The notes under the pieces were generated by a model. The model made no database searches. It saw nothing but the letters and a program-made list of their open reading frames with translations, and had not been told where the DNA came from. The position numbers were made by a program, and so were the translations under genes. This document shows positions 1 through 64,000 of a stretch of 64,000 nucleotides of DNA, one piece after another (position 1 is the stretch's first letter; every line of letters starts with the position of its first letter). The DNA is from Thermodesulfobacteriota bacterium (GTDB lineage: Bacteria > Desulfobacterota > Desulfobacteria > Desulfobacterales > C00003060), in NCBI GenBank assembly GCA_034189385.1, contig JAXHVD010000007.1, positions 32,001 through 96,000 on the forward strand, read 5' to 3'.

Positions 1-2997
1 GATCCCTTGGGCAATGTTACAACATATGCGTATGATGCAGCAGGCAAAAAGAAAACGGAAACGAGGACCCGGACGACCAAGAATGACAACGACGAGTCGG
101 TAGTTGTAACCATGACGACTGGATATGAATATGACCGAAACGGGCGTCTCACCAAGGCGACGGATCCTTACTTGAATGAGGAGATGACGGAATACAACTC
201 AGCAGGCCAGATATCTGGAAGAGTTGATAAAAGAGGAAATCGTGTTGAATTTGATTATGATGACAACGGGGACCTGATAAGTAAGAGATATTTGAGTGAC
301 GGCACTTCTGAGCATTACACCTATGGTCCAGAAGGAAATATGATAACATCAATCGATAGGGCAGGGAGGATGATTGGATATGACTATGATGTAGAACATC
401 GAGTTATATTTACCTACTTCTGCGGTGAGAGCACAACCTGTACGCGTGATAATTACATACACAGAACCACTACTGAACATGATGCCGCAGGAAGGGTAAC
501 CGCAGACATTGATGAGAACGGCGCCAGAACCGAGTATGAGTATGACGAGGCTGGCAGACAGACAATTGTACGGCAGTTTCATGAAGGCCAAACGCTGGTA
601 ACCCGCTTTACCTATGATGATAACAGCAATCAACAAACTACAACTGATGCAAATTTGCATACGACAACATACGTATACGATAGTCTAAATCGTAGAATAA
701 AAACCGTTTTTCATGACAATTCTTATGTCGGAACCGAATATGACGATAAGGGCAACATAGTATCTGAAACAATCCAAGCTCACACAGATCAGACGGACAT
801 TATTACCACGCGCTTTGAGCATGATTATATGGGTCATCTTGCAAAGGTTGTCAGTGATTATGGGGGTGGAAATCAGAGTGAGACGTCGTATTCCTATGAC
901 GAGGTCGGCAACAGGGTCACGCAGACCGATGCAAACACGCATACTACTGAATGGGTTTACGACGACCTTGGCAGGGTTATTAAGCGCATACTCCCTGAGG
1001 GAATGTCTGAGGCGTTTACCTATTACCCAGACGGCAATGTTCATACGAGAACCGATTTCAACGGCAATACGACCACGTATACGTACAGTCTCTGCTGCGC
1101 CAGTCTCACTGAGAAGGCCTTCGAGGATGGTTCCTCCGTGCATTATACGTACACACCAACAGGTAAAATTGACACGGTAACTGACAGTCGGGGCATCACT
1201 GATCATGATTACGATTTTCGAGACAGACTAATACTGGTAAAGAATCCTGACGGAACCCAGATCAGTTACACATACTATCCTAACGGCAACCGCCATACAG
1301 TGACCACTCCTTCAGGCACAACCACTTATACCTATGATGATCTCAACAGACTCGCCTCAGTCGAGGATCCTAGTGGCGGAGTAACGACCTATACATACGA
1401 TCCGGTCGGAAACAGGGTTTCGATGACCTATCCCAATGGAACAGTAACAAGCTATGTATACGACGATCTTAATAGGTTAATTTATCTTGCTAACCGGGAT
1501 TCTGAAGGAATGTTGATCTCAAGCTATGAATATACACTTGGCCCGGCAGGCAATCGCACGGAGGTTTTGGAAAATAGTGGCAGAAAGGTTGAATACAAGT
1601 ATGACAGGCTTTTCAGGCTTACCGATGAGATCATAACCGGCCCTGAAAATCGGACTACCAGCTATACATATGACGCTGTGGGCAATCACCTTTCTAAAGA
1701 GGATTCAATCGAAGGGATCACCACGTACACCTATGATAACAACGACCGTCTCCTCTATGAGACCACAGCTAGTGGGACCATCTTGTACGGGTACGATGAC
1801 AACGGAAACACGCTGAGTCGAACAGATGGAATGACCACCGATACTTACACCTACGATTTCGAAAACCGCTTGATCACCGGTGACGTTCAATTTGGAGCGA
1901 ACCCCGGCAGCACTACGTACACCTATGACGCCGAGGGAATTCGCACTGGTAAGAGCTATGCCGGGGTGACCACCTCGTACCTTGTCGACAAGAATCGGGA
2001 TTATGCCCAGGTGCTTGTTGAGAACAATGGCACCTCCGCCGTGAGCTACACATACGCGGATGACCTCATCAGCATGACGCGGCTGGACACGGGCACGAAC
2101 TTCTACCACTACGACGGTCAGATGAGCACCAGACAGTTGACCAACGACTCCCAGACTGTGACAGACAAGTACACCTATGACGCCTTCGGTAACCTGCGAG
2201 CCTCTACCGGAACGACCGTCAATAACTACCGCTACCGCGGCCAGCAGTACGATGCACACGTGGGTTTGTACTACCTCAGAGGTCGGTACTACGACCCGGC
2301 AATAGGCCGTTTTACCATCATGGACCCCTATGCAGGATACAGCGAGGCCCCGCTATCTCTGCACAAATACCTTTACGCCCATAATGATCCAATCAACAAA
2401 TGGGATCCGAGCGGTCTTTTTGGTATAGGGGAAGCACTTGGCACCATTGGCAATATTCAAGTACTTACTAAAAGCACAAGCTACAATTATGTGCCTACTG
2501 GAAAATTGGAACTGGAGCGGGAGGAGGACTGGACGTTTCAAATAATTGCCCGCGGCAAGGTGAGTATGCAAGTCTTCTGGGGTGGTTGGAAGAAGAATTT
2601 CGAGAAATGGTTTGGAAAACCGGACCCCGATTACAAACTCCATGTACGTAGTGTGTGGCGCTACACCAATAACATATCTAAACAGCCCGTTACCCTTGCG
2701 TATGCTGAAAAGGGCGTTTGTAAGCCGACGACGTATGCATACGTCCGTCCTGATGGCAAAGTCAAGATCTGGTTGTGTCCTGCTTACTGGTCTAGACCGC
2801 ATTGGGGAGGTTACGACACTAGAGCTGGAACGTTAATCCACGAACTCACCCACGAACTACAAGAGGGGTCACAAAAAGGGCTTAAAACCGTTGATTTTCC
2901 ATCCGGAAACAATCCGGAAGGTTGCAGGAAACTGCCAGCTTTGAACGCGGTCCAGAACGCAAATAATTACGAATACCAAGTAGAAGACAATTGGTAA
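1..2997 (+). CDS. RHS/YD-repeat protein (5' end outside window) with C-terminal M35/aspzincin-like Zn metallopeptidase tip
   Basis: Many YD repeats; RHS core end YRYRGQQYD..GLYYLRGRYYDP..GRF..DP; PINKWDPSG cleavage motif; tip has IWLCPAYW, GTLIHELTH (HExxH, 2839-2853), TVD and NANNYEY. Frame is open from base 1. Confidence 0.9.
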   Translation, partial: DPLGNVTTYAYDAAGKKKTETRTRTTKNDNDESVVVTMTTGYEYDRNGRLTKATDPYLNEEMTEYNSAGQISGRVDKRGNRVEFDYDDNGDLISKRYLSDGTSEHYTYGPEGNMITSIDRAGRMIGYDYDVEHRVIFTYFCGESTTCTRDNYIHRTTTEHDAAGRVTADIDENGARTEYEYDEAGRQTIVRQFHEGQTLVTRFTYDDNSNQQTTTDANLHTTTYVYDSLNRRIKTVFHDNSYVGTEYDDKGNIVSETIQAHTDQTDIITTRFEHDYMGHLAKVVSDYGGGNQSETSYSYDEVGNRVTQTDANTHTTEWVYDDLGRVIKRILPEGMSEAFTYYPDGNVHTRTDFNGNTTTYTYSLCCASLTEKAFEDGSSVHYTYTPTGKIDTVTDSRGITDHDYDFRDRLILVKNPDGTQISYTYYPNGNRHTVTTPSGTTTYTYDDLNRLASVEDPSGGVTTYTYDPVGNRVSMTYPNGTVTSYVYDDLNRLIYLANRDSEGMLISSYEYTLGPAGNRTEVLENSGRKVEYKYDRLFRLTDEIITGPENRTTSYTYDAVGNHLSKEDSIEGITTYTYDNNDRLLYETTASGTILYGYDDNGNTLSRTDGMTTDTYTYDFENRLITGDVQFGANPGSTTYTYDAEGIRTGKSYAGVTTSYLVDKNRDYAQVLVENNGTSAVSYTYADDLISMTRLDTGTNFYHYDGQMSTRQLTNDSQTVTDKYTYDAFGNLRASTGTTVNNYRYRGQQYDAHVGLYYLRGRYYDPAIGRFTIMDPYAGYSEAPLSLHKYLYAHNDPINKWDPSGLFGIGEALGTIGNIQVLTKSTSYNYVPTGKLELEREEDWTFQIIARGKVSMQVFWGGWKKNFEKWFGKPDPDYKLHVRSVWRYTNNISKQPVTLAYAEKGVCKPTTYAYVRPDGKVKIWLCPAYWSRPHWGGYDTRAGTLIHELTHELQEGSQKGLKTVDFPSGNNPEGCRKLPALNAVQNANNYEYQVEDNW

Positions 2998-3050
2998 TGG
3001 TAAAGTTCGATTGTCCGCACCTAATAGACTTCTTTTGAGTCAGAGGCTCA

Positions 3051-3345
3051 GGGTCAGATCTTAAATATCAACTATTATACTATTCACCTCTTAATGTTTC
3101 GGTTCGGGCCTTTTTGCTCATGAAATCGTGGCTTCGGTTTGAAAAAGGAAAAGAGGACATGAAAAGGACTCGCTTGGAATTCAGGGCTATGGCAACAGAT
3201 TCTGCTCTTTTGTAGTAGAAGGAGTTGTGATGCTGTTAATGCTACTTTATGCTCAGACGCTTTACTTCCAGAGTGGTGCGGCATCTGTGGCACCGTACGG
3301 TGACAATTCGTATTGAGATATGTTGGAAACGCTATGTGGTGACTG
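3051..3345 (+). pseudogene. Degenerate duplicate of the upstream region and 5' end of the 4214-aa gene
   Basis: 3132-3187 is identical (56 nt) to 10009-10064. ATG 3159 reads MKRTRLEFRAM, then frameshifts and stops. Decayed similarity continues (VTIRIEI vs VTIPIEI). Confidence 0.85.
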
Positions 3346-3442
3346 CTCTCATGTGAAAGCTTCTTGGTCTGACTGGTAATTGCCTTTGAGGGAAGGTATT
3401 CCTGCGAAGGCTCTGTGTTGAGTTTTCTTGTAGGAGAGTATC

Positions 3443-6400
3443 GTGACCAGATGGAAACGAAGCAGCCTGTTTCAGTTCGTGGCCAAGGTGGTGGTGTTTT
3501 GCATGGTCATTCAGGGCTGGCCGTGGTGGGAGTTGAGCCGGGCCTACAAATGGGAATTTGAGCCCCAGAAGCTCCAACGGATACTGGACACGGTTTCAAC
3601 CATACTCTCCCCGCGCGATGCCTCTGCTGCCATCCCTCCGAATCCCCATGAGTACATCATCAATCAAATTCCGGAGAACTTCGTCCATATTTCAGAGAGC
3701 GGTGAACCAGTTACTCTTGATGATAACCAGGATGATAACGAGCCTGCGGGTACAGTCTCTATTGGCTTTGGTTTTGAGTTTTTCGGCACCACTTACACTA
3801 CCGTCACCATTTCGGAAAACGGCTACATCACCTTTGGCGTGCTGAGCGATCCGGACAATGTCTCCATCCCCACCCAGGAGACGCCCAACAGCCTCATCGC
3901 CCCCTTCTGGGACGATCTCAACCCGGAGCACAATCCAGACAGCGCCATCTATTTTGAAACACTCGGCACGGCTCCTGAGCGGCAGTTCGTGGTCCAGTGG
4001 AATGACGTGCCTTTAAATGCAGATGCCGGCTCCCGCCTCACCTTTGAGGCGATCCTCTTTGAAGGAACCAACGAGATCCAGTTTCAGTATCTCTTTCTGG
4101 AAGACGGAACCGGCCAAAGCGGCTCAGGTGCCGTGAGCGGAAGCTCGGCCACCATTGGTATTGAAAGCCCTGACGGCAATGAGGGAAAGGAGATTTCCTA
4201 TAATCTGGAAGGTGCAGTGACAGAGGGCGATGCCTTTAGTTTTACGCTGGGGAAAAATCCCTTTGAGACGGGTCGATTGCTTGGAGATCGGGATGCTGAC
4301 GATGTGATAACCATCCTGGATCAGTCTCTTCTCAGCAAAACCATTGCAGCCTTTAGGACCCCTTACCCTTCTCTGGATCTCATGCTGTCTGACATGGCGC
4401 CAAGGCCTGGCTTGGAGGGTCAGCCCTTTGGTGACAAGTTCATTGACGATTGGGACCATGGCCTCATGTCTCACGTCATCCTGGAGAGAGAAGATCTCAA
4501 TCCCTTACTTGCAGAGATTTCTTATCAGATAGCGCAGATCGGCGATGAACTGATCCTTTCCGGAAGCGGCTTTGCCCCTGTAGCAGAAGACAACACGATC
4601 GTCTTTGTGGACGTAAATGGAAATGAGACCGCTGTGCCTGCAGCCTGGGTGGACCCAGCTGGCACGGAGCTTACGGTTACCATCCCCGCCGGGCTTGAGT
4701 ACATCGTTCAAATAAAGGTCATAAGAAACAACCAGCCGAGCAATTCCATCCTTTTTGTTCTGGAAGGTACGCCCGTCATCACCAGACTCCTGCCTGCGAC
4801 GGGCAAGATAAACAGCACGGTGCGAATCAGGGGGCACGAATTCGGTCTCAGCCCGGAGGACAACGTCGTAACCTTCAACGGCGAAGAGGCCATGGTAATC
4901 GATGCCCGTGCTGATGGTTTTCTTGATGAACTGGAGGTGATTGTACCGGATGCGGCCACCAGCGGGCCGGTCACGGTGACCGTCGCAGGTGAAACAAGCA
5001 ACGCAGTGCCCTTCTCTGTGCGCCAGGACTTGGACGTCTACATCACCACCCCTGAAACAGACAGCGAGATCACGGCACCGGTATCGATTGTAGGCACCGC
5101 CTGGGACGACAATCTTGACTACTATGTGCTCCAATACGCCCCTGTTGGCTCCACCGATTTTACACAATTTGCCAAATCTGCTTCTTCCGTGGAGGACGGA
5201 GACCTGGGCACCTTTGATCCCACACTCCTAGAAAACGGGATCTACACCGTGAGGCTCACCGCTTACGATACCGAGGAAGACCCAAACTCACGTTCTGTGG
5301 AGGTGCAGTATTTGGTCACAGGGAATTTGAAAATCGGCAACTTCACTGTCTCCTTTGTAGATCTCGCAATCCCTGTTTCTGGAATACCGATTCAGGTGAT
5401 CCGCACTTATGACAGCAGAACGAGGGGCCAGGAACGTGATTTTGGCTACGGGTGGACCCTGTCTTTAAAGACCTTCCCAAAGATAGAGAAGAACACAGAA
5501 GAGGGGCGCAGTTGGAAGAAGTTCGTGGACAGCAGCGGTTTGTTTCCTGTCTATTGCATTCAGGGAAGGCGCGCCCATTTTGTTGCGGTGACCATGCCCG
5601 ACGGCCGTACCCTGGAATTCGATTTTACCCCTGAGCCGAGCTGTCAGCAGCTCTACCCTATTGAACAAACGACAGCAGCCTACACCGCCAGGCCTGGAAC
5701 AGCAGCCACCTTGGACCCTGTCGGTGACACAGACCTCATTGTGTATGAGGGCAATCTATGCACTTTCGACTTTGAGATCTACGATCCCCAGGAGTTCATT
5801 CTCACCCTTGCCGACGGCACGAGCTACCAGCTGAAGATAGGTGAAGGGGTCAGCCAAGTGGAGGACCGAAATGACAATACCCTTACTTTCACCGACGATG
5901 GCATCATCCACTCTTCAGGAAAGAGCGTCCTCTTCGAACGGGACGACGAAGGCAGAATCACTAAGATCACCGACCCCAACGAAAACTTCATGACCTATAC
6001 CTATGACATCAAAGGTGACCTAGTCACCTTTACAGACCGGGAGGAACATTCCACACAGTACACCTATGATGACCATTACCTCATGGATATTATCGATCCT
6101 AGAGGTGTGAGGGCTATTCGTACAGAATATGACGATAATGGGCGAATAATTTCCACCACAGATGCCGAGGGAAACATGATCGAATTGACTCATGACATCC
6201 ACAATAGACAGGAGGTCGTCCGCGACCCCCTCGGCAATCCGACCATCTATGAATATGACGAGCAAGGTAATGTGGTGGCCGAGACGAATGCCTTAGGACA
6301 CAGGACACAATGCGCTTATGATGAGGACGATAACTTGATCGGCGAAACGGACGCCCTGGGCCATACGACGACATATACCTACGACGCGCGGGGTAACCAG

Positions 6401-9400
6401 CTGACTCAGACCGATCCCCTCGGTAACGTGACTGGCAACACCTACAACAGCAACGACAATCTTCTCACCACCACGGATCCATTGGGCAATGTCACGCAAA
6501 ACACTTACGATGAATTTGGCAATCTGCTGTCGACGATAGCTCCCGATGGAACGAAGACGCACTTCACCTACGATGCCAGTGGGAATCTGCTGACGATTAC
6601 CGATGCGGCTGGAAATCTGACCCGATTCGACTACGACGGCTCCGGCAACCTCATTAGCCAGACGGATGCGACCGGCCATGTCACGAGCTATACGTATGAT
6701 GCCAACGGCAATCGACTGACTGAAACCACGACGTACACAACTCCCGCCGGTGTCCGCACGGTCACAACCCGGATGGAATACGACGGCGAAAATCGAGTCG
6801 TCAAGGTAATCGATGCGGAAGGTCATGTCACATTGACCGAGTACAACGAATTCGGCAACCGCGTGGCCACGGTTGATGCGCTCGGACGACGTACCCAATT
6901 CGTGTACGACCAGCGAGGACTCTTGACGGACACCCTATATCCCGACGACACGCCGGGGATTGATACGGACAATCCGCGAACTTCCTCCGTCTTCGACGCG
7001 GCTGGCCGCGCGATCACGACCATTGACGAGCTGGGACGGGAAACACACTTTGTCTTTGATGCCGTAGGGCAACTTGTGGAAACTGTCTACCCGGATAACA
7101 CACCGGCCGATTTGACCGACAATCCTCGGACGATTACCGAATATGATGCAGTGGGCCAGGTGCTCGCACAGGTTGACGAACGCGGTAATCGCACCGAATT
7201 CACGTACGACGCAGCGGGACGGCAAACCAGAGTGCGTGACGCGTTGGGCAACGAGAGTATGACGGTTTACGATGCCGCGGGCCTAAAAATCGCTCAACTT
7301 GACGCGCTCGGCCATACTACATCGTTTACCTGCGACGCGACAGGTCGTCCCACGACGACAACGTTTGCCGACGGTACGAGCACCTCCACTACCTTTGACG
7401 ATATTGGCCGAGTTGTCGAGCGCACGGATCAAACCGGGCGAACGACCGGCTTTGAGTACGACGCCCTTGGACGGTTGACTGCTGTGGTGGACGCCTTGGG
7501 CCAACGCACCGAATACGCTTATGACGAGATGGGCAACCTTGTGCGGCAAACTGACGCCAATGGCCACAGCACAACGTATGCGTACGATGCGCTGGGCCGC
7601 CGAGCCGCCACGGTCTTGCCTCTCGGTCAGCGGTCGACGACCACGTACGACGCCGTCGGCAAAGTTGCATCGACCACGGACTTCAACGGTCAGACAATGT
7701 CTTATGTCTACGACATGCGAAATCGGCTCATTGAAAAGCATTTCGGCGATGGCAGCGTGGAAACGTTCACTTACGCCGAAAACGGACTCCGGTCGACTAC
7801 AGTGGACGCCCGGGGGACCACAACGTGGATCTACAACGAGCGCGATCGCCTGGCATCACGCATCGATCCAGACGGCCGCACGATTTCCTACACGTACGAC
7901 GAAGCCGGTAACCGCACTTCGGTGGCGATACCGTCCGGTACGACAACCTACACCTACGACGCGTTGAACCGACTGGAAACGGTGACCGATCCCGATTTGA
8001 ACGTGACGACGTACCACTACGACGCCGTCAGCAATCTCGTCCGGACGGACTTTCCGAATAGCACGGTGGAAACTCGCAGCTATGATGATCTGAACCGACT
8101 CATCAATCTAGCAACGACTGGCCCGAGCGGTATTTTTACCAGCTACGAATATCAACTGGACGACGTTGGCAACCGCACGTCGGTCGCCGAGCAAGACGGC
8201 CGGCGAGTGGAGTACGACTACGACGCGCTTTATCGGCTGGTGGGCGAAGACATCTTTGATTTGGGTGAGCTAACACCGTCGCGTTCGATCGATTACACGT
8301 ACGATCCGGTCGGCAATCGACTGTCACGCACAGATACCGCCGAGGGATCGACGGCTTATACTTACGATGAAAACGATCGTTTGTTGCTCGAAACGCTGGC
8401 GAGCGACGCGACGGAACGAACCTACGATGACAACGGCAACCTTCTTTCCCGAAGCAGGAACAGAGTCGATGAGGTTTTCTACCATTGGAGCCAGGAAAAC
8501 CGTTTGGTGGGCGTCGATACCAACGCCGACGGCGCGGTTGAAGTAACAAACAACTACGACGTCGACGGCATCCGTGTCGCCCAGACCGTTAACGGCGAAG
8601 AAATACGTTTCCTGATCGATCGTAACCGCCCATTTGCCCAAGTGCTCGACGAGTACACACCGGGCGGCATCATCAAGGTTTCTTACGTCCATGGGTTGGA
8701 CCTCATCTCCCAGAACCGCGCCTTAGATGGAACCAGTCACGAAAAGACTTTCTACAACAACGACTGTCTCGGCAGCACACGGGTGTTGACAGACCCAAAC
8801 GGTGATGTGGTCAATCGCTACACCTACGATGCGTATGGGCGGACGATCATGGAGAGCGGGGTGACGGGGAATGTGTATCTGTTTGCTGGGGAGGCTAGAG
8901 ATTTCAATGTTGGGTTAGATTATCTGCGTGCTCGGTGGATGAATCCGAGTGTTGGTAGATTCGTTTCGCGTGATCCATTGCTCTCATCTCTCACATCACC
9001 GACGATGCTCCGGAGTTACCTCTATGCTGGAGGAAATCCGGTAAACTACGCCGACCCCAGTGGTTTGTGGACCTTGCCGGAGTTGATGGTAAGCGTTGTC
9101 ATCGTCTCGATCTTGACACAATTGGCGTTTGAGTCGCACACCAGTAGGGCGGCGGACATCGCCTACTGGGCGAATCCAGAACGGATTCTAACCGACCCGA
9201 AGGTAAGAACGGCAATGGTGTCAGCGCTAAACGAGACAGACCCGGACCCAAGAAAACTGGGCGATGAAAGGGAGCAGGGAGGATCAATCGTGCTGGCCAA
9301 AGGCGGATATCGAGTTGTGCGGTGGCCCGCCTACGCTGATAGCGAAATACGAGCCGTCAAAGTAAAGGGCGTGATCGCCACCTTCCACACACATCCCGCA

Positions 9401-9742
9401 GCGGTCTTGGGACCGGACGGAACTGCGTTTGTACCCGTGGATGGACCCTCACGACTTGAGCACTTTCAATTTTTTGGCAACGATGTTGGCAATTTTGCTG
9501 CACATCCGGAGGTGTGGGGCAGGGTCAGCTTCGTCCTGGAAAAATGGAATCTAGACACGCTTATTGAGCCTTTTGCTTCGCAAGCGTGGGACGCTTATAA
9601 CAAGAGAGTGACACACTACCAGCAGCTTGGTTGGCGATACTATGAGCCGGTCGCCCCAAGTATTCATGTGCTGCGTCGCAACCCTGCTGGTGGCGGAGTT
9701 GACACTTCACTCGACTTGTCGCTCTCACTAATCGGATATTAG
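3443..9742 (+). CDS. Secreted RHS/YD-repeat protein: nidogen-like domain, dockerin-like domain, IPT/TIG domains, RHS core, JAB/MPN-like tip
   Basis: GTG start after GGAGAG; hydrophobic N-terminus; IAPFWDDL/FVVQW/TFEAILF (NIDO-like); GDRDADDVITILD..DMAP..GDKFIDDWD (dockerin-like); two IPT-like units; YD repeats; NPVNYADPSG; tip EQGG..FHTHP..GPS. Confidence 0.9.
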   Translation: MTRWKRSSLFQFVAKVVVFCMVIQGWPWWELSRAYKWEFEPQKLQRILDTVSTILSPRDASAAIPPNPHEYIINQIPENFVHISESGEPVTLDDNQDDNEPAGTVSIGFGFEFFGTTYTTVTISENGYITFGVLSDPDNVSIPTQETPNSLIAPFWDDLNPEHNPDSAIYFETLGTAPERQFVVQWNDVPLNADAGSRLTFEAILFEGTNEIQFQYLFLEDGTGQSGSGAVSGSSATIGIESPDGNEGKEISYNLEGAVTEGDAFSFTLGKNPFETGRLLGDRDADDVITILDQSLLSKTIAAFRTPYPSLDLMLSDMAPRPGLEGQPFGDKFIDDWDHGLMSHVILEREDLNPLLAEISYQIAQIGDELILSGSGFAPVAEDNTIVFVDVNGNETAVPAAWVDPAGTELTVTIPAGLEYIVQIKVIRNNQPSNSILFVLEGTPVITRLLPATGKINSTVRIRGHEFGLSPEDNVVTFNGEEAMVIDARADGFLDELEVIVPDAATSGPVTVTVAGETSNAVPFSVRQDLDVYITTPETDSEITAPVSIVGTAWDDNLDYYVLQYAPVGSTDFTQFAKSASSVEDGDLGTFDPTLLENGIYTVRLTAYDTEEDPNSRSVEVQYLVTGNLKIGNFTVSFVDLAIPVSGIPIQVIRTYDSRTRGQERDFGYGWTLSLKTFPKIEKNTEEGRSWKKFVDSSGLFPVYCIQGRRAHFVAVTMPDGRTLEFDFTPEPSCQQLYPIEQTTAAYTARPGTAATLDPVGDTDLIVYEGNLCTFDFEIYDPQEFILTLADGTSYQLKIGEGVSQVEDRNDNTLTFTDDGIIHSSGKSVLFERDDEGRITKITDPNENFMTYTYDIKGDLVTFTDREEHSTQYTYDDHYLMDIIDPRGVRAIRTEYDDNGRIISTTDAEGNMIELTHDIHNRQEVVRDPLGNPTIYEYDEQGNVVAETNALGHRTQCAYDEDDNLIGETDALGHTTTYTYDARGNQLTQTDPLGNVTGNTYNSNDNLLTTTDPLGNVTQNTYDEFGNLLSTIAPDGTKTHFTYDASGNLLTITDAAGNLTRFDYDGSGNLISQTDATGHVTSYTYDANGNRLTETTTYTTPAGVRTVTTRMEYDGENRVVKVIDAEGHVTLTEYNEFGNRVATVDALGRRTQFVYDQRGLLTDTLYPDDTPGIDTDNPRTSSVFDAAGRAITTIDELGRETHFVFDAVGQLVETVYPDNTPADLTDNPRTITEYDAVGQVLAQVDERGNRTEFTYDAAGRQTRVRDALGNESMTVYDAAGLKIAQLDALGHTTSFTCDATGRPTTTTFADGTSTSTTFDDIGRVVERTDQTGRTTGFEYDALGRLTAVVDALGQRTEYAYDEMGNLVRQTDANGHSTTYAYDALGRRAATVLPLGQRSTTTYDAVGKVASTTDFNGQTMSYVYDMRNRLIEKHFGDGSVETFTYAENGLRSTTVDARGTTTWIYNERDRLASRIDPDGRTISYTYDEAGNRTSVAIPSGTTTYTYDALNRLETVTDPDLNVTTYHYDAVSNLVRTDFPNSTVETRSYDDLNRLINLATTGPSGIFTSYEYQLDDVGNRTSVAEQDGRRVEYDYDALYRLVGEDIFDLGELTPSRSIDYTYDPVGNRLSRTDTAEGSTAYTYDENDRLLLETLASDATERTYDDNGNLLSRSRNRVDEVFYHWSQENRLVGVDTNADGAVEVTNNYDVDGIRVAQTVNGEEIRFLIDRNRPFAQVLDEYTPGGIIKVSYVHGLDLISQNRALDGTSHEKTFYNNDCLGSTRVLTDPNGDVVNRYTYDAYGRTIMESGVTGNVYLFAGEARDFNVGLDYLRARWMNPSVGRFVSRDPLLSSLTSPTMLRSYLYAGGNPVNYADPSGLWTLPELMVSVVIVSILTQLAFESHTSRAADIAYWANPERILTDPKVRTAMVSALNETDPDPRKLGDEREQGGSIVLAKGGYRVVRWPAYADSEIRAVKVKGVIATFHTHPAAVLGPDGTAFVPVDGPSRLEHFQFFGNDVGNFAAHPEVWGRVSFVLEKWNLDTLIEPFASQAWDAYNKRVTHYQQLGWRYYEPVAPSIHVLRRNPAGGGVDTSLDLSLSLIGY

Positions 9743-10035
9743 GAGCATGATCGAAATCGCGCCGTTGCTGAGCGGGACGGATGCCCCACAGACAGGCAAG
9801 CAACCGACGGTTCTCAACAGCGACGGCGATGAGGGAGCGGTTTAAGCGATCGGGGGACTACCCCGGTGTCGCATCTTAATTAATTACTATTGCTGTTAAG
9901 TAAGACTGTTTGGGAGAAAGAACAGTGTCAGATCTTGAATATTGACTATTTCACACTATCAACTTCTTAGTGTTTCAGGTTGAAGCCTGTATGCTCGTGA
10001 GAACGTGACTTCGGTTTGAAAAAGGAAAAGAGGAC

Positions 10036-13000
10036 ATGAAAAGGACTCGCTTGGAATTCAGGGCGATGGTGACGGGCTTATGTTCGTTTGTAATGGTAGG
10101 TATTCTGATTGCTGCAATACCTGCCTATGCTCGGACCCTTGGCATTCGTTCGGCTATAGTTGCGCCCGGAGAAGAAGTAACGATCCCGATCGAGATATCA
10201 GCCGACGTTTTGGATGTGGTGGGGTTCCAACTGGATCTTGAGATGGCGGGTCCTCAAAGCGTGGGTCTTTTGCTGATCAATGAGATCAGCAAGGGCACAG
10301 CCGTAACTACTACCTCTGATTTGGACTCCAATCCGCTGCCGCCGACTCACCAGGGAATGCGCATTCTGCTGCCCACGGAGATCCCTGCCGTTGGCGAACC
10401 TATACCTGAGTTCGATGGACCGGGAGTAATTGTCGATGTTCAATTCCTCGTGCCTGGGGATGCAGAAGTGGGACATGCTTTCCACCTTGACTTGAGTAAT
10501 GTCATCCTTGCAGGCCCTGAAAACGAGCAGATTGATGTAACGGTTTTTGACGGCATCCTGACAGTGGGTGCTGTCACCGTCTTGCCTGATACCATTAGCG
10601 CTCCTCCGGAAATCAGTCTGAGTGAAGAGGTCAAAGAAGAGCAACTAATCGTCACCGTAACAGGATCGGGTCAGCCCATTCCAGGTGTTGGGCTCAACTT
10701 CAGCGTTGATGATCCTGCCGTGGTTTCTGTCAGTGAAGAAACAGCAATAACGGGACCTGACGGCACAGCTGCTGTGAACGTAACGGGGCTCAGAGATGGC
10801 AGTACTTTCGTGCACATCTCATCCCCCGGTCTGGAAGAAGCCACTACAGCGATTACAGTATCCTGGGAGAGCCCCATCATTACCTCCACACCGCCTCTGG
10901 AGGCGGCTCAGGGCTCAACATACACATATGACGTGGAGGCCATAGACCCTCAGGGCCAGACGGTGACGTATGCATTGTTAAGCGCTCCGTCGGACATGTC
11001 CATCGAGTCAAGTACAGGACTCATCACATGGGCCGTGCCGGCAGACCAGCCTGAAAGCGGCAATGATGTGACCGTTGAGGCCCGAGATCCTGACAACAAC
11101 ACGGATACCCAGTCGTACAGCATTCTTGTCACCGAAGCTGCTCAAGATGCTGACGAAGACGGATATGATAGCCTGGTGGACTGTGATGACAACGATCGAG
11201 ACGTAAATCCTGGCATGGAGGAAGTGCCTTACAATGGGAAGGATGATGACTGCAATCCCGATACGCCGGATGACGATATTGATAGGGATGGCTACCCTGA
11301 AGACACAGACTGTGATGATAACAACCCATCCGTGAATCCGGGCGCCGTGGAGATTCTCTGGAACGGGCTTGACGATGATTGCGATCCAGCCACCCTCGAT
11401 TACGTGGACAATGACGAAGATGGATACGTGCCTATCCAGAACCCGCACTACCCCAATCCGGCAGATTGCGATGACAACGACCCCGATATTAATCCGGGCG
11501 CCGTGGAAATACCTTTGAACGGCATAGATGAAAACTGTGACGGTTCAGATGGCCTGCTCAAGCCCTTCGTCGTGGCTATCGATGACGGGGCCAGGATTTA
11601 CTACGCAAAGAGCAATGGTGATGGCACATTTAGCGATTACCGGTTCATTCAAGACATCGGGGGGTACAACGCCAGGGCCGTTGCCATGGCTGATTTCAAC
11701 AACGACGGCAATCTTGATTTAGTTGTCGGCGGAGGGGTGAACGGTCGTGTTGACTACTTCCTCTTCTTAAACGACGGAACAGATCATTTCTTCAATCAGG
11801 GAATCGTGGCGAGCCACGCAGTGTCCGGCGAATGGGCCATGGACATGACAGCGGAGGACATCAACAACGATGGCTGCATGGACTTTGTTGGCGGGGTCCA
11901 TTCAGCCTCGGTCATCGTAGCCTTGGGTGATGGTAACGGTGGTTTTGCGTCATCAGTGATCGATCTTGGAGGCTACGGTCGGGGCTGCGACGTGAGTGAT
12001 TTCAACAGGGATGGCAATGTGGACCTTGTGCGGGGCAGATATGACGATGGCCATGTGTATGTCTATCTCGGCAACGGCGATGGGACTTTTGGCTCCGGCC
12101 TGCTGGTTGGCGACGTGGGAAGTGACCCCTATGGTGTGGTGGCCGCAGATTTTGACAATGACGGCCTGGTGGACATTATTGCTAATGACAGTTCCGGCGG
12201 AGATCCTTTTCTGTTCACGGGCGATGGTAATGGAACGTTCATTGACTCAGGTTATGTAGAGACGCTCGACAATGGCATTCGTAGCGCATATGATGGTTAT
12301 GATTTTGATAATGACGGCAATGTTGATGTCATAGTGTGTGACGACTCCGGACGAAAAATCTGGTACTACCCGGGCAATGGTGACGGGACCTTCGGAACCA
12401 GGATTCAGATCAATCCGTCCAACACGAAAAATGACGTCTTGGGCAATTCAGCCCCGCCCTACCGTCCCTTTGGAACCCCTTACGCCATCATCAAGCCCCC
12501 TGAGCAGACCATCCTCCTGGGCAGCGCTGCGGAGTTCGACGGCTCTGAGTCCAACGACAATGATGATGGGGAACTCGTGAGTTGGGTCTGGAATTTCGGA
12601 GATGAAAACACGGGTACCGGGGAGACCATTTCTCATACCTACGATGGAGAGGACACCTACAACGTCACATTGAAGGTGACAGACGATGACGGCAAAAGCG
12701 CTATTGGCGTGGCAAAGGCCTACGTCCAGGCGAATCCTCCGGTGGCCAATGCAGGCGGGCTTTACGTCTTTGACGAGACCTTTGCGGATCATGGCGAGTA
12801 TATAGTTACACTGGATGGCAGCGCTTCTACCGACGACTTCGGGATCGTGAAGTACGAGTGGGATTTTGAATCGATCTTTGGGGATACCTTTGAGGGAACC
12901 ACCTTGGACACCTCCAAGTGGATCGCCAGCGCCGGGGTGAGCCAGAACGAGAAGGCAACCATTGCTGGAGCCGGTTCCTGGGGCGACCGCTATCTCTTCA

Positions 13001-16000
13001 GCCAGCGAGACTTCTCAAGGGAGGAAGGGCTGACCTTCCAGGCGCAAGTTCGGCCTGTGAACACCTCTGGCAATCAGTACGGTATGTTTGGCCTCAAGGA
13101 TACCGGCAGTAATTACAGCTACACCCAGATGCCCCATGCCATCTACTTTAGAAATGGAGAGATTCGTATTCTTGAAGACGGTACCACTAAAGTTACTTTT
13201 GGCAGCTATACACGGAATGTGGAATATGAGATCAAGATCGTGCTTAAGGCGGAAGGGGCGTCTTACTACCTCCGGGAGGCAGGAGGACCGTTGTGGAACC
13301 TTATCTACAATTCATCATACTCCAGCCTCTCCCCGCTGAAAGTGGGGATGACGATCAACGCAGGCACATTTGAGTTGGACGATGTAAACGTTTCTCTCGT
13401 CCTAGAGGGTGTCAATCCTGTGGGGATCCTGACAGAGGGCCACTACCCGGTGACGCTTACGGTGACCGATCTGGCAGGGCAGCAAGACTCAGAGGCCACC
13501 ACCGTGGATGTTGTTCCCAGCAGTCCGCCGGTGGCGGACCCGGGAGGACCTTACGTTGCGGATGAAGGAAGCGCCCAAGAGGGCATCTGGACAGTCACCC
13601 TTGACGGCGGCGGCTCTTCCGACGATTACGGCATCATCAAGTATGAGTGGGTTATAGAAACGTCAGACGGCAGCCAAGTAGAACGCACAGAGGTCTCTCC
13701 CACCCTCACTTACGACGCTGTGGGGACCTATATGGTTACCCTAACGGTGACGGATAATGCCCTTCAGACCCACACCGCCCAGACCACACTAGACATTGTG
13801 GCCAATGACCCGCCTGTGGCTGATCCTGGAGGACCGTATTTTGCTGATGAGACAAATGCAACAGGGGGATTCTGGCCGATAGCCTTTGACGGCAGTGGCT
13901 CTTCTGATGTTCACGGAATCATGAAGTATGAATGGGATTTTGATGCCTCAGACGGGATCCAGGTAGACGCCACAGGGGTTTCAACAAGCGCCATATACGA
14001 CGCTGAAGGAAGCTATACGGTTACGTTGAGCGTAACGGATCATGCCTTGCAGACCACCAGCGCACAGACGACGGTCACCATTGACCTTTCCGCAAATGAA
14101 CCCCCCACCGCAGACGCGGGCGGGCCTTACAACGTGAACGAGGCGGCGGCAGAGTCAGGCTGGTGGACCGTAGAATTCGATGGGAGCCAGTCCTCCGATG
14201 CCGAGGGGATTGCCAAGTACGACTGGGATTTTGGTGATGGAAGCACACTCACCACGTGGGGCCAATACAGGCATAACTTCTTTGAGGCGGGCACACGGCT
14301 CTATGGCTACGATGTAACGGGGGCCAGTCTTTATGTCATTGCTACGGAGGACAATACCACCGTGCAAATAGTGAATCTTGACAACGGTGAAGTCACAGTT
14401 TCCACCACCCTTAACAAATATGAGATGTCGGGCGGCTTGGCCCCTGGAAATGGCATCTATTTCAAGGTGGAGGCTAACAAGCCTGTTCTGGCCTATGAAA
14501 CGGATCTGGACTGGTCCCATTCGACCTTTATTCCCTCCCTGGAAGAAGGCCCGGTGGGCCGCGAGTTTATCCTCTACAAGTTCGGTGGGCTGGGCTTCTA
14601 CGTCTTTGCCGTGGAAGATACGGTGGTTCGCCTGTACCACTCAAATGGCAGCCTGGTGGAAGAGCGCAGCATGACCGCAGGTTCTTACTGGGAAGTGGGC
14701 TACCGCAACGCTGTCTATCACGTTATCTCCACGGGCAGGATTGCCATGCAGAATGTGGGCGGCAACGGCTACACCACGGTTCCCTCAACTTCCGGCGGTG
14801 GCGTAGGTCGAAATTTTTATTGTGCTACCCACGGCAACCACACCGGCGCCCTGGCCATATTCGCCTATGAGGACGCCGATGTCACTGTCTATAACCTGGA
14901 CTCCTCAACTGTCCTGTGGACCCAGACCATCCCCAAAGGCGGATACTGGTGGAAGATCAATGTTGGTACGAGGAGGCTCAGAATCGAAAGCACTGGCGAC
15001 ATAGAGGTCTGGGCAGGTGATACCGAACGTTTAGGCTATAACAGGATCATTGATCTCGGAGATGACATCTCTTTTGCCGGAGGCAGGGACGGCAAAGAGT
15101 TTTATCTTCACGGCCTGATGGCCGGCGCCGTCATCTTTGCACCTTTTGACAATACCGCGGTCACGGTGAACGGTGCGTTTCATAGCCTGAATGCTGACGA
15201 ATACCACCGTCTCTCCGGACGGACATTTTACCATGTCGTTTCCACGAAGCCGATCATCATTCAGACGTTGGGGGAGTCCACGGGCTTCAATAACCTTGGA
15301 ACCTATCTGGGCGGCATCACTGAAATCACCAAGGTGACCCACAAGTACAACGCCGTGGGTGATTATAGTGCGACCCTCACCGTCCATGACCACGGGGACC
15401 GATCTGACTCGGCTACCACGACTGTGACCGTAGGATACTCAGACCCGCCTGTGGCTGATGCGGGTGGCCCTTACGAGTTTGGAGAAGAAGTGGCGAAAGA
15501 CGGCAAGTTCATGGTCACCCTGAACGGCACGGGGTCTTCTGATGACTATGGCATTTACGCCTATGAATGGGACTTTGGTAACGTCTTTACAGAAGGCTTT
15601 GACGGAATGACCCTGGATGAAGAGAGATGGGATGCAAGTGACGGCGTCAGCCAGGATGACATCATCACCGTGACCGGAACCGGCACATGGGGAGAGCGCT
15701 ACTGCTTCAGCCAGAAGAACTTCGAGAGGGAAGGTGAAAATACCTTTACGGTCCGGGTGCGCTTGCCCAGTGGGGTAACCACGAAACTGATGTGGGGTTT
15801 AAAGAACAACAGCCCAGATTTCAGCTATACCCACATGCCACATGCCATTTACCTTAATGACGGCACATTCGCCATCTATGAAGACGGAACCGATCGAGGA
15901 GATTTCGGCAGCTTCAGCAAAGATCAGTGGTACGATCTCAAGATCGTACTCATTCCCCTTCAGGGAGCGAGCTATTACTACAGGCCCTTCGAAGAGACTG

Positions 16001-19000
16001 AATGGACCTTCCTGTACGGCTCACACTACGCCACCCGGGCCACTCTCTTTAAGGTGGGGTGTACCGTATATTCCGGCACCGCTGACATGGACGATGTTCG
16101 GGTGGAGACCAGAGGGGTTGGAGAAAGGGTCATCCATGCCTATGACGCCCTTGGCACGTATGAGGTCACTCTCAAGGTGACAGACCATGTCCTCCAGGAA
16201 GATAGCGACACGACCACAGTTACCATCTCCGCAGGTGAGCCCCCTGTTGCAGATGCCGGAGGCCCATACACGGGCGAGGTGCACAGCTTCATTCCCTTTG
16301 ATGGCGGGGGCTCCACAGACGATACGAACATCGCCCGCTATGAGTGGGACTTTGGGGACGGACATACCGGCCGAGGAAGACAACCCAGGCATTTCTACAC
16401 GGAAGAGGGCACGTACACCGTGACCCTTACCGTGTATGACAACCTGCTCCAGTCAGACACAGACGAGACCACCGTGACCATCGGCACAGGAAATGCGCCC
16501 GTGGCAGAGGCCGGTGGGCCCTACGCGGGCGGTGTTGGCGGCCCGCCTGCGTATTTCGACGGGTCGGGCTCCAGCGACGATTGCGGCATCTTGAAGTATG
16601 AATGGGATGTGGACGGTGTGAAGCTTTACGGCATGAGGCCTGTCTACACCTACGCGGCCGCCGGCACGTACCAGGTGACCTTGACTGTGGAGGATGGAGC
16701 AGGACAGACAAGCACGGATACGGCCGAGGTGGAGATTTACGCCAACCTCCCGCCAAAGGTCATTTGTGTACCATGGGTGGGAAGGGACGTCAAGTTCCCC
16801 CACGAGACCTGGAACGGCAAGGAAATCACTCTCAAGGGTGTTGTCAAGGATGCGGATGCGGTGAACTTCAGATGGGATTTTGGGGATGGGACGTCTTCCC
16901 CGACCATGAACGTGACAGACCCCTATGACCTCTCAGTCAAGCACACCTATCCTGACTCGCCCCATGAAACGCCATTTGTTGCGACCCTGACCGTTTGGGA
17001 TAGCAGCGGGCAGTCGGGATCAGACACGTACAACGTTTTGGTTAAGGAGAAGACACTGGATGTTGAAGTGAATGTAGGCATTGATGAGGGCCTCTGGTAT
17101 CTGCACACCACCCAGAACCGAAGCGGTGCATCCGGTTGGTGGAGATACGACTATGAGGGTTATGACTTCTACGCGTCATCCATAGGATCAGCCCTTCAGG
17201 CCTTTCAGATCAACACCCATCATGAAACCGGTGATCCTGGTGAAGACCCCTACGTGGAGACCGTCAGCCGGGGAATGACCTATCTGCTTGGCATTCTGCG
17301 CTCAAAAGGGATCGGTCTTCAGACCCACGGAGATCCGGATACCAACGGCAATGGCATCGGCATTGAAGGCCCCGGTATACGAAAACCCTATGAGCTGGGC
17401 ATGGTGATGATGGCCTTTGCCTCCTCCGGCACCCCGCTGGCCATTGCCCACTCAGGAGGAGAAAACATCCTCGACCGCTTCTATCATGACATCCTAACCG
17501 ATATGGTAGACATGTATGCTTGGGGGCAGCTGGACTCAGGCGCCCGTACCGGTGGCTGGCGCTATAGTTGGAATGACTATGCTGACAACTCTGCCAGCCA
17601 GTGGGCGGCCCTGGGTATGGAGGCTGCCGAAGAGGCCTTTAATCTTGTGGTCCCCGGGTGGGTCAAAGAGAAGAACCTGGAATGGCTGGCTTTCAGCGAT
17701 GATGGGCCCCGCTGGGGCTACCACAATTACGAGCCGCCTATATCAGGGGGTTACGTGGCGTGTACGCCTTCCGGGTTGGCCCAGCTTGCCTTTGACGACA
17801 TTCCCGCCACAGACTGGCGCTGGATCAACTCAGAGAGCTACATGGCCAGTGTCTGGGACTCCTGGTACAAGAACACGAGAAACTATTATGCGCTCTATGC
17901 TCTGGCCAAGGCTTTCAGGATTGCACAGCCTTACGAGGTTTCCATCATCGGGGAACACACCCCATGGAGCATAGACTGGTATGGGGATCCTGAGCGGGGA
18001 GCGGCCAGAACCGTGCTGGATGACCAGAAGGAGGATGGCTCCTTTGGCGGCGAGGGGCAGGGCACGCTTTGGGTTCGGGAAGGACCTCTCCGGACCGCAT
18101 GGGGCGTGTTGATCCTTACTCAGACGCTTTTTGTGAAGCCTCCGGTGGCTCTGGTTAACATTGAACCCAATCCCGGTGCAACAGGGATGCCAGTCACACT
18201 GGATGGCTCCGACTCCTATCATAACGATCACTTCAGAAGCATCGTGCGCTATGAGTGGGATGTGGATGAAGATGGCATATATGATTACTCTGACGATGCA
18301 CCTACTGCAATGCATACATATGACGAGGCGGGTATCTACACCGTAACCCTTCGTGTGACTGACGACAATGACCCGGAGAAGACCGACAAAGCCTCGGCAA
18401 TTGTCACAATAACCGAGGGGGCTCACCCGCCGGTTGCAGTGCCTGGCGGGCCTTACACCACCATGGCCGGCATTGCTACCACCTTGGACGGCAGTGGCTC
18501 CTACGACATCGACCCCGGAGACCAGATTGCCCGTTTCGGTTGGGAACTCGACGGAATTTACCCCTACGACTTTGACGATGCTGTTGGGTCGCATCCGATC
18601 TATGTCTGGGATGCCGTGGGTACCTACAACGTGGGGCTCAAGGTGTGGGACGACGGCGTCATGAACGACCTCAACCACAACGGTGAGGTAGATGAAGAGG
18701 AGCGGCTTTGGGATATTCAGTGGACAACCATCGAGGTGCTTGTGAATACGTCGCCGGTGGCTGATCCCAATGGGCCTTATGAAGTGGATGAGGGAAGCGA
18801 ACTGACCTTGGATGGCACGGGATCGAGCGACCCTGATGGCCACCCACTGACCTATGCCTGGGATCTGGACAACGACGGTGAATACGACGATGCCACAGGG
18901 GCCACTCCCACACACACCTGGCCGGATGACGGGACCTACACTATTGGCCTCAAAGTGTCTGACTCTTCGTCAGACGATACGGCTACCGCCACGGTCACTG

Positions 19001-22000
19001 TAGACAATGTGGCGCCCACGGCAGAAGCGGGACCAGACCAGTATGTGGACGAGGGGGCCACCGTAGCCTTGTCAGGCACTGCCGTTGATCCAAGCCCGGT
19101 GGATCAGCTTGCCTTAACCTATGTGTGGGACTTTGGCGATGATTCCGCCATTTCCGAAACGCAGACAACGGAACATGTCTACACAGATGACGGGATCTAC
19201 ATTGCAACCCTGACAGTGGAGGATGACGACGGCGGTTCAGGAACAGACACCCTGACGGTCACTGTGGCAAACGTGGCTCCCACAGTGGACGCGGGCCCTG
19301 ACGCCACCATCGACGAAGGAGATACCTTTACCAGCGGGGGAAGCTTTGTTGATCCTGGTACTGACACCTGGTCGGCCACCGTGGATTACGGCGACGGGTC
19401 AGGCCCTGAAGCGCTGGCCCTCAATCCTGACAAGAGCTTTAGTCTCAACCATACCTATGCTGACGACGGCGTGTATACGGTTACAGTTGCTGTAACCGAT
19501 GACGATGGTGGTCTTGGCTCTGACACGGCCACTGTAACGGCCAGTGCAGTCAACCACCCCCCTGTTGCCAATGCAGGTGGGCCCTACACAATAGATGAAG
19601 GGGCTGAGCTGACGCTCGATGGCAGAGCATCCACAGACCCTGACGGCGATGCCTTGACCTATGCATGGGATTTGGACAATGACGCTGAATACGATGATGC
19701 CACAGGGGTGGCACCAGCCTATACCTGGGTGGAGAACGGCACCTACCCTGTTGGGCTCAAGGTCTCTGATTCGCAGCTGGAGCACACTGCTAGCACCACG
19801 GTGACGGTGAACAATGTGGCCCCCACCGTGGAGGCCGGCCCTGACCAGACTGTGGATGAAGGCGTTAATGCGTCATTCAGCGGCAGTTTCACGGACCCGG
19901 GCACTCTTGATACCCACACAATTGAATGGAATTTCGGAGACGAGGAAACCGCTTCAGGCACTCTCACGCCGAGTCACGTGTATAAAGACAACGGGGTGTA
20001 TACCGTGACTCTAACCGTTACAGATGATGATGGCGGTGTGGGGTCGGACACGCTGACCGTGACCGTCAACAATGTGGCGCCCAGTGTTGATGCCGGACCT
20101 GATGCGACCATCAATGAGGGTGGCGCTTTTGCGGGACAAGGGTCGTTCACAGACCCGGGCGATGACACCTGGACGGCCACAGTCGATTATGGCGACGGCT
20201 CAGGTGTACAACCGCTGACACTCAATCCGGACAGGACATTTGCGTTGAACCACGTCTACTCTGACAGCGGAACGTTCACCGTGACTGTGACCGTGACTGA
20301 TGATGATGGCGGCGTGGGAACCGACAATGCCGCGGTCACCGCCAACGATCTTGGTCCCACAGCAGCCTTTACATGGACGCCAGAATCCCAAGGCGAAGGC
20401 GCTCCTGTCAGCTTCACAGATGGTTGTACGTCTTCTCCGGATATAATCACTGCATGGCTGTGGGATTTTGGCGGACTTGGAACGAGTCCAGAGCAGAACC
20501 CCGGCTTCACCTTCAATGATGATGGCACCTACACGGTAACACTGACGGTGACCGATGACGACGGCTCCACGGACACTGTGTCCCATGATGTGACGATCAC
20601 GGATAAAGGCCCCACAGCAGCCTTAGCTGGAGACACAGGTCTTAATGAGGGGGCAGCAGGCAACTATGATGCTAGCAGTTCCACCTCGAGCCCTGATACC
20701 ATTGTAAGCTACGAATGGGATTGGGACTATGACGGCACATTTGATGCTTCAGGCGACACAGGACCTACTCAGGGCCATGTGTGGAATGGCGGCACCTATA
20801 CCGTGGCTGTCCTAGTCACAGATGACGACGGTAGTACGGACATGGCAACGCTTGAGGTAACAGTAAGCGATCTTGGTCCCACAGCAGCCTTTGCATGGTC
20901 GCCAGAGCCGCAGGGCGAAGGCGCTCCTGTCAGCTTCACAGACGCTTCTACGTCCTCTCCGGACATAATAACTGCATGGTTGTGGGATTTTGACGGACTT
21001 GGCACGAGCACGGATCAGAACCCGAGCTTTACCTTTAATGATAACGGCGCCTACACTGTAACACTGACGGTGACCGATAACGACGGCTCCACTGACACGA
21101 TAACTCATGATGTCACGATAACGGACAAGGGTCCTGCTGCGAACTTGACGGGAGATTCAGTCTTAGATGAAGGCCAGGCGGGCTCCTATGATGCCAGCGG
21201 TTCCACGTCAAGCCCAGATGTCATTGTGAGCTACGAGTGGGATTGGGACTATGACGGCACATTTGATGCTTCAGGCGACACAGGACCTACTCAGGGCCAT
21301 GTGTGGAATGGTGGCACTTATACCGTGGCTGTCCTAGTCACAGATGACGACGGTAGTACAGATATGACCACGCTTGAGGTAACCGTAAGCGATCTTGGCC
21401 CCACAGCATTACTGACAGGAGATATAAGCCTGGATGCGGGAACTGAAGGAAACTATGATGCCAGCGATTCTACCTCAAGCCCTGATGCGATAGTCAGTTA
21501 TGAATGGGATTGGAACTATGATGGCACTTTCGATGCCTCGGGCGATACGGGACCCACGCAGACCCATGCGTGGGCGAATAGCGGGGCCTACACTGTAGCT
21601 GTACGCGTAACAGATGAGGACGGCAGCACAGACATCGCCACACTCAGTGTGACAGTAGAAGTGAGTAACTATCCACCAGTGGCTGACGCAGGTGGTCCCT
21701 ACACGGCAGATGAAGGGGCTGAGGCGACGCTGGATGGTAGCGCTTCGTGGGATCCTGAAGGCGATGCCTTGACCTACGCCTGGGATCTGGACAATGACGG
21801 TGAATACGATGATGCCGTTGGCGCCACGCCGACTTACGTCTGGGCAGACAACGGTTCCTATCCTGTTGGGCTCAGCGTCTCTGATTCACTACTGACAGAT
21901 GCTGCTACCGCCACGGTAACGGTGTACAACGTAGCCCCATCCGTTGGGCCGATCACTGCACCTCAAGATCCGGTAGAGGTGAACGTGGAGATCTCGGTGA

Positions 22001-22680
22001 GTGCACCTTTCACTGATCCCGGGGTGCTCGATACGCATACAGCAACATGGGAATGGGGAGACGGCCTCGAATCTGAAGGCACAGTGGACGAAACAAACGG
22101 TTCCGGGACCGTTAGTGGCTCTCATGTTTATGAGACACCCGGCGTCTACACGATCACGGTCTATGTGACAGACAAGGATGGTGACACCGGGTCTGCACAA
22201 TACCGCTATGTAGTCGCCTATGATTCATCTGGAGGATTCGTTACAGGCGGTGGCTGGATTGATTCACTCGAGGGGGCCTACACCCCTGACCCTTCTTTGA
22301 CTGGTAAGGCATCGTTCGGTTTCGTGGCCAAGTACAAGAAGGGCGCTAAGACGCCTACTGGCCAAACGGAGTTCCAGTTCAGGGTAGCGGATCTGAACTT
22401 CCACTCCGGCACCTACGACTGGTTGGTCGTGGCCGGGGCCCGAGCCAAGTACAAGGGCACAGGGACCATTAACGGTGACGGCAATTTTGGCTTCATGCTC
22501 TCTGCCATTGATGGCGATCTCCTTGGAGGCGGACAACCTGACAGGTTCAGAATCAAGATATGGGATAAGGATAGTGGCGACGCCGTTGTCTACGATAATG
22601 AGATTGGCGTCAGTGAAGACGGAGATCCAACGACTGTCATCCAGAGCGGTTCGATCGTGATTCACAAGGTGAAGAAATAA
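10036..22680 (+). CDS. Giant 4214-aa secreted/surface protein: cohesin-like, Ig, MopE-like Cys/Asp repeats, FG-GAP propeller, many PKD domains, two lectin-like domains, IgGFc-binding-like domain, prenyltransferase-fold domain, C-terminal GGGWI beta domain
   Basis: Signal peptide ending in AYA; VAPGEEVTIPI..GFQLDL (cohesin-like); DCDDND..NPG..E..NG.DDDC repeats; DFNNDG..D repeats; repeated PVA.AGGPY..WDFGD..YTVTLTVTD; GLWYL..Q, GGWRY, YYALYALAKA helical repeats. Confidence 0.9.
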   Translation: MKRTRLEFRAMVTGLCSFVMVGILIAAIPAYARTLGIRSAIVAPGEEVTIPIEISADVLDVVGFQLDLEMAGPQSVGLLLINEISKGTAVTTTSDLDSNPLPPTHQGMRILLPTEIPAVGEPIPEFDGPGVIVDVQFLVPGDAEVGHAFHLDLSNVILAGPENEQIDVTVFDGILTVGAVTVLPDTISAPPEISLSEEVKEEQLIVTVTGSGQPIPGVGLNFSVDDPAVVSVSEETAITGPDGTAAVNVTGLRDGSTFVHISSPGLEEATTAITVSWESPIITSTPPLEAAQGSTYTYDVEAIDPQGQTVTYALLSAPSDMSIESSTGLITWAVPADQPESGNDVTVEARDPDNNTDTQSYSILVTEAAQDADEDGYDSLVDCDDNDRDVNPGMEEVPYNGKDDDCNPDTPDDDIDRDGYPEDTDCDDNNPSVNPGAVEILWNGLDDDCDPATLDYVDNDEDGYVPIQNPHYPNPADCDDNDPDINPGAVEIPLNGIDENCDGSDGLLKPFVVAIDDGARIYYAKSNGDGTFSDYRFIQDIGGYNARAVAMADFNNDGNLDLVVGGGVNGRVDYFLFLNDGTDHFFNQGIVASHAVSGEWAMDMTAEDINNDGCMDFVGGVHSASVIVALGDGNGGFASSVIDLGGYGRGCDVSDFNRDGNVDLVRGRYDDGHVYVYLGNGDGTFGSGLLVGDVGSDPYGVVAADFDNDGLVDIIANDSSGGDPFLFTGDGNGTFIDSGYVETLDNGIRSAYDGYDFDNDGNVDVIVCDDSGRKIWYYPGNGDGTFGTRIQINPSNTKNDVLGNSAPPYRPFGTPYAIIKPPEQTILLGSAAEFDGSESNDNDDGELVSWVWNFGDENTGTGETISHTYDGEDTYNVTLKVTDDDGKSAIGVAKAYVQANPPVANAGGLYVFDETFADHGEYIVTLDGSASTDDFGIVKYEWDFESIFGDTFEGTTLDTSKWIASAGVSQNEKATIAGAGSWGDRYLFSQRDFSREEGLTFQAQVRPVNTSGNQYGMFGLKDTGSNYSYTQMPHAIYFRNGEIRILEDGTTKVTFGSYTRNVEYEIKIVLKAEGASYYLREAGGPLWNLIYNSSYSSLSPLKVGMTINAGTFELDDVNVSLVLEGVNPVGILTEGHYPVTLTVTDLAGQQDSEATTVDVVPSSPPVADPGGPYVADEGSAQEGIWTVTLDGGGSSDDYGIIKYEWVIETSDGSQVERTEVSPTLTYDAVGTYMVTLTVTDNALQTHTAQTTLDIVANDPPVADPGGPYFADETNATGGFWPIAFDGSGSSDVHGIMKYEWDFDASDGIQVDATGVSTSAIYDAEGSYTVTLSVTDHALQTTSAQTTVTIDLSANEPPTADAGGPYNVNEAAAESGWWTVEFDGSQSSDAEGIAKYDWDFGDGSTLTTWGQYRHNFFEAGTRLYGYDVTGASLYVIATEDNTTVQIVNLDNGEVTVSTTLNKYEMSGGLAPGNGIYFKVEANKPVLAYETDLDWSHSTFIPSLEEGPVGREFILYKFGGLGFYVFAVEDTVVRLYHSNGSLVEERSMTAGSYWEVGYRNAVYHVISTGRIAMQNVGGNGYTTVPSTSGGGVGRNFYCATHGNHTGALAIFAYEDADVTVYNLDSSTVLWTQTIPKGGYWWKINVGTRRLRIESTGDIEVWAGDTERLGYNRIIDLGDDISFAGGRDGKEFYLHGLMAGAVIFAPFDNTAVTVNGAFHSLNADEYHRLSGRTFYHVVSTKPIIIQTLGESTGFNNLGTYLGGITEITKVTHKYNAVGDYSATLTVHDHGDRSDSATTTVTVGYSDPPVADAGGPYEFGEEVAKDGKFMVTLNGTGSSDDYGIYAYEWDFGNVFTEGFDGMTLDEERWDASDGVSQDDIITVTGTGTWGERYCFSQKNFEREGENTFTVRVRLPSGVTTKLMWGLKNNSPDFSYTHMPHAIYLNDGTFAIYEDGTDRGDFGSFSKDQWYDLKIVLIPLQGASYYYRPFEETEWTFLYGSHYATRATLFKVGCTVYSGTADMDDVRVETRGVGERVIHAYDALGTYEVTLKVTDHVLQEDSDTTTVTISAGEPPVADAGGPYTGEVHSFIPFDGGGSTDDTNIARYEWDFGDGHTGRGRQPRHFYTEEGTYTVTLTVYDNLLQSDTDETTVTIGTGNAPVAEAGGPYAGGVGGPPAYFDGSGSSDDCGILKYEWDVDGVKLYGMRPVYTYAAAGTYQVTLTVEDGAGQTSTDTAEVEIYANLPPKVICVPWVGRDVKFPHETWNGKEITLKGVVKDADAVNFRWDFGDGTSSPTMNVTDPYDLSVKHTYPDSPHETPFVATLTVWDSSGQSGSDTYNVLVKEKTLDVEVNVGIDEGLWYLHTTQNRSGASGWWRYDYEGYDFYASSIGSALQAFQINTHHETGDPGEDPYVETVSRGMTYLLGILRSKGIGLQTHGDPDTNGNGIGIEGPGIRKPYELGMVMMAFASSGTPLAIAHSGGENILDRFYHDILTDMVDMYAWGQLDSGARTGGWRYSWNDYADNSASQWAALGMEAAEEAFNLVVPGWVKEKNLEWLAFSDDGPRWGYHNYEPPISGGYVACTPSGLAQLAFDDIPATDWRWINSESYMASVWDSWYKNTRNYYALYALAKAFRIAQPYEVSIIGEHTPWSIDWYGDPERGAARTVLDDQKEDGSFGGEGQGTLWVREGPLRTAWGVLILTQTLFVKPPVALVNIEPNPGATGMPVTLDGSDSYHNDHFRSIVRYEWDVDEDGIYDYSDDAPTAMHTYDEAGIYTVTLRVTDDNDPEKTDKASAIVTITEGAHPPVAVPGGPYTTMAGIATTLDGSGSYDIDPGDQIARFGWELDGIYPYDFDDAVGSHPIYVWDAVGTYNVGLKVWDDGVMNDLNHNGEVDEEERLWDIQWTTIEVLVNTSPVADPNGPYEVDEGSELTLDGTGSSDPDGHPLTYAWDLDNDGEYDDATGATPTHTWPDDGTYTIGLKVSDSSSDDTATATVTVDNVAPTAEAGPDQYVDEGATVALSGTAVDPSPVDQLALTYVWDFGDDSAISETQTTEHVYTDDGIYIATLTVEDDDGGSGTDTLTVTVANVAPTVDAGPDATIDEGDTFTSGGSFVDPGTDTWSATVDYGDGSGPEALALNPDKSFSLNHTYADDGVYTVTVAVTDDDGGLGSDTATVTASAVNHPPVANAGGPYTIDEGAELTLDGRASTDPDGDALTYAWDLDNDAEYDDATGVAPAYTWVENGTYPVGLKVSDSQLEHTASTTVTVNNVAPTVEAGPDQTVDEGVNASFSGSFTDPGTLDTHTIEWNFGDEETASGTLTPSHVYKDNGVYTVTLTVTDDDGGVGSDTLTVTVNNVAPSVDAGPDATINEGGAFAGQGSFTDPGDDTWTATVDYGDGSGVQPLTLNPDRTFALNHVYSDSGTFTVTVTVTDDDGGVGTDNAAVTANDLGPTAAFTWTPESQGEGAPVSFTDGCTSSPDIITAWLWDFGGLGTSPEQNPGFTFNDDGTYTVTLTVTDDDGSTDTVSHDVTITDKGPTAALAGDTGLNEGAAGNYDASSSTSSPDTIVSYEWDWDYDGTFDASGDTGPTQGHVWNGGTYTVAVLVTDDDGSTDMATLEVTVSDLGPTAAFAWSPEPQGEGAPVSFTDASTSSPDIITAWLWDFDGLGTSTDQNPSFTFNDNGAYTVTLTVTDNDGSTDTITHDVTITDKGPAANLTGDSVLDEGQAGSYDASGSTSSPDVIVSYEWDWDYDGTFDASGDTGPTQGHVWNGGTYTVAVLVTDDDGSTDMTTLEVTVSDLGPTALLTGDISLDAGTEGNYDASDSTSSPDAIVSYEWDWNYDGTFDASGDTGPTQTHAWANSGAYTVAVRVTDEDGSTDIATLSVTVEVSNYPPVADAGGPYTADEGAEATLDGSASWDPEGDALTYAWDLDNDGEYDDAVGATPTYVWADNGSYPVGLSVSDSLLTDAATATVTVYNVAPSVGPITAPQDPVEVNVEISVSAPFTDPGVLDTHTATWEWGDGLESEGTVDETNGSGTVSGSHVYETPGVYTITVYVTDKDGDTGSAQYRYVVAYDSSGGFVTGGGWIDSLEGAYTPDPSLTGKASFGFVAKYKKGAKTPTGQTEFQFRVADLNFHSGTYDWLVVAGARAKYKGTGTINGDGNFGFMLSAIDGDLLGGGQPDRFRIKIWDKDSGDAVVYDNEIGVSEDGDPTTVIQSGSIVIHKVKK
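20347..21390 (+). repeat. Intragenic tandem duplication with 522-nt period (two PKD domains per unit); a third partial unit follows
   Basis: GATCTTGG(T/C)CCCACAGCA recurs at 20347, 20869 and 21391, with long near-identical DNA between. Confidence 0.9.
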
Positions 22681-22705
22681 CTTGGTCGGAGGTTAGGAGG
22701 AGGAA

Positions 22706-23461
22706 ATGGCCATGAAGAGTCCATGGGATTTTTTTCTATTGCTTGCAACGATTCTGACTCTATCTGGAACAGAATTGGCGTTTGGTGCCCCAGGCAGTCA
22801 GCCTTCTGGATCGCCAAGGCCGGTTATTGTGGAAGAACGGGGTATGGATGCAGGGGAAAGACCAAATACTCCCCCAGTGAGAATGATTGGGCCAGGCGAG
22901 TTTGAGATTGGCGGCGTCCGTATCCTGAAGAAGAAAGAACGTGTGGAATTCCCGGCAGCCATTAATATGGACGAGGGCCTTTTGGAGTACCTGATTGTCG
23001 GGGCGTCCGGGAAATTGCATGAGAGCCTGTTGAGGACCGAAGTGAAGCCTTACAGCGTTCATATTGCTTTGCTCCTGCTGGGTTTGGAAGGAACCACCAA
23101 TCCCCTTGGTTATCAGGGGGAACCCAGAGAGCCTGAGGGGGATCCCGTTGACATTCGGGTTAAATGGCATGATAAAGGCACATTGAAGGAAGGACCCATC
23201 GAGGATTGGGTTCTGCAAGGAGAGCGCCCCATGGGAAAGACCCACTGGGTCTTCACCGGTTCTTTTGTCTCAGAGGGTGTGTTCATGGCTGAAGTGGAGA
23301 AGTCTATCGTTGCCATCTTTCATGATCCTGTGGCGCTTATTGACAATCCAATGCCGGAAGGAAGGAGCGATGAAGTGTGGTTTGTCCGCAAGGGCGCTGT
23401 ACCACCGCCGGGCACGGAAGTGACTGTCATAATCGAAAAGAGATCGAAGACAGGAAGCTGA
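22706..23461 (+). CDS. Exported YdjY-domain protein
   Basis: RBS AGGAGGAGG; signal peptide; LEYLIV..KLHESLL..HIALLLLGL..WVFTGS..IVAIFHDP.ALIDNP pattern. Confidence 0.75.
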   Translation: MAMKSPWDFFLLLATILTLSGTELAFGAPGSQPSGSPRPVIVEERGMDAGERPNTPPVRMIGPGEFEIGGVRILKKKERVEFPAAINMDEGLLEYLIVGASGKLHESLLRTEVKPYSVHIALLLLGLEGTTNPLGYQGEPREPEGDPVDIRVKWHDKGTLKEGPIEDWVLQGERPMGKTHWVFTGSFVSEGVFMAEVEKSIVAIFHDPVALIDNPMPEGRSDEVWFVRKGAVPPPGTEVTVIIEKRSKTGS

Positions 23462-23548
23462 TACTGTCTTGACCGGGTTCGAGCAAGGCAGTGATTGGAA
23501 ACGGAGATTGAAACCAGGGAGGTGTCGTTAGCAAGGAGCGACAAAGTG

Positions 23549-24754
23549 ATGGAGCGGAAGAGTAAACGGAGAGCATTGATTTTCTTCTTGGTGATTTCAG
23601 GGCTGAGTTGTGTCGGCCTTGGGCCAATGATTTTTGGTGCGGAGCCAGTGGCTGTGACAACCGGCAACTCCCGAAGCGATCTTTCTTTGAAGAACGAGGT
23701 GAAACACGCCATAGAGCGCGGCTTGCTTTGGCTCAAGGGGGCCCAACATCCCATGGGGTACTGGTCCCAGCCCGACCATCCGGCGCTCACGGGCCTGGTC
23801 CTTACAGGATTTGTGCGAGAACCGTCGGGAAGCACGAGGGCTGCAAGCCCCGATTTTGTCAAGAAAGGTTATAGCTACCTTGTTCAGTGTGTCCAGCCTG
23901 ACGGCGGCATATACGTGAAGGACCTGGCGAACTACAATACAGCCGTATCTCTAATGGCGTTGATTGCCTCCTTTGACCCTGCCTACGAGCCTCTGATTCG
24001 AAATGCACGGAACTTTCTGGTTGGTCTCCAGTCAGATTTTGGCGAAAAGGGAAAGGTCGATTCGCCTTATGATGGTGGTGTGGGTTACGGGAGCCGGCAT
24101 CAACATTCAGACATGTCAAACACCATGTTTGCCTTGGAAGCCCTTTACTACTCCCAGTTTGTGGCAGATGACAAAGAAGATGGTATTGCCCCGTTCCAGG
24201 AGCTGAACTGGCCTGGTGTAATTAAGTTCATTCAGAGATGTCAGAATCTTCCGAGTCATAACGACCAGGCATGGGCAAGCGATGACCCGGAGAACAGGGG
24301 TGGTTTCGTCTATTTTCCCGGCAATAGCAAGGCCGGAGAAGTGAAGCTTCCTTCCGGAAAGACGGCCCTTCGCTCTTACGGCAGCATCAGTTACGCAGGG
24401 CTTCTCAGCTACATTTACGCGGACCTGGACCGGGATGACCCAAGGGTGAAGGCCGTTTTTGACTGGCTAAGGCGCAACTTCACGCTCGAGGAGAATCCCG
24501 GCATGGGACCCCAGGGGCTTTACTACTACTACCATGTGATGGCAAAAGGCCTGGCAGCAGGTGGGGTCCACACACTGGCCTTGGTGGATGGAAAAGAAGT
24601 GGACTGGAGACGAGAACTGGCTCTGAAGCTTCTCAACTTGCAGAAGGGAGAGGGCTTCTGGGTTAACGAGAACGGCCGGTGGTGGGAAAAGGATCCGGTG
24701 CTTGTCACTGCATATGCCATCCTCAGCCTAGAGATCATGCATAGTGGGCTCTGA
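23549..24754 (+). CDS. Exported prenyltransferase/squalene-cyclase-fold (alpha/alpha barrel) protein
   Basis: QW-like repeats (GLLWLKGAQ..GYW, YLVQCVQPDGG, FLVGLQ, FIQRCQN, LLNLQKGEGFW); N-terminal hydrophobic segment; RBS AAGGAG before 23546/23549. Confidence 0.8.
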   Translation: MERKSKRRALIFFLVISGLSCVGLGPMIFGAEPVAVTTGNSRSDLSLKNEVKHAIERGLLWLKGAQHPMGYWSQPDHPALTGLVLTGFVREPSGSTRAASPDFVKKGYSYLVQCVQPDGGIYVKDLANYNTAVSLMALIASFDPAYEPLIRNARNFLVGLQSDFGEKGKVDSPYDGGVGYGSRHQHSDMSNTMFALEALYYSQFVADDKEDGIAPFQELNWPGVIKFIQRCQNLPSHNDQAWASDDPENRGGFVYFPGNSKAGEVKLPSGKTALRSYGSISYAGLLSYIYADLDRDDPRVKAVFDWLRRNFTLEENPGMGPQGLYYYYHVMAKGLAAGGVHTLALVDGKEVDWRRELALKLLNLQKGEGFWVNENGRWWEKDPVLVTAYAILSLEIMHSGL

Positions 24755-24850
24755 TCATTACCCGTCTGCAGGGATGATGGGGCCTCTCTAAGCTGACAGA
24801 TGAGAGGGAATAGAGCAAAGGCGATCACTGCAAACAGATTCCCAAACAAC

Positions 24851-26971
24851 ATGGAATGGCTGAAGCTGTGGTTAACCTTCTACTTCCTGTTTGCATCGCC
24901 ATTCCTTCTTTGTCTCAGCTATGCTGACCCTGGCATCGTGACACTCGAGGACGTTATTGTCACTGCCACGAGAACTGAAAGAGACTTCTCCCTGCCCAGT
25001 ACCGTCCACTCCCTCTCCTCCGAGGAGCTGCAAAATGAAAAAATGGTCCGCACAGTGCCGGAGGCGCTGAAAGAAATCCCGGGCATTATGGTCCAGAGGA
25101 CTTCCCATGGCCAGGGATCACCTTTTATCAGGGGCTTTACAGGATTTCGAACACTCTTTCTGATTGACGGCATTCGTCTTAATAACTCCACCTTCCGAGA
25201 GGGTCCCAACCAGTACTGGAGTACTGTTGACCCGCTGACCATTGAACGGCTGGAAGTGGTTAAGGGGCCTTCCTCTGTGCTGTACGGAAGCGACGCGGTG
25301 GGGGGCACCGTGAATGCCATCACTAGGGGACCCTACGGATCCGCAGAGCCCTTTGCTTGGAAACCCCGTGTCTATTACCGTTATGCAGAGGCAGAAGATT
25401 CTCACACGATCCGGTCTGAAATCAGCGGTGGACTGGGGGAAGGCCTCCCATTTCTAGGTGGGATTTCTTACCGAGACTTTGGAGACATCCGGGGCGGCCA
25501 TGACATGGGACTTCAACCCAACACCGGCTACAGCGAATTAAACGGCGACTTCAAGCTAAAGTGGGCCTTAGGCTCCCACAAGTCACTTACCGTTGCCCAT
25601 CAACAGGTTCATCAGGAAGACGTTCCCCGCACACACAAGACCGTTTTTGCCAAGAGCTTTAGAGGAACAACAGTCGGTAAGGAACTCAAAAGAGACCTTG
25701 ATCAGGATCGCGAGCTCACTTACCTGAAGTACGAGACCTCTGAAATGGGTGCCTTTGTTGACGCACTCCAGGTCACGCTCTCGTGGCATGAGCAAATTGA
25801 GAAACAGCATCGTGTCCGCGAAGACAAGCGCAGTGATAGCCAAGGACTTGATGTGAATACCTTGGGAATGTCATTGCAGTTGGAAAGCCTCAGCCAATTC
25901 GGCCAATGGACCTATGGGTTTGAGTACTATCACGACGATGTGGATTCCTTCCGGCGAGACTTTGACGCCGATGGCTTACTGCGCAGCGTCAGAATTCAAG
26001 GCCCCGTGGCAGGCGACGCCACATACGATTCGCTAGGGGTGTTTGTTCAGGACGACATTCCGCTGTACGGCGAAAGACTGGACCTCATCTTTGGGGGGCG
26101 CTTCAATTATGCCCGTGCTGATGCTGACAAGGTTGAAGACCCCGAGACAGGTTATGAGATGTCCATTTCGGACGATTGGAGCACGACGGTGGGAAGCGCT
26201 CGCATCTTGTACCAGATTGACGCAGATCATCATTGGTACGCCTTCTCCGGCGTGTCACAGGGGTTCAGGGCACCGAACCTTTCTGACCTGACTCGGCTGG
26301 ACACTGCACGGACAGATGAGATCGAAACCCCCTCTCCAGACCTCGACCCAGAAGACTTCATTGCTTACGAAATCGGCATGAAAGCGTTCTATGAAAACTT
26401 CAGCGGTCAACTGGCCTACTTTTACACGGACATTGACAATATGATCGTTCGCACACCAACGGGAGACGTTGTCGAGGGTGATAACGAAGTGACTAAGAAG
26501 AACGCCGGGGACGGCTACATCCATGGGGTGGAACTCAATCTAGGCTACCGCTTCCATCCCCGGTTTACTCTTTTTGGCTCGCTCTTCTGGATGGAGGGTT
26601 TTGTGGAGACCTTCCCGACTGCAGCGCCAGTGAAAGTGGAGGAACCTATTGACCGTCTTCAGCCATTGACCGGTGTTGTTGGGCTGCGGTGGGAGCACCC
26701 GCGTGAGAGAATATGGGTGGAGTTCGTGGCCACACTGGCAGACGACCAGGACAAGCTCTCAACGAGAGACAAGGCCGACACGCAACGTATCCCACCTGGT
26801 GGAACTCCGGGCTATACGGTCTATTGCCTTCGGGCAGGATGGAAGGTCACTTATGATCTTATCCTATCTGCAGCCGTGGAGAACATTACAGACAAAGACT
26901 ACAGAATACATGGGTCTGGTCAGAATGAAGCAGGGACAAATGTTGTCTTTGCCTTGGACTGGAGTTTTTGA
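24851..26971 (+). CDS. TonB-dependent receptor (heme/cobalamin-like class)
   Basis: TonB box DVIVTATR; plug PFIRG..LIDGIRLN..IERLEVVKGPSSVLYGSDAVGGTVN; FRAPNL; ENITDKDY; C-terminal Phe. Start could be 24800. Confidence 0.93.
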   Translation: MEWLKLWLTFYFLFASPFLLCLSYADPGIVTLEDVIVTATRTERDFSLPSTVHSLSSEELQNEKMVRTVPEALKEIPGIMVQRTSHGQGSPFIRGFTGFRTLFLIDGIRLNNSTFREGPNQYWSTVDPLTIERLEVVKGPSSVLYGSDAVGGTVNAITRGPYGSAEPFAWKPRVYYRYAEAEDSHTIRSEISGGLGEGLPFLGGISYRDFGDIRGGHDMGLQPNTGYSELNGDFKLKWALGSHKSLTVAHQQVHQEDVPRTHKTVFAKSFRGTTVGKELKRDLDQDRELTYLKYETSEMGAFVDALQVTLSWHEQIEKQHRVREDKRSDSQGLDVNTLGMSLQLESLSQFGQWTYGFEYYHDDVDSFRRDFDADGLLRSVRIQGPVAGDATYDSLGVFVQDDIPLYGERLDLIFGGRFNYARADADKVEDPETGYEMSISDDWSTTVGSARILYQIDADHHWYAFSGVSQGFRAPNLSDLTRLDTARTDEIETPSPDLDPEDFIAYEIGMKAFYENFSGQLAYFYTDIDNMIVRTPTGDVVEGDNEVTKKNAGDGYIHGVELNLGYRFHPRFTLFGSLFWMEGFVETFPTAAPVKVEEPIDRLQPLTGVVGLRWEHPRERIWVEFVATLADDQDKLSTRDKADTQRIPPGGTPGYTVYCLRAGWKVTYDLILSAAVENITDKDYRIHGSGQNEAGTNVVFALDWSF

Positions 26972-27026
26972 CCTTTTCAGATTAAGGGCAAGGCCTGAGT
27001 GCCATCAGCTGCTGCGGTGAGAGTCT

Positions 27027-28988
27027 ATGATCCTTGTCGGTTCTTCTTTCTCAAATAAGCAAAGGAAGTTTTTGGTTACCGCATTTCTTATCTTTCTTGT
27101 CTTCCCTTGCCTCGCACTCTCTGATACGGGATTGGCTGAAGAATCGGAGTCAACGGTGATCCTGCCGCCTGTTATTGTCTCGGCTTCCCGCATACCTGGG
27201 ACCGTTTGGGGTTCGCCGGCTGACATTACTCTTATCACCCGTGACGAGATCGAAGCGAGTAATCCGAGCACCGCAGTTGATTTGCTGCGGCAGGTTCCTG
27301 GGCTACATGTCGACCAAATGGGTGGGCGAGGTGGTATCAGTTCTGTTTACTTACGTGGTAGCGATCCCAACTTCACTTTGGTGCTGATTGACGGGATTCG
27401 GGTGAATGATCCCACAAATCCCCGTGGAGGATCGTTCGATCTCTCTGTCCTAGATGTGGGAAACGTTGAACGCATGGAGATTGTTCGGGGCCCCCTGTCT
27501 TCAGTTCACGGGTCTGACGCCGTGGCGGGTGTGATAAACATTGTTACCAGACACGGTACTACTGAACCAGAGTATTCAGTCCAAATGACTGGAGGTGGGA
27601 AAGGATATTACAGCGGCAGTGTTGAAGCCCGCGGTCCCTGTTCCACGAATGGGGATTATACTCTGGCCGCAGCCTACGCAGACAACGGGGAACTGGTGGA
27701 GGGTGATCAGTTTAGAGGCAAGAACTTTAGCGGCAAAGTCACTCTTTTCCCTGACGGGGCGCCGGAGCTTCAGTGTAGTCTGTTCTATTCTGATAATGAC
27801 AGGGAGAGCTTTCCAGACGACAGCGGGGGACCTGAGTACGCAGTAATACGTGAGGTAGACAAGCGTGACTCCGAGCTTCTCATCGCAGGGCTTGAAATGG
27901 ACTTTGATCGTGTTTCGGGCTTAGAACTCACAGCAAAAGGGAGTTGGTACCATCACGAGAAGGATGCGTCGTCACCTGGAGTGGCTCCAGGTGTTAGAGA
28001 TCCCTCCGGCATTCCGCCTAATACCAGTGATAGCAGCTTAGATCGTGCAGACATTGAGCTTGCAGGTCTTTTTTCCATGTCCGAGAGGCTCTGGGGCAGC
28101 ATAGGCATTGACGGACAGTTCGAAGAGGGTGATGAGGACACGTCCTTGATCAAGTCTGGAATCTCAGTGCCTTCCCGATTCGAACTGGAGCGTGAGCTCT
28201 ACGGCTCGTTTATTGAGCTTCGGTATGGACCTGCCGCTGGATTCACTGTTGAAGGAGGGCTCCGTGTTGACATGCCTCAAGACTTTGACACAGAGGTGAG
28301 TCCCAAGATAGGTGTCATGTACAAGATCATGTCCAGTGACACAACTCTTAAGGCTAACTGGGGAAAAGGCTTCAAGCTGCCCAGCTTCTACTCACTGGGC
28401 AACGCCATCGTGGGGAATCCAGACCTTGTCCCGGAGACCAGCGAAGGGTTTGACTTTAGTGTCATTCAAGACTTGCTGGACGGTCGCGTTAGAATCAGCA
28501 TGACCCCCTTTTATAGCCGCTTCTTTGACATTATTGACCTGGAGGAAGGGCCCCCGCCACGCCTGGTAAACCGATCCGAGGTCACAGCAAAAGGCATCGA
28601 CTGGAGCTTGACTGCGAGAGTCAGTGACAGTCTTTGGTGCAATGCCAACGTGACCTATACAGAAACAGACGTGAAGGACACGGACGAGGAACTGCGAAAC
28701 CGGCCAGAGTGGCGTGGTGGAGTAAATGTCCGGTGGAAGGCCCGCAATGATCTTGTGTTCAATCTTGATGGGCTATACGTGGGTGAGGTCCTCGATTCGT
28801 CAATCCCCACTGGTGATCGCACCCTGGATGAATACACGAGACTAGACGTGAGTGCCGTGTGGAGTATGACACAGAAATGTGAACTTGCCGTAGCCATAGA
28901 CAATCTCTTTGATGCAGATTATGAGGAGGCCGTCGGCTTTCCTGCCCCCGGCATCCAGGCCCGAGCGAGTGTACGCCTGATCTTTTAA
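27027..28988 (+). CDS. TonB-dependent receptor (BtuB-like)
   Basis: VIVSASR; LRG..TLVLIDG; VERMEIVRGPLSSVHGSDAVAGVINI; GNPDLVPE; DNLFDADY; C-terminal Phe. Confidence 0.93.
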   Translation: MILVGSSFSNKQRKFLVTAFLIFLVFPCLALSDTGLAEESESTVILPPVIVSASRIPGTVWGSPADITLITRDEIEASNPSTAVDLLRQVPGLHVDQMGGRGGISSVYLRGSDPNFTLVLIDGIRVNDPTNPRGGSFDLSVLDVGNVERMEIVRGPLSSVHGSDAVAGVINIVTRHGTTEPEYSVQMTGGGKGYYSGSVEARGPCSTNGDYTLAAAYADNGELVEGDQFRGKNFSGKVTLFPDGAPELQCSLFYSDNDRESFPDDSGGPEYAVIREVDKRDSELLIAGLEMDFDRVSGLELTAKGSWYHHEKDASSPGVAPGVRDPSGIPPNTSDSSLDRADIELAGLFSMSERLWGSIGIDGQFEEGDEDTSLIKSGISVPSRFELERELYGSFIELRYGPAAGFTVEGGLRVDMPQDFDTEVSPKIGVMYKIMSSDTTLKANWGKGFKLPSFYSLGNAIVGNPDLVPETSEGFDFSVIQDLLDGRVRISMTPFYSRFFDIIDLEEGPPPRLVNRSEVTAKGIDWSLTARVSDSLWCNANVTYTETDVKDTDEELRNRPEWRGGVNVRWKARNDLVFNLDGLYVGEVLDSSIPTGDRTLDEYTRLDVSAVWSMTQKCELAVAIDNLFDADYEEAVGFPAPGIQARASVRLIF

Positions 28989-29250
28989 GGCGTGAGGTCT
29001 AAGGCAAACTGGCCCAAACTTCATGCCTGCCACTGGATGGGCTATCACAACGGCAAGTTGCATCCTGGGAATACATAATGGGAGGGCTTTGAACATTGTC
29101 CGAAAGCGCCCCTGAAAGCCGTAAGGAGCGCCTTTCAGAAAAATACATGATAACATCTGTTATAACTAGAAATTATAGGTTAAAAGGGCGAGGCAAGGGC
29201 ATTCTTTGAAAAACCGCATTTTGTAATTTCGGCAGGTTAGAGCCTTTAGC

Positions 29251-29358
29251 GAGACTGTCGAAAAACCCCAAAACCGTCATTTTGAGACCTGTAAACGATT
29301 GATATTATTACATGCCAATTTCGTCGAAAGGCAGTAATTCGACTTTTTCGACAGTCTC
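29251..29358. mobile_element. 108-bp MITE with 15-bp perfect terminal inverted repeats and 3-bp flanking direct repeat
   Basis: GAGACTGTCGAAAAA (29251-29265) and TTTTTCGACAGTCTC (29344-29358); AGC on both flanks; no ORF inside. Confidence 0.85.
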
Positions 29359-29534
29359 AGCAATAGTTCAAATGATGCTCCTGTTTCCTGGTGTTCCACG
29401 CTTGGCCGCTGTGTTGTTCGGTTCTAATTCTTGGCCTGAACTGCCAATAGCAGGGAATTTACCATCGTGAGTTGGCTGGAGTAATCCCAGGCCAGTTGGC
29501 CTTTTCCAGAATCAACCCATCTTAGGGCTAAGAG

Positions 29535-32500
29535 ATGAAATGCTCACACTGCCAATTTGAAAATCGAGAAGATGCCAAGTTCTGCAATGAGTGTGGCAGC
29601 AGACTAGAATGTACCTGCTTGGAATGCGGGAAGGTCAATCCCCATGGGAGCAAATTCTGCGATGAATGCGGCTGTGGTCTAGCGGAAGTGTCGGAAACGC
29701 CAGAGGCAGTTCCTGCTTTTGAAGGAGAGCGCAAGCATATCACAGTGCTCTTCTCTGATCTCTCCGGCTATACCGCCCTGACCGAGAGGCTGGATCCAGA
29801 AGAAGTAAAGGCGATCATGAGCCGCATCTTCGGCGAGATTGCCCAAATAGTGACCAAGTACGAGGGGTTCATTGAGAGATTTTTCGGCGATGAGGTCATG
29901 GCCCTATTTGGTGTGCCTGAAGTTCACGAAGATGATCCTGTGAGGGCCATAAGGGCGGCCGTAGAGATACAACATGTTATGGAGGAGATGAGTCCTGAGT
30001 ACGAAGCAAGAGTGGGGTGCCACCTGGCCATGCATATAGGAATTAGTACCGGACTTGTGATCACTGGTGATGAGTACATTGGAAAAGGCAGACACGGGTT
30101 AACTGGAGACACCGTGAACCTTGGCGCCCGCCTGGCCAAATTGGCACCGCCTGGCGAGATCTTGGTGGGTCTGGACACCTATCGGCAGGCAGAGGGGTAT
30201 TTCACTTTTGAAAGTATGGAACCCACCCAGGTGAAAGGCAAGGAGCAAGCGGTCTGCATCTACAAGGTCCTGTCACCGAAAGAACAGCCCACAAAGGTTC
30301 ACCGCACCCACGGTGTGAGGGCTGACCTGATCGGCAGGAAGATGGAGATGGCCCAGCTTGGCGAAGCGGTGGAAAGGCTCCGTGAGGGAGAAAGCACGGT
30401 TATTTCTATCTCTGGTAGTGCGGGCACAGGAAAGAGCAGGCTGGTCGAGGAGTTTAAGGCCACGTTGGATCTTGAAGAGATTCAGTGGCGAGAGGCACAC
30501 GCCTATTCCTATGCCCAGAACATTCCCTATTATCCCCTGGTCGATATGCTGAATCGGGCCTGGCAGATTGACGAGGGTGATCCTCCTGAGACAGTCAAGG
30601 GCAAGCTGGAATCAAGTATAGAGTATCTGATTGGAGAGAAAGAAGATGTTATTCCATACGTAGGGAGCCTTTATTCCCTCAGCTACCCGGAAATAGAAGG
30701 CGTGAGTCCTGAGTTCTGGAAAACGCGGCTCCATCAGGCCATCCAGGAGATTCTATCAGCCTTGGCTCAAAGGGCGCCAACAATCATATGCCTGGAAGAC
30801 CTTCACTGGGCAGACCCTTCCTCTTTGGACCTCCTCCGGTTTGTTTTCTCGGAGTTCAGGCATCCTGCCCTATTTCTTCTTGTGTACAGGCCCTATTTCA
30901 GCCTCTATACCAGCCATCAGATAAGCGCTCTGGACAAATCATACCAGGAGATTCGCCTCCAGGATCTCTCTGCCTCAGAAGCCCAGAACATGACAGAGTC
31001 TCTTCTGAAGACCAACACTATTCCCTCCGACCTGCAGCGGTTCATTCTGGAGAAGGTGGAGGGCAATCCCTTTTATCTGGAAGAGGTCATCAATGCCTTA
31101 ATCGAATCCGGCACACTGATCCGCGACAACGATAATTGGAGACTTGCCAGATCGATGGGTGAGTCCGGCATATCGCCAACCATCCATGGGGTGATTTCCG
31201 GCAGGCTGGATCGCCTGGAGAAGGAGACCAAGCGGATTCTCCAGGAGGCCTCAGTTGTGGGGAGGGCTTTTCTCTATGAGATACTCAAAAGAGTTACAGA
31301 GCTGAAAGGGCAGATCGACCGATGTCTCAACGGGCTGGAACGGCTCGACCTTATCCGGACAAGGTCTCTTCAGCCGGAACTGGAGTATGTCTTCAAACAT
31401 GCCCTGACACAGGAGGTAGTCTATAACGGGCTTCTCAAGAAAGAACGCAGGGCAATCCACGAGCGCATCGGCCGCGTCATGGAGCGATTGTTTCAGGACA
31501 GGCTTTCGGAGTTCCATGAGGCGTTGGCCTTTCACTTCAAGCTGGGTCTCTCCGTCCTCAAGGCCGTTGACTATCTCGTGAAGTCGGGTGAGAAGGCCCT
31601 GAGAAGATACGCTGTTGAAGAATCTCATCAATACTTCAAAGAGGCCTTTGAACTTCTCGCGAAGAAGACCGACAAAACAAAAGAAGAAGAAGGCCTCCTC
31701 ATCGATGTCCTTAACCAGTGGGCTTATGTCTTTCACCATCGCGGAGATTTCAGGGGTCTGGCTGAGATACTGAGCGTTCATGAGGGTTTGGCTGAGTCTC
31801 TGGACGACAAGACAAGGCTTGGGATGTTCTATGTGTGGAAGGGCGTCGCCCTGTTCTGTCGAGAAAGGCATAAGGAAGGATATGAGTACCTGCGCAAGGC
31901 TCTCAAACTGGGAGAAGCCATCAAAAATCAGAAGGTTGTGGGCTATGCCTGCAGCTGGCTTACATATACCTGTGCGGAATTGTCTCTCATAGAGGAAGGC
32001 AAAGCCTTTGGAGAGAGGGCCCAGGAGATAGCCGGGGCTCTGCCTTCAGATCAATACCTCTATTTCAATTCCGTTGGCGGCCTGGGATACGTCCACTTTC
32101 ACAGAGGAGAGGGGAAAAAGGCCTTTGAAAGAGCACAGGACCTTCTGGACTATGGCCAGAAACACTCTAATACTCGAAGTCTGGTCCTTGGTCACTGGAT
32201 CATGGGGTTTGGTTATGTGCTGGATGGTGATTTTCAATCGTGCATCGAATGCTGTAAGAGGGCAATCCAAGTTTCACAAGACCCGTGGTATTCTCAGCTT
32301 CCTAGAATCCTGCTCGGCGCCATTTATGTCTACTACGGTAAGTTTGAGGAGGCAGAGGAGGTTCTGAAGGTGGTTCTGACTTACAGCCAGAAGTACGGCG
32401 GCGAGGCAGTGGGAACACCGGCAAATACGTATCTTGGCGCAGCTTTGATTGGTAAAGGCTATATGGGACAGGGATTAGAAATGATTGAAGAGGCACAACG

Positions 32501-32882
32501 ATTGTATCTGGGAAATGAGAGGAAGGGCTACTATGCGCTGTCCGAGTATATCCTTGGAAGGCTGTATTTGCAGATCGTTGAAGGAGGCCCTCGGATTGGC
32601 CTTTCAACAGTGGCGAAAAACATCGGCTTTCTGATGAAAAACGTCCCCTTTGCCGGCAAGAAGGCGGAATCTCATTTCAACAAGGCCATTGAGGCTGCAA
32701 AAGAGATCGGGGCCAAAGGGACCATGGGTCCAGCCTATCTCGATTTGGGGCGCTTGCACAGGGCCAAAGATAGAAGGGAGCAAGCCAGAGAATGTATTTC
32801 CACGTCAATTGCGTTGTTTGAGGAATGCGAGGCGGAGGGATACCTTAAACAGGCAAGAGAGGCCCTGGCGTCTTTGGGATAG
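29535..32882 (+). CDS. Class III adenylate/guanylate cyclase with double zinc ribbon, P-loop (STAND-like) NTPase and TPR repeats
   Basis: Four CxxC motifs; TVLFSDLSGYT, FFGDEVMALFG, GDTVNLGARL; Walker A GSAGTGKS; Walker B ICLEDLHWAD; GNPFYLEE; helical C-terminus. Confidence 0.93.
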   Translation: MKCSHCQFENREDAKFCNECGSRLECTCLECGKVNPHGSKFCDECGCGLAEVSETPEAVPAFEGERKHITVLFSDLSGYTALTERLDPEEVKAIMSRIFGEIAQIVTKYEGFIERFFGDEVMALFGVPEVHEDDPVRAIRAAVEIQHVMEEMSPEYEARVGCHLAMHIGISTGLVITGDEYIGKGRHGLTGDTVNLGARLAKLAPPGEILVGLDTYRQAEGYFTFESMEPTQVKGKEQAVCIYKVLSPKEQPTKVHRTHGVRADLIGRKMEMAQLGEAVERLREGESTVISISGSAGTGKSRLVEEFKATLDLEEIQWREAHAYSYAQNIPYYPLVDMLNRAWQIDEGDPPETVKGKLESSIEYLIGEKEDVIPYVGSLYSLSYPEIEGVSPEFWKTRLHQAIQEILSALAQRAPTIICLEDLHWADPSSLDLLRFVFSEFRHPALFLLVYRPYFSLYTSHQISALDKSYQEIRLQDLSASEAQNMTESLLKTNTIPSDLQRFILEKVEGNPFYLEEVINALIESGTLIRDNDNWRLARSMGESGISPTIHGVISGRLDRLEKETKRILQEASVVGRAFLYEILKRVTELKGQIDRCLNGLERLDLIRTRSLQPELEYVFKHALTQEVVYNGLLKKERRAIHERIGRVMERLFQDRLSEFHEALAFHFKLGLSVLKAVDYLVKSGEKALRRYAVEESHQYFKEAFELLAKKTDKTKEEEGLLIDVLNQWAYVFHHRGDFRGLAEILSVHEGLAESLDDKTRLGMFYVWKGVALFCRERHKEGYEYLRKALKLGEAIKNQKVVGYACSWLTYTCAELSLIEEGKAFGERAQEIAGALPSDQYLYFNSVGGLGYVHFHRGEGKKAFERAQDLLDYGQKHSNTRSLVLGHWIMGFGYVLDGDFQSCIECCKRAIQVSQDPWYSQLPRILLGAIYVYYGKFEEAEEVLKVVLTYSQKYGGEAVGTPANTYLGAALIGKGYMGQGLEMIEEAQRLYLGNERKGYYALSEYILGRLYLQIVEGGPRIGLSTVAKNIGFLMKNVPFAGKKAESHFNKAIEAAKEIGAKGTMGPAYLDLGRLHRAKDRREQARECISTSIALFEECEAEGYLKQAREALASLG

Positions 32883-32898
32883 ACAATCACTGGTCACA

Positions 32899-33041
32899 TT
32901 GAACCGCATAAGCGAGCGCATTCCCCGTAGGTTCTGCCTGACGACAGTGCTGCGCGGGCTGCGGGGTTAGCGAGCGTATATCTAAAAAGTTGTCATCCTT
33001 ACGGTGAAGATTCCCCGCGGCTTGCCGCGGGGAGGCTTCAA
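32899..33041. repeat. Dispersed REP/MITE-like palindromic element, copy 1
   Basis: TTGAACCG.ATAAGCGAG..TTAGCGAGCGTATA..CCTTACGGTGAA.ATTCCCCG..GGGGAG..TTCAA shared with 53617-53783; hairpin CCCCGCGGCTTGCCGCGGGG. Confidence 0.85.
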
Positions 33042-33251
33042 TATCCCGGGGGCTTGCTTGAGGAAGCTGAAATGTCCGAGTTTTGGATTCAAAAATTCAC
33101 ATGGCCGTTGAGAAGCACAATGAGTTTGTTGATGGGGGGGTAATGGTCGTCGTACTCTTGTAGCTGGCAGCGGTGGAGCTAAGAAGTGTTTTGACTTCGT
33201 TCGCGTCGGATGGGTTGCACATGATGCAGACTGTTCGGAAAGGAGTGGAAA

Positions 33252-34532
33252 ATGAGAGACGGGCTTTTGAAGCGGATTGGGTTGGGTTTGGGTCTGTGTT
33301 TTGGTTTGCTCTTAAGCGTAACAGCTGCTCCGTCAAGCGCGAGGGCTTCTGGGTTTGCACTCCATGTCCACGGTGCAAAAGGGATGGGCATGACGACGAA
33401 TGTGATTGCCCACACTGAAGGTCCTGCTTCCAACCACCATAATCCTGCCCTTCTTACCGAGCTCGAAGGAACCCACATAGAAGCAGGCACCAGCCCCATA
33501 TTTCTATCAAGGGAGTTTAAGAGCGCAGAGACTGGGAAGACGGAGAAGACAGGAACCGAGGTGTTCTATCCAAGCACAATATTCGTAACACACCAGCTGC
33601 ATGACAGGCTCACAGCAGGGTTGGGGATAGTCAGTCCATTTGGCCTTGAAACCGACTGGGGAAAGAAGTGGGAAGGAAGATATCTTATAACCAGCGTGGA
33701 GTTGAAGTCATTTAACATAAACCCCAACATTGCATGGAAGATTACGGACAAGTTGTCCGTTGCTGGCGGCGTTAATCTTCTTCTCCTTGATGCCACGTTG
33801 GAAAACAACGTAAACTTGTCAACCTTTGGACTTCCAGATGGAGAACAGAAATTTGACGGAGATGGGCATGACGTTGGCTTTAATATGGGCCTCCTATATC
33901 ATCTGAATCAAGATTGGTCATTTGGTGCTTCTTATCGTAGTCCATTCACAGTGGATGTTGATGGCGATGCAGAGCACACGCTTCCGGCAGGCAGCCCCCC
34001 AGAATTAGGGATGGTTTTCCCCAATACTGATGGGAGCACTGACATTGAGCTCCCCCGACAGGTGTTCGTGGGATTGTGTTATAGGGGAGTAGAGAAACTC
34101 ACCGTGGAATGTGGTATCAGATGGGAAGGGTGGTCATCTTTTGACGAACTGGCATTTGAGTTTGATGAGCCCATTGCAGGAAGCGAGACACTGGTAGTTG
34201 AGAAGGACTGGGAAGACGTGGTTTCCTACAGTATTGGGGCCAAATATGACATAGACGATACGTTTGCTATCCTCGGAGGCTTTCGGTTTGATGAGAACCC
34301 CATACCGGATGACACATTCGAACCAATGGTGCCGGAAGCTGATAAATATGACTTCACCATAGGCTGCATAAAGACATTTGGTGATTTAGCAATAGCTGTG
34401 AGTTACGCCTATGAGAAATATGAGTCCAGAGACAAAGAGAATCAAGTGGGCGCCACACTGGGAGGAACAGCTAACGGAGAGTACAACACAGATGCACAGG
34501 CAGTTGCAGTATCTGTGAGCTATGTATTCTAA
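33252..34532 (+). CDS. FadL/OmpP1/TodX-family outer-membrane channel
   Basis: Signal peptide, then SGF..; HHNPALL (NPA motif); GLGIVSPFGL.TDW; NINPNIAWK; C-terminal YVF. Confidence 0.92.
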   Translation: MRDGLLKRIGLGLGLCFGLLLSVTAAPSSARASGFALHVHGAKGMGMTTNVIAHTEGPASNHHNPALLTELEGTHIEAGTSPIFLSREFKSAETGKTEKTGTEVFYPSTIFVTHQLHDRLTAGLGIVSPFGLETDWGKKWEGRYLITSVELKSFNINPNIAWKITDKLSVAGGVNLLLLDATLENNVNLSTFGLPDGEQKFDGDGHDVGFNMGLLYHLNQDWSFGASYRSPFTVDVDGDAEHTLPAGSPPELGMVFPNTDGSTDIELPRQVFVGLCYRGVEKLTVECGIRWEGWSSFDELAFEFDEPIAGSETLVVEKDWEDVVSYSIGAKYDIDDTFAILGGFRFDENPIPDDTFEPMVPEADKYDFTIGCIKTFGDLAIAVSYAYEKYESRDKENQVGATLGGTANGEYNTDAQAVAVSVSYVF

Positions 34533-34686
34533 TTTCTTGTTGGCAGGGCACCTGAATTGGCCTGCCAATTCGCATAGCTGGTTACAGTGTCCTCGCCGAA
34601 GAGCTTAAAGATGTGTAGCTAGGGGATTCGTTCAAGGAATCAGGGCTACCTTCGGACCACGTGATTGATTGAAGCAAGGAACTGAG

Positions 34687-35511
34687 ATGAAAGTCACTTT
34701 CTATGGCACGAGGGGATCTATTCCGGTAGCTGAACCGGATTTTGCGGAATTTGGCGGCAATACGGCCTGTGTCTTAATGACCTTCAGCACCGGGAGAATC
34801 GGCATACTGGATGCCGGCACCGGGATTAGAAAACTGGGAAACGACCTCTTGGCCGCATCTCACGAACAGTTCGATGACATCATGATCGGACTCTCCCATA
34901 CCCATTGGGACCACATACAGGGCTTTCCCTTTTTCAAGTTTGCCAGGGACCCGAGATGCCACGTCACCCTGGCCATCTGTGGAAGAGATACGAGTTTTAC
35001 GGACCTGGAGAGTGTTTTCAAGACACAGCTCCAGGACTATTTCTTTCCCGTGCCCCTGGATAAGCTCGGGGCCAAGTTAACCTTTTGGGAACCGGACCTC
35101 ACCGAATATACCCACCCCAGGGGGGTGGACATTGTGGCCTCCAAGCACAATCACCCAGGAGGGGCCTATGGGTATCGTATTACAGAGGGGGGCAAAACCC
35201 TGGTCTATTGTACAGATGTGGAACATGGGGATGAGATAGATCCTAAGGTGGTAGCCCTGGCAAGAGACGCGGATCTCCTCATTCACGACGCCCAGTACAC
35301 CCCGGAGGAACTGAAGGACAAGAAGGGGTGGGGACACAGCAGTTGGGAGCAGGCCGTGGAAGTGGCTGAACAGGCAGGGGCGAAAAAGCTGGCCCTCTTC
35401 CATCATGATCCGGATCACTCAGACAGCTTTCTCTTGAATGTGGAAAAGGAGGTTCAGAAAAGGTTGCCCACAGCCTTTCTTGCAAGGGAGGGGATGGAGG
35501 TCGAATTATAG
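34687..35511 (+). CDS. MBL-fold metallo-hydrolase (RNase Z/phosphodiesterase-like)
   Basis: GTRGS, GGNTAC, DAGTG, SHTHWDHIQGFPFF, NHPG, TDVEH, HDAQY, GWGHS, LFHHDP. Confidence 0.92.
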   Translation: MKVTFYGTRGSIPVAEPDFAEFGGNTACVLMTFSTGRIGILDAGTGIRKLGNDLLAASHEQFDDIMIGLSHTHWDHIQGFPFFKFARDPRCHVTLAICGRDTSFTDLESVFKTQLQDYFFPVPLDKLGAKLTFWEPDLTEYTHPRGVDIVASKHNHPGGAYGYRITEGGKTLVYCTDVEHGDEIDPKVVALARDADLLIHDAQYTPEELKDKKGWGHSSWEQAVEVAEQAGAKKLALFHHDPDHSDSFLLNVEKEVQKRLPTAFLAREGMEVEL

Positions 35512-36186
35512 GCTCTTCTCAATTGTCTGGCTAGCCACCTCATTGAATTGGTTGGGAGCCGATCCTATTTAGATATTCTCTGCAGATCACACCCGCAGTA
35601 TGGTTTCGGTTGATGTTCAATAATGCTATGTTATTCACTCCGCGCACTGCATGGAGCCGAGTGTCGCTCTTGCTATATGAGATAACCTTTTAAAAGGCTT
35701 ATAGTTTTCTGGTATCCTCGACAAATCTAGGATGGAAACGTCTGGTTTCTGAGCCCATCTCGTGGCAAGCATACTTGAAATAGACGCCTCGCTAGCCAGT
35801 CTCATAATATGCTGAAGTCCTTTACCTGACACCTGGTAGCTCACAGCATTGCTCCTATCCACCCGTTACCTATCGGGCTTCGTAGTTTCAATATGATAAG
35901 TACGTAGTTTTTTTATGAAAAATACCTAATTATAGAAATTGACTCTGTAGCCTGAACGTAGTAAAGATTAATATGGGAAGATGTAATGATTTCACGCAGA
36001 ACATTCTTTCTTTTCTACCTATCCTTTGACCCTGTTTAAGGGTGATCCACATGGAGCAACCGCTCAAATTGTGCCTGCTTGATTCCTGACAGGACGGTAT
36101 GTGTTCTGTTGGGAACGCAGGCCCCCATCTTTGCACACAGAATGCTGTGACCGGCCAATAACTCGCGGCACCATAAGGAGGGCAAC

Positions 36187-39100
36187 ATGGAAAGGAAGGC
36201 TCTATTAGGCATTTCTATTTTCATTTTCTTATTGTCGATCGGGTTGTTTGTTGCTTCGGACGCGGGCAGTCCTCCTGCATCAACTGACCCAGAAGTCATT
36301 GCGGCCTTCGACGAACTTGAAGAGCATATAAATGGTTTACCTGACGCAACCCTGAATGTGGGCCAGCGTACCAGCCTGGTCATGAAGCTCAACAACGCCG
36401 AAGCAGCATACGTCCGAGGCCAGCCTTGCACCGCAGCCAACATTCTTCGGGCCTATCTGAACGAGACACAAGATCTGCGCGAGGGGGAACAGGTCGCGAT
36501 TGCTGAAGAGCTGTACAACCTGGGTCGTGCGCTCTGTGCTACACTGCTCGGAAGTCTACCGGAGGCCATGATATGCCCGGGTCACGAAGGGTTCGATTCC
36601 GAAACCAGTGTGGAGGTCCAGGCCTCAGACAACCAACACTTGGCAGCCTCGGTCAGCTTTGGCGAACTGCGGACATTGAGCGTGGAGGCCGAAGGTGAGC
36701 TATATACCCAAGTGGTCATTCCAGGAATGGAATTCCGCTCCGGCATACCGGGTTTACCTGCGGTGCCTGTGGTTCATCGTCTCGTGGCCATTCCCCGGGG
36801 TGCTGAAGTCACAATTCAAGCGTCACCGCCAACGGTCTCAGAGACCATCCGCCTGAATCTATATCCCTGTCAGCGTCCAGCGCCAGCCCCAGGCCCAGAT
36901 GATGAAGTGGAGTGTGAGCCGGGTTCCTATGACTGTCCTGCCTTTGTAAAGGACGAAGAAGCCTATGCGTCGGAAGGACCATACCCCCCTGAGGTCTGCA
37001 CCGTAACGCCTGTGGGCCAGTATCGGGATTTGCAGATTGCCGTGGTTTCCATCGCAGCTGGGCAGTACTACCCATTGGCGGATACTTACGTTAGCCACGA
37101 CTCCCTTGAGTACGAACTGACCTTCCAGGGAGGCAGTGGCGCGTTTGTGACGGAAGCCTCGGAAAGCCCATTCGAGAGCCAAACGGTGGACTTTGCCAAT
37201 GTCGTTATCAACGGCGAGGAGGTCTTTGACTATGTTGAAGACCGTCCTACATTGCCTCCTGAACCATGCGATGGCGAGGAATTGCTTATTATTACGCACG
37301 AGAAGTTCCGGGCGGCAGCTGACAAGCTGGGCAAGTGGAAGAACGACAAGGGTATCGTGACCAACGTAGTTGAGGCGAACGACACCACCACAGGTGATGA
37401 GATCGATCAGTACATAGACGGGCGCTATAAGGAGTGTGTTGTAAGGCCTTCTTACGTGTTGTTGCTAGGGGATGCAGAATTTATCCCTACCTTCTATGTG
37501 GAAACCGTGTTCAGTAAGGAGGCAGCCTCAGACTATAGATATGCCATCTATTCTGACCCGACACCTGATCCGACCTTCCTGTATGATATATTTCCGGATT
37601 TCGGAGTGGGAAGGATACCTGTAGATACCCTTGAACAGGCAAATAATGTGGTAGACAAGATTATCCAGTACGAGAGCAATCCGCCTTCTTCCGCCAGTTT
37701 TTACGAAAATATCAGCCTTGCCGCTTTATTTCAGTGCTGTCAATGGCTTGCCCCTGGCTACGAAGGCTATGACAGGAAGGCTTACATAGAGACTTGTGAG
37801 TTCGTCCGGGAGGAGCTGGTCGACCAGGGATACACTGTAGAACGGCTCTATTCTAAAGTGAACTGCAATAAAACGGCGTATCAGGGCGACGAGACGCCCC
37901 GCTACTACTACCAATGGGACCCCCTTCCAGAAGACATCGGCCCCAATAGCCCTTTTGGCTGGGATGCCTCAGAGGAAGACATTGTCGACGCCTTCAACGC
38001 AGGGCGTTTCTTGATCCTTCATCGCGACCACGGCTCAGAAAAAGGCTGGGCCGAGCCGAATTTCCACAAAGATACGATCAACGATCCCAATAACGGATTG
38101 TCTAATGGGAACCTTTTGCCTGTGGTTTTTAGTATCAACTGTTCCAGTGGTTTTTTTGATAACGAGACGAATCCAGGAGAACCGCCGATAGACGGCCGAT
38201 GTTATCCGACGGCTGTGTCAGGGCAAACATGTTACAGTGGAGCCGGCACGATGACTGAAACCTATTTTGGCGAGAGACTGCTTCGAAAAGCAAACGGCGG
38301 CGCAGTCGGCTTCATTGGCGCCACCCGGGACACTCCGGACACGGGCGATGACGTCCTCACCCGAGGCCTTTTTGATGCCGTCTGGCCTAATACGGTGGCG
38401 AATTACGGTGGCACGACCTCGCTTCGGCGCTTGGGTGACATTCTAAACTATGGCAAGATGTATGTATTCTCTGAGGTTGGGGTCACACAGATGATGGGAA
38501 AGCCACTCTACCCACTCGACATTTCTGCGATATTCTCCCTTTTTCACGTCCTAGGTGATCCTAGTCTGGAGATGTGGACTCGGAAAGCCCTACTCATTTT
38601 GTCGGCAGATTACACTCTAGACATCCTCGAGCATTCATTGCTGGTCAAGTACTCGGTTGATGGGGCCCAGGTCACTGCGCTACAGAAGACCGATAACGGC
38701 ATGGTCCCCATTGGACGAGCAACCGTCAAGAATGGCGAGGCGACCCTAACGTATGTGTTAGAACCGGAAGAGGATCTTCCCATTCTGTTGTCTGTGAGCA
38801 TGGAGAATGAAGTCAGCCGACTGTTGACGCCCGAACCCATCGACCTTCTAGACGAGAGCAGCTTTAGCGAAAGCGCCAAGCGCATTACCTTTGAGGAGTA
38901 TTTTGCGGGGGAGCCAATTGACTTCCAGTATTTAGACTTGGGTGTCTGGTTCTATAAAGATGAGATGATTGTCAGCATTCCGACCATCGCTGATGCTGCA
39001 ATGCGCGACGGGGCCAGCACAAAAAGCGGAGAATATTCGCTCCTCCATCAGCAAGAATCACCTGGATTACCCTTGACCATGTTCTTCAGTTCGCCGGTAC

Positions 39101-39348
39101 AGCGGGTAGGCATGTACATTGGCAATGCCTGGGACTGTATAGCAGATGTGCCGATGTCGACGGAAGCCACGCTCAGGGTTTATGATGGTGAGGGCCTTTT
39201 CATTGCCAGTGTCACGCGAGAAGGGTTCTGCCTCGATGTCGACACCTTTATGGGTATTGATGTAGGAGCTCAAAGGATATCTCACGTGGACGTTGATTAT
39301 GGTGATACCGCTTCGGGCGAGATGATAGATGACCTCCTTTTCGAGTAG
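36187..39348 (+). CDS. Secreted C25 (gingipain-family) cysteine peptidase with FIMAH-like N-terminal domain, propeptide and C-terminal beta-sandwich
   Basis: Signal peptide; PGLPAVP..LVAIP propeptide; LLIIT..W..KG; YVLLLGD; ASDYRY; VGRIP; catalytic HRDHG and SINCSSG; GGAVGFIGATR; LGDPSL. Confidence 0.9.
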   Translation: MERKALLGISIFIFLLSIGLFVASDAGSPPASTDPEVIAAFDELEEHINGLPDATLNVGQRTSLVMKLNNAEAAYVRGQPCTAANILRAYLNETQDLREGEQVAIAEELYNLGRALCATLLGSLPEAMICPGHEGFDSETSVEVQASDNQHLAASVSFGELRTLSVEAEGELYTQVVIPGMEFRSGIPGLPAVPVVHRLVAIPRGAEVTIQASPPTVSETIRLNLYPCQRPAPAPGPDDEVECEPGSYDCPAFVKDEEAYASEGPYPPEVCTVTPVGQYRDLQIAVVSIAAGQYYPLADTYVSHDSLEYELTFQGGSGAFVTEASESPFESQTVDFANVVINGEEVFDYVEDRPTLPPEPCDGEELLIITHEKFRAAADKLGKWKNDKGIVTNVVEANDTTTGDEIDQYIDGRYKECVVRPSYVLLLGDAEFIPTFYVETVFSKEAASDYRYAIYSDPTPDPTFLYDIFPDFGVGRIPVDTLEQANNVVDKIIQYESNPPSSASFYENISLAALFQCCQWLAPGYEGYDRKAYIETCEFVREELVDQGYTVERLYSKVNCNKTAYQGDETPRYYYQWDPLPEDIGPNSPFGWDASEEDIVDAFNAGRFLILHRDHGSEKGWAEPNFHKDTINDPNNGLSNGNLLPVVFSINCSSGFFDNETNPGEPPIDGRCYPTAVSGQTCYSGAGTMTETYFGERLLRKANGGAVGFIGATRDTPDTGDDVLTRGLFDAVWPNTVANYGGTTSLRRLGDILNYGKMYVFSEVGVTQMMGKPLYPLDISAIFSLFHVLGDPSLEMWTRKALLILSADYTLDILEHSLLVKYSVDGAQVTALQKTDNGMVPIGRATVKNGEATLTYVLEPEEDLPILLSVSMENEVSRLLTPEPIDLLDESSFSESAKRITFEEYFAGEPIDFQYLDLGVWFYKDEMIVSIPTIADAAMRDGASTKSGEYSLLHQQESPGLPLTMFFSSPVQRVGMYIGNAWDCIADVPMSTEATLRVYDGEGLFIASVTREGFCLDVDTFMGIDVGAQRISHVDVDYGDTASGEMIDDLLFE

Positions 39349-39470
39349 AAGGGAATGGAAACAGGAGGAGAATAGATGTTGGCGACCTGTAAAGGACACG
39401 CAGGAAAAGAAACTGCCAGGTTCAATGATTCGCGCAGTGAATTTCCTGTTGTTCAAAGGAGGGCGGAAAG

Positions 39471-42131
39471 ATGAGTAGCAGAATGAGAAGGGATTGTCGT
39501 CGAGGATCAAGTGGCCGCAGCAGAGTTTTTCTGCTGTGGGTTGTGATGTTGACCTTGCTGTTGCTCTGTCCGGTGAGGGGTGAAGCCGGCTTCCATTTCG
39601 TGAAGATTGCCGATTACGACACCAAAATCCCAGACGCTCTCGGCTGGTTCCCTTATTTTCGGGAATTAGATATTCCCGTCGTGGACGGCGTCAATGTGGC
39701 TTTTCTTGGAGCAAGCGCAACCGATAATACAGGCTACGCTTGGATCGGCGTCCTTCTATACGATGGGGACCTAGAGGTCATGGCCAACCAGGACACATCA
39801 ATTCCTCCTGTTGGCGAGTACAGCCTCAAGTTCAGCAAATTTTTCTCTCCTTCCATTGATGGTTCCAATGTGGCCTTTGTTGGTGTTGGTCCTGACTTAT
39901 ACAAGGTAGGTGTCTACGTCAATGCTGGAGACACACTGTGGAAGGTTGCCGACGCGGACACGGACATCCCTGCCTATCCAGGTAAGTTCAACTACCTGCT
40001 TTATGCTTTCCCCTCTGCCGACAATAATAACGTCGCATTTGTTGGCGCCAATGTAAACTACTCAGGGGAATCACTCACCATTAACGAGATAGGCGTCTGC
40101 GTATCAGGTAACCTCTCCAGCGGGCCTAGCTCGCCAGGAATCGCGGTAAATACTAGCGATTCTATCCCAAATAGCGGGATCCCCAATATAAACTTCAGTT
40201 TTTTCAAATATCCTTCCCTAAATGGCGACAGCGTGGCGTTCGTGGGTGCAGGTGGTACAGAAACCCCGATTATCATGGGTGTCTACACCGCGCCTCTTAT
40301 TACAGGGCCCATCCTGAAGGTGGCGGATACGACGACTGAAATCCCTGGTGAACAGGGGCTCATATTCGCCCGTTTTCCGGGTTCGCCTTCCTACTCCGGT
40401 AATTACGTGGCCTTCCTCGGCTGCAGTAGGCCTGAGTGTGACAGCCTAAAAGGTATCTACACAGCGGGCTACGACGGCTCGAACCGGGCGAAAGTGGCCG
40501 ACACGAATACCGTTGTACCAGGTGGAGGAGGTACTAAGTTCACTGACCTTGATAGTCCTTCCCTGGACTACAGTCCTATCCTGCACGAATACAAACTGGC
40601 GTTTCTCGGCAAATCTGATGTGGAAACAGGCATCTACCTCTACGATTTCACCGACAGCTCCCTGACAACGATAGTCAAGACAGGAGATAAAGTGGGCGGA
40701 AAAACGGTGAGCGAGCTAGGTTTTGGGGCAGAGGGGCTGAGCGGACCGGTCATCGGCTTCCATGTCAGTTTCACCGACGGTACTGAAGGTATATACCAGG
40801 CTGGGGAGCTTGTCCCTTGGGGATCTGGTGGGGGACCTCCTTTGGGTTCAACGCAGTCGGCTCCTTTACGCTGCACCCTGTGTGCCGAGAATATGGGGCC
40901 CCGCGACCCGTACCTATTCAGTATCGCCCTTGGCAAATCCGGCCTTGGCATTGATGAGCCCCTGTGGATCGACCCGGACTACGCCATTGGCTACGACTAC
41001 GCCGTTGAGGGGTCAGACTTCGCCTCGGTCACCCCACCAGTCGACATTGACCCAGATAATACCTTTGATCTGTTTCTTTTTGACAGCGGCTCAGGGGATT
41101 TTGTTGACACCGGCCATGACCTCACAGGGGGGGCGACTTTCAGTTTTTCCGATAACGGATTCAACGATGTCAATAAGTTCAGCATTCGGGGCATCTCAAT
41201 GGCACCCAATCTAAGTACTGACGACCCCAATTTTCCTCACCTGTTTCCCGTGGGAGTCACATTTACAGATCCCAACACAATGGTAGAAATCATCGTCACA
41301 CCGGTAGTGGCATCTGGAGACTTCGCCATCGACATCAAACCGGGAAGCTGGCCTAACTGTATCAATCCCAACAGCGGAGGAGTGGTTTCGGTGGCCATCC
41401 TTGGAAACGATTTGATGGATGTAAACGACATAGATCCTGCGACCGTCACGTTGGAAGGTGTTTTACCTTTGAGATGGGTTATAGAAGACGTAGACAATGA
41501 CGGTTTCAACGACCTCGTCTTCAAGTTTAAGAAGAAAGAGCTGGCTGATAAGGGAGTGCTAACTGATGGGGGCAGCTTGACCCTGGAGGGACAGCTCGCT
41601 GATGGGACTGAAATCAGCGGCTCAGATACAGTCTTTATTCCCTGGATGAAGGTCTGCTCAGCGCCGAGGGAGGCCTCCCTTACACGCGGTTGGGATGACT
41701 TCTCCCATCCCCTGACAACGGGCACCGTCTGCTGGGCGTATTCCTTTGATGGCGCCACGGCGACAGTAACATTGGACCTGGCGGGAGCCAAGCCCGATTA
41801 TCAATACCGCGTGGGGCTCTATATTTTCAATGAGGACGACCTGGTTGCCTGTCCGGATGTCAGTGGCCCGGGAATACTCGGTCCGGTCCCTGGTGTTGAG
41901 AAGGAAGGGAACACCGCCTGTGTTGCCGGTATGGAAATAGGCACTTTGACTACCGATGCTTTGGGAAACGGAATGGCCACTTCTGAGGTCTCTCTTCCCT
42001 CCGGTGAATATTCGGTCCAATTGACAGTGCACGGGGATGAGAATTGCCCACGATCGGATCCTTTGTGCAATGTGGTCTATAGAACGGGCAATGCCTACGC
42101 TGATGGCTTTGAACGCCTGATCTTTCCGTAG
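39471..42131 (+). CDS. Secreted multi-domain protein: beta-propeller repeats, WIDPDYAIGYDY domain, IDIKPG domain, C-terminal Cys-containing domain
   Basis: RBS AGGAGG; signal peptide; about 6 repeats (K)VADT.T.IP..F..PS....VAF.G; IDIKPGSWPNCINP..VAILG..DVDNDG..DLVFKF. Confidence 0.75.
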   Translation: MSSRMRRDCRRGSSGRSRVFLLWVVMLTLLLLCPVRGEAGFHFVKIADYDTKIPDALGWFPYFRELDIPVVDGVNVAFLGASATDNTGYAWIGVLLYDGDLEVMANQDTSIPPVGEYSLKFSKFFSPSIDGSNVAFVGVGPDLYKVGVYVNAGDTLWKVADADTDIPAYPGKFNYLLYAFPSADNNNVAFVGANVNYSGESLTINEIGVCVSGNLSSGPSSPGIAVNTSDSIPNSGIPNINFSFFKYPSLNGDSVAFVGAGGTETPIIMGVYTAPLITGPILKVADTTTEIPGEQGLIFARFPGSPSYSGNYVAFLGCSRPECDSLKGIYTAGYDGSNRAKVADTNTVVPGGGGTKFTDLDSPSLDYSPILHEYKLAFLGKSDVETGIYLYDFTDSSLTTIVKTGDKVGGKTVSELGFGAEGLSGPVIGFHVSFTDGTEGIYQAGELVPWGSGGGPPLGSTQSAPLRCTLCAENMGPRDPYLFSIALGKSGLGIDEPLWIDPDYAIGYDYAVEGSDFASVTPPVDIDPDNTFDLFLFDSGSGDFVDTGHDLTGGATFSFSDNGFNDVNKFSIRGISMAPNLSTDDPNFPHLFPVGVTFTDPNTMVEIIVTPVVASGDFAIDIKPGSWPNCINPNSGGVVSVAILGNDLMDVNDIDPATVTLEGVLPLRWVIEDVDNDGFNDLVFKFKKKELADKGVLTDGGSLTLEGQLADGTEISGSDTVFIPWMKVCSAPREASLTRGWDDFSHPLTTGTVCWAYSFDGATATVTLDLAGAKPDYQYRVGLYIFNEDDLVACPDVSGPGILGPVPGVEKEGNTACVAGMEIGTLTTDALGNGMATSEVSLPSGEYSVQLTVHGDENCPRSDPLCNVVYRTGNAYADGFERLIFP

Positions 42132-42164
42132 TATTTGGAAAGAAGAAGTATTTCGTTCGGTACT

Positions 42165-42229
42165 CTGGCGTCCCCTGGTGTCATTTCGGCAGGAAATCAA
42201 AAACCTGCCCATCTACCTGGGGACGCCAG
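42165..42229. repeat. Nested inverted repeat (structured intergenic element)
   Basis: CTGGCGTCCCC (42165-42175) pairs with GGGGACGCCAG (42219-42229); inner GGCAGG/CCTGCC stem. Confidence 0.6.
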
Positions 42230-42777
42230 GTTGCTGTCTCCTATCTGTCCGCTTCCTTGACAAACTTCCGGGTAGTCCCACAACCATGACCCACCCCGTC
42301 ATGAAATGCCTTCTTTCCCTTTCCAAGCGTCGGAATCAGCAACCATATGTAACATGAGAAGTCTTTGTTAGCCCGTTGCCCGCGAAACCGGGATACTGGT
42401 AGTACAACTCCCACGTTATTGTAATACCAAACTGTACTTGGGGGAACATCTCTTCCATAGGAATTCGCACCTCTCCATCCAGCATGTGCTGGGGTTGCTG
42501 TATATCGGCTGTAATTAGCTGATCTTCCAGCGAATAAATTTGTCTCACCACCAGCTCTATTCCTTGTCAGCTGGCACACATGTTGCTCTCTGGTGGAAAT
42601 GGTCCTTTGGGATGTCGAAAGGATGATTCAACCTTCAAAGAAGAGCAAGTCGCTCCAACGGCTTGAACGCCAATCCAAAGTCCAAAGTTGTAAGAACAGG
42701 GGAGCGGGGGCGCGGCGGATGCGGCGCCTGCTATACGCTGCATTTGGAACGGCTCAGGGAGCAATGGAGGTGCTGGA

Positions 42778-44526
42778 ATGTCAAGGTTTTCCGAACTCAA
42801 CAGGTTTTTTCTTTTCTTACATATCTTGTCCTTAACGTTAATTCTGATTCCTAGATTAGTCTATTCCGCTGTAATCACTTTAGAATGGTGCCCCAACAGC
42901 GAACCGGATCTTGCCGGTTATGTCGTATACTATGGAGCATCTAGTAGGGATTACTCATCAACTGTTGATGTGGGCAACTATGCAAGTTGCGCTGTCTCGG
43001 ATTCAGGCTTTCAGGAGGGCCAGACCTATTACTTTGCTGTCACTGCTTATGACGAAAGCGGCAATGAAAGCAGTTTTTCTGAAGAGGTGACACACACTTT
43101 CTTACCAGCCGACACGGACGGAGACGGAATATCAGATTATGATGAAATAAATGAGTATGGTACCGATCCGTATAAGGTGGATACGGACGGAGACGGGCTT
43201 AACGACGGCGACGAGTTGGCTTATTGGGGTGAGGATTGGTATGTCGATTATGATGCTGACGGTTTGACAAATCTCTTGGACATGGATTCAGACGGAGACG
43301 GATTTTCAGACGGTGAAGAGCGCGTCAAAGGCACTGATCCCGCCGATTCCGCTTCTACTCCACCTGAGGCAACTTGGACGGACTATCGGGCCATGTTGAC
43401 AATGCGCTCTAATGACGATGATGCCATTGGGATCATGTTCCGGTACCAGGATGCCGATAACTACTACCGTTTCTCCTGGGATAAGCAGCGTGATTACCGA
43501 CGTCTGGTCAAGTGTGAAAACGGTGTCTTCACCTTACTAGCCGAGGACAGTGTGTGGTACGTGCCAGGACAAAGCTACGATGTAGAGATCGTTACCGAGG
43601 GTACTTGCCTGGAGGTCTTGATTGACGGCTCCCTGATCTTCTCGGTGACGGACGAGAGTTTTCCCAGTGGCACGATTGCCCTGTACTCTTGGTACAACCG
43701 TGGAAGTGTCTTTGATGATGTGCTGGTGGAGGATCTATCCACGGGCACTGTGTTGTTGTCTGAAGATTTCAATGATGGTGACTACACCGGCTGGACTGTG
43801 GTGGATGAGGGTACTGTAAGAAGGCCTTCCGCTTGGTCAGCACAAACGGGAGCACTCGTGCAAAGCTCCAGCATCTACTCCAAGCCGACTGATCGGGACG
43901 ACCTTGCCAAGCTGGGCACCTTCGCTCTGTATGAGGGGGCCACCAACCCACCCATGGCAAATTGGACGGACTATCGGGCCACGTTGACAATGCGCTCTGA
44001 CGACGACGATGCTATTGGGATCATGTTTCGGTATCAGGATGCCGACAACTACTACCGTTTCTCATGGGATAGGCAGCGTGATTACCGACGTCTGGTGAAG
44101 TGTGAAAACGGTGTCTTCACCTTACTAGCCGAGGACAGTGTGTACTACGTTCCAGGGCAGACCTACGATGTAGAGCTCGTTACCGAGGGTACTTGCCTGG
44201 AGGTCTTGATTGACGGCTCTCTGATCTTCTCAGTGACGGACGAGAGTTTTTCCGGCGGCACGATTGCCCTTTACTCTTGGTATAACCGTGGCAGTGTCTT
44301 TGATGATGTGCTGGTGAAGGATCTTTCTACAGGCACTGTGTTGTTGTCTGAAGATTTCAATGATGGTGACTACACCGGCTGGACTGTGGTGGATGAGGGT
44401 ACTGTTAGGGGGCCGTCGGCATGGTCAGCACAAACCGGAGCACTCGTACAAAGCTCCAGCATCTACTCCAAGCCAACTGATCGGGACGACCTCGCCAAGC
44501 TGGGCACCTTCGCCCTGTATGAATAG
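42778..44526 (+). CDS. Secreted protein: FN3 domain, DxDGDG Ca-binding (TSP3-like) repeats and two thrombospondin-C/lectin-like units
   Basis: RBS GGAGG; LEW..DLAGY.VYYG..YYFAVTAYD..NES.FS (FN3); DTDGDG repeats; DDDAIGIMFRYQD.DNYYRFSW twice. Confidence 0.85.
   Translation: MSRFSELNRFFLFLHILSLTLILIPRLVYSAVITLEWCPNSEPDLAGYVVYYGASSRDYSSTVDVGNYASCAVSDSGFQEGQTYYFAVTAYDESGNESSFSEEVTHTFLPADTDGDGISDYDEINEYGTDPYKVDTDGDGLNDGDELAYWGEDWYVDYDADGLTNLLDMDSDGDGFSDGEERVKGTDPADSASTPPEATWTDYRAMLTMRSNDDDAIGIMFRYQDADNYYRFSWDKQRDYRRLVKCENGVFTLLAEDSVWYVPGQSYDVEIVTEGTCLEVLIDGSLIFSVTDESFPSGTIALYSWYNRGSVFDDVLVEDLSTGTVLLSEDFNDGDYTGWTVVDEGTVRRPSAWSAQTGALVQSSSIYSKPTDRDDLAKLGTFALYEGATNPPMANWTDYRATLTMRSDDDDAIGIMFRYQDADNYYRFSWDRQRDYRRLVKCENGVFTLLAEDSVYYVPGQTYDVELVTEGTCLEVLIDGSLIFSVTDESFSGGTIALYSWYNRGSVFDDVLVKDLSTGTVLLSEDFNDGDYTGWTVVDEGTVRGPSAWSAQTGALVQSSSIYSKPTDRDDLAKLGTFALYE
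43375..44523 (+). repeat. Intragenic near-identical direct repeat (43375-43935 and 43963-44523, offset 588 nt)
   Basis: TGGACGGACTATCGGGCC..CTGTATGA present twice with mostly synonymous differences. Confidence 0.92.
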
Positions 44527-44634
44527 GCAATCTGCTTACACCTTTTGGACACTAGCAGCTACGGAACCAACTGTCCTTTCCACTAGCAGTGTTTCAACCC
44601 GTCATGGGTTTCTTTTTACGAGGAGGGTCACACT

Positions 44635-45126
44635 ATGGGGACAATGGAAGTGTATGTCAACTCAGAAGGCCGTGCAGTGATTGAGTGTCCTCACTGCAAA
44701 AATGCTAGAACCTTTCATGTGGACAAATTCAAAGAGGCGAAGAGAAAAGTCAAGGTAAGGTGCGGATGCCACACAGAATTTTACGTTTCCTTAGAATTCG
44801 GGAAAACCGTGTACAAAGAGGACGATATTCGGGGTTATTTTACGAAGTTTGACGACATCTCCGACTGGGAAAAGATGCTCATAACAGATCTCTCGGAAAC
44901 CGGTGTTGGGTTTGTAGCGCCCACTGGGCACCGCCTGAAGGGGGGCGACAAACTTAAGGTGAAATTCTGTTTATTAAATGGTCCCAGGCGCTCTTTAGTG
45001 GAGAAAGATGCAGTGGTGAGATGGGTCGCTGGTGGGAACACGGGCTGTCAGTTCAGCAAACCGCTCGGATGGGGAGATTCGCCCGATCATCCATTACATG
45101 CATATCTTGTGGCAAGCTCTCACTGA
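44635..45126 (+). CDS. Zinc-ribbon plus PilZ-domain protein
   Basis: CPHC..CGC N-terminus; DLSETGVGF, VVRWV, GCQF (PilZ-like). Confidence 0.8.
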   Translation: MGTMEVYVNSEGRAVIECPHCKNARTFHVDKFKEAKRKVKVRCGCHTEFYVSLEFGKTVYKEDDIRGYFTKFDDISDWEKMLITDLSETGVGFVAPTGHRLKGGDKLKVKFCLLNGPRRSLVEKDAVVRWVAGGNTGCQFSKPLGWGDSPDHPLHAYLVASSH

Positions 45127-45158
45127 GCACACACAGGGAGCCAAGACGAGGGGGGAGT

Positions 45159-46285
45159 ACGAAAAGGCCGGTGTTGATCGCGATATGCTTGATGCTGAGC
45201 AGCGCAAAAGGCTTTGCGGATTGGCATCCTGGTAATCCCTATGCGATGCATTCGCCACAGTTGCCGAATTCGTCTGGTTGGGCGGTTGCGCCAATGTACT
45301 GCTATGTAGGAGATGATTGGGTGTGCATAGAGACTGGCCCGGTCACTCAGATTCACTTTTGGGGGTCCTATAGATCAGATGTGGTGCCCCCCCCTGTAAC
45401 GTTTGCTATAAACATATACAATGAGGACCCAAGCGGGGCTTGACAACCAGGAGATCTTGTGTGGAGCCACATTTTTTCTCCAGAACAATATGCTGAGCGC
45501 CTTTGGCTTGAAAGTGACCAGAAGCAGGACTTCTACTTGCCCAACTGGTACAGCCTTTTTCCGGAAGACCACTGCAGGATTTATCAGTATAACATCGAAA
45601 TTCCCGTGGAAGAGACATTTGTGCAGCTACGGTCCCATTTGAAGAAGCTTTTGAGTCCTATAGGTTGCCCATTACCAACGGCACGGTAGTCATTTATTTG
45701 GGTAGGGAGCCTGTCTTCATTGAAGAATGCGGGGGATGTATTTGTGACCTAAACAACGACGGTCTATGCGATGAGCAAGACTTTATTCTGTTCGGAGCAA
45801 GTCACGGTTGGGGTGATTGGGACTGCAATGAACCTGATGTCGACTGCATATGCGACTTCGTTAAGGACAACAACGGTACATGCGATGATCTGGATGGGGC
45901 TCTCTTCCGAGAGGCATACTCCAGGCCTGAATGCCGACTTGGCGTTTACATTGAAAAACTAAAACCCAAACCATGTGAGCCTGGCGATAAAATCCGTATT
46001 ATTGGAAGGGGGTTTGGAAGCGGTATCTCGGGAGAAGGAACGCCGGCTGAGACCAAGAGCATCGTCCATGTGAGCGGGAGACAATTCGAATATGGCCATC
46101 GGAAAATCAAGCTATGGACTGAAAACAAAATCAAGGTGAAGATCCCGGAAGACAAGTATACGAAGAACGCATGGGCATGGTTCAATGGGGTGGGCTTCCG
46201 CAAAGTGAAGGTATGGGTCACCGTCGGCGGGCTGAACAGTAATAAGGAGACTCTTAAAATAATCAAGCCTCAGACCAGTCCGTAG
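45159..46285 (+). pseudogene. Frameshifted secreted protein (PQLP..DDW.C..GPVT.IHFWGS domain, dockerin-like EF-hand pair, IPT domain)
   Basis: Coding signal moves across three ORF segments (45159-45443, about 45459-45650, 45665-46285). Signal peptide KRPVLIAICLMLSSAKGFA starts at an ACG codon. The 3' ORF has CDLNNDGLCDEQDF..CDF..NNGTCDDLD and PGDKIRIIGRGFG. Confidence 0.7.
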
Positions 46286-46312
46286 TTTGCAGGCTCAGAC
46301 TTATCAAGTACG

Positions 46313-46341
46313 GGCAGGGGTGCACACCCTGCCTTTGTTTT
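46313..46341 (+). terminator. Rho-independent terminator
   Basis: GGCAGGG-loop-CCCTGCC followed by TTTGTTTT. Confidence 0.7.
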
Positions 46342-46584
46342 CTCTGCACCGCAGCATATTGTGGGAAGTTTGAACCGCCGCTCTCTTTCTTCGTGGAAGC
46401 TTTAGCAGACTTGAGAAGTAGGAACAGTCTTCATTTCTAAGAAGACAGGATTCTACTTCAGCACGCTTCAGGCACCTTAACGCCCTATCGTTGGCAGCAT
46501 CATAGGGCCAAGATCCCGTATCATTAGAAAGGCTGGAAACCAGATAGGAGGCTGTTGGGGCGTTAGCATTAACGGTTGCCTTGT

Positions 46585-48564
46585 CTACCAGATGTAGTCT
46601 TTGGCGGTGAGGCGTTTATCTTTGCCTGCCAGGATGTGGAGGGTGCGTATCTGTTTCAGCTTGATAGGTGAAAGCTGGCCGATAGGGATATAGACAATCT
46701 GTTTGCCCCACCGGGCTGCCACCTGTTTGACAAAGGACCTGGGTGGCGATTTGCTCACATAGACGACGTGCTTTTCCACGCTGTACTCCAAGCCGGCCAG
46801 AAGCAGGCGCTCTGCTTTTGTCCTGGCCCAGTGGTACTCAGGGTCTCCCCAAACGTCGGCAAGGCGAAGGGGTGGATAGGTCATGAGGGCGCCTCCGTAG
46901 GTGCACCTTGAGATTCCGGGGCCCACAATGTGATCGGCCGGGTCCGTGGCATAGAAGGCCATGTCTGATTCCTGGTCGTGTTCTCCCAGCCATGTCATGT
47001 GGTAGGGGTACTTATCCCCTGTGCTGTCCTCATCAAAGATGATGATCACAGAGCCTACGCCCCCCTTGATCCTCTTGAACTCTTTGACGTAGATACGGCC
47101 CTCGTGGATGTGGCGGGCCGTCTCCCGCATGTCTATTCCGTCCAGGATGGTGGTTTCAAAGGGGAGACTCACCGCGTCATCGGCAGACAATACGTGGGCC
47201 CCCTTGGTCTTTAGAAAATTGCCGTAGTCCTCAATGACCAGGTCTTCAGGGGGATAGGAACAGATGTAAGGGTCCTTAAAACCTTCAAGCCATTCTCCTG
47301 GCCTGCGTTCCTTGATTCGGCGCTTTTTGGGGATGTACACGGGTCGGCGCTTGATCCTGGGAAGCCTTCTTCGGATGTGGACTTTCCGCGTGCCCAGCCA
47401 CAGCATGTCTCCTTTCATGCGGATGGTGGCCGCCGAAGAGTGGGCCTTCTGCCACGGGTAAAAGGAGCCCAGACGCCAAAAGGCATAGCAGAAGTTATCA
47501 TCCACACACCCCTTGGCCGCAATGAGGAGCTGATAAAAATCGGCTAGGAGCCGATTTTCCATCAAGGCATAGTTTCTTGAAAAGCGAAAAAAGGCCCGTT
47601 TCTGCCAGGGGGTGACCTCCTCACCAGTGTCCTGGTGATAGTGACGGGCCGCTTGCTCAAAGAGGCGTAGACTGACGATCTGGCGGTCCACTGGGCCTGG
47701 TTTCATATGGTGCACGCTCCACCTGATGGATGCATCCAGGGCCTCCTCTTCAGAGCAGGTCTCTTTTCCTCCACTCATCAAGGTGAGCACGCCCATCTTC
47801 TTTCTGACCGTAAACTGAGAGAGTTGCGGCTCCGGCGGCAGGGCGTGCCTCCGGTATTCATAGGTGGCGGCCAAAAAGGGGAACTCCGTTGAGACCTCGG
47901 AAAGATCGTCAGGGTGAACATTAAAGAGGCTTACCCCCGTGCGTTTCAATCTTTCAAGGGGCTCGGCCTGGGGCCGAAAAAAGGCTTCTCTTACGCCTTG
48001 AAGATGGGCCAGGCCGCAGACAAAGAGGACCTTGTCGTGTTTGGCAGCGAGTTTTTGCAGCCGATAGGCCATTCCAGCCTCGCGCCTGAGGTCTGCAGGG
48101 CCCTTCTTTAGCCCGGCAACTGCCTGCCGGGCGTAAATCTCGTAAAAGGCTTGGATGCCCAATCGATGAGCTGCGTAGGTATCTGGTACGTAATCCCGGT
48201 AGGAAGGGTATTCGTCTAAATCCAGGTCCACGAAGTAAATGGGGATGCCGGCCTCCAGGCCAGATCGGATGGCCTCTGTGAGCGGGTCCGTGGGTTCGAT
48301 AGGAAGATAGATGCTTTGGTCTCTGCTGTTTTGGTAAAGGACTACTGATATCTCAGGGAGTCGGCGTACACCCTTTTCCACGACACCCTGAAGGGATTGG
48401 GGCAGTTCAACGGCAACGGCATCCGGTCTGATGTGCCGGAACATGTCCCGCAGGCCGTCGGCAAACTCCAGGCTGTAGTGGACCACCGGGGCAGGGTGGA
48501 TCGGACCGAAGGGTTCTAGCAATGAATGAGGCATGTCTGTCTGCAACCGTTCACTGTTTACCAT
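46585..48564 (-). CDS. Conserved hypothetical protein with TraB/ChaN-like N-terminal region, partner of the MoxR ATPase
   Basis: PVVH, RPDAVAVELP, RREAGMAYRL, VLFVCGLAH motifs; 659-aa ORF directly downstream of the AAA gene. Confidence 0.7.
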   Translation of the reverse strand: MVNSERLQTDMPHSLLEPFGPIHPAPVVHYSLEFADGLRDMFRHIRPDAVAVELPQSLQGVVEKGVRRLPEISVVLYQNSRDQSIYLPIEPTDPLTEAIRSGLEAGIPIYFVDLDLDEYPSYRDYVPDTYAAHRLGIQAFYEIYARQAVAGLKKGPADLRREAGMAYRLQKLAAKHDKVLFVCGLAHLQGVREAFFRPQAEPLERLKRTGVSLFNVHPDDLSEVSTEFPFLAATYEYRRHALPPEPQLSQFTVRKKMGVLTLMSGGKETCSEEEALDASIRWSVHHMKPGPVDRQIVSLRLFEQAARHYHQDTGEEVTPWQKRAFFRFSRNYALMENRLLADFYQLLIAAKGCVDDNFCYAFWRLGSFYPWQKAHSSAATIRMKGDMLWLGTRKVHIRRRLPRIKRRPVYIPKKRRIKERRPGEWLEGFKDPYICSYPPEDLVIEDYGNFLKTKGAHVLSADDAVSLPFETTILDGIDMRETARHIHEGRIYVKEFKRIKGGVGSVIIIFDEDSTGDKYPYHMTWLGEHDQESDMAFYATDPADHIVGPGISRCTYGGALMTYPPLRLADVWGDPEYHWARTKAERLLLAGLEYSVEKHVVYVSKSPPRSFVKQVAARWGKQIVYIPIGQLSPIKLKQIRTLHILAGKDKRLTAKDYIW

Positions 48565-48690
48565 GAACCTTTGTGAGCCCAGCAGCGACGGCTTCAGCTG
48601 TTGCTCAAACCAAAAAGGCTTGAACGTGTTTGGGGCTTTTCCGTCTGTTTCTACCGGTGAACGGACAACGGTACACGGTGAACCTTTACT

Positions 48691-49524
48691 CTATGTCTCG
48701 TACCGCAAGGCTTCATCACCCAGAACATTGACAATGCCGCAGTGAATGGCTTCTTTCTGGGTCATCCCTGTGGCCCGCATCATCTTGAGGGCGTATCTGG
48801 CCATATTGATGCCGTCGCGCACAGAATAGACCTCATCGGCCATGTGGGCACGCTGGAGAAAATCGACCATGTAGTTCAGGATGTCCTCATCGGCAAAGGG
48901 AAGGTTTTCTTTCAGGATCAGGAGTTCGTCCTCCCTGTCCGGAAAATCGACGAATATCTGAGGCTGGAGCCTGGAATGAATGTATTCAGGGATCTCATAA
49001 GTAGAGGCATCTTCGTTAATGGTGACCACAAACCGGAAGTGCGGGTGGGCCGATATGGTCAAACCGGTGATGATGGACTCCACATATCGTCGATCGTCCA
49101 GGAGCGGGGCAAGCGATGCCCACGATTTTTCGCTCATCCGGTTTCCCTCGTCCAGGATACAGACCCCGCCCCGTACCATGGCTGTGACCAGAGAACTGGC
49201 CGCGTACTTGACCTGGCCTTGCCCACCCATCACAGGGGTGATGATGAGGTCCTCGGGTCGGGTGTCCATGGTGGCCTGAAATAGATAGACGGGTCGATTC
49301 AACTGCTTGGCTGCAGCATACCCCAGGGTCGTTTTGCCTACCCCTGGTTTGCCTGAAAGGCGTGGGTTGAATGGCACGTCCTTTTCGTCGATGACCATCC
49401 ATGCGGCCAGTAGCTGCTTGATGAGTTCCTTTTGACCCACCCATTTCAAGGGCAGCTCCGCCGGTTGGGCCAGCATAACTTCCAATGACCCCATGGTCAC
49501 GCTTTCGCTTGTTTTAGATTTCAT
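48691..49524 (-). CDS. MoxR/CbbQ-like AAA+ ATPase
   Basis: GKPGVGKT, ILDEGNR, HPHFRFVVTIN, SRL, SVRD. Confidence 0.9.
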   Translation of the reverse strand: MKSKTSESVTMGSLEVMLAQPAELPLKWVGQKELIKQLLAAWMVIDEKDVPFNPRLSGKPGVGKTTLGYAAAKQLNRPVYLFQATMDTRPEDLIITPVMGGQGQVKYAASSLVTAMVRGGVCILDEGNRMSEKSWASLAPLLDDRRYVESIITGLTISAHPHFRFVVTINEDASTYEIPEYIHSRLQPQIFVDFPDREDELLILKENLPFADEDILNYMVDFLQRAHMADEVYSVRDGINMARYALKMMRATGMTQKEAIHCGIVNVLGDEALRYET

Positions 49525-49653
49525 GGTTTTTGCCTCTCATTGAAGGTGCCTCTTCACACACCCATTAGGGGCTAAACTTAAGACAGTATCTGCCTGTTGT
49601 CAATTATGCCGGCCCGTCCGCCTGATGGGGTGATTGAAGTGTTCCTGGCGTGG

Positions 49654-50901
49654 CTATTCTGCCTGCACAGCCATCCCATCACTTGCCTTAAGCCACTTGC
49701 CAAATCCAGAGGTGAGGAGGATGACCGAGGCCACCCCAAACCCCATGATGACCGTCCCTGCCACAAACGCCAGCTCCAGATCAAACATGTCCATCATCAG
49801 GCCTGCTAGAATGGGGCCGATGAGCATGCCCAGGCTATGCCCCATGGTCAAGAGACCCATGATGGAACCCATGGAACCTGTGTGACGACCTATGATCACC
49901 GTCATAGCCATGACCGCTGGCACCGCAATCCCTCCGCCTACTCCGAACAAGACATTGGCCAGAAAGAGCCCCCAGAATCCTTTTGCGTGAATAAAGGTCC
50001 ATATTGCCCCAGCAGCCACTACCCCCCCGACCACGATCAAGACTCTCTTGTTCAAGCGATCAGCAACGAGTCCCATGGGCGTCTGAAGAAGACCGGTGGT
50101 CAGCACCCCCAGCATCACCAGGACTCCCACAGCGGAACTTGAGAGGTCAAACTCAAGGCCGGCAAGTAGGGGAAGAAAGGCCCACACAACCCCAATGCAA
50201 GTGGTGAAGGTGAGGCGGAACATGAAAAGGGCACCAACGTACCTGTTCCTTGCGAGGACCCCGTAACGAAGAGGCGGCCTGGCGAGGGCCATGGGCCTTT
50301 CCTCCTTCCTGGGGGGCAGCAAAAAGAGGCACAGAAGGCAACCGATGAGAGAGATCAGGCCCATGGCCATAAAGGAGGTCTGGATTCCGAAGACGTCTTT
50401 CACCGCCCCTCCCAGCAGTGGTCCCATACTCAGGCCTGCATAGATAGACAGGTTGAACAGACCCATGGCAAAACCTTCTTTTCCCCTGGGCGTGATTTCT
50501 CCCACATAGGCCTGGGCCACTGGCAAGATCATGGCCGAGGCAATCCCTTGGAGGAATCGAATAAGGATGAAGAGGTTGACGTTTTTTGAAAAGGCAAAGG
50601 CGATAGAAACCAGGAAATAGGCAAAGAGCCCGGTGGTGACAAAGGGCTTGCGCCCCTTGAGGTCAGACAGACGGCCAAAGAAGGGGAGAAAGGCGGTCCT
50701 TGAAAGGGAAAAGGCACCAAAGATAAAGCCAATATAGAGACCCGTTGCCCCCAGGTCATGGGCGAAAATCGGCAGCAAGGGGACGACCAAGCCCACGCCA
50801 AGGGTGACGGAAAAGACAGCCAAGAAAAGCGTGGAGAAGACTTTGATATGGTCCACACCTTGCCGCTCTCTGCGCGAAATGGAATTGAAGGGGCTTGTCA
50901 T
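49654..50901 (-). CDS. MFS transporter (DHA1-like)
   Basis: About 12 hydrophobic segments; GRLSDLKGRK motif A; RFLQG; ADRLNKR. Confidence 0.92.
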   Translation of the reverse strand: MTSPFNSISRRERQGVDHIKVFSTLFLAVFSVTLGVGLVVPLLPIFAHDLGATGLYIGFIFGAFSLSRTAFLPFFGRLSDLKGRKPFVTTGLFAYFLVSIAFAFSKNVNLFILIRFLQGIASAMILPVAQAYVGEITPRGKEGFAMGLFNLSIYAGLSMGPLLGGAVKDVFGIQTSFMAMGLISLIGCLLCLFLLPPRKEERPMALARPPLRYGVLARNRYVGALFMFRLTFTTCIGVVWAFLPLLAGLEFDLSSSAVGVLVMLGVLTTGLLQTPMGLVADRLNKRVLIVVGGVVAAGAIWTFIHAKGFWGLFLANVLFGVGGGIAVPAVMAMTVIIGRHTGSMGSIMGLLTMGHSLGMLIGPILAGLMMDMFDLELAFVAGTVIMGFGVASVILLTSGFGKWLKASDGMAVQAE

Positions 50902-51125
50902 GGCCGCGTAGCATTTCCCCTTCTTGACGGGGCCTGCGCTGCAACCAAGCTCGATGCCTGCACCTGCTTTGCCTGGGCAGATTGCCGCTCCTGTAAAGTG
51001 TTGCCCGTCTGGTTTGTCTTGGATTTTTTAATAGAATTTGGCAAGAAGTCCTGCTAAAAGGAAATACCATTCGTTCTGAGCCACGGCAACGGGAACACTA
51101 GGTTCAAGTTGGAGCAAGACTTTTC

Positions 51126-51710
51126 ATGGAAAGTCCATCACAAAGCCAATCTGCACCGGAACAGGACTGCGCCACCGAACCTGAGCCCGACCTGGCAGTT
51201 CTGTGGGCCGAGGGGAGAGCTGAGTTTTTAAATCCAGCACCCGGTCGTATCAAGAGGATGGCTCAGTGGTTCTATGATCGCTTTGTTCGCCTCCATGGCA
51301 GCCCCAAGCAGGTAGCCTGGGGGTCCGCTCTGGGCCTTTTTGTGGCCATGAGTCCGACCATGGGCTTCCAGATGGCCATCGCCATCGCCATGGCCGCCTT
51401 TTTCAGGATTAGCAAAGTGGCTGCTGCCGTTGCTGTTTGGGTGACTAATCCGGCGACAGCCCCTATCATCTACTGGTTCAACTACAAACTGGGGGCCAAG
51501 CTGCTAGGGTATCCTGTTAACGCGCAATTCCTGTCCAATCCTTGCTGGGAGACCTTCTGGCATGCTGGCACACATGCCATTGTCTCTGTTACCTTGGGGG
51601 GAGTCATTACAGGGATCGCCATCGCCCTACCAGGCTATTTCGTGATATTGACCATGGTGCGAACTGCCAGGGAAAAAGCCCGCCGGCTCAGACAAAAAGC
51701 CCGTCTATAA
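51126..51710 (+). CDS. DUF2062 family membrane protein
   Basis: SPKQVAWGSALGLF..P..G.Q; WVTNP.T..IY...Y.LG. Confidence 0.85.
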   Translation: MESPSQSQSAPEQDCATEPEPDLAVLWAEGRAEFLNPAPGRIKRMAQWFYDRFVRLHGSPKQVAWGSALGLFVAMSPTMGFQMAIAIAMAAFFRISKVAAAVAVWVTNPATAPIIYWFNYKLGAKLLGYPVNAQFLSNPCWETFWHAGTHAIVSVTLGGVITGIAIALPGYFVILTMVRTAREKARRLRQKARL

Positions 51711-51714
51711 AGGG

Positions 51715-53001
51715 CTATTCTTTTTCCCATCGGAGGAGTTCGGTCACCTCGCTAAGGGTACTCCCCGCCTTGATTTCCTCCCGGATGCGGTTTTCCTTTT
51801 CCAATACGTCCATGGCACGGTTGGCATATTCCGTGGCCATTGATTTCGGCAGGACCACCACACCGTCACCGTCTCCCAAAATCCAGTCACCGGTTTCCAC
51901 TTTTCGGTTTCCCACGATGACAGGCACACCAATCTCTCCTAACCCTTTGGGCTCCCCCGCGTTGGGCATGATCAACCTGGCAAAGGCGGCAAACTTGAGC
52001 TCCGTGATGTCAGGGGTGTCCCTGATGGCCCCATCTATGACCACCCCTGCGAGGCCCCTCTGGATGGCCGAATGGGTAGCCAATTCTCCCCAGATGGCTG
52101 GCCCTACACCGCCGGAGTCAATGGCCAGAACATCGCCCTCTTCGGCAACATCAATGGCTTCCACCGGTTTGGCCCAGTCTCCCGGATAGGTCCTTACCGT
52201 TAGGGCCCGGCCCACGAGTCTGATCTCTGGAAAGAGAGGCCGCAGGCCCTCCATGACGCCGCCTCGATGCAAGGCATCTGATAGGTTGGCTGCGGAGACC
52301 ATCTGTAGAATGCCTCGGATCTCTGGCTCAGATCCTCTTTTGAAGAGCTTGGTGGGGATGGCGACCATCTTTTCCATGGCCGCCTTGATGGTGTTGGCTG
52401 CATCCTTGGGATCAACGGCCTTTGTGATGGCTCCGCCCACGATGACGACCGATGCCCCTGCCTCTAGGGCGAGAGAGGCTGTTTCGGAATTGATTCCCCC
52501 AGCTACCCCTACAGGGAGGGAAACATTCTCCACAACACGGCGCAAGGTTTCAAAGGGGTCTTTTCCTTCCATTTGTTCGTCTATGGAACAATGGACGGTA
52601 ACATAGTCTGCGCCAAACCTCTCGACCTCCTTGGCCCGCGATACAGGGTCTTTGACAGCAATAAGGTCCACCACGATCCTGGCCCCGTAATTCTTGCCCG
52701 CCTGTATGCATTCGCGGATCGTAGGATCACTTGCTGCCCCTAGGACATCGACAATATTGGCTCCGGCTTTGGCGGCTGCTTCAACTTCCACTCGGCCAGC
52801 ATCCATGATTTTCATATCGGCCATAATGGTTGCCCGCGGAAAGCGTCTCCTGAGTTCCCGCACCGCTTCAACCCCTTCACTCTTTATCAGGGGCGTTCCG
52901 GCCTCAAGCCAGTCCACCCCGCCCGCAACAGCGGCCTCAGCATTTTTTACGGCCCGCTTGAGATCCACAAAATCAAGGGCCAATTGCAGCACCGGTTTCA
53001 T
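51715..53001 (-). CDS. hxlA: 3-hexulose-6-phosphate synthase fused to an RraA/MenG-like domain
   Basis: LQLALD, LEAGTPLIKSEG, ADMKIMDAG..E, VAGGI, IVGGAI; C-terminal NLSDA..GRALTV..WGEL..VIDGAIRD..GD.DGVVV. Confidence 0.92.
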   Translation of the reverse strand: MKPVLQLALDFVDLKRAVKNAEAAVAGGVDWLEAGTPLIKSEGVEAVRELRRRFPRATIMADMKIMDAGRVEVEAAAKAGANIVDVLGAASDPTIRECIQAGKNYGARIVVDLIAVKDPVSRAKEVERFGADYVTVHCSIDEQMEGKDPFETLRRVVENVSLPVGVAGGINSETASLALEAGASVVIVGGAITKAVDPKDAANTIKAAMEKMVAIPTKLFKRGSEPEIRGILQMVSAANLSDALHRGGVMEGLRPLFPEIRLVGRALTVRTYPGDWAKPVEAIDVAEEGDVLAIDSGGVGPAIWGELATHSAIQRGLAGVVIDGAIRDTPDITELKFAAFARLIMPNAGEPKGLGEIGVPVIVGNRKVETGDWILGDGDGVVVLPKSMATEYANRAMDVLEKENRIREEIKAGSTLSEVTELLRWEKE

Positions 53002-53039
53002 CTTTGCACCTTCACAACCATAGATTCTGAGCCAACATC

Positions 53040-53597
53040 TCACTCCAAGTTGGCATGCTGGTCCAATAGGGGCCTAGGGTCACTGCCCTGCCTCTGGTAT
53101 AGCCCCAACACAATCGTCTCCAACAACACAAAGGCCGCTTGCTCAAAAAGAGACCCAGGGGGTTGTATCGATTTGAAATTTTTAGGATAATCCCTCTTTG
53201 ATCCCCCTGGAAGGAAGAGCCTGTAGTCCACCGCTCTTCCAATAGGGGAGTTTTCTACACCGACAACGCCGTAGGTTGAGGCCCCATTGCCGGAGGCCAA
53301 TCTAACCCACTGATAGGTCCATATCGTCTCGCCCGAACCGGAGCAAACAACGAGGACGTCTTCCTTCGTGATCCCCGGAGTGATGGTCTCGCCTACAAAG
53401 AAGGCCCCATATCCCAGATGCATGAGACGCATGCAGAAACAGCGCAGGACATATCCTGACCTTCCGTGGGCCGCGCAGAAGATCCTCTCTGCCCGGTCAA
53501 GCCCTTGTACAAAACGCCCAACCGATTCTTCTGACACCCCGACAAGGGTGGCTTCAGTTTCCTTTGTGACGGCCTCAATAAGACCTTTTATGTCCAT
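53040..53597 (-). CDS. hxlB: 6-phospho-3-hexuloisomerase (SIS domain)
   Basis: GRSG, MRLMHLG, VGETITP, SGSGET, GSLFEQ, HANLE C-terminus. Confidence 0.92.
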   Translation of the reverse strand: MDIKGLIEAVTKETEATLVGVSEESVGRFVQGLDRAERIFCAAHGRSGYVLRCFCMRLMHLGYGAFFVGETITPGITKEDVLVVCSGSGETIWTYQWVRLASGNGASTYGVVGVENSPIGRAVDYRLFLPGGSKRDYPKNFKSIQPPGSLFEQAAFVLLETIVLGLYQRQGSDPRPLLDQHANLE

Positions 53598-53616
53598 GTT
53601 TTTTCACATGATGCCC

Positions 53617-53783
53617 TTGAACCGAATAAGCGAGTGCAGCCCCCGTAGGTTCTGCCTTGCGGCAGTGCTCTGCGTGCTGCGTGCTTAGCGAGCGTATAGT
53701 TAAAAAGATTACAACCTTACGGTGAACATTCCCCGTGGGTTCTGCCTGACGGCAGTGCTTCGCAGGCCACGGGGAGGGTTCAA
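53617..53783. repeat. Dispersed REP/MITE-like element, copy 2
   Basis: Ends TTGAACC..GGTTCAA; the CCCCGT.GGTTCTGCCT...GCAGTGCT unit occurs twice; homologous to 32899-33041. Confidence 0.85.
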
Positions 53784-54017
53784 TTCAGAACCACGCCCCT
53801 TTAGCTCATATTCCCAGATGCAACCCCCAAGGGACTGAACCCAGCCGGTGACAAGTGCCAGATCGTTGCCGAGCATCACCTAAAGGGTCAAGGATTCGCC
53901 ATGACAGAGGTGTTCATTCCAGAATGAAGCAGGCATTTTGAGATTCTATTTCTTAAAAGACTATAGGAAAGTGGCCCAGGAGTCAATCGTATAGGGGGGG
54001 CACCAAGAAACTTGGCC

Positions 54018-54046
54018 TTGACTTTTTGTTGACATGTCTGTATTTT
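54018..54046 (+). promoter_or_regulatory. Putative sigma70 promoter for the thrS operon
   Basis: TTGACT-17 nt-TATTTT upstream of thrS. Confidence 0.45.
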
Positions 54047-54224
54047 GCTCGCACTCTTTAAGGGGCCGAAACGTTTTGGGGGCCTTGAGGTGGAAGAAGA
54101 GATTAAGGAGGAGCAGTTTAGGCTATGTTCTAATGATCGGAATACATGAAGGCATCTGGAAAGGGGTCCCTTCAGATGCCTTTTCTGCTTTCTTAGATCG
54201 TGGCTGCTGTCTGAGCAAGGGGCT

Positions 54225-56096
54225 ATGCGGATTCTTCTTATACATGCAGACAGATTTTCATTTCGGGTAACAGGTGAGACTTCTGTGGCGTTGCCGACGG
54301 AACTCGATAAGGCAAAATCGGAGGACGAAGTCGGTGAAGCCCTGGTGGTTTTTGTGGCTGCTGAAAAGGGCGATGAGACCAATATCGGTTCCGTCGTCGA
54401 CCAAGTCACAGAAGAGGTCTTTGGTCTAGCCTCACAGGTGGGCATAGAGACCCTGGTGATCTATCCCTATGCCCATCTTTCGAGTGCACTCAGCTCCCCC
54501 AGGGTGGCTGTGAAGCTCTTGGATGCCATCTGCGGGCGCATTGAGGGCCAGGATTCCTTCAAGGTGGTACGTGCCCCCTTTGGCTACTACAAAGCCTTTG
54601 AAATCTCGTGCAAGGGCCACCCATTGTCTGAGTTGGCAAAGACCATTACACCAGCCGGCCGCGCTGAGAAGCCATCTGGAGAGGGAGAGTCTCAAGCCAT
54701 TGTGGCAGAGAAGAGCCTTGAATCTGAATGGCGTGTCATGACCCCCGGTGGGGACCAAGTACCTGCAGAGGATTTTTCTTTTGCCAAGCGGCAGAATCTG
54801 GAGCGGCTGTTCAGGTACGAGAAATCTGGAACGCGCACCTCTGACCGGGTCCCCCCCCACATCGAGTTGATGCGCCGAATGGAACTGGTGGACTATGAGC
54901 CCGGCTCTGACCAGGGCAATTTCCGCTGGTATCCAAAAGGGCAGTTGATGAAGCGCCTGGCCGAGACGTATGTGTCTAATCTGGTCAGAGAGCTTGGGGG
55001 CATGCAGGTAGAAACGCCGATTATGTATGATTATCAGCACCCAAAACTCAACCTCTACCTTCAGCGGTTTCCGGCGCGACAGTACGTCCTCCTTTCAGGC
55101 GAAAAGGAGTATTTTCTACGCTTTGCGGCGTGCTTCGGACAGTATCTGATTCAGCACGATATGCAGATTTCTCACCATCACCTACCCAGCAAGCTTTATG
55201 AGTTGACCCATTATTCTTTCAGGAGGGAGCAGTCCGGGGAGCTGGCTGGGCTAAAACGTTTGCGCACGTTCACCATGCCAGACCTCCACACCTTGGCCAG
55301 GGACATGGAGCAGGCCAAGGAAGAATTTGCCCGTCAGGTGGATTCGGCCATTAAGTGCATGGAAGGCTTTGGCCTTGAATTCGAGGTGGCCATCAGGTGT
55401 GTTTCCGATTTTGGTGAACAGCACAGGTCTTTTCTGGAAGCAATTGTCTCACGATGTGAAAGGCCCGCCTTGATGGAGCTGTGGAATGAGCGCTTTTTCT
55501 ATTTTGTGACAAAACTCGAGTTCAATTTCATCGACGCCTTAGACAAGGCCGCTTGTCTGGCAACCGTGCAAATAGACGTTGAAAATCCACAGAGATTTGA
55601 CATAACCTATATTGATCATCAGGGTGAGAAACAGTATCCTCTGCTTCTACATGCTTCCATATCCGGGTCTATCGACAGGGTCCTTTATGCCATTTTGGAG
55701 ACCCAGGCGATGCGCATGAAGAGAGGACAAAAGGCCTCCTTTCCCTTTTGGCTGGCCCCAGTGCAGCTGCGCATCATTCCGGTCTCGGAGAAATTCGATG
55801 AGCCTTGCAGGAAAATATTGCCAGAGATTCCCTATCGCGTTGATTATGACGACCGCGATATCACCATGGGACGAAAAATAAGGGAGGCAGAGAAGGAATG
55901 GGTTCCCTATATCGTCGTCATAGGGGCAAAGGAAGTAGTTGAAGGGTGTATGAGTGTTCGAACCAGAGATGGTGTGCAGCGAAAGATGACCGTGTCTGAG
56001 CTCTTGGCTGAGATGGAACCCCAGCTGGAGGGAAAGCCATTCATGGGCCTTCCTTTGCCGCAAGAGCTTTCCAGGCGTCCCATATTTGTCGGTTAG
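54225..56096 (+). CDS. thrS: Threonine--tRNA ligase, archaeal type
   Basis: Archaeal editing domain (MRILLIH, YPYAHLS, RAPFGYYKAF.ISCKGHPLSEL); FLRFAACFGQ; SFRREQSGEL..RLR.FTMPD.H; LH.S.SGSIDR; anticodon-binding domain; first gene of the infC operon. Confidence 0.95.
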   Translation: MRILLIHADRFSFRVTGETSVALPTELDKAKSEDEVGEALVVFVAAEKGDETNIGSVVDQVTEEVFGLASQVGIETLVIYPYAHLSSALSSPRVAVKLLDAICGRIEGQDSFKVVRAPFGYYKAFEISCKGHPLSELAKTITPAGRAEKPSGEGESQAIVAEKSLESEWRVMTPGGDQVPAEDFSFAKRQNLERLFRYEKSGTRTSDRVPPHIELMRRMELVDYEPGSDQGNFRWYPKGQLMKRLAETYVSNLVRELGGMQVETPIMYDYQHPKLNLYLQRFPARQYVLLSGEKEYFLRFAACFGQYLIQHDMQISHHHLPSKLYELTHYSFRREQSGELAGLKRLRTFTMPDLHTLARDMEQAKEEFARQVDSAIKCMEGFGLEFEVAIRCVSDFGEQHRSFLEAIVSRCERPALMELWNERFFYFVTKLEFNFIDALDKAACLATVQIDVENPQRFDITYIDHQGEKQYPLLLHASISGSIDRVLYAILETQAMRMKRGQKASFPFWLAPVQLRIIPVSEKFDEPCRKILPEIPYRVDYDDRDITMGRKIREAEKEWVPYIVVIGAKEVVEGCMSVRTRDGVQRKMTVSELLAEMEPQLEGKPFMGLPLPQELSRRPIFVG

Positions 56097-56234
56097 GGTG
56101 GCAAAAAGGGTTGTCTGAACCTCTGGTTTTGTAGTAATGGCTTCTAGGCAATGGCATTCCATTGACGGCTGCCATCGACAGGTGACAGAAACGATTCACA
56201 AATAGCGATTCACGCATTCAAGGAGGTGAAGGGT

Positions 56235-56741
56235 ATAGCCAAGCGCATTAATGTAAACCGAAGGATTCGGGCCAGAGAGGTACGGTTGATAGACGCTGAC
56301 GGTAAGCAACTGGGGGTTGTGCCACTGAGGCAGGCCTTGGAAACAGCAGAAGAGCGCGGACTTGACCTTGTTGAGGTTGCCCCTCATGTTAGCCCGCCGG
56401 TCTGTCGGGTCATGGATTATGGACGATACAAGTACCAACAAAGCAAGAAGCTCCAAGAGGCCAAGAAACGGCAGTCAGGTTATCAAATCAAGGAGATAAA
56501 GATCCGTCCCCTGACCGGGGAGCATGACGTACAGGTCAAGCTGCGCCATATAAGACGGTTCTTGGACCATCGGGACAAGGTGAAGGTTTCTCTTATGTTC
56601 AGGGGAAGGGAAATAGCCTACACTGAGCTTGGGACGGCCATTCTTAAACGAGTGGCTGAGGAAACGGCGGACATCGCCAATGTAGAACAGGAAATGAGAA
56701 GGGAAGGTCGCCACATTTTCATGGTTCTTGCCCCGAAATAA
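56235..56741 (+). CDS. infC: Translation initiation factor IF-3 (ATA start)
   Basis: EVRLI..G.QLG, LDLVEV, PPVCRVMDYG, KEIK, KVKV..FRGRE; AGGAGG 8 nt before an in-frame ATA. Confidence 0.95.
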   Translation: MAKRINVNRRIRAREVRLIDADGKQLGVVPLRQALETAEERGLDLVEVAPHVSPPVCRVMDYGRYKYQQSKKLQEAKKRQSGYQIKEIKIRPLTGEHDVQVKLRHIRRFLDHRDKVKVSLMFRGREIAYTELGTAILKRVAEETADIANVEQEMRREGRHIFMVLAPK

Positions 56742-56926
56742 CTCCCAGCAACCCTTCTTCTGATTCCAATAAGCAACGCAAATCATGGCAGAAGTTTGTT
56801 CAGCCCGGTTCGAGGCGGTGAGGGTCATGATGACATTCTGAGGGCCTATGCACCAAAGGCATCTCAGTACAAGCCCAAGCGTGTGAGACGCAAGGGCTAT
56901 ATTCTAGATAGCAGAGGAGAGGTACC

Positions 56927-57124
56927 ATGCCAAAGATGAAGACAAACCGAGGGGCGGCCAAACGCTTCAAGACCACGGGGACGGGGAAAGTAGTCTATGC
57001 AAAGTCCCACGCAAACCACATTTTGACAAAGAAAACCAGGAAGAGGAAGCGGGCACTTCGAAAGTCCAATATCGTTGACAAGACCAATAAGGCCGCATTA
57101 AAACGCCTGATTCCATACGCATAA
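56927..57124 (+). CDS. rpmI: 50S ribosomal protein L35
   Basis: [21 protein letters not shown]. Confidence 0.98.
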
Positions 57125-57269
57125 TATGAAAAACACTGGTCGGAGGCTGGAGGGTTCTGAAGGCCTCTAAGGCAGTCACAGGGTGCACGACAGGAACTGC
57201 GACCAGGGATACAGGCCAGATGCATTGACCATTTACAAAAGAGAGATGACCAGATAGGGAGGATCACTC

Positions 57270-57623
57270 ATGCGAGTCAAACGAGGATTTAAGGCAAGGC
57301 GGAGGCGGAAGAAGATATTGAAGCTGGCCAAGTCTTACCGAGGCGGCCGGAGTAAGCTTTATCGTACGGCAGCCGACGCAGTGGACAAGGCCCTGCAGTA
57401 TGCTTACAGGGATCGAAGGGCTCGGAAGCGAGATTTCAGGAGGCTTTGGATCGCCAGGATCAATGCAGGGGCGCGACTCAACAACCTGTCGTACAGTCGG
57501 CTCATCAGTGGATTGAAGCGGGCACATATAGAAATCGATAGAAAGATACTTGCCGAACTGGCTGTTTCAGATCCGAAGGCATTTTCTGAACTGGCCACTA
57601 TTGCTGTTGGCCCAGGCGCTTGA
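57270..57623 (+). CDS. rplT: 50S ribosomal protein L20
   Basis: [36 protein letters not shown]. Confidence 0.98.
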
Positions 57624-57671
57624 GTCTGGACGATAAATAGGCTCCATTATTTAGGCTATCGAGATTCTACT

Positions 57672-58679
57672 GTGAAGAAAAGACTCCAAGAATTGGAACA
57701 AGAAGCCTTGAAGGCCCTGAAGGCAGCCAATGACGTGGAAGGGCTAAAGGCATTACGGATTCAGTACCTGGGGCGCAAGGGGGCTGTGACCCAGTGTCTG
57801 CGCAAAATGTCCACTCTGCCGTCTGAAGAGAGGCCTGTCGTTGGGCAACTTGCCAATGAGGTGAAGGCAAGGCTTGAGGCGGTCTTCGAGCAATCCCTGA
57901 AAGGCCTGGAGGCAGAGCATGAAAGGCCTGAGGGGGCATTGGATGTGACGTTGCCTGGACGGCCTGCCGCTCGCGGGCGGCTCCATCCCATTACGCAAGT
58001 CACAGAGGCGATCTCCGGGATTTTCAGGGGGCTGGGTTTTGAGGTCGTGGAAGGTCCTGATGTGGAACTGGACTACTACAATTTTGAGGCCCTCAACATT
58101 CCAAAGGATCACCCCGCCCGCGACATGCAAGACACCTTTTATATCTCAGACAATATCGTATTGAGGACACACACCTCCCCGATCCAGGTTCGCGTCATGG
58201 AAAGGCAGCCGCCCCCCGTGCGGATCATTGCCCCTGGCAAGGCCTACCGCGTTGATTCGGATGTTTCACATACGCCCATGTTTCAACAGGTTGAGGGATT
58301 GATGGTGGACGAGAACATATCGTTGGGCAACCTCAAGGGGATTCTCACCACTTTTGTCCATCAGATGTTTGATGAGGAAACCAGCCTGCGCTTTCGTCCC
58401 AGCTTCTTCCCCTTCACGGAGCCGAGTGCCGAGATTGACATACGCTGTGTCATTTGTCGAGGAAAGGGCTGTCGGCTATGTTCCCATACCGGCTGGCTCG
58501 AGGTCCTAGGCGCCGGCATGGTGCACCCCGCTGTCTTTGAAATGGTAGGCTATGATACGGAGCGGTACACGGGCTTTGCCTTTGGAATGGGCATTGAACG
58601 CATCGCTATGCTCAAGTACGGCATTGAGGATATCAGGAAATTCTACGAAAATGATATGAGGTTCCTTGAACAGTTTTAG
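57672..58679 (+). CDS. pheS: Phenylalanine--tRNA ligase alpha subunit
   Basis: HPARDMQDTFY, LRTHTSP, FRPSFFPFTEPS, CVIC..GC..C, GFAFGMGIER. Confidence 0.98.
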   Translation: MKKRLQELEQEALKALKAANDVEGLKALRIQYLGRKGAVTQCLRKMSTLPSEERPVVGQLANEVKARLEAVFEQSLKGLEAEHERPEGALDVTLPGRPAARGRLHPITQVTEAISGIFRGLGFEVVEGPDVELDYYNFEALNIPKDHPARDMQDTFYISDNIVLRTHTSPIQVRVMERQPPPVRIIAPGKAYRVDSDVSHTPMFQQVEGLMVDENISLGNLKGILTTFVHQMFDEETSLRFRPSFFPFTEPSAEIDIRCVICRGKGCRLCSHTGWLEVLGAGMVHPAVFEMVGYDTERYTGFAFGMGIERIAMLKYGIEDIRKFYENDMRFLEQF

Positions 58680-58740
58680 TTAGTGTCCATCCAGGAACGC
58701 CCTCCTCCAGACAATCTCAACGCTTCCTTTTGTGTATTTC

Positions 58741-58815
58741 TGAACCGAATAAGCGAGCGCATTCTCCACAGGAGAGCTACCGCAGGCCCCGCGGCTTTCC
58801 ACAGGGAGGGTTCAA
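58741..58815. repeat. Dispersed REP/MITE-like element, short copy 3
   Basis: TGAACCGAATAAGCGAGCGCATT..GGGAGGGTTCAA ends match copies 1 and 2; the interior is deleted. Confidence 0.75.
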
Positions 58816-59041
58816 TATTTTTCTCCAATTTGGTTGGGGAAAGGGCTTCAAATCCTCAGGGTCACCCCAACTCTTTTGGAGATGATCCAGAAATGCTCAC
58901 TGTTTGATCTGCCGCGGCAGAGAGGTTTACCATTTTAGCTGACCGTCTCAGGGGCGCCTAAAATGGTCAAGGCGTGAGCAAACTTGACTTTTTACGAATC
59001 CATCAATGGTTGGGCTTTAGAAAAGTGGACATGGTGAGGAA

Positions 59042-59069
59042 GGGGCAACCAGGGGGGGCTGGTTGCCCC
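59042..59069 (-). terminator. Strong hairpin downstream of the small minus-strand ORFs
   Basis: GGGGCAACCAG/CTGGTTGCCCC 11-bp perfect stem; no long U tract. Confidence 0.5.
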
Positions 59070-59087
59070 AGTTGAGAGAGGAGGTAA

Positions 59088-59228
59088 TCAGGGGTACATG
59101 CGGACGTAAAGCCTTGACTTTTCCCAGAAGGACATGATGCGCCGGGCGTATTTCTTCGGTAGAATCCTCACGAGCCGACAATACAGGTGCAGGGCATTGA
59201 GGTGGTGATGTAAGAAGTTTCTCACCAT
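59088..59228 (-). CDS. Small basic protein, 46 aa (MVRNFLHHHLNALHLYCRL...)
   Basis: AGAGGA RBS; start overlaps the end of the upstream ORF; below the ORF-track length cut-off. Confidence 0.6.
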   Translation of the reverse strand: MVRNFLHHHLNALHLYCRLVRILPKKYARRIMSFWEKSRLYVRMYP

Positions 59229-59428
59229 ATGCTCATCCTCTGTTTGCCATGCTGCCAATGGGATCCACCATAGGCGCAGAAGGATTGGCTCAGTTTGCTC
59301 TCCCCTTTAGTTTTTGGAAACGAGCCGGTACTTCCGCCCACTAGGTCTTCCCATTGACAGGCAGGGCAGACATAACGGGTTGTGAGATCCTCACATAGGG
59401 ACCGCTGCATCGTTTTTTTTACTTTCAT
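59222..59428 (-). CDS. Small hypothetical protein with CPAC motif
   Basis: 68-aa ORF overlapping the next start; weak support. Confidence 0.35.
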   Translation of the reverse strand: MKVKKTMQRSLCEDLTTRYVCPACQWEDLVGGSTGSFPKTKGESKLSQSFCAYGGSHWQHGKQRMSIW

Positions 59429-59500
59429 ATAAATCTCTAGACCCCTGTTGGGACGAGCTCAGGAAAACCCCAAAAACCCGGCCCAGGACGGTGCCGTTGC

Positions 59501-59740
59501 TTACCGCCACTGCTGGTGCTGGTAGACAGGTTGATCCTCGTAAATCCGCTGAGGCCTCCCCTGGCAAAATGGACAGGCACCAAATTCTTCTGTGTTGAAC
59601 CAGGTTGAACAAATGGGGCATTTCCCGGAAGGGGAACTGCTGGCTTGAGGCTTCTTTGCCTGAGGTCTCCTGTGGTGCCCACGCCTCCACGTTTTACCTG
59701 GGGCAACAGGAAGTCCACACCCACAAGCACAGGTTTTCAT
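59501..59740 (-). CDS. Small Cys-rich zinc-finger protein (CACGCG..GH, CPIC..CPFC)
   Basis: AAGGAGG RBS before ATG 59740; two putative Zn-binding motif sets. Confidence 0.65.
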   Translation of the reverse strand: MKTCACGCGLPVAPGKTWRRGHHRRPQAKKPQASSSPSGKCPICSTWFNTEEFGACPFCQGRPQRIYEDQPVYQHQQWR

Positions 59741-60284
59741 GGCCGCCTCCTTTTTTTGGGGTTCCGATACCAATGGTGACCTCCCGCCCCAACGCCACAG
59801 CCCTTTTCATTTCAGGATGGACCCAGATTCAGACTCTGTGGCCAGGCTCTGACAGGGGTAAGGCGTATAAGTCCATACAGTAAGTATGTAAATAACAATA
59901 AATTTGTGCCTTGTCAAATAAATTTTATTAAATTATACATAATTAATTATAAGTGGGCACATATTGTATGTCCTGTTATGTGTTTATACGCTATGTGGAT
60001 AAGACCCTTAGAAGGGTGCTCAAAAAGGCGGTCAAGGGGCCGTCCGTTTTCTGATAGACCCAAGGCTTGTTCCAGTCCGCCTTCGGCGGATTCACCAAGA
60101 TTGGCGGGCAGAAAAGCCTGTTAGAGAAAGGCCCAAAGGGATTTGCGTTTGGACAGAAGCCCGCAAGGGTTTGACAGGTCTTGTCATTACGGATAGGAAT
60201 ACCTGTCAAGAATCGAATAGGAGCGCTTCCGGTGCCATTTGCAATCCTGTTGCCTCGTCTTGTCACCGTCTGGAGAAGGGCCTC

Positions 60285-61040
60285 ATGATGCACTTCCACA
60301 GTCTGTCCTTAAATGGACACCATGCGACGTTAGGTGAGTTGTTATCCAAATCTAAGGAAGGAGATAAGATCCTATGTATGATTACAGATCCTAGATGCAT
60401 GGGGATTTTTTACGAACTCGAATCTAGAGGAACCGACATATTTCCCCCCTTGCTTTCTCAGAGTCTGAGTCTGAGCAAGGTGCATCAGGCTCTGCATTTC
60501 ATGGATTACATGATTCCGAGTACTCAGGTTCTATTCAGAACGTCTAACATTCAGAAGCTTCTGAGAAGATATGGGGAAAGGAACATCGTGAAGACGGTTG
60601 TCAAGGAGGACCGCGGGTCAATGGGCATGGGAGACCATCCCTGCTGGTCGTTGAATGAATTGGCTTGGATGATCGTTCATGTGACACCTCTTCCTATTGT
60701 TGTGCAACCCATGCTGGAGGACTTCAGGGAGTTTAGATTGGTGGTAATGGGAGACACCGTTGTTGCAAAAGAGAAAACCGCAAGTGAGGGAGTATTTTGG
60801 AATAACAGGATATTTGGAGGGGTTACCAAATTAATAGAGCCCACCAAGGAGATCGTTGAGTTCGGAAAAGAGATGATGCGGATTGGGAAATTCCCATGGG
60901 CGTATTTAGATTTGTTTGTTACCGACACTGACACATTTTTGTCTGAAATCAATCTGTCTGGCAGTAACGCAGGAATGAAGGACTACAAGCTTAACACCTT
61001 AAAAAGAAAGATGATCGAAAAATGGTTGGCAGTCGGATAG
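60285..61040 (+). CDS. RimK-like ATP-grasp protein
   Basis: IPST, VVK..GSMG.G, VVQP, EFRLVV.G, N...GG, LDL, EIN. Confidence 0.75.
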   Translation: MMHFHSLSLNGHHATLGELLSKSKEGDKILCMITDPRCMGIFYELESRGTDIFPPLLSQSLSLSKVHQALHFMDYMIPSTQVLFRTSNIQKLLRRYGERNIVKTVVKEDRGSMGMGDHPCWSLNELAWMIVHVTPLPIVVQPMLEDFREFRLVVMGDTVVAKEKTASEGVFWNNRIFGGVTKLIEPTKEIVEFGKEMMRIGKFPWAYLDLFVTDTDTFLSEINLSGSNAGMKDYKLNTLKRKMIEKWLAVG

Positions 61041-61256
61041 AGACCAGGAGAGGGCTGTGCAGGTGCAGAGTGTCTTAGGATACCCTGAGGAGAAGTGTGC
61101 ACGGTTTTCCGGCTAGTTGGCATTGTGTCGCAAAAAAGAGATGGCTCGATACCCCTTGGGTTATCGGGAACTCCTCTAGCGGGTTATCCTCCATGCAGCG
61201 CCCCACCTCTGGCAGTCTACCTCGCACCGTGGCAGGAGCCAAGCAGAACAAATTTC

Positions 61257-61285
61257 TTGACAAATCAGGGCCACTTATCTAAATA
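61257..61285 (+). promoter_or_regulatory. Putative sigma70 promoter for the hdr operon
   Basis: TTGACA-17 nt-TAAATA. Confidence 0.4.
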
Positions 61286-61376
61286 ATCATATTTCGCAGA
61301 AAAGCTGCTGGTGGGAGTGGATGTGACAGAGACCACCGCAGTTTGTTTTTTTTATGGGAAAGGCCAGGAGGTTTTC

Positions 61377-61952
61377 ATGGGTGATGTGCACAAGAGTCTG
61401 GAGGTGGACACCGGTTTTGCAAACCTGGTTCAAGCCTCTGCCCGCCTGAATGTGAATGCCTGCTTTCAGTGCCGAAAATGCACGAACGGCTGCCCCGTCA
61501 CCTTTGCCATGGACATCTATCCGGACGAGGTCATTCGTCTGGTCCTGCTGGGCCAAAAGGAGCGGGTCTTGACGTGTAACACCATCTGGGTCTGCTCGGC
61601 CTGCGAGACCTGTACGACCCGGTGCCCCAATGAAGTGGATATTGCAGGCACCATGGATGCCCTAAAGGAGATGGCCGTGAAAGAGGGCGTCCAGATTCCT
61701 CAACCAAAGACCTATGCCTTTCACAAGGCCTTTTTGGACGATGTAAAAAAACGAGGCCGCATGTTTGAAGGAAGACTGATGCAGTCTTATCTTCTCAGTA
61801 GCGGTGAGCTTTTCAGGAAGGTCGCTGATGGCTCCATCAAGGAGGAGATGAGCCTTGGTTGGAATATGTTTAAGAAGGGGCGGTTGCCTCTTCTGCCAAA
61901 GGGTATCAAGGGGAAGAAGGAGATCAAGGAGATCTTGGGGTCCACGTCATGA
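61377..61952 (+). CDS. hdrC: Heterodisulfide reductase subunit C-like
   Basis: CFQCRKCTNGCP and IWVCSACETCTTRCP; GGAGG before ATG 61377. Confidence 0.92.
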   Translation: MGDVHKSLEVDTGFANLVQASARLNVNACFQCRKCTNGCPVTFAMDIYPDEVIRLVLLGQKERVLTCNTIWVCSACETCTTRCPNEVDIAGTMDALKEMAVKEGVQIPQPKTYAFHKAFLDDVKKRGRMFEGRLMQSYLLSSGELFRKVADGSIKEEMSLGWNMFKKGRLPLLPKGIKGKKEIKEILGSTS

Positions 61953-62812
61953 AGGTCAGCTACTATCCTGGTTGCTCACTGGAGAGCTCTGCCAGGGACT
62001 ATCAGGAGTCCATTGATGGGGTGTGCAAAAGACTCGGCATCGAGCTGGTGGAGCTAGAGGACTGGAACTGCTGCGGCGCCACGGCTGCCCACAGCCTCAA
62101 CCACCGGGCTTCCATCGAACTGCCAGCCCGCAACCTGGTCATTGCCGAAAAGGCTGGAAACGATCTCGTGGCGCCTTGCCCCATGTGTTTTAACCGGCTC
62201 AAGGCCGCTGAAAAGGCCCTGCTGCGAGAGCCGGGCCGATACCGGTATGCCATTGAAGGAAATACCAGGACCTGGGACCTGGCCGATTTCATGGCCCGCC
62301 CAGAGGTCCTTGATGTGATGGCATCTAAGGTGACCAATCCTTTGGAGGGGGTCCGGGCTGTTTGCTATTACGGATGTATGAGCAGCAGACCTCCTGAGAT
62401 TACGGATGCCAAAGACTGCGAAAACCCCATGAGCATGGATCTCATTGTCCGGCGTCTGGGAGGCGTGGCCATTGACTGGTCCTACAAGACAGACTGCTGC
62501 GGGGCGAGCCATGTGGTGGACAGGCCGGACATGGTCTTTAAGATGGTGGGCAGGCTCTATGAGCGTGCTCTTGAGGTGGGGGCCAACTGTATCGTGGTCT
62601 CCTGTCAGATGTGCCAGGCCAATCTGGATGTCTATCAGGACAAGATCGCTGCGGAACTGGGCATGGCAGTGGATCTTCCCATTGTCTATTTCACTGAACT
62701 CATGGGCCTTGCCATGAAAGAGCCGGGGGTGGCCACCTGGCTTGCCCGGCACTTTGTGGATCCTGTGAGGCTTTTTGAGGAGCAAGACCTCCTCGCAAAA
62801 AGGGGGGTATAG
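61949..62812 (+). CDS. hdrB: Heterodisulfide reductase subunit B-like
   Basis: YYPGC, DWNCCG, PCPMC, YYGC, DCCG, SCQMCQANLD (two CCG domains). Confidence 0.93.
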   Translation: MKVSYYPGCSLESSARDYQESIDGVCKRLGIELVELEDWNCCGATAAHSLNHRASIELPARNLVIAEKAGNDLVAPCPMCFNRLKAAEKALLREPGRYRYAIEGNTRTWDLADFMARPEVLDVMASKVTNPLEGVRAVCYYGCMSSRPPEITDAKDCENPMSMDLIVRRLGGVAIDWSYKTDCCGASHVVDRPDMVFKMVGRLYERALEVGANCIVVSCQMCQANLDVYQDKIAAELGMAVDLPIVYFTELMGLAMKEPGVATWLARHFVDPVRLFEEQDLLAKRGV

Positions 62813-62815
62813 GCC

Positions 62816-63316
62816 ATGGAGACAGAACATGCCGCACCGGTGGCAAAAGTCGGCGGGGCCGACACGAAGGTCGGAGCAGTGGTGATTGTCGGTGGCGGCA
62901 TTGCCGGCATGCAGGCTGCCCTGGACGTGGCCAACTCAGGCTTCAGGGTCTATCTTGTGGAGAAGAACCCAAGTATTGGCGGTAACATGGCCCAGCTTGA
63001 CAAGACCTTCCCAACAAATGACTGCTCCACTTGTATGATATCGCCCAAATTGATTGAGGTGGCCAAGCATCCCAACATTGAGATCTTGTCCTATTCGGAG
63101 GTAGAGGGGATCTCTGGCGAGCCGGGGAGATTCAAGGTGAAAATCAGGCGAAAGGCCAGATACGTGGATGAATCTATCTGCACGGGGTGCGGAACCTGTA
63201 TGGACAAGTGTCCCGTTCAATACAGGCCTGATTTCCAGTGGGGCGCAAGAGGGACGCCAGAAGCAGACTTTGCGGGAAGAGAGGACATGAAGGACAGCAA
63301 TGGAAAAGGCGATTGA
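62816..63316 (+). CDS. hdrA: Short HdrA N-terminal module (FAD-binding start plus one 4Fe-4S motif)
   Basis: VGGGIAGMQAALD, IGGNMAQLDKTFPTNDC..C..SPKL, ARYVD..CTGCGTC...CP; only 166 aa. Confidence 0.85.
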   Translation: METEHAAPVAKVGGADTKVGAVVIVGGGIAGMQAALDVANSGFRVYLVEKNPSIGGNMAQLDKTFPTNDCSTCMISPKLIEVAKHPNIEILSYSEVEGISGEPGRFKVKIRRKARYVDESICTGCGTCMDKCPVQYRPDFQWGARGTPEADFAGREDMKDSNGKGD

Positions 63317-63785
63317 TGTTGATTTTGCAGAGATTGATGCCCTAATCGAAGAGAAATACCACAAAAACAAAGAGGCCCTGGTGATGATCTTACAAGACAT
63401 TACCGGGCGCTATAATTACATTCCTCCAGAAGTGCTCCCCCATGTGGCCAGAAAGCTCAGTCTTCCGCTGAGCAGGGTCTTCAGTGTTGCTACCTTCTAC
63501 AAAGCCTTTTCCTTGGAACCGAGGGGAAAATACATTGTCAGTGTTTGCACAGGTACGGCCTGTCATGTGAGGGGCGCCCAGGGTATTATGAAAAGCCTGT
63601 ATAAGGACTTGAAGATTAAGGAAGGCGAGACCACGGACGATCTGATGTTTACCCTTGAATCGGTTCGCTGCATGGGGTGCTGTGCCTCAGGTCCGGTGAT
63701 CCGTGTCAATAACGACACCCATGGAGGGTTGGACCCTGAGAGGCTCGTCCCCGTGATCGAGCAATACAAAGAGGGGAGTTCCTAG
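63300..63785 (+). CDS. NuoE/HydC-like 2Fe-2S subunit
   Basis: VATFY..F, VCTGTACHVRG, RCMGCCA.GP. Confidence 0.92.
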   Translation: MEKAIDVDFAEIDALIEEKYHKNKEALVMILQDITGRYNYIPPEVLPHVARKLSLPLSRVFSVATFYKAFSLEPRGKYIVSVCTGTACHVRGAQGIMKSLYKDLKIKEGETTDDLMFTLESVRCMGCCASGPVIRVNNDTHGGLDPERLVPVIEQYKEGSS

Positions 63786-63805
63786 TCCAAGAGCGTGCTA
63801 TTTTT

Positions 63806-64000
63806 ATGAAGAGCATTAAAAGCAAATCAGAGCTTGCCCGGGTGATCGAGCGGATCAGATCTGAACGTGATCCAGAGAGGACCATGATCTCTCTTTGTAA
63901 CGGTTCGGGATGTGGGGCCTACGGAACCGCCAAGGTGAAAGCATGTCTTGAAAAGGAGCTGGACCGGCAGGGTCTCACCGACAAGGTGGAGATCAAGTTG
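63806..64000 (+). CDS. NuoF/HydB-like subunit, N-terminal thioredoxin-like ferredoxin domain (runs off window)
   Basis: MKSIKSKSEL..ISLCNGSGCGAYG..VEIKL, open to the window end, directly after the nuoE-like gene. Confidence 0.75.
   Translation, partial: MKSIKSKSELARVIERIRSERDPERTMISLCNGSGCGAYGTAKVKACLEKELDRQGLTDKVEIKL

Follow-up and report, generated by a model that had tools for sequence, protein, structure and literature searches.

An archaeal-type threonyl-tRNA synthetase in the ancestral thrS slot of a Desulfobacterales genus

Xenologous gene displacement in situ, in which a foreign orthologue replaces an operon gene and the gene order is kept, was reportedly described by Omelchenko et al. 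in 2003. The archaeal form of threonyl-tRNA synthetase, ThrRS-R (PRK03991/NF003068), is represented by the P. abyssi and M. jannaschii enzymes (PDB 1y2q, 2hl1 and 4rrf) and was called archaea-only by Andam and Gogarten (2011; PMC3191353). Passages of Mukai et al. (2017; PMC5370408) describe archaeal TyrRS and TrpRS in CPR bacteria, where the tRNA identity is archaeal too. Excerpts of a further paper (Mukai et al., 2017; PMC5424206, Text S1 and Fig. S4) report a free-standing tRNA-Thr-ED from Desulfobacterales, and its Fig. S4 carries, without comment, a Magasanikbacteria 'Threonine-tRNA ligase' with a PF08915 domain, which means that bacteria carrying it could already be seen in 2017. We found no description of ThrRS-R in the bacteria considered here in a search that covered few subscription journals, with supplementary trees (PMC8821087, PMC11580382, PMC10553843) lying outside it.

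We analysed a stretch of 64,000 nucleotides (the window) from a genus of uncultured, sulfate-reducing bacteria of sediments, which includes records titled C00003060 and is known as SEEP-SRB1c in the literature. The first-pass annotation had proposed that an archaeal-style ThrRS displaced the bacterial gene of a thrS-infC-rpmI-rplT-pheS operon in situ and across domains. The locus contains the following features:

53040..53597, minus strand: hxlB (profile match), the divergent upstream neighbour, outside the transferred unit
54018..54046, plus strand: weak sigma-70-like promoter candidate upstream of the leader (9/12 consensus, a count not above shuffles)
54149..54184, plus strand: ancestral host leader hairpin, GGCATC...GATGCC and then a T-run, terminator-like (strict pattern, covariation)
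54225..56096, plus strand: thrS, full-length archaeal-type threonyl-tRNA synthetase (ThrRS-R) of 623 aa in a single open frame
54225..54647, plus strand: DTD-like Ser-tRNA(Thr) editing domain, residues 1-141 (PF08915; alignment to PDB 2hl1/1y2q)
55101..55703, plus strand: class II catalytic core, Pfam part, residues 293-493 (Pfam; alignment to E. coli ThrRS)
55764..56093, plus strand: anticodon-binding domain (residues 514-596) and archaeal-type C-terminal tail (Pfam; alignment)
56111..56138, plus strand: genus-specific promoter-like motif directly behind the thrS stop
56235..56741, plus strand: infC (IF3; TIGR00168, 226 bits; native by tree)
56927..57124, plus strand: rpmI (L35; over the family cut-off)
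57270..57623, plus strand: rplT (L20; over the family cut-off)
57672..58679, plus strand: pheS, bacterial type (TIGR00468, 350 bits)

The 623-aa ThrRS matches PRK03991 (NCBIfam) at 782 bits (cut-off 484; model positions 1-612 of 613) and TIGR00418 at 468 bits. The order is reversed for the bacterial ThrRS of the sister genome (G043), which scores 215 bits with PRK03991 and 734 bits with TIGR00418. Pfam assigns residues 1-141 to tRNA-Thr_ED (PF08915) at 149 bits, over a cut-off of 30, which bears out the editing domain read at first pass, and further detects tRNA-synt_2b and HGTP_anticodon. TGS and tRNA_SAD give no Pfam match in this protein, and the DTD-like domain stands in the N-terminal place. 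The N-terminus aligns with solved archaeal editing domains at an E-value of ~1e-31; no solved catalytic core closer than ~30% was found. The motifs first taken as archaeal in style are all present, including YPYAHLS (residues 80-86), APFGYYKAF (117-125) and CKGHPLSEL (129-137), the catalytic RFAACFG (299-305) and FTMPDLH (349-355), and the C-terminal PLP..LS.RP.F (610-621). The protein has no TGS or HxxxH (N2) domains and does not group with E. coli ThrRS, so it is not a bacterial ThrRS-C. Nor is it the crenarchaeal trans-editing ThrRS-ed (PRK14938; 190 versus 362 bits), which combines editing and anticodon domains without a catalytic core, whereas the core is present here. That a bacterial core was joined to an archaeal editing domain is ruled out by comparison in 11 windows over residues 176-623, each of which resembles Glassbacteria more than it does bacterial-type ThrRS. 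The genome also encodes a free-standing tRNA-Thr-ED protein of ~135 aa, which is 24-30% identical to the ThrRS editing domain and does not have the equivalents of K121 and E134; identity and motifs rule it out as the source of that domain.

The active-site residues were assigned by alignment. C303, H355 and H476 correspond to E. coli C334, H385 and H511, which we take to be the zinc ligands, and the motif 2/3 arginines R333 and R485 correspond to E. coli R363 and R520. R553, E570 and R579 of the anticodon domain match E. coli R583, E600 and R609; the roles of the arginines and in anticodon binding are presumed from E. coli ThrRS. From knowledge of the family, the zinc site would bind Thr and mis-activate Ser, the DTD-like domain would act in cis to take Ser off tRNA-Thr, and the C-terminal domain would read the anticodon. 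In the editing pocket, Y121, Y122, K123 and E136 are equivalent to Y119, Y120, K121 and E134 of P. abyssi, whose editing roles are given in part of PMC4491819. The borrelidin-pocket residues of E. coli ThrRS are described in a section of PMC4389257; Y278, M351, N454 and S478 stand for E. coli H309, Q381, L489 and A513, and these are the archaeal residues. The substitutions suggest that the enzyme is insensitive to borrelidin, which agrees, at the level of sequence, with the change of inhibitor sensitivity predicted at first pass.

The flanks are bacterial, as initially described: infC, rpmI, rplT and pheS lie on the thrS strand, and each is over its cut-off. infC probably begins with the ATA at 56235, which follows AGGAGGT by 7 nt, where the ORF finder chose GTG at 56226; the spacing to the ATA is equal in the genus loci and the sister genome. 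No pheT-sized ORF follows pheS in the 64-kb window. Upstream, hxlB occupies the place held by tRNA-Val(GAC) in other congeners (hxlB in 7/29 congener loci, tRNA-Val in 12/29); unlike in many relatives, tRNA-Val(GAC) is not upstream of thrS in the source genome. A stretch resembling the 54018..54046 candidate was seen by eye in two congener loci.

The same locus in relatives reveals the ancestral occupant. The sister lineage, represented by one genome, has a bacterial thrS between tRNA-Val(GAC) and infC. Bacterial thrS precedes infC in 29/29 phylum loci, with tRNA-Val(GAC) upstream in 26/29; these loci are the top scorers with the archaeal model among 400 and not a random sample. A species tree of InfC, L35 and L20 (~350 columns) places this genome as sister to the genus with a support of 95 (92 under a mixture model), and the trees of these proteins show infC, rpmI and rplT to be native to the host lineage. 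The sister ThrRS groups with the in-slot enzymes of the phylum. Core Desulfobacterales carry a different bacterial ThrRS at a new chromosomal place and have lost the old thrS from the slot. The genus thus combines an ancestral slot held by a native orthologue (in the sister genome and every phylum locus) with native flanks, a foreign occupant and the disappearance of the native copy. A functional replacement of thrS in situ is almost certain, and it is probable that the enzyme, of the archaeal 'rare' type, serves the cell as its housekeeping ThrRS and that its gene displaced the native bacterial one from its own slot on the genus stem.

The archaeal-type gene is the only thrS found. No second copy was detected in the source genome (G000; 90.4% complete, 4.2% contamination), where the only tRNA_SAD domain sits in an 879-aa frame that is AlaRS going by size alone. 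Archaeal-type thrS is present in 31 of 36 congeners (two as split frames), and none of the 36 has a bacterial-type match; the second bacterial thrS that the first-pass annotation had asked about was thus not found in these genomes, all of which are MAG-like and incomplete. Among 401 genomes of the order, only the 13 genus members have the editing domain in a frame longer than 600 aa, and only one of 401 phylum genomes, the source genome itself, passes the PRK03991 cut-off. The GC3 of thrS (0.60) is within the range of its neighbours (0.55-0.67).

A ThrRS tree sets 85 rows, the protein among them, apart from 5 bacterial-type rows at a support of 100 and places it with archaeal ThrRS-R, as expected from its motifs at first pass. 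The genus is sister to Glassbacteria inside a bacterial ThrRS-R clade that also contains Eisenbacteria, Gemmatimonadota and Hydrogenedentota and is nested in archaea. Support for the bacterial clade is 99 in both trees, and that for the genus with Glassbacteria is 98 and 92 (the latter from the IQ-TREE run, unstarred). The nearest non-genus matches among the best 80 of 418 loci, beyond which a closer or syntenic donor may lie, bear Glassbacteria or Gemmatimonadales titles (60-62%), followed by Eisenbacteria (56-58%) and archaea (45-54%). The best archaeal-side match reaches 56% identity, and a search of 50% clusters returned only distant rows. In the Glassbacteria-titled class, 11/13 genomes pass the PRK03991 cut-off and one more has ThrRS-R in two pieces; 32/34 donor-side genomes have one thrS. 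None of the 33 bacterial donor-side thrS loci has infC within the flank. Co-transfer of the operon is not supported, since donor-side loci are not syntenic and infC, rpmI and rplT are native. The trees give no direction, and the genus is made the recipient by parsimony. The immediate donor was very probably a bacterial intermediate, and the crossing from archaea to bacteria would have preceded the step into this lineage. Of the cross-domain displacement originally proposed, the kept operon position stands, whereas the immediate step was probably from bacterium to bacterium.

A leader hairpin lies 44 nt ahead of the foreign ATG and is the one site of its strict pattern in the source genome. It is found at thrS in 24/27 congener, 1/1 sister and 18/27 phylum loci, the last with bacterial thrS, and is not matched in the remaining 3/27 and 9/27. 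It occurs in 0/19 core-order and 0/15 archaeal loci (chance 0.014 per 450 nt) and in 4/33 donor-side loci, one of which has a homologous non-hairpin stretch ~300 nt upstream. The stem shows covariation, the loop is unconserved and of 4 nt upward, and the stem ends down to 15 nt before the ATG; folding of the whole 191-nt leader is not above shuffles (z -1.35). Because the leader hairpin of bacterial loci survives before the foreign ATG, the swap was nearly ORF-precise. A T-box, Rfam family or Thr leader peptide finds no support, with no T-box or known leader match in 8 loci and unconserved Thr-rich short ORFs in 4/41. That the hairpin belongs to tRNA-Val or to infC finds no support either: it is not seen behind tRNA-Val(GAC) in the source genome or two core-order genomes, and it is tied to neither thrS nor infC in five core-order genomes. 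It is absent from the E. coli thrS leader, for which we take the anticodon-like loop of the operator as the reference feature. The altered autoregulation suggested at first pass is not borne out, as there is no sign of E. coli-type control before or after the swap and the hairpin loop is unconserved. The conserved hairpin offers a starting point for learning how thrS is controlled in Desulfobacterota.

Changed tRNA recognition, likewise anticipated, was not seen. All three tRNA-Thr of the source genome carry U73, as do 161/166 tRNA-Thr pattern matches from 58 genomes (the other 5 are not tRNA-like by eye), recipients and every sampled non-recipient alike. U73 predates the swap and, because all sampled non-recipients carry it, cannot be shown to gate transfer; co-evolution at position 73 is not supported. 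Two reviews differ over which archaea need U73. In vitro, the P. abyssi editing domain deacylates E. coli Ser-tRNA-Thr, according to a portion of PMC4491819.

Behind the thrS stop, the motif at 56111..56138 is present in 21/27 genus loci, the source genome among them, and absent from the sister genome, 29 of 29 phylum loci and all but one of 29 core-order loci; its pattern was derived from the genus itself, and a consensus promoter scan did not call it. It is a candidate new promoter for infC-rpmI-rplT. As to co-transcription with the operon, one RNA run, whose organism content was not established, yielded 8 short contigs; the promoter-like motif, for its part, lies between thrS and infC in the genome.

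Could the arrangement be an assembly chimera or a contaminating archaeal contig? The 4.2% contamination leaves some room, and none of the public contigs listed runs from the thrS stop into infC with 31 letters on each side. Yet infC follows thrS in 26/29 independent congener loci (the other 3 stop at contig edges) with proteins 74-83% identical, so the junction, suspected at first pass, recurs. The gene also lies inside a 165-kb contig of even GC. Two DNA runs cover 30/30 bins, and one contig crosses hairpin and ATG with zero differences. Sequencing runs with small shares were left out, and no habitat was inferred from runs. An artefact, refuted by the congeners, is extremely improbable. Transfer directly from an archaeon, for example a methanotrophic or other sediment archaeon, would fit a gene of archaeal type nested among archaea, and methanotrophic archaea have partners within the wider group (an excerpt of PMC10553843). 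It is nevertheless very unlikely: bacterial ThrRS-R is closer (60-64%) than any archaeal sequence seen (at most 56%) and forms one clade with the genus at 99, a tree that unites the genus with Hydrothermarchaeota is rejected (p-AU 1.5e-7), and no ANME-labelled entry ranks in the top 80 loci or the top 120 proteins, the trees being without ANME.

Precise placement would be simply explained by homologous recombination through the flanks (tRNA-Val, infC) from an unsampled or extinct bacterium whose slot already held ThrRS-R; PMC3191353 gives this as its second route. The tRNA-Val(GAC)...infC frame does exist in 2/4 infC loci of donor-side bacteria, with the slot empty, but 0/33 donor-side loci are syntenic, infC, rpmI, rplT and the hairpin with its closely placed stem are native, and this account merely shifts the in situ event to another lineage; we regard it as unlikely. 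Rather less likely is gain elsewhere and loss of the old thrS, with a later move into the empty slot, or else transfer from the genus to Glassbacteria. Gain elsewhere and loss are seen in core Desulfobacterales and donor-side bacteria, and order and direction are not given by the trees. Against the two-step course, no congener has thrS elsewhere or an empty slot, and the hairpin would have to have survived without thrS behind it, as core-order loci show none at thrS and it is not seen as a hairpin before core-order infC.

For the favoured displacement from a bacterial donor, the course may have been as follows. A single early transfer would have carried the gene from an archaeon into bacteria, and a later one from a Glassbacteria-related bacterium into this lineage. 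The incoming ORF would have come under the resident leader, with about an even chance by the likeliest way, insertion beside the old gene and then its deletion, since homologous recombination has little to work on when the proteins are ~28% identical and the donors non-syntenic. Whether the host could tolerate the swap because its tRNA-Thr carried U73 beforehand seems evenly balanced, and so does the idea that infC-rpmI-rplT went on being expressed from the promoter that follows the new stop.

Only tentatively do we join these elements into a single account, in which ThrRS-R would be a circulating bacterial homeoallele derived from one archaeal allele and the sole ThrRS in parts of several anoxic-sediment phyla, admitted only by hosts with U73 tRNA-Thr. 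The genus would have swapped it at ~28% identity, almost ORF for ORF and without flanking donor homology, and it would have taken over a thrS leader hairpin that is undescribed, occurs phylum-wide and exerts a control independent of ThrRS type. ThrRS-R is treated as an archaeal marker, and its editing domain and borrelidin resistance as domain-specific; bacteria living on ThrRS-R alone break this rule, and thrS or PF08915 is unsafe for binning or phylogeny. The order offers a three-way natural experiment, with the native gene in the slot (G043), the archaeal type in the slot (the genus) and a different bacterial ThrRS elsewhere (core families). In-place swapping of an essential gene without homology becomes testable, as does one tRNA base deciding whether hosts accept a foreign synthetase.

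Compared with archaeal ThrRS-R, the enzyme has the same domain order and editing pocket, and shares the catalytic motifs, C-terminal tail and borrelidin-pocket substitutions; it differs in being encoded in a bacterium, as the sole thrS found, within a bacterial operon. Relative to xenologous displacement in situ, the sister lineage and the kept 5' hairpin here bound the swap to little beyond the ORF. The case resembles the ThrRS-C/ThrRS-R homeoalleles of PMC3191353 in being a type swap with one ThrRS per genome and ~29% identity, but here the exchange is between bacterial phyla, and neither of the routes given there fits plainly, as the gene lies in the slot and the donors sampled lack synteny. 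Like the CPR TyrRS and TrpRS, an archaeal synthetase stands in for a bacterial one; unlike them, no tRNA change is seen, because U73 was already present.

Two features carry the analysis:

54225-56096, + strand: thrS, encoding an archaeal-type ThrRS (ThrRS-R) of 623 aa, recognized by motifs, Pfam and the model PRK03991
54149-54184: leader hairpin GGCATC...GATGCC followed by a T-run, 44 nt before the ATG, recognized by pattern search

All the motifs quoted in the first-pass annotation are found in the 623-aa frame, and its claim of an archaeal N-terminal editing domain holds: a Pfam search places the archaea-specific editing domain at residues 1-141, along with a class II core and an anticodon-binding domain, and finds no TGS or tRNA_SAD. 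The PRK03991 match reaches 782 bits (cut-off 484) and covers the whole model length. In alignments, C303, H355 and H476 correspond to the E. coli zinc ligands C334, H385 and H511, and equivalents are present for the motif 2 and motif 3 arginines and for E. coli R583, E600 and R609. The P. abyssi editing-pocket residues Y119, Y120, K121 and E134, discussed in PMC4491819, have Y121, Y122, K123 and E136 as their aligned counterparts. Judged from its sequence, the enzyme looks intact, and its mode of action is most likely that of ThrRS-R in archaea. Over residues 176-623, a Glassbacteria sequence is closer (36-84%) than the bacterial ThrRS of G043, the single sister genome with a bacterial thrS (7-46%), in 11 of 11 segments; the protein is therefore foreign end to end. 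The genome that carries the window (G000; 4.13 Mb, 90.4% complete) shows no second thrS.

G000 also encodes a free-standing tRNA-Thr-ED protein of 135 aa (G000:C23:193386-193790, L002:1498-1905, - strand; PF08915, 122 bits) adjoining a radical SAM gene, and separately a canonical DTD. Similar short frames occur in 61/388 other genomes of the order, and 11 loci compared have no neighbour in common; the free-standing form is a known family (PMC5424206 Text S1).

The archaeal-type ThrRS is a trait common to the whole genus. The family consists of this one genus of 37 genomes, and 31 of the 36 relatives of G000 carry the enzyme, two of them as a pair of split frames (G003:C79:273-2152 and G024:C250:12823-14620) that are likely assembly errors, given an essential gene. 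No bacterial-type ThrRS was found in the 36 congeners, and the five without any visible ThrRS are 65-85% complete. The archaeal-type thrS is also present in records that bear the titles 'Desulfobacterales bacterium C00003060' or 'S7086C20' and cluster with G000. Screens of 401 genomes each recovered the editing domain within a long frame in 13 genus members only (order), and a PRK03991 match above cut-off in G000 only (phylum). PMC11237511 equates order C00003060 with SEEP-SRB1c, and PMC10553843 describes Seep-SRB1c as non-syntrophic and places it, with Seep-SRB1g, as sister to other Desulfobacterales.

The flanking genes are bacterial, as first annotated, with infC, rpmI, rplT and pheS downstream of thrS. 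No pheT-sized ORF follows pheS within the window, where short frames (58680-60170) precede a RimK-like ATP-grasp gene (60171-61040). Among 29 fetched congener loci, infC lies downstream of thrS in 26 and the remaining three stop at contig edges; upstream stand tRNA-Val(GAC) in 12 and hxlB in 7. In these 7/29 the hxlB arrangement takes the place of the tRNA; in the window, hxlB and a fusion of hexulose-6-phosphate synthase with RraA (PRK07028, 582 bits, slightly below the cut-off of 593) occupy 51715-53597 (- strand), divergent from thrS.

The thrS slot before infC is ancestral, the sister evidence being one genome, G043, with the order tRNA-Val, bacterial thrS, infC. Bacterial thrS followed by infC appears in 29/29 phylum loci (taken as the top-scoring of 400 rather than at random), preceded by tRNA-Val(GAC) in 26/29. 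Within the order, thrS and infC are apart in 19/20 thrS loci and 29/30 infC loci, the exception being G043. InfC+L35+L20 trees place G043 as sister to the genus (support 95 with 77 rows; 92 with 37 of those rows under a mixture model) and the core families as a separate clade (99; 97). The G043 ThrRS clusters with the in-slot phylum enzymes (mean identity 62%), and the core-family ThrRS (L036-L055, L166-L195) forms a group apart from these, at about 50% identity and closer to none (51% to G043). From the trees and the ThrRS grouping we infer two different replacements: in the core families a different bacterial ThrRS was probably acquired at a new site, and in the genus the archaeal type at the old one. 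The proposed in situ displacement is supported, the archaeal type occupying the slot where G043 and the phylum loci keep bacterial thrS. With thrS outside the infC operon in the core Desulfobacterales, the order has probably seen a second ThrRS replacement, independent of that in the genus.

The strict hairpin pattern has one site in G000; for the loose pattern, 0.014 matches per 450 nt are expected by chance. With loci of less than 60 nt upstream left out, the hairpin precedes thrS in 24/27 congener loci, in G043 and in 18/27 phylum loci with bacterial thrS. The pattern is absent from 19 core-order loci, 15 archaeal loci and E. coli; its 4/33 matches in donor-side loci (those with a ThrRS-R near the genus protein) are all the same non-hairpin stretch about 300 nt upstream. 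Compensatory changes occur at 5/11 pairs (33 of 40 distinct copies aligned), the core letters being fixed by the search pattern and hence uninformative. The stem ends only 15 nt before the ATG in some congeners. By position and distribution, a host element therefore directly precedes the foreign ORF, and the left junction is tight. The hairpin matches no Rfam family and has neither a conserved loop nor a conserved Thr-rich leader ORF; we lean towards a terminator-like damper between an upstream promoter and thrS, the alternative being a processing or binding site. At the right junction, the ribosome-binding site and ATA start of infC are common to the genus loci and G043; the probable ATA lies 7 nt behind AGGAGGT (56221-56237) and fits the known non-canonical start of IF3. 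A promoter-like motif follows the thrS stop in 21/27 genus loci, not in G043, and in 0/29 phylum and 1/29 core loci; since its pattern was drawn from the genus itself and no consensus scan called it, it is a candidate promoter only.

On the left side, one contig spans the hairpin and ATG without difference. Across thrS-infC, where the first-pass annotation wished read continuity confirmed, the stop-infC stretch is unbridged (31 letters each side) among the contigs listed, 384 pieces lying outside that list. Two DNA runs cover 30/30 bins, and the run with the best coverage may be the source sample. The argument for authenticity rests on the congeners, where the junction is repeated. Nearby, a REP- or MITE-like dispersed repeat (53621-53790; a 29-nt unit occurring twice, 90 nt apart, plus an inverted repeat of 16 bp) gives 68 BLAST pieces spread over 22 G000 contigs and a depth of ~1500 against 40-150 around it in two runs.

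The donor was probably a bacterium. Among the best 80 of 418 loci, the titles nearest to the genus are Glassbacteria and Gemmatimonadales at 60-62%, with Eisenbacteria next at 56-58%; Hydrogenedentota, Acidobacteriota, Gemmatimonadota and bacteria without a title follow at 54-57%, and archaea at 45-54%. Searching from the nearest archaeal sequence brought up Hydrothermarchaeota, Altiarchaeales and Methanofastidiosum names, none of them above 56% identity to the window protein. Trees of 90 and 49 rows recover one bacterial ThrRS-R clade (support 99) that falls within archaea and in which Glassbacteria are the sister group of the genus (98 and 92); an AU test rejects a tree that joins Hydrothermarchaeota to the genus (p-AU 1.5e-7). 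A record titled 'archaeon' clusters with Glassbacteria, within that class, and is counted as bacterial. In the class of a Glassbacteria-like genome, 11/13 pass the PRK03991 cut-off and one more has the gene in two pieces. Of the 34 genomes on the donor side, 33 of them bacterial and one archaeal, 32 show a single thrS, one has an extra fragment, and one, the Acidobacteriota-titled G523 (L133), has both types, possibly because the two coexist for a time or because bins were mixed. All 33 bacterial loci on the donor side lack infC beside thrS within up to 4 kb. At 2/4 donor-side infC loci (L205, L206), tRNA-Val(GAC) directly precedes infC and the thrS slot is emptied; L206:2042-2298 (- strand) holds an L20-leader-like RNA (RF00558, 41.6 bits, below the cut-off of 58.7; E 7e-5).

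PMC3191353 puts the identity of one ThrRS type to the other at ~29%, considers recombination between them unlikely, and names two routes, gain elsewhere or recombination through syntenic neighbours. Gain elsewhere does not yield the in-slot position, and recombination through neighbours finds no syntenic donor in the sample. We favour a route in which the incoming ORF would have been inserted beside the resident thrS, under the resident leader, and the old thrS then deleted; no such intermediate was seen among the loci sampled. As to cause, PMC4389257 reports borrelidin resistance of archaeal ThrRSs and names one Gln-to-Met and one Ala-to-Ser change, both present here (M351, S478); the positions of E. 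coli H309 and L489 are taken by Y278 and N454, less surely around 309. The predicted insensitivity is a possible selective gain behind the swap, and a neutral swap fits as well.

U73 is found in 3/3 tRNA-Thr of G000. A 3'-half pattern matched 166 times across 58 genomes (9 from the genus, 16 from the order, 19 from the phylum and 14 from the donor side), and base 73 differs from U in only five, not tRNA-like by eye; U73, shared by all four groups, is therefore older than the swap. According to PMC11295145, the M. mazei editing domain hydrolyses archaeal Ser-tRNA-Thr only, and U73 is the explanation suggested there; on that account, U73 already in place could plausibly have licensed the swap; the sampled genomes offer no A73 host for comparison. 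Counting against strict gating, P. abyssi's domain edits E. coli Ser-tRNA-Thr (PMC4491819), and PMC13433404 and PMC11295145 disagree over which archaea require U73.

Two further loci were recorded. A second tRNA-Gly(CCC) called by ARAGORN (G000:C15:17252-17329) has an acceptor stem unlike those of the genome's other Gly tRNAs and resembling its Arg tRNAs, and is possibly degenerate or mis-called. On the - strand, 46585-49524 holds a MoxR-like AAA ATPase gene, then a gene for 659 aa whose sole match, to DUF5682, is weak.

Compared with the ThrRS-R family, the window protein is a plain member, and in situ gene displacement is a known kind of event. So are archaeal synthetases in bacteria, according to PMC5370408. 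In the portions of these sources available, PMC3191353 (2011) calls ThrRS-R archaea-only, PMC5424206 has among its entries a ThrRS from Magasanikbacteria that bears the same editing domain, on which no comment was found, and PMC8821087 and PMC11580382 hold nothing on ThrRS-R in these bacteria. As far as the open-access literature was searched, ThrRS-R as the sole enzyme across several bacterial groups is new, as are the leader hairpin and, in one genus with a sister genome as control, the enzyme's place in the slot.
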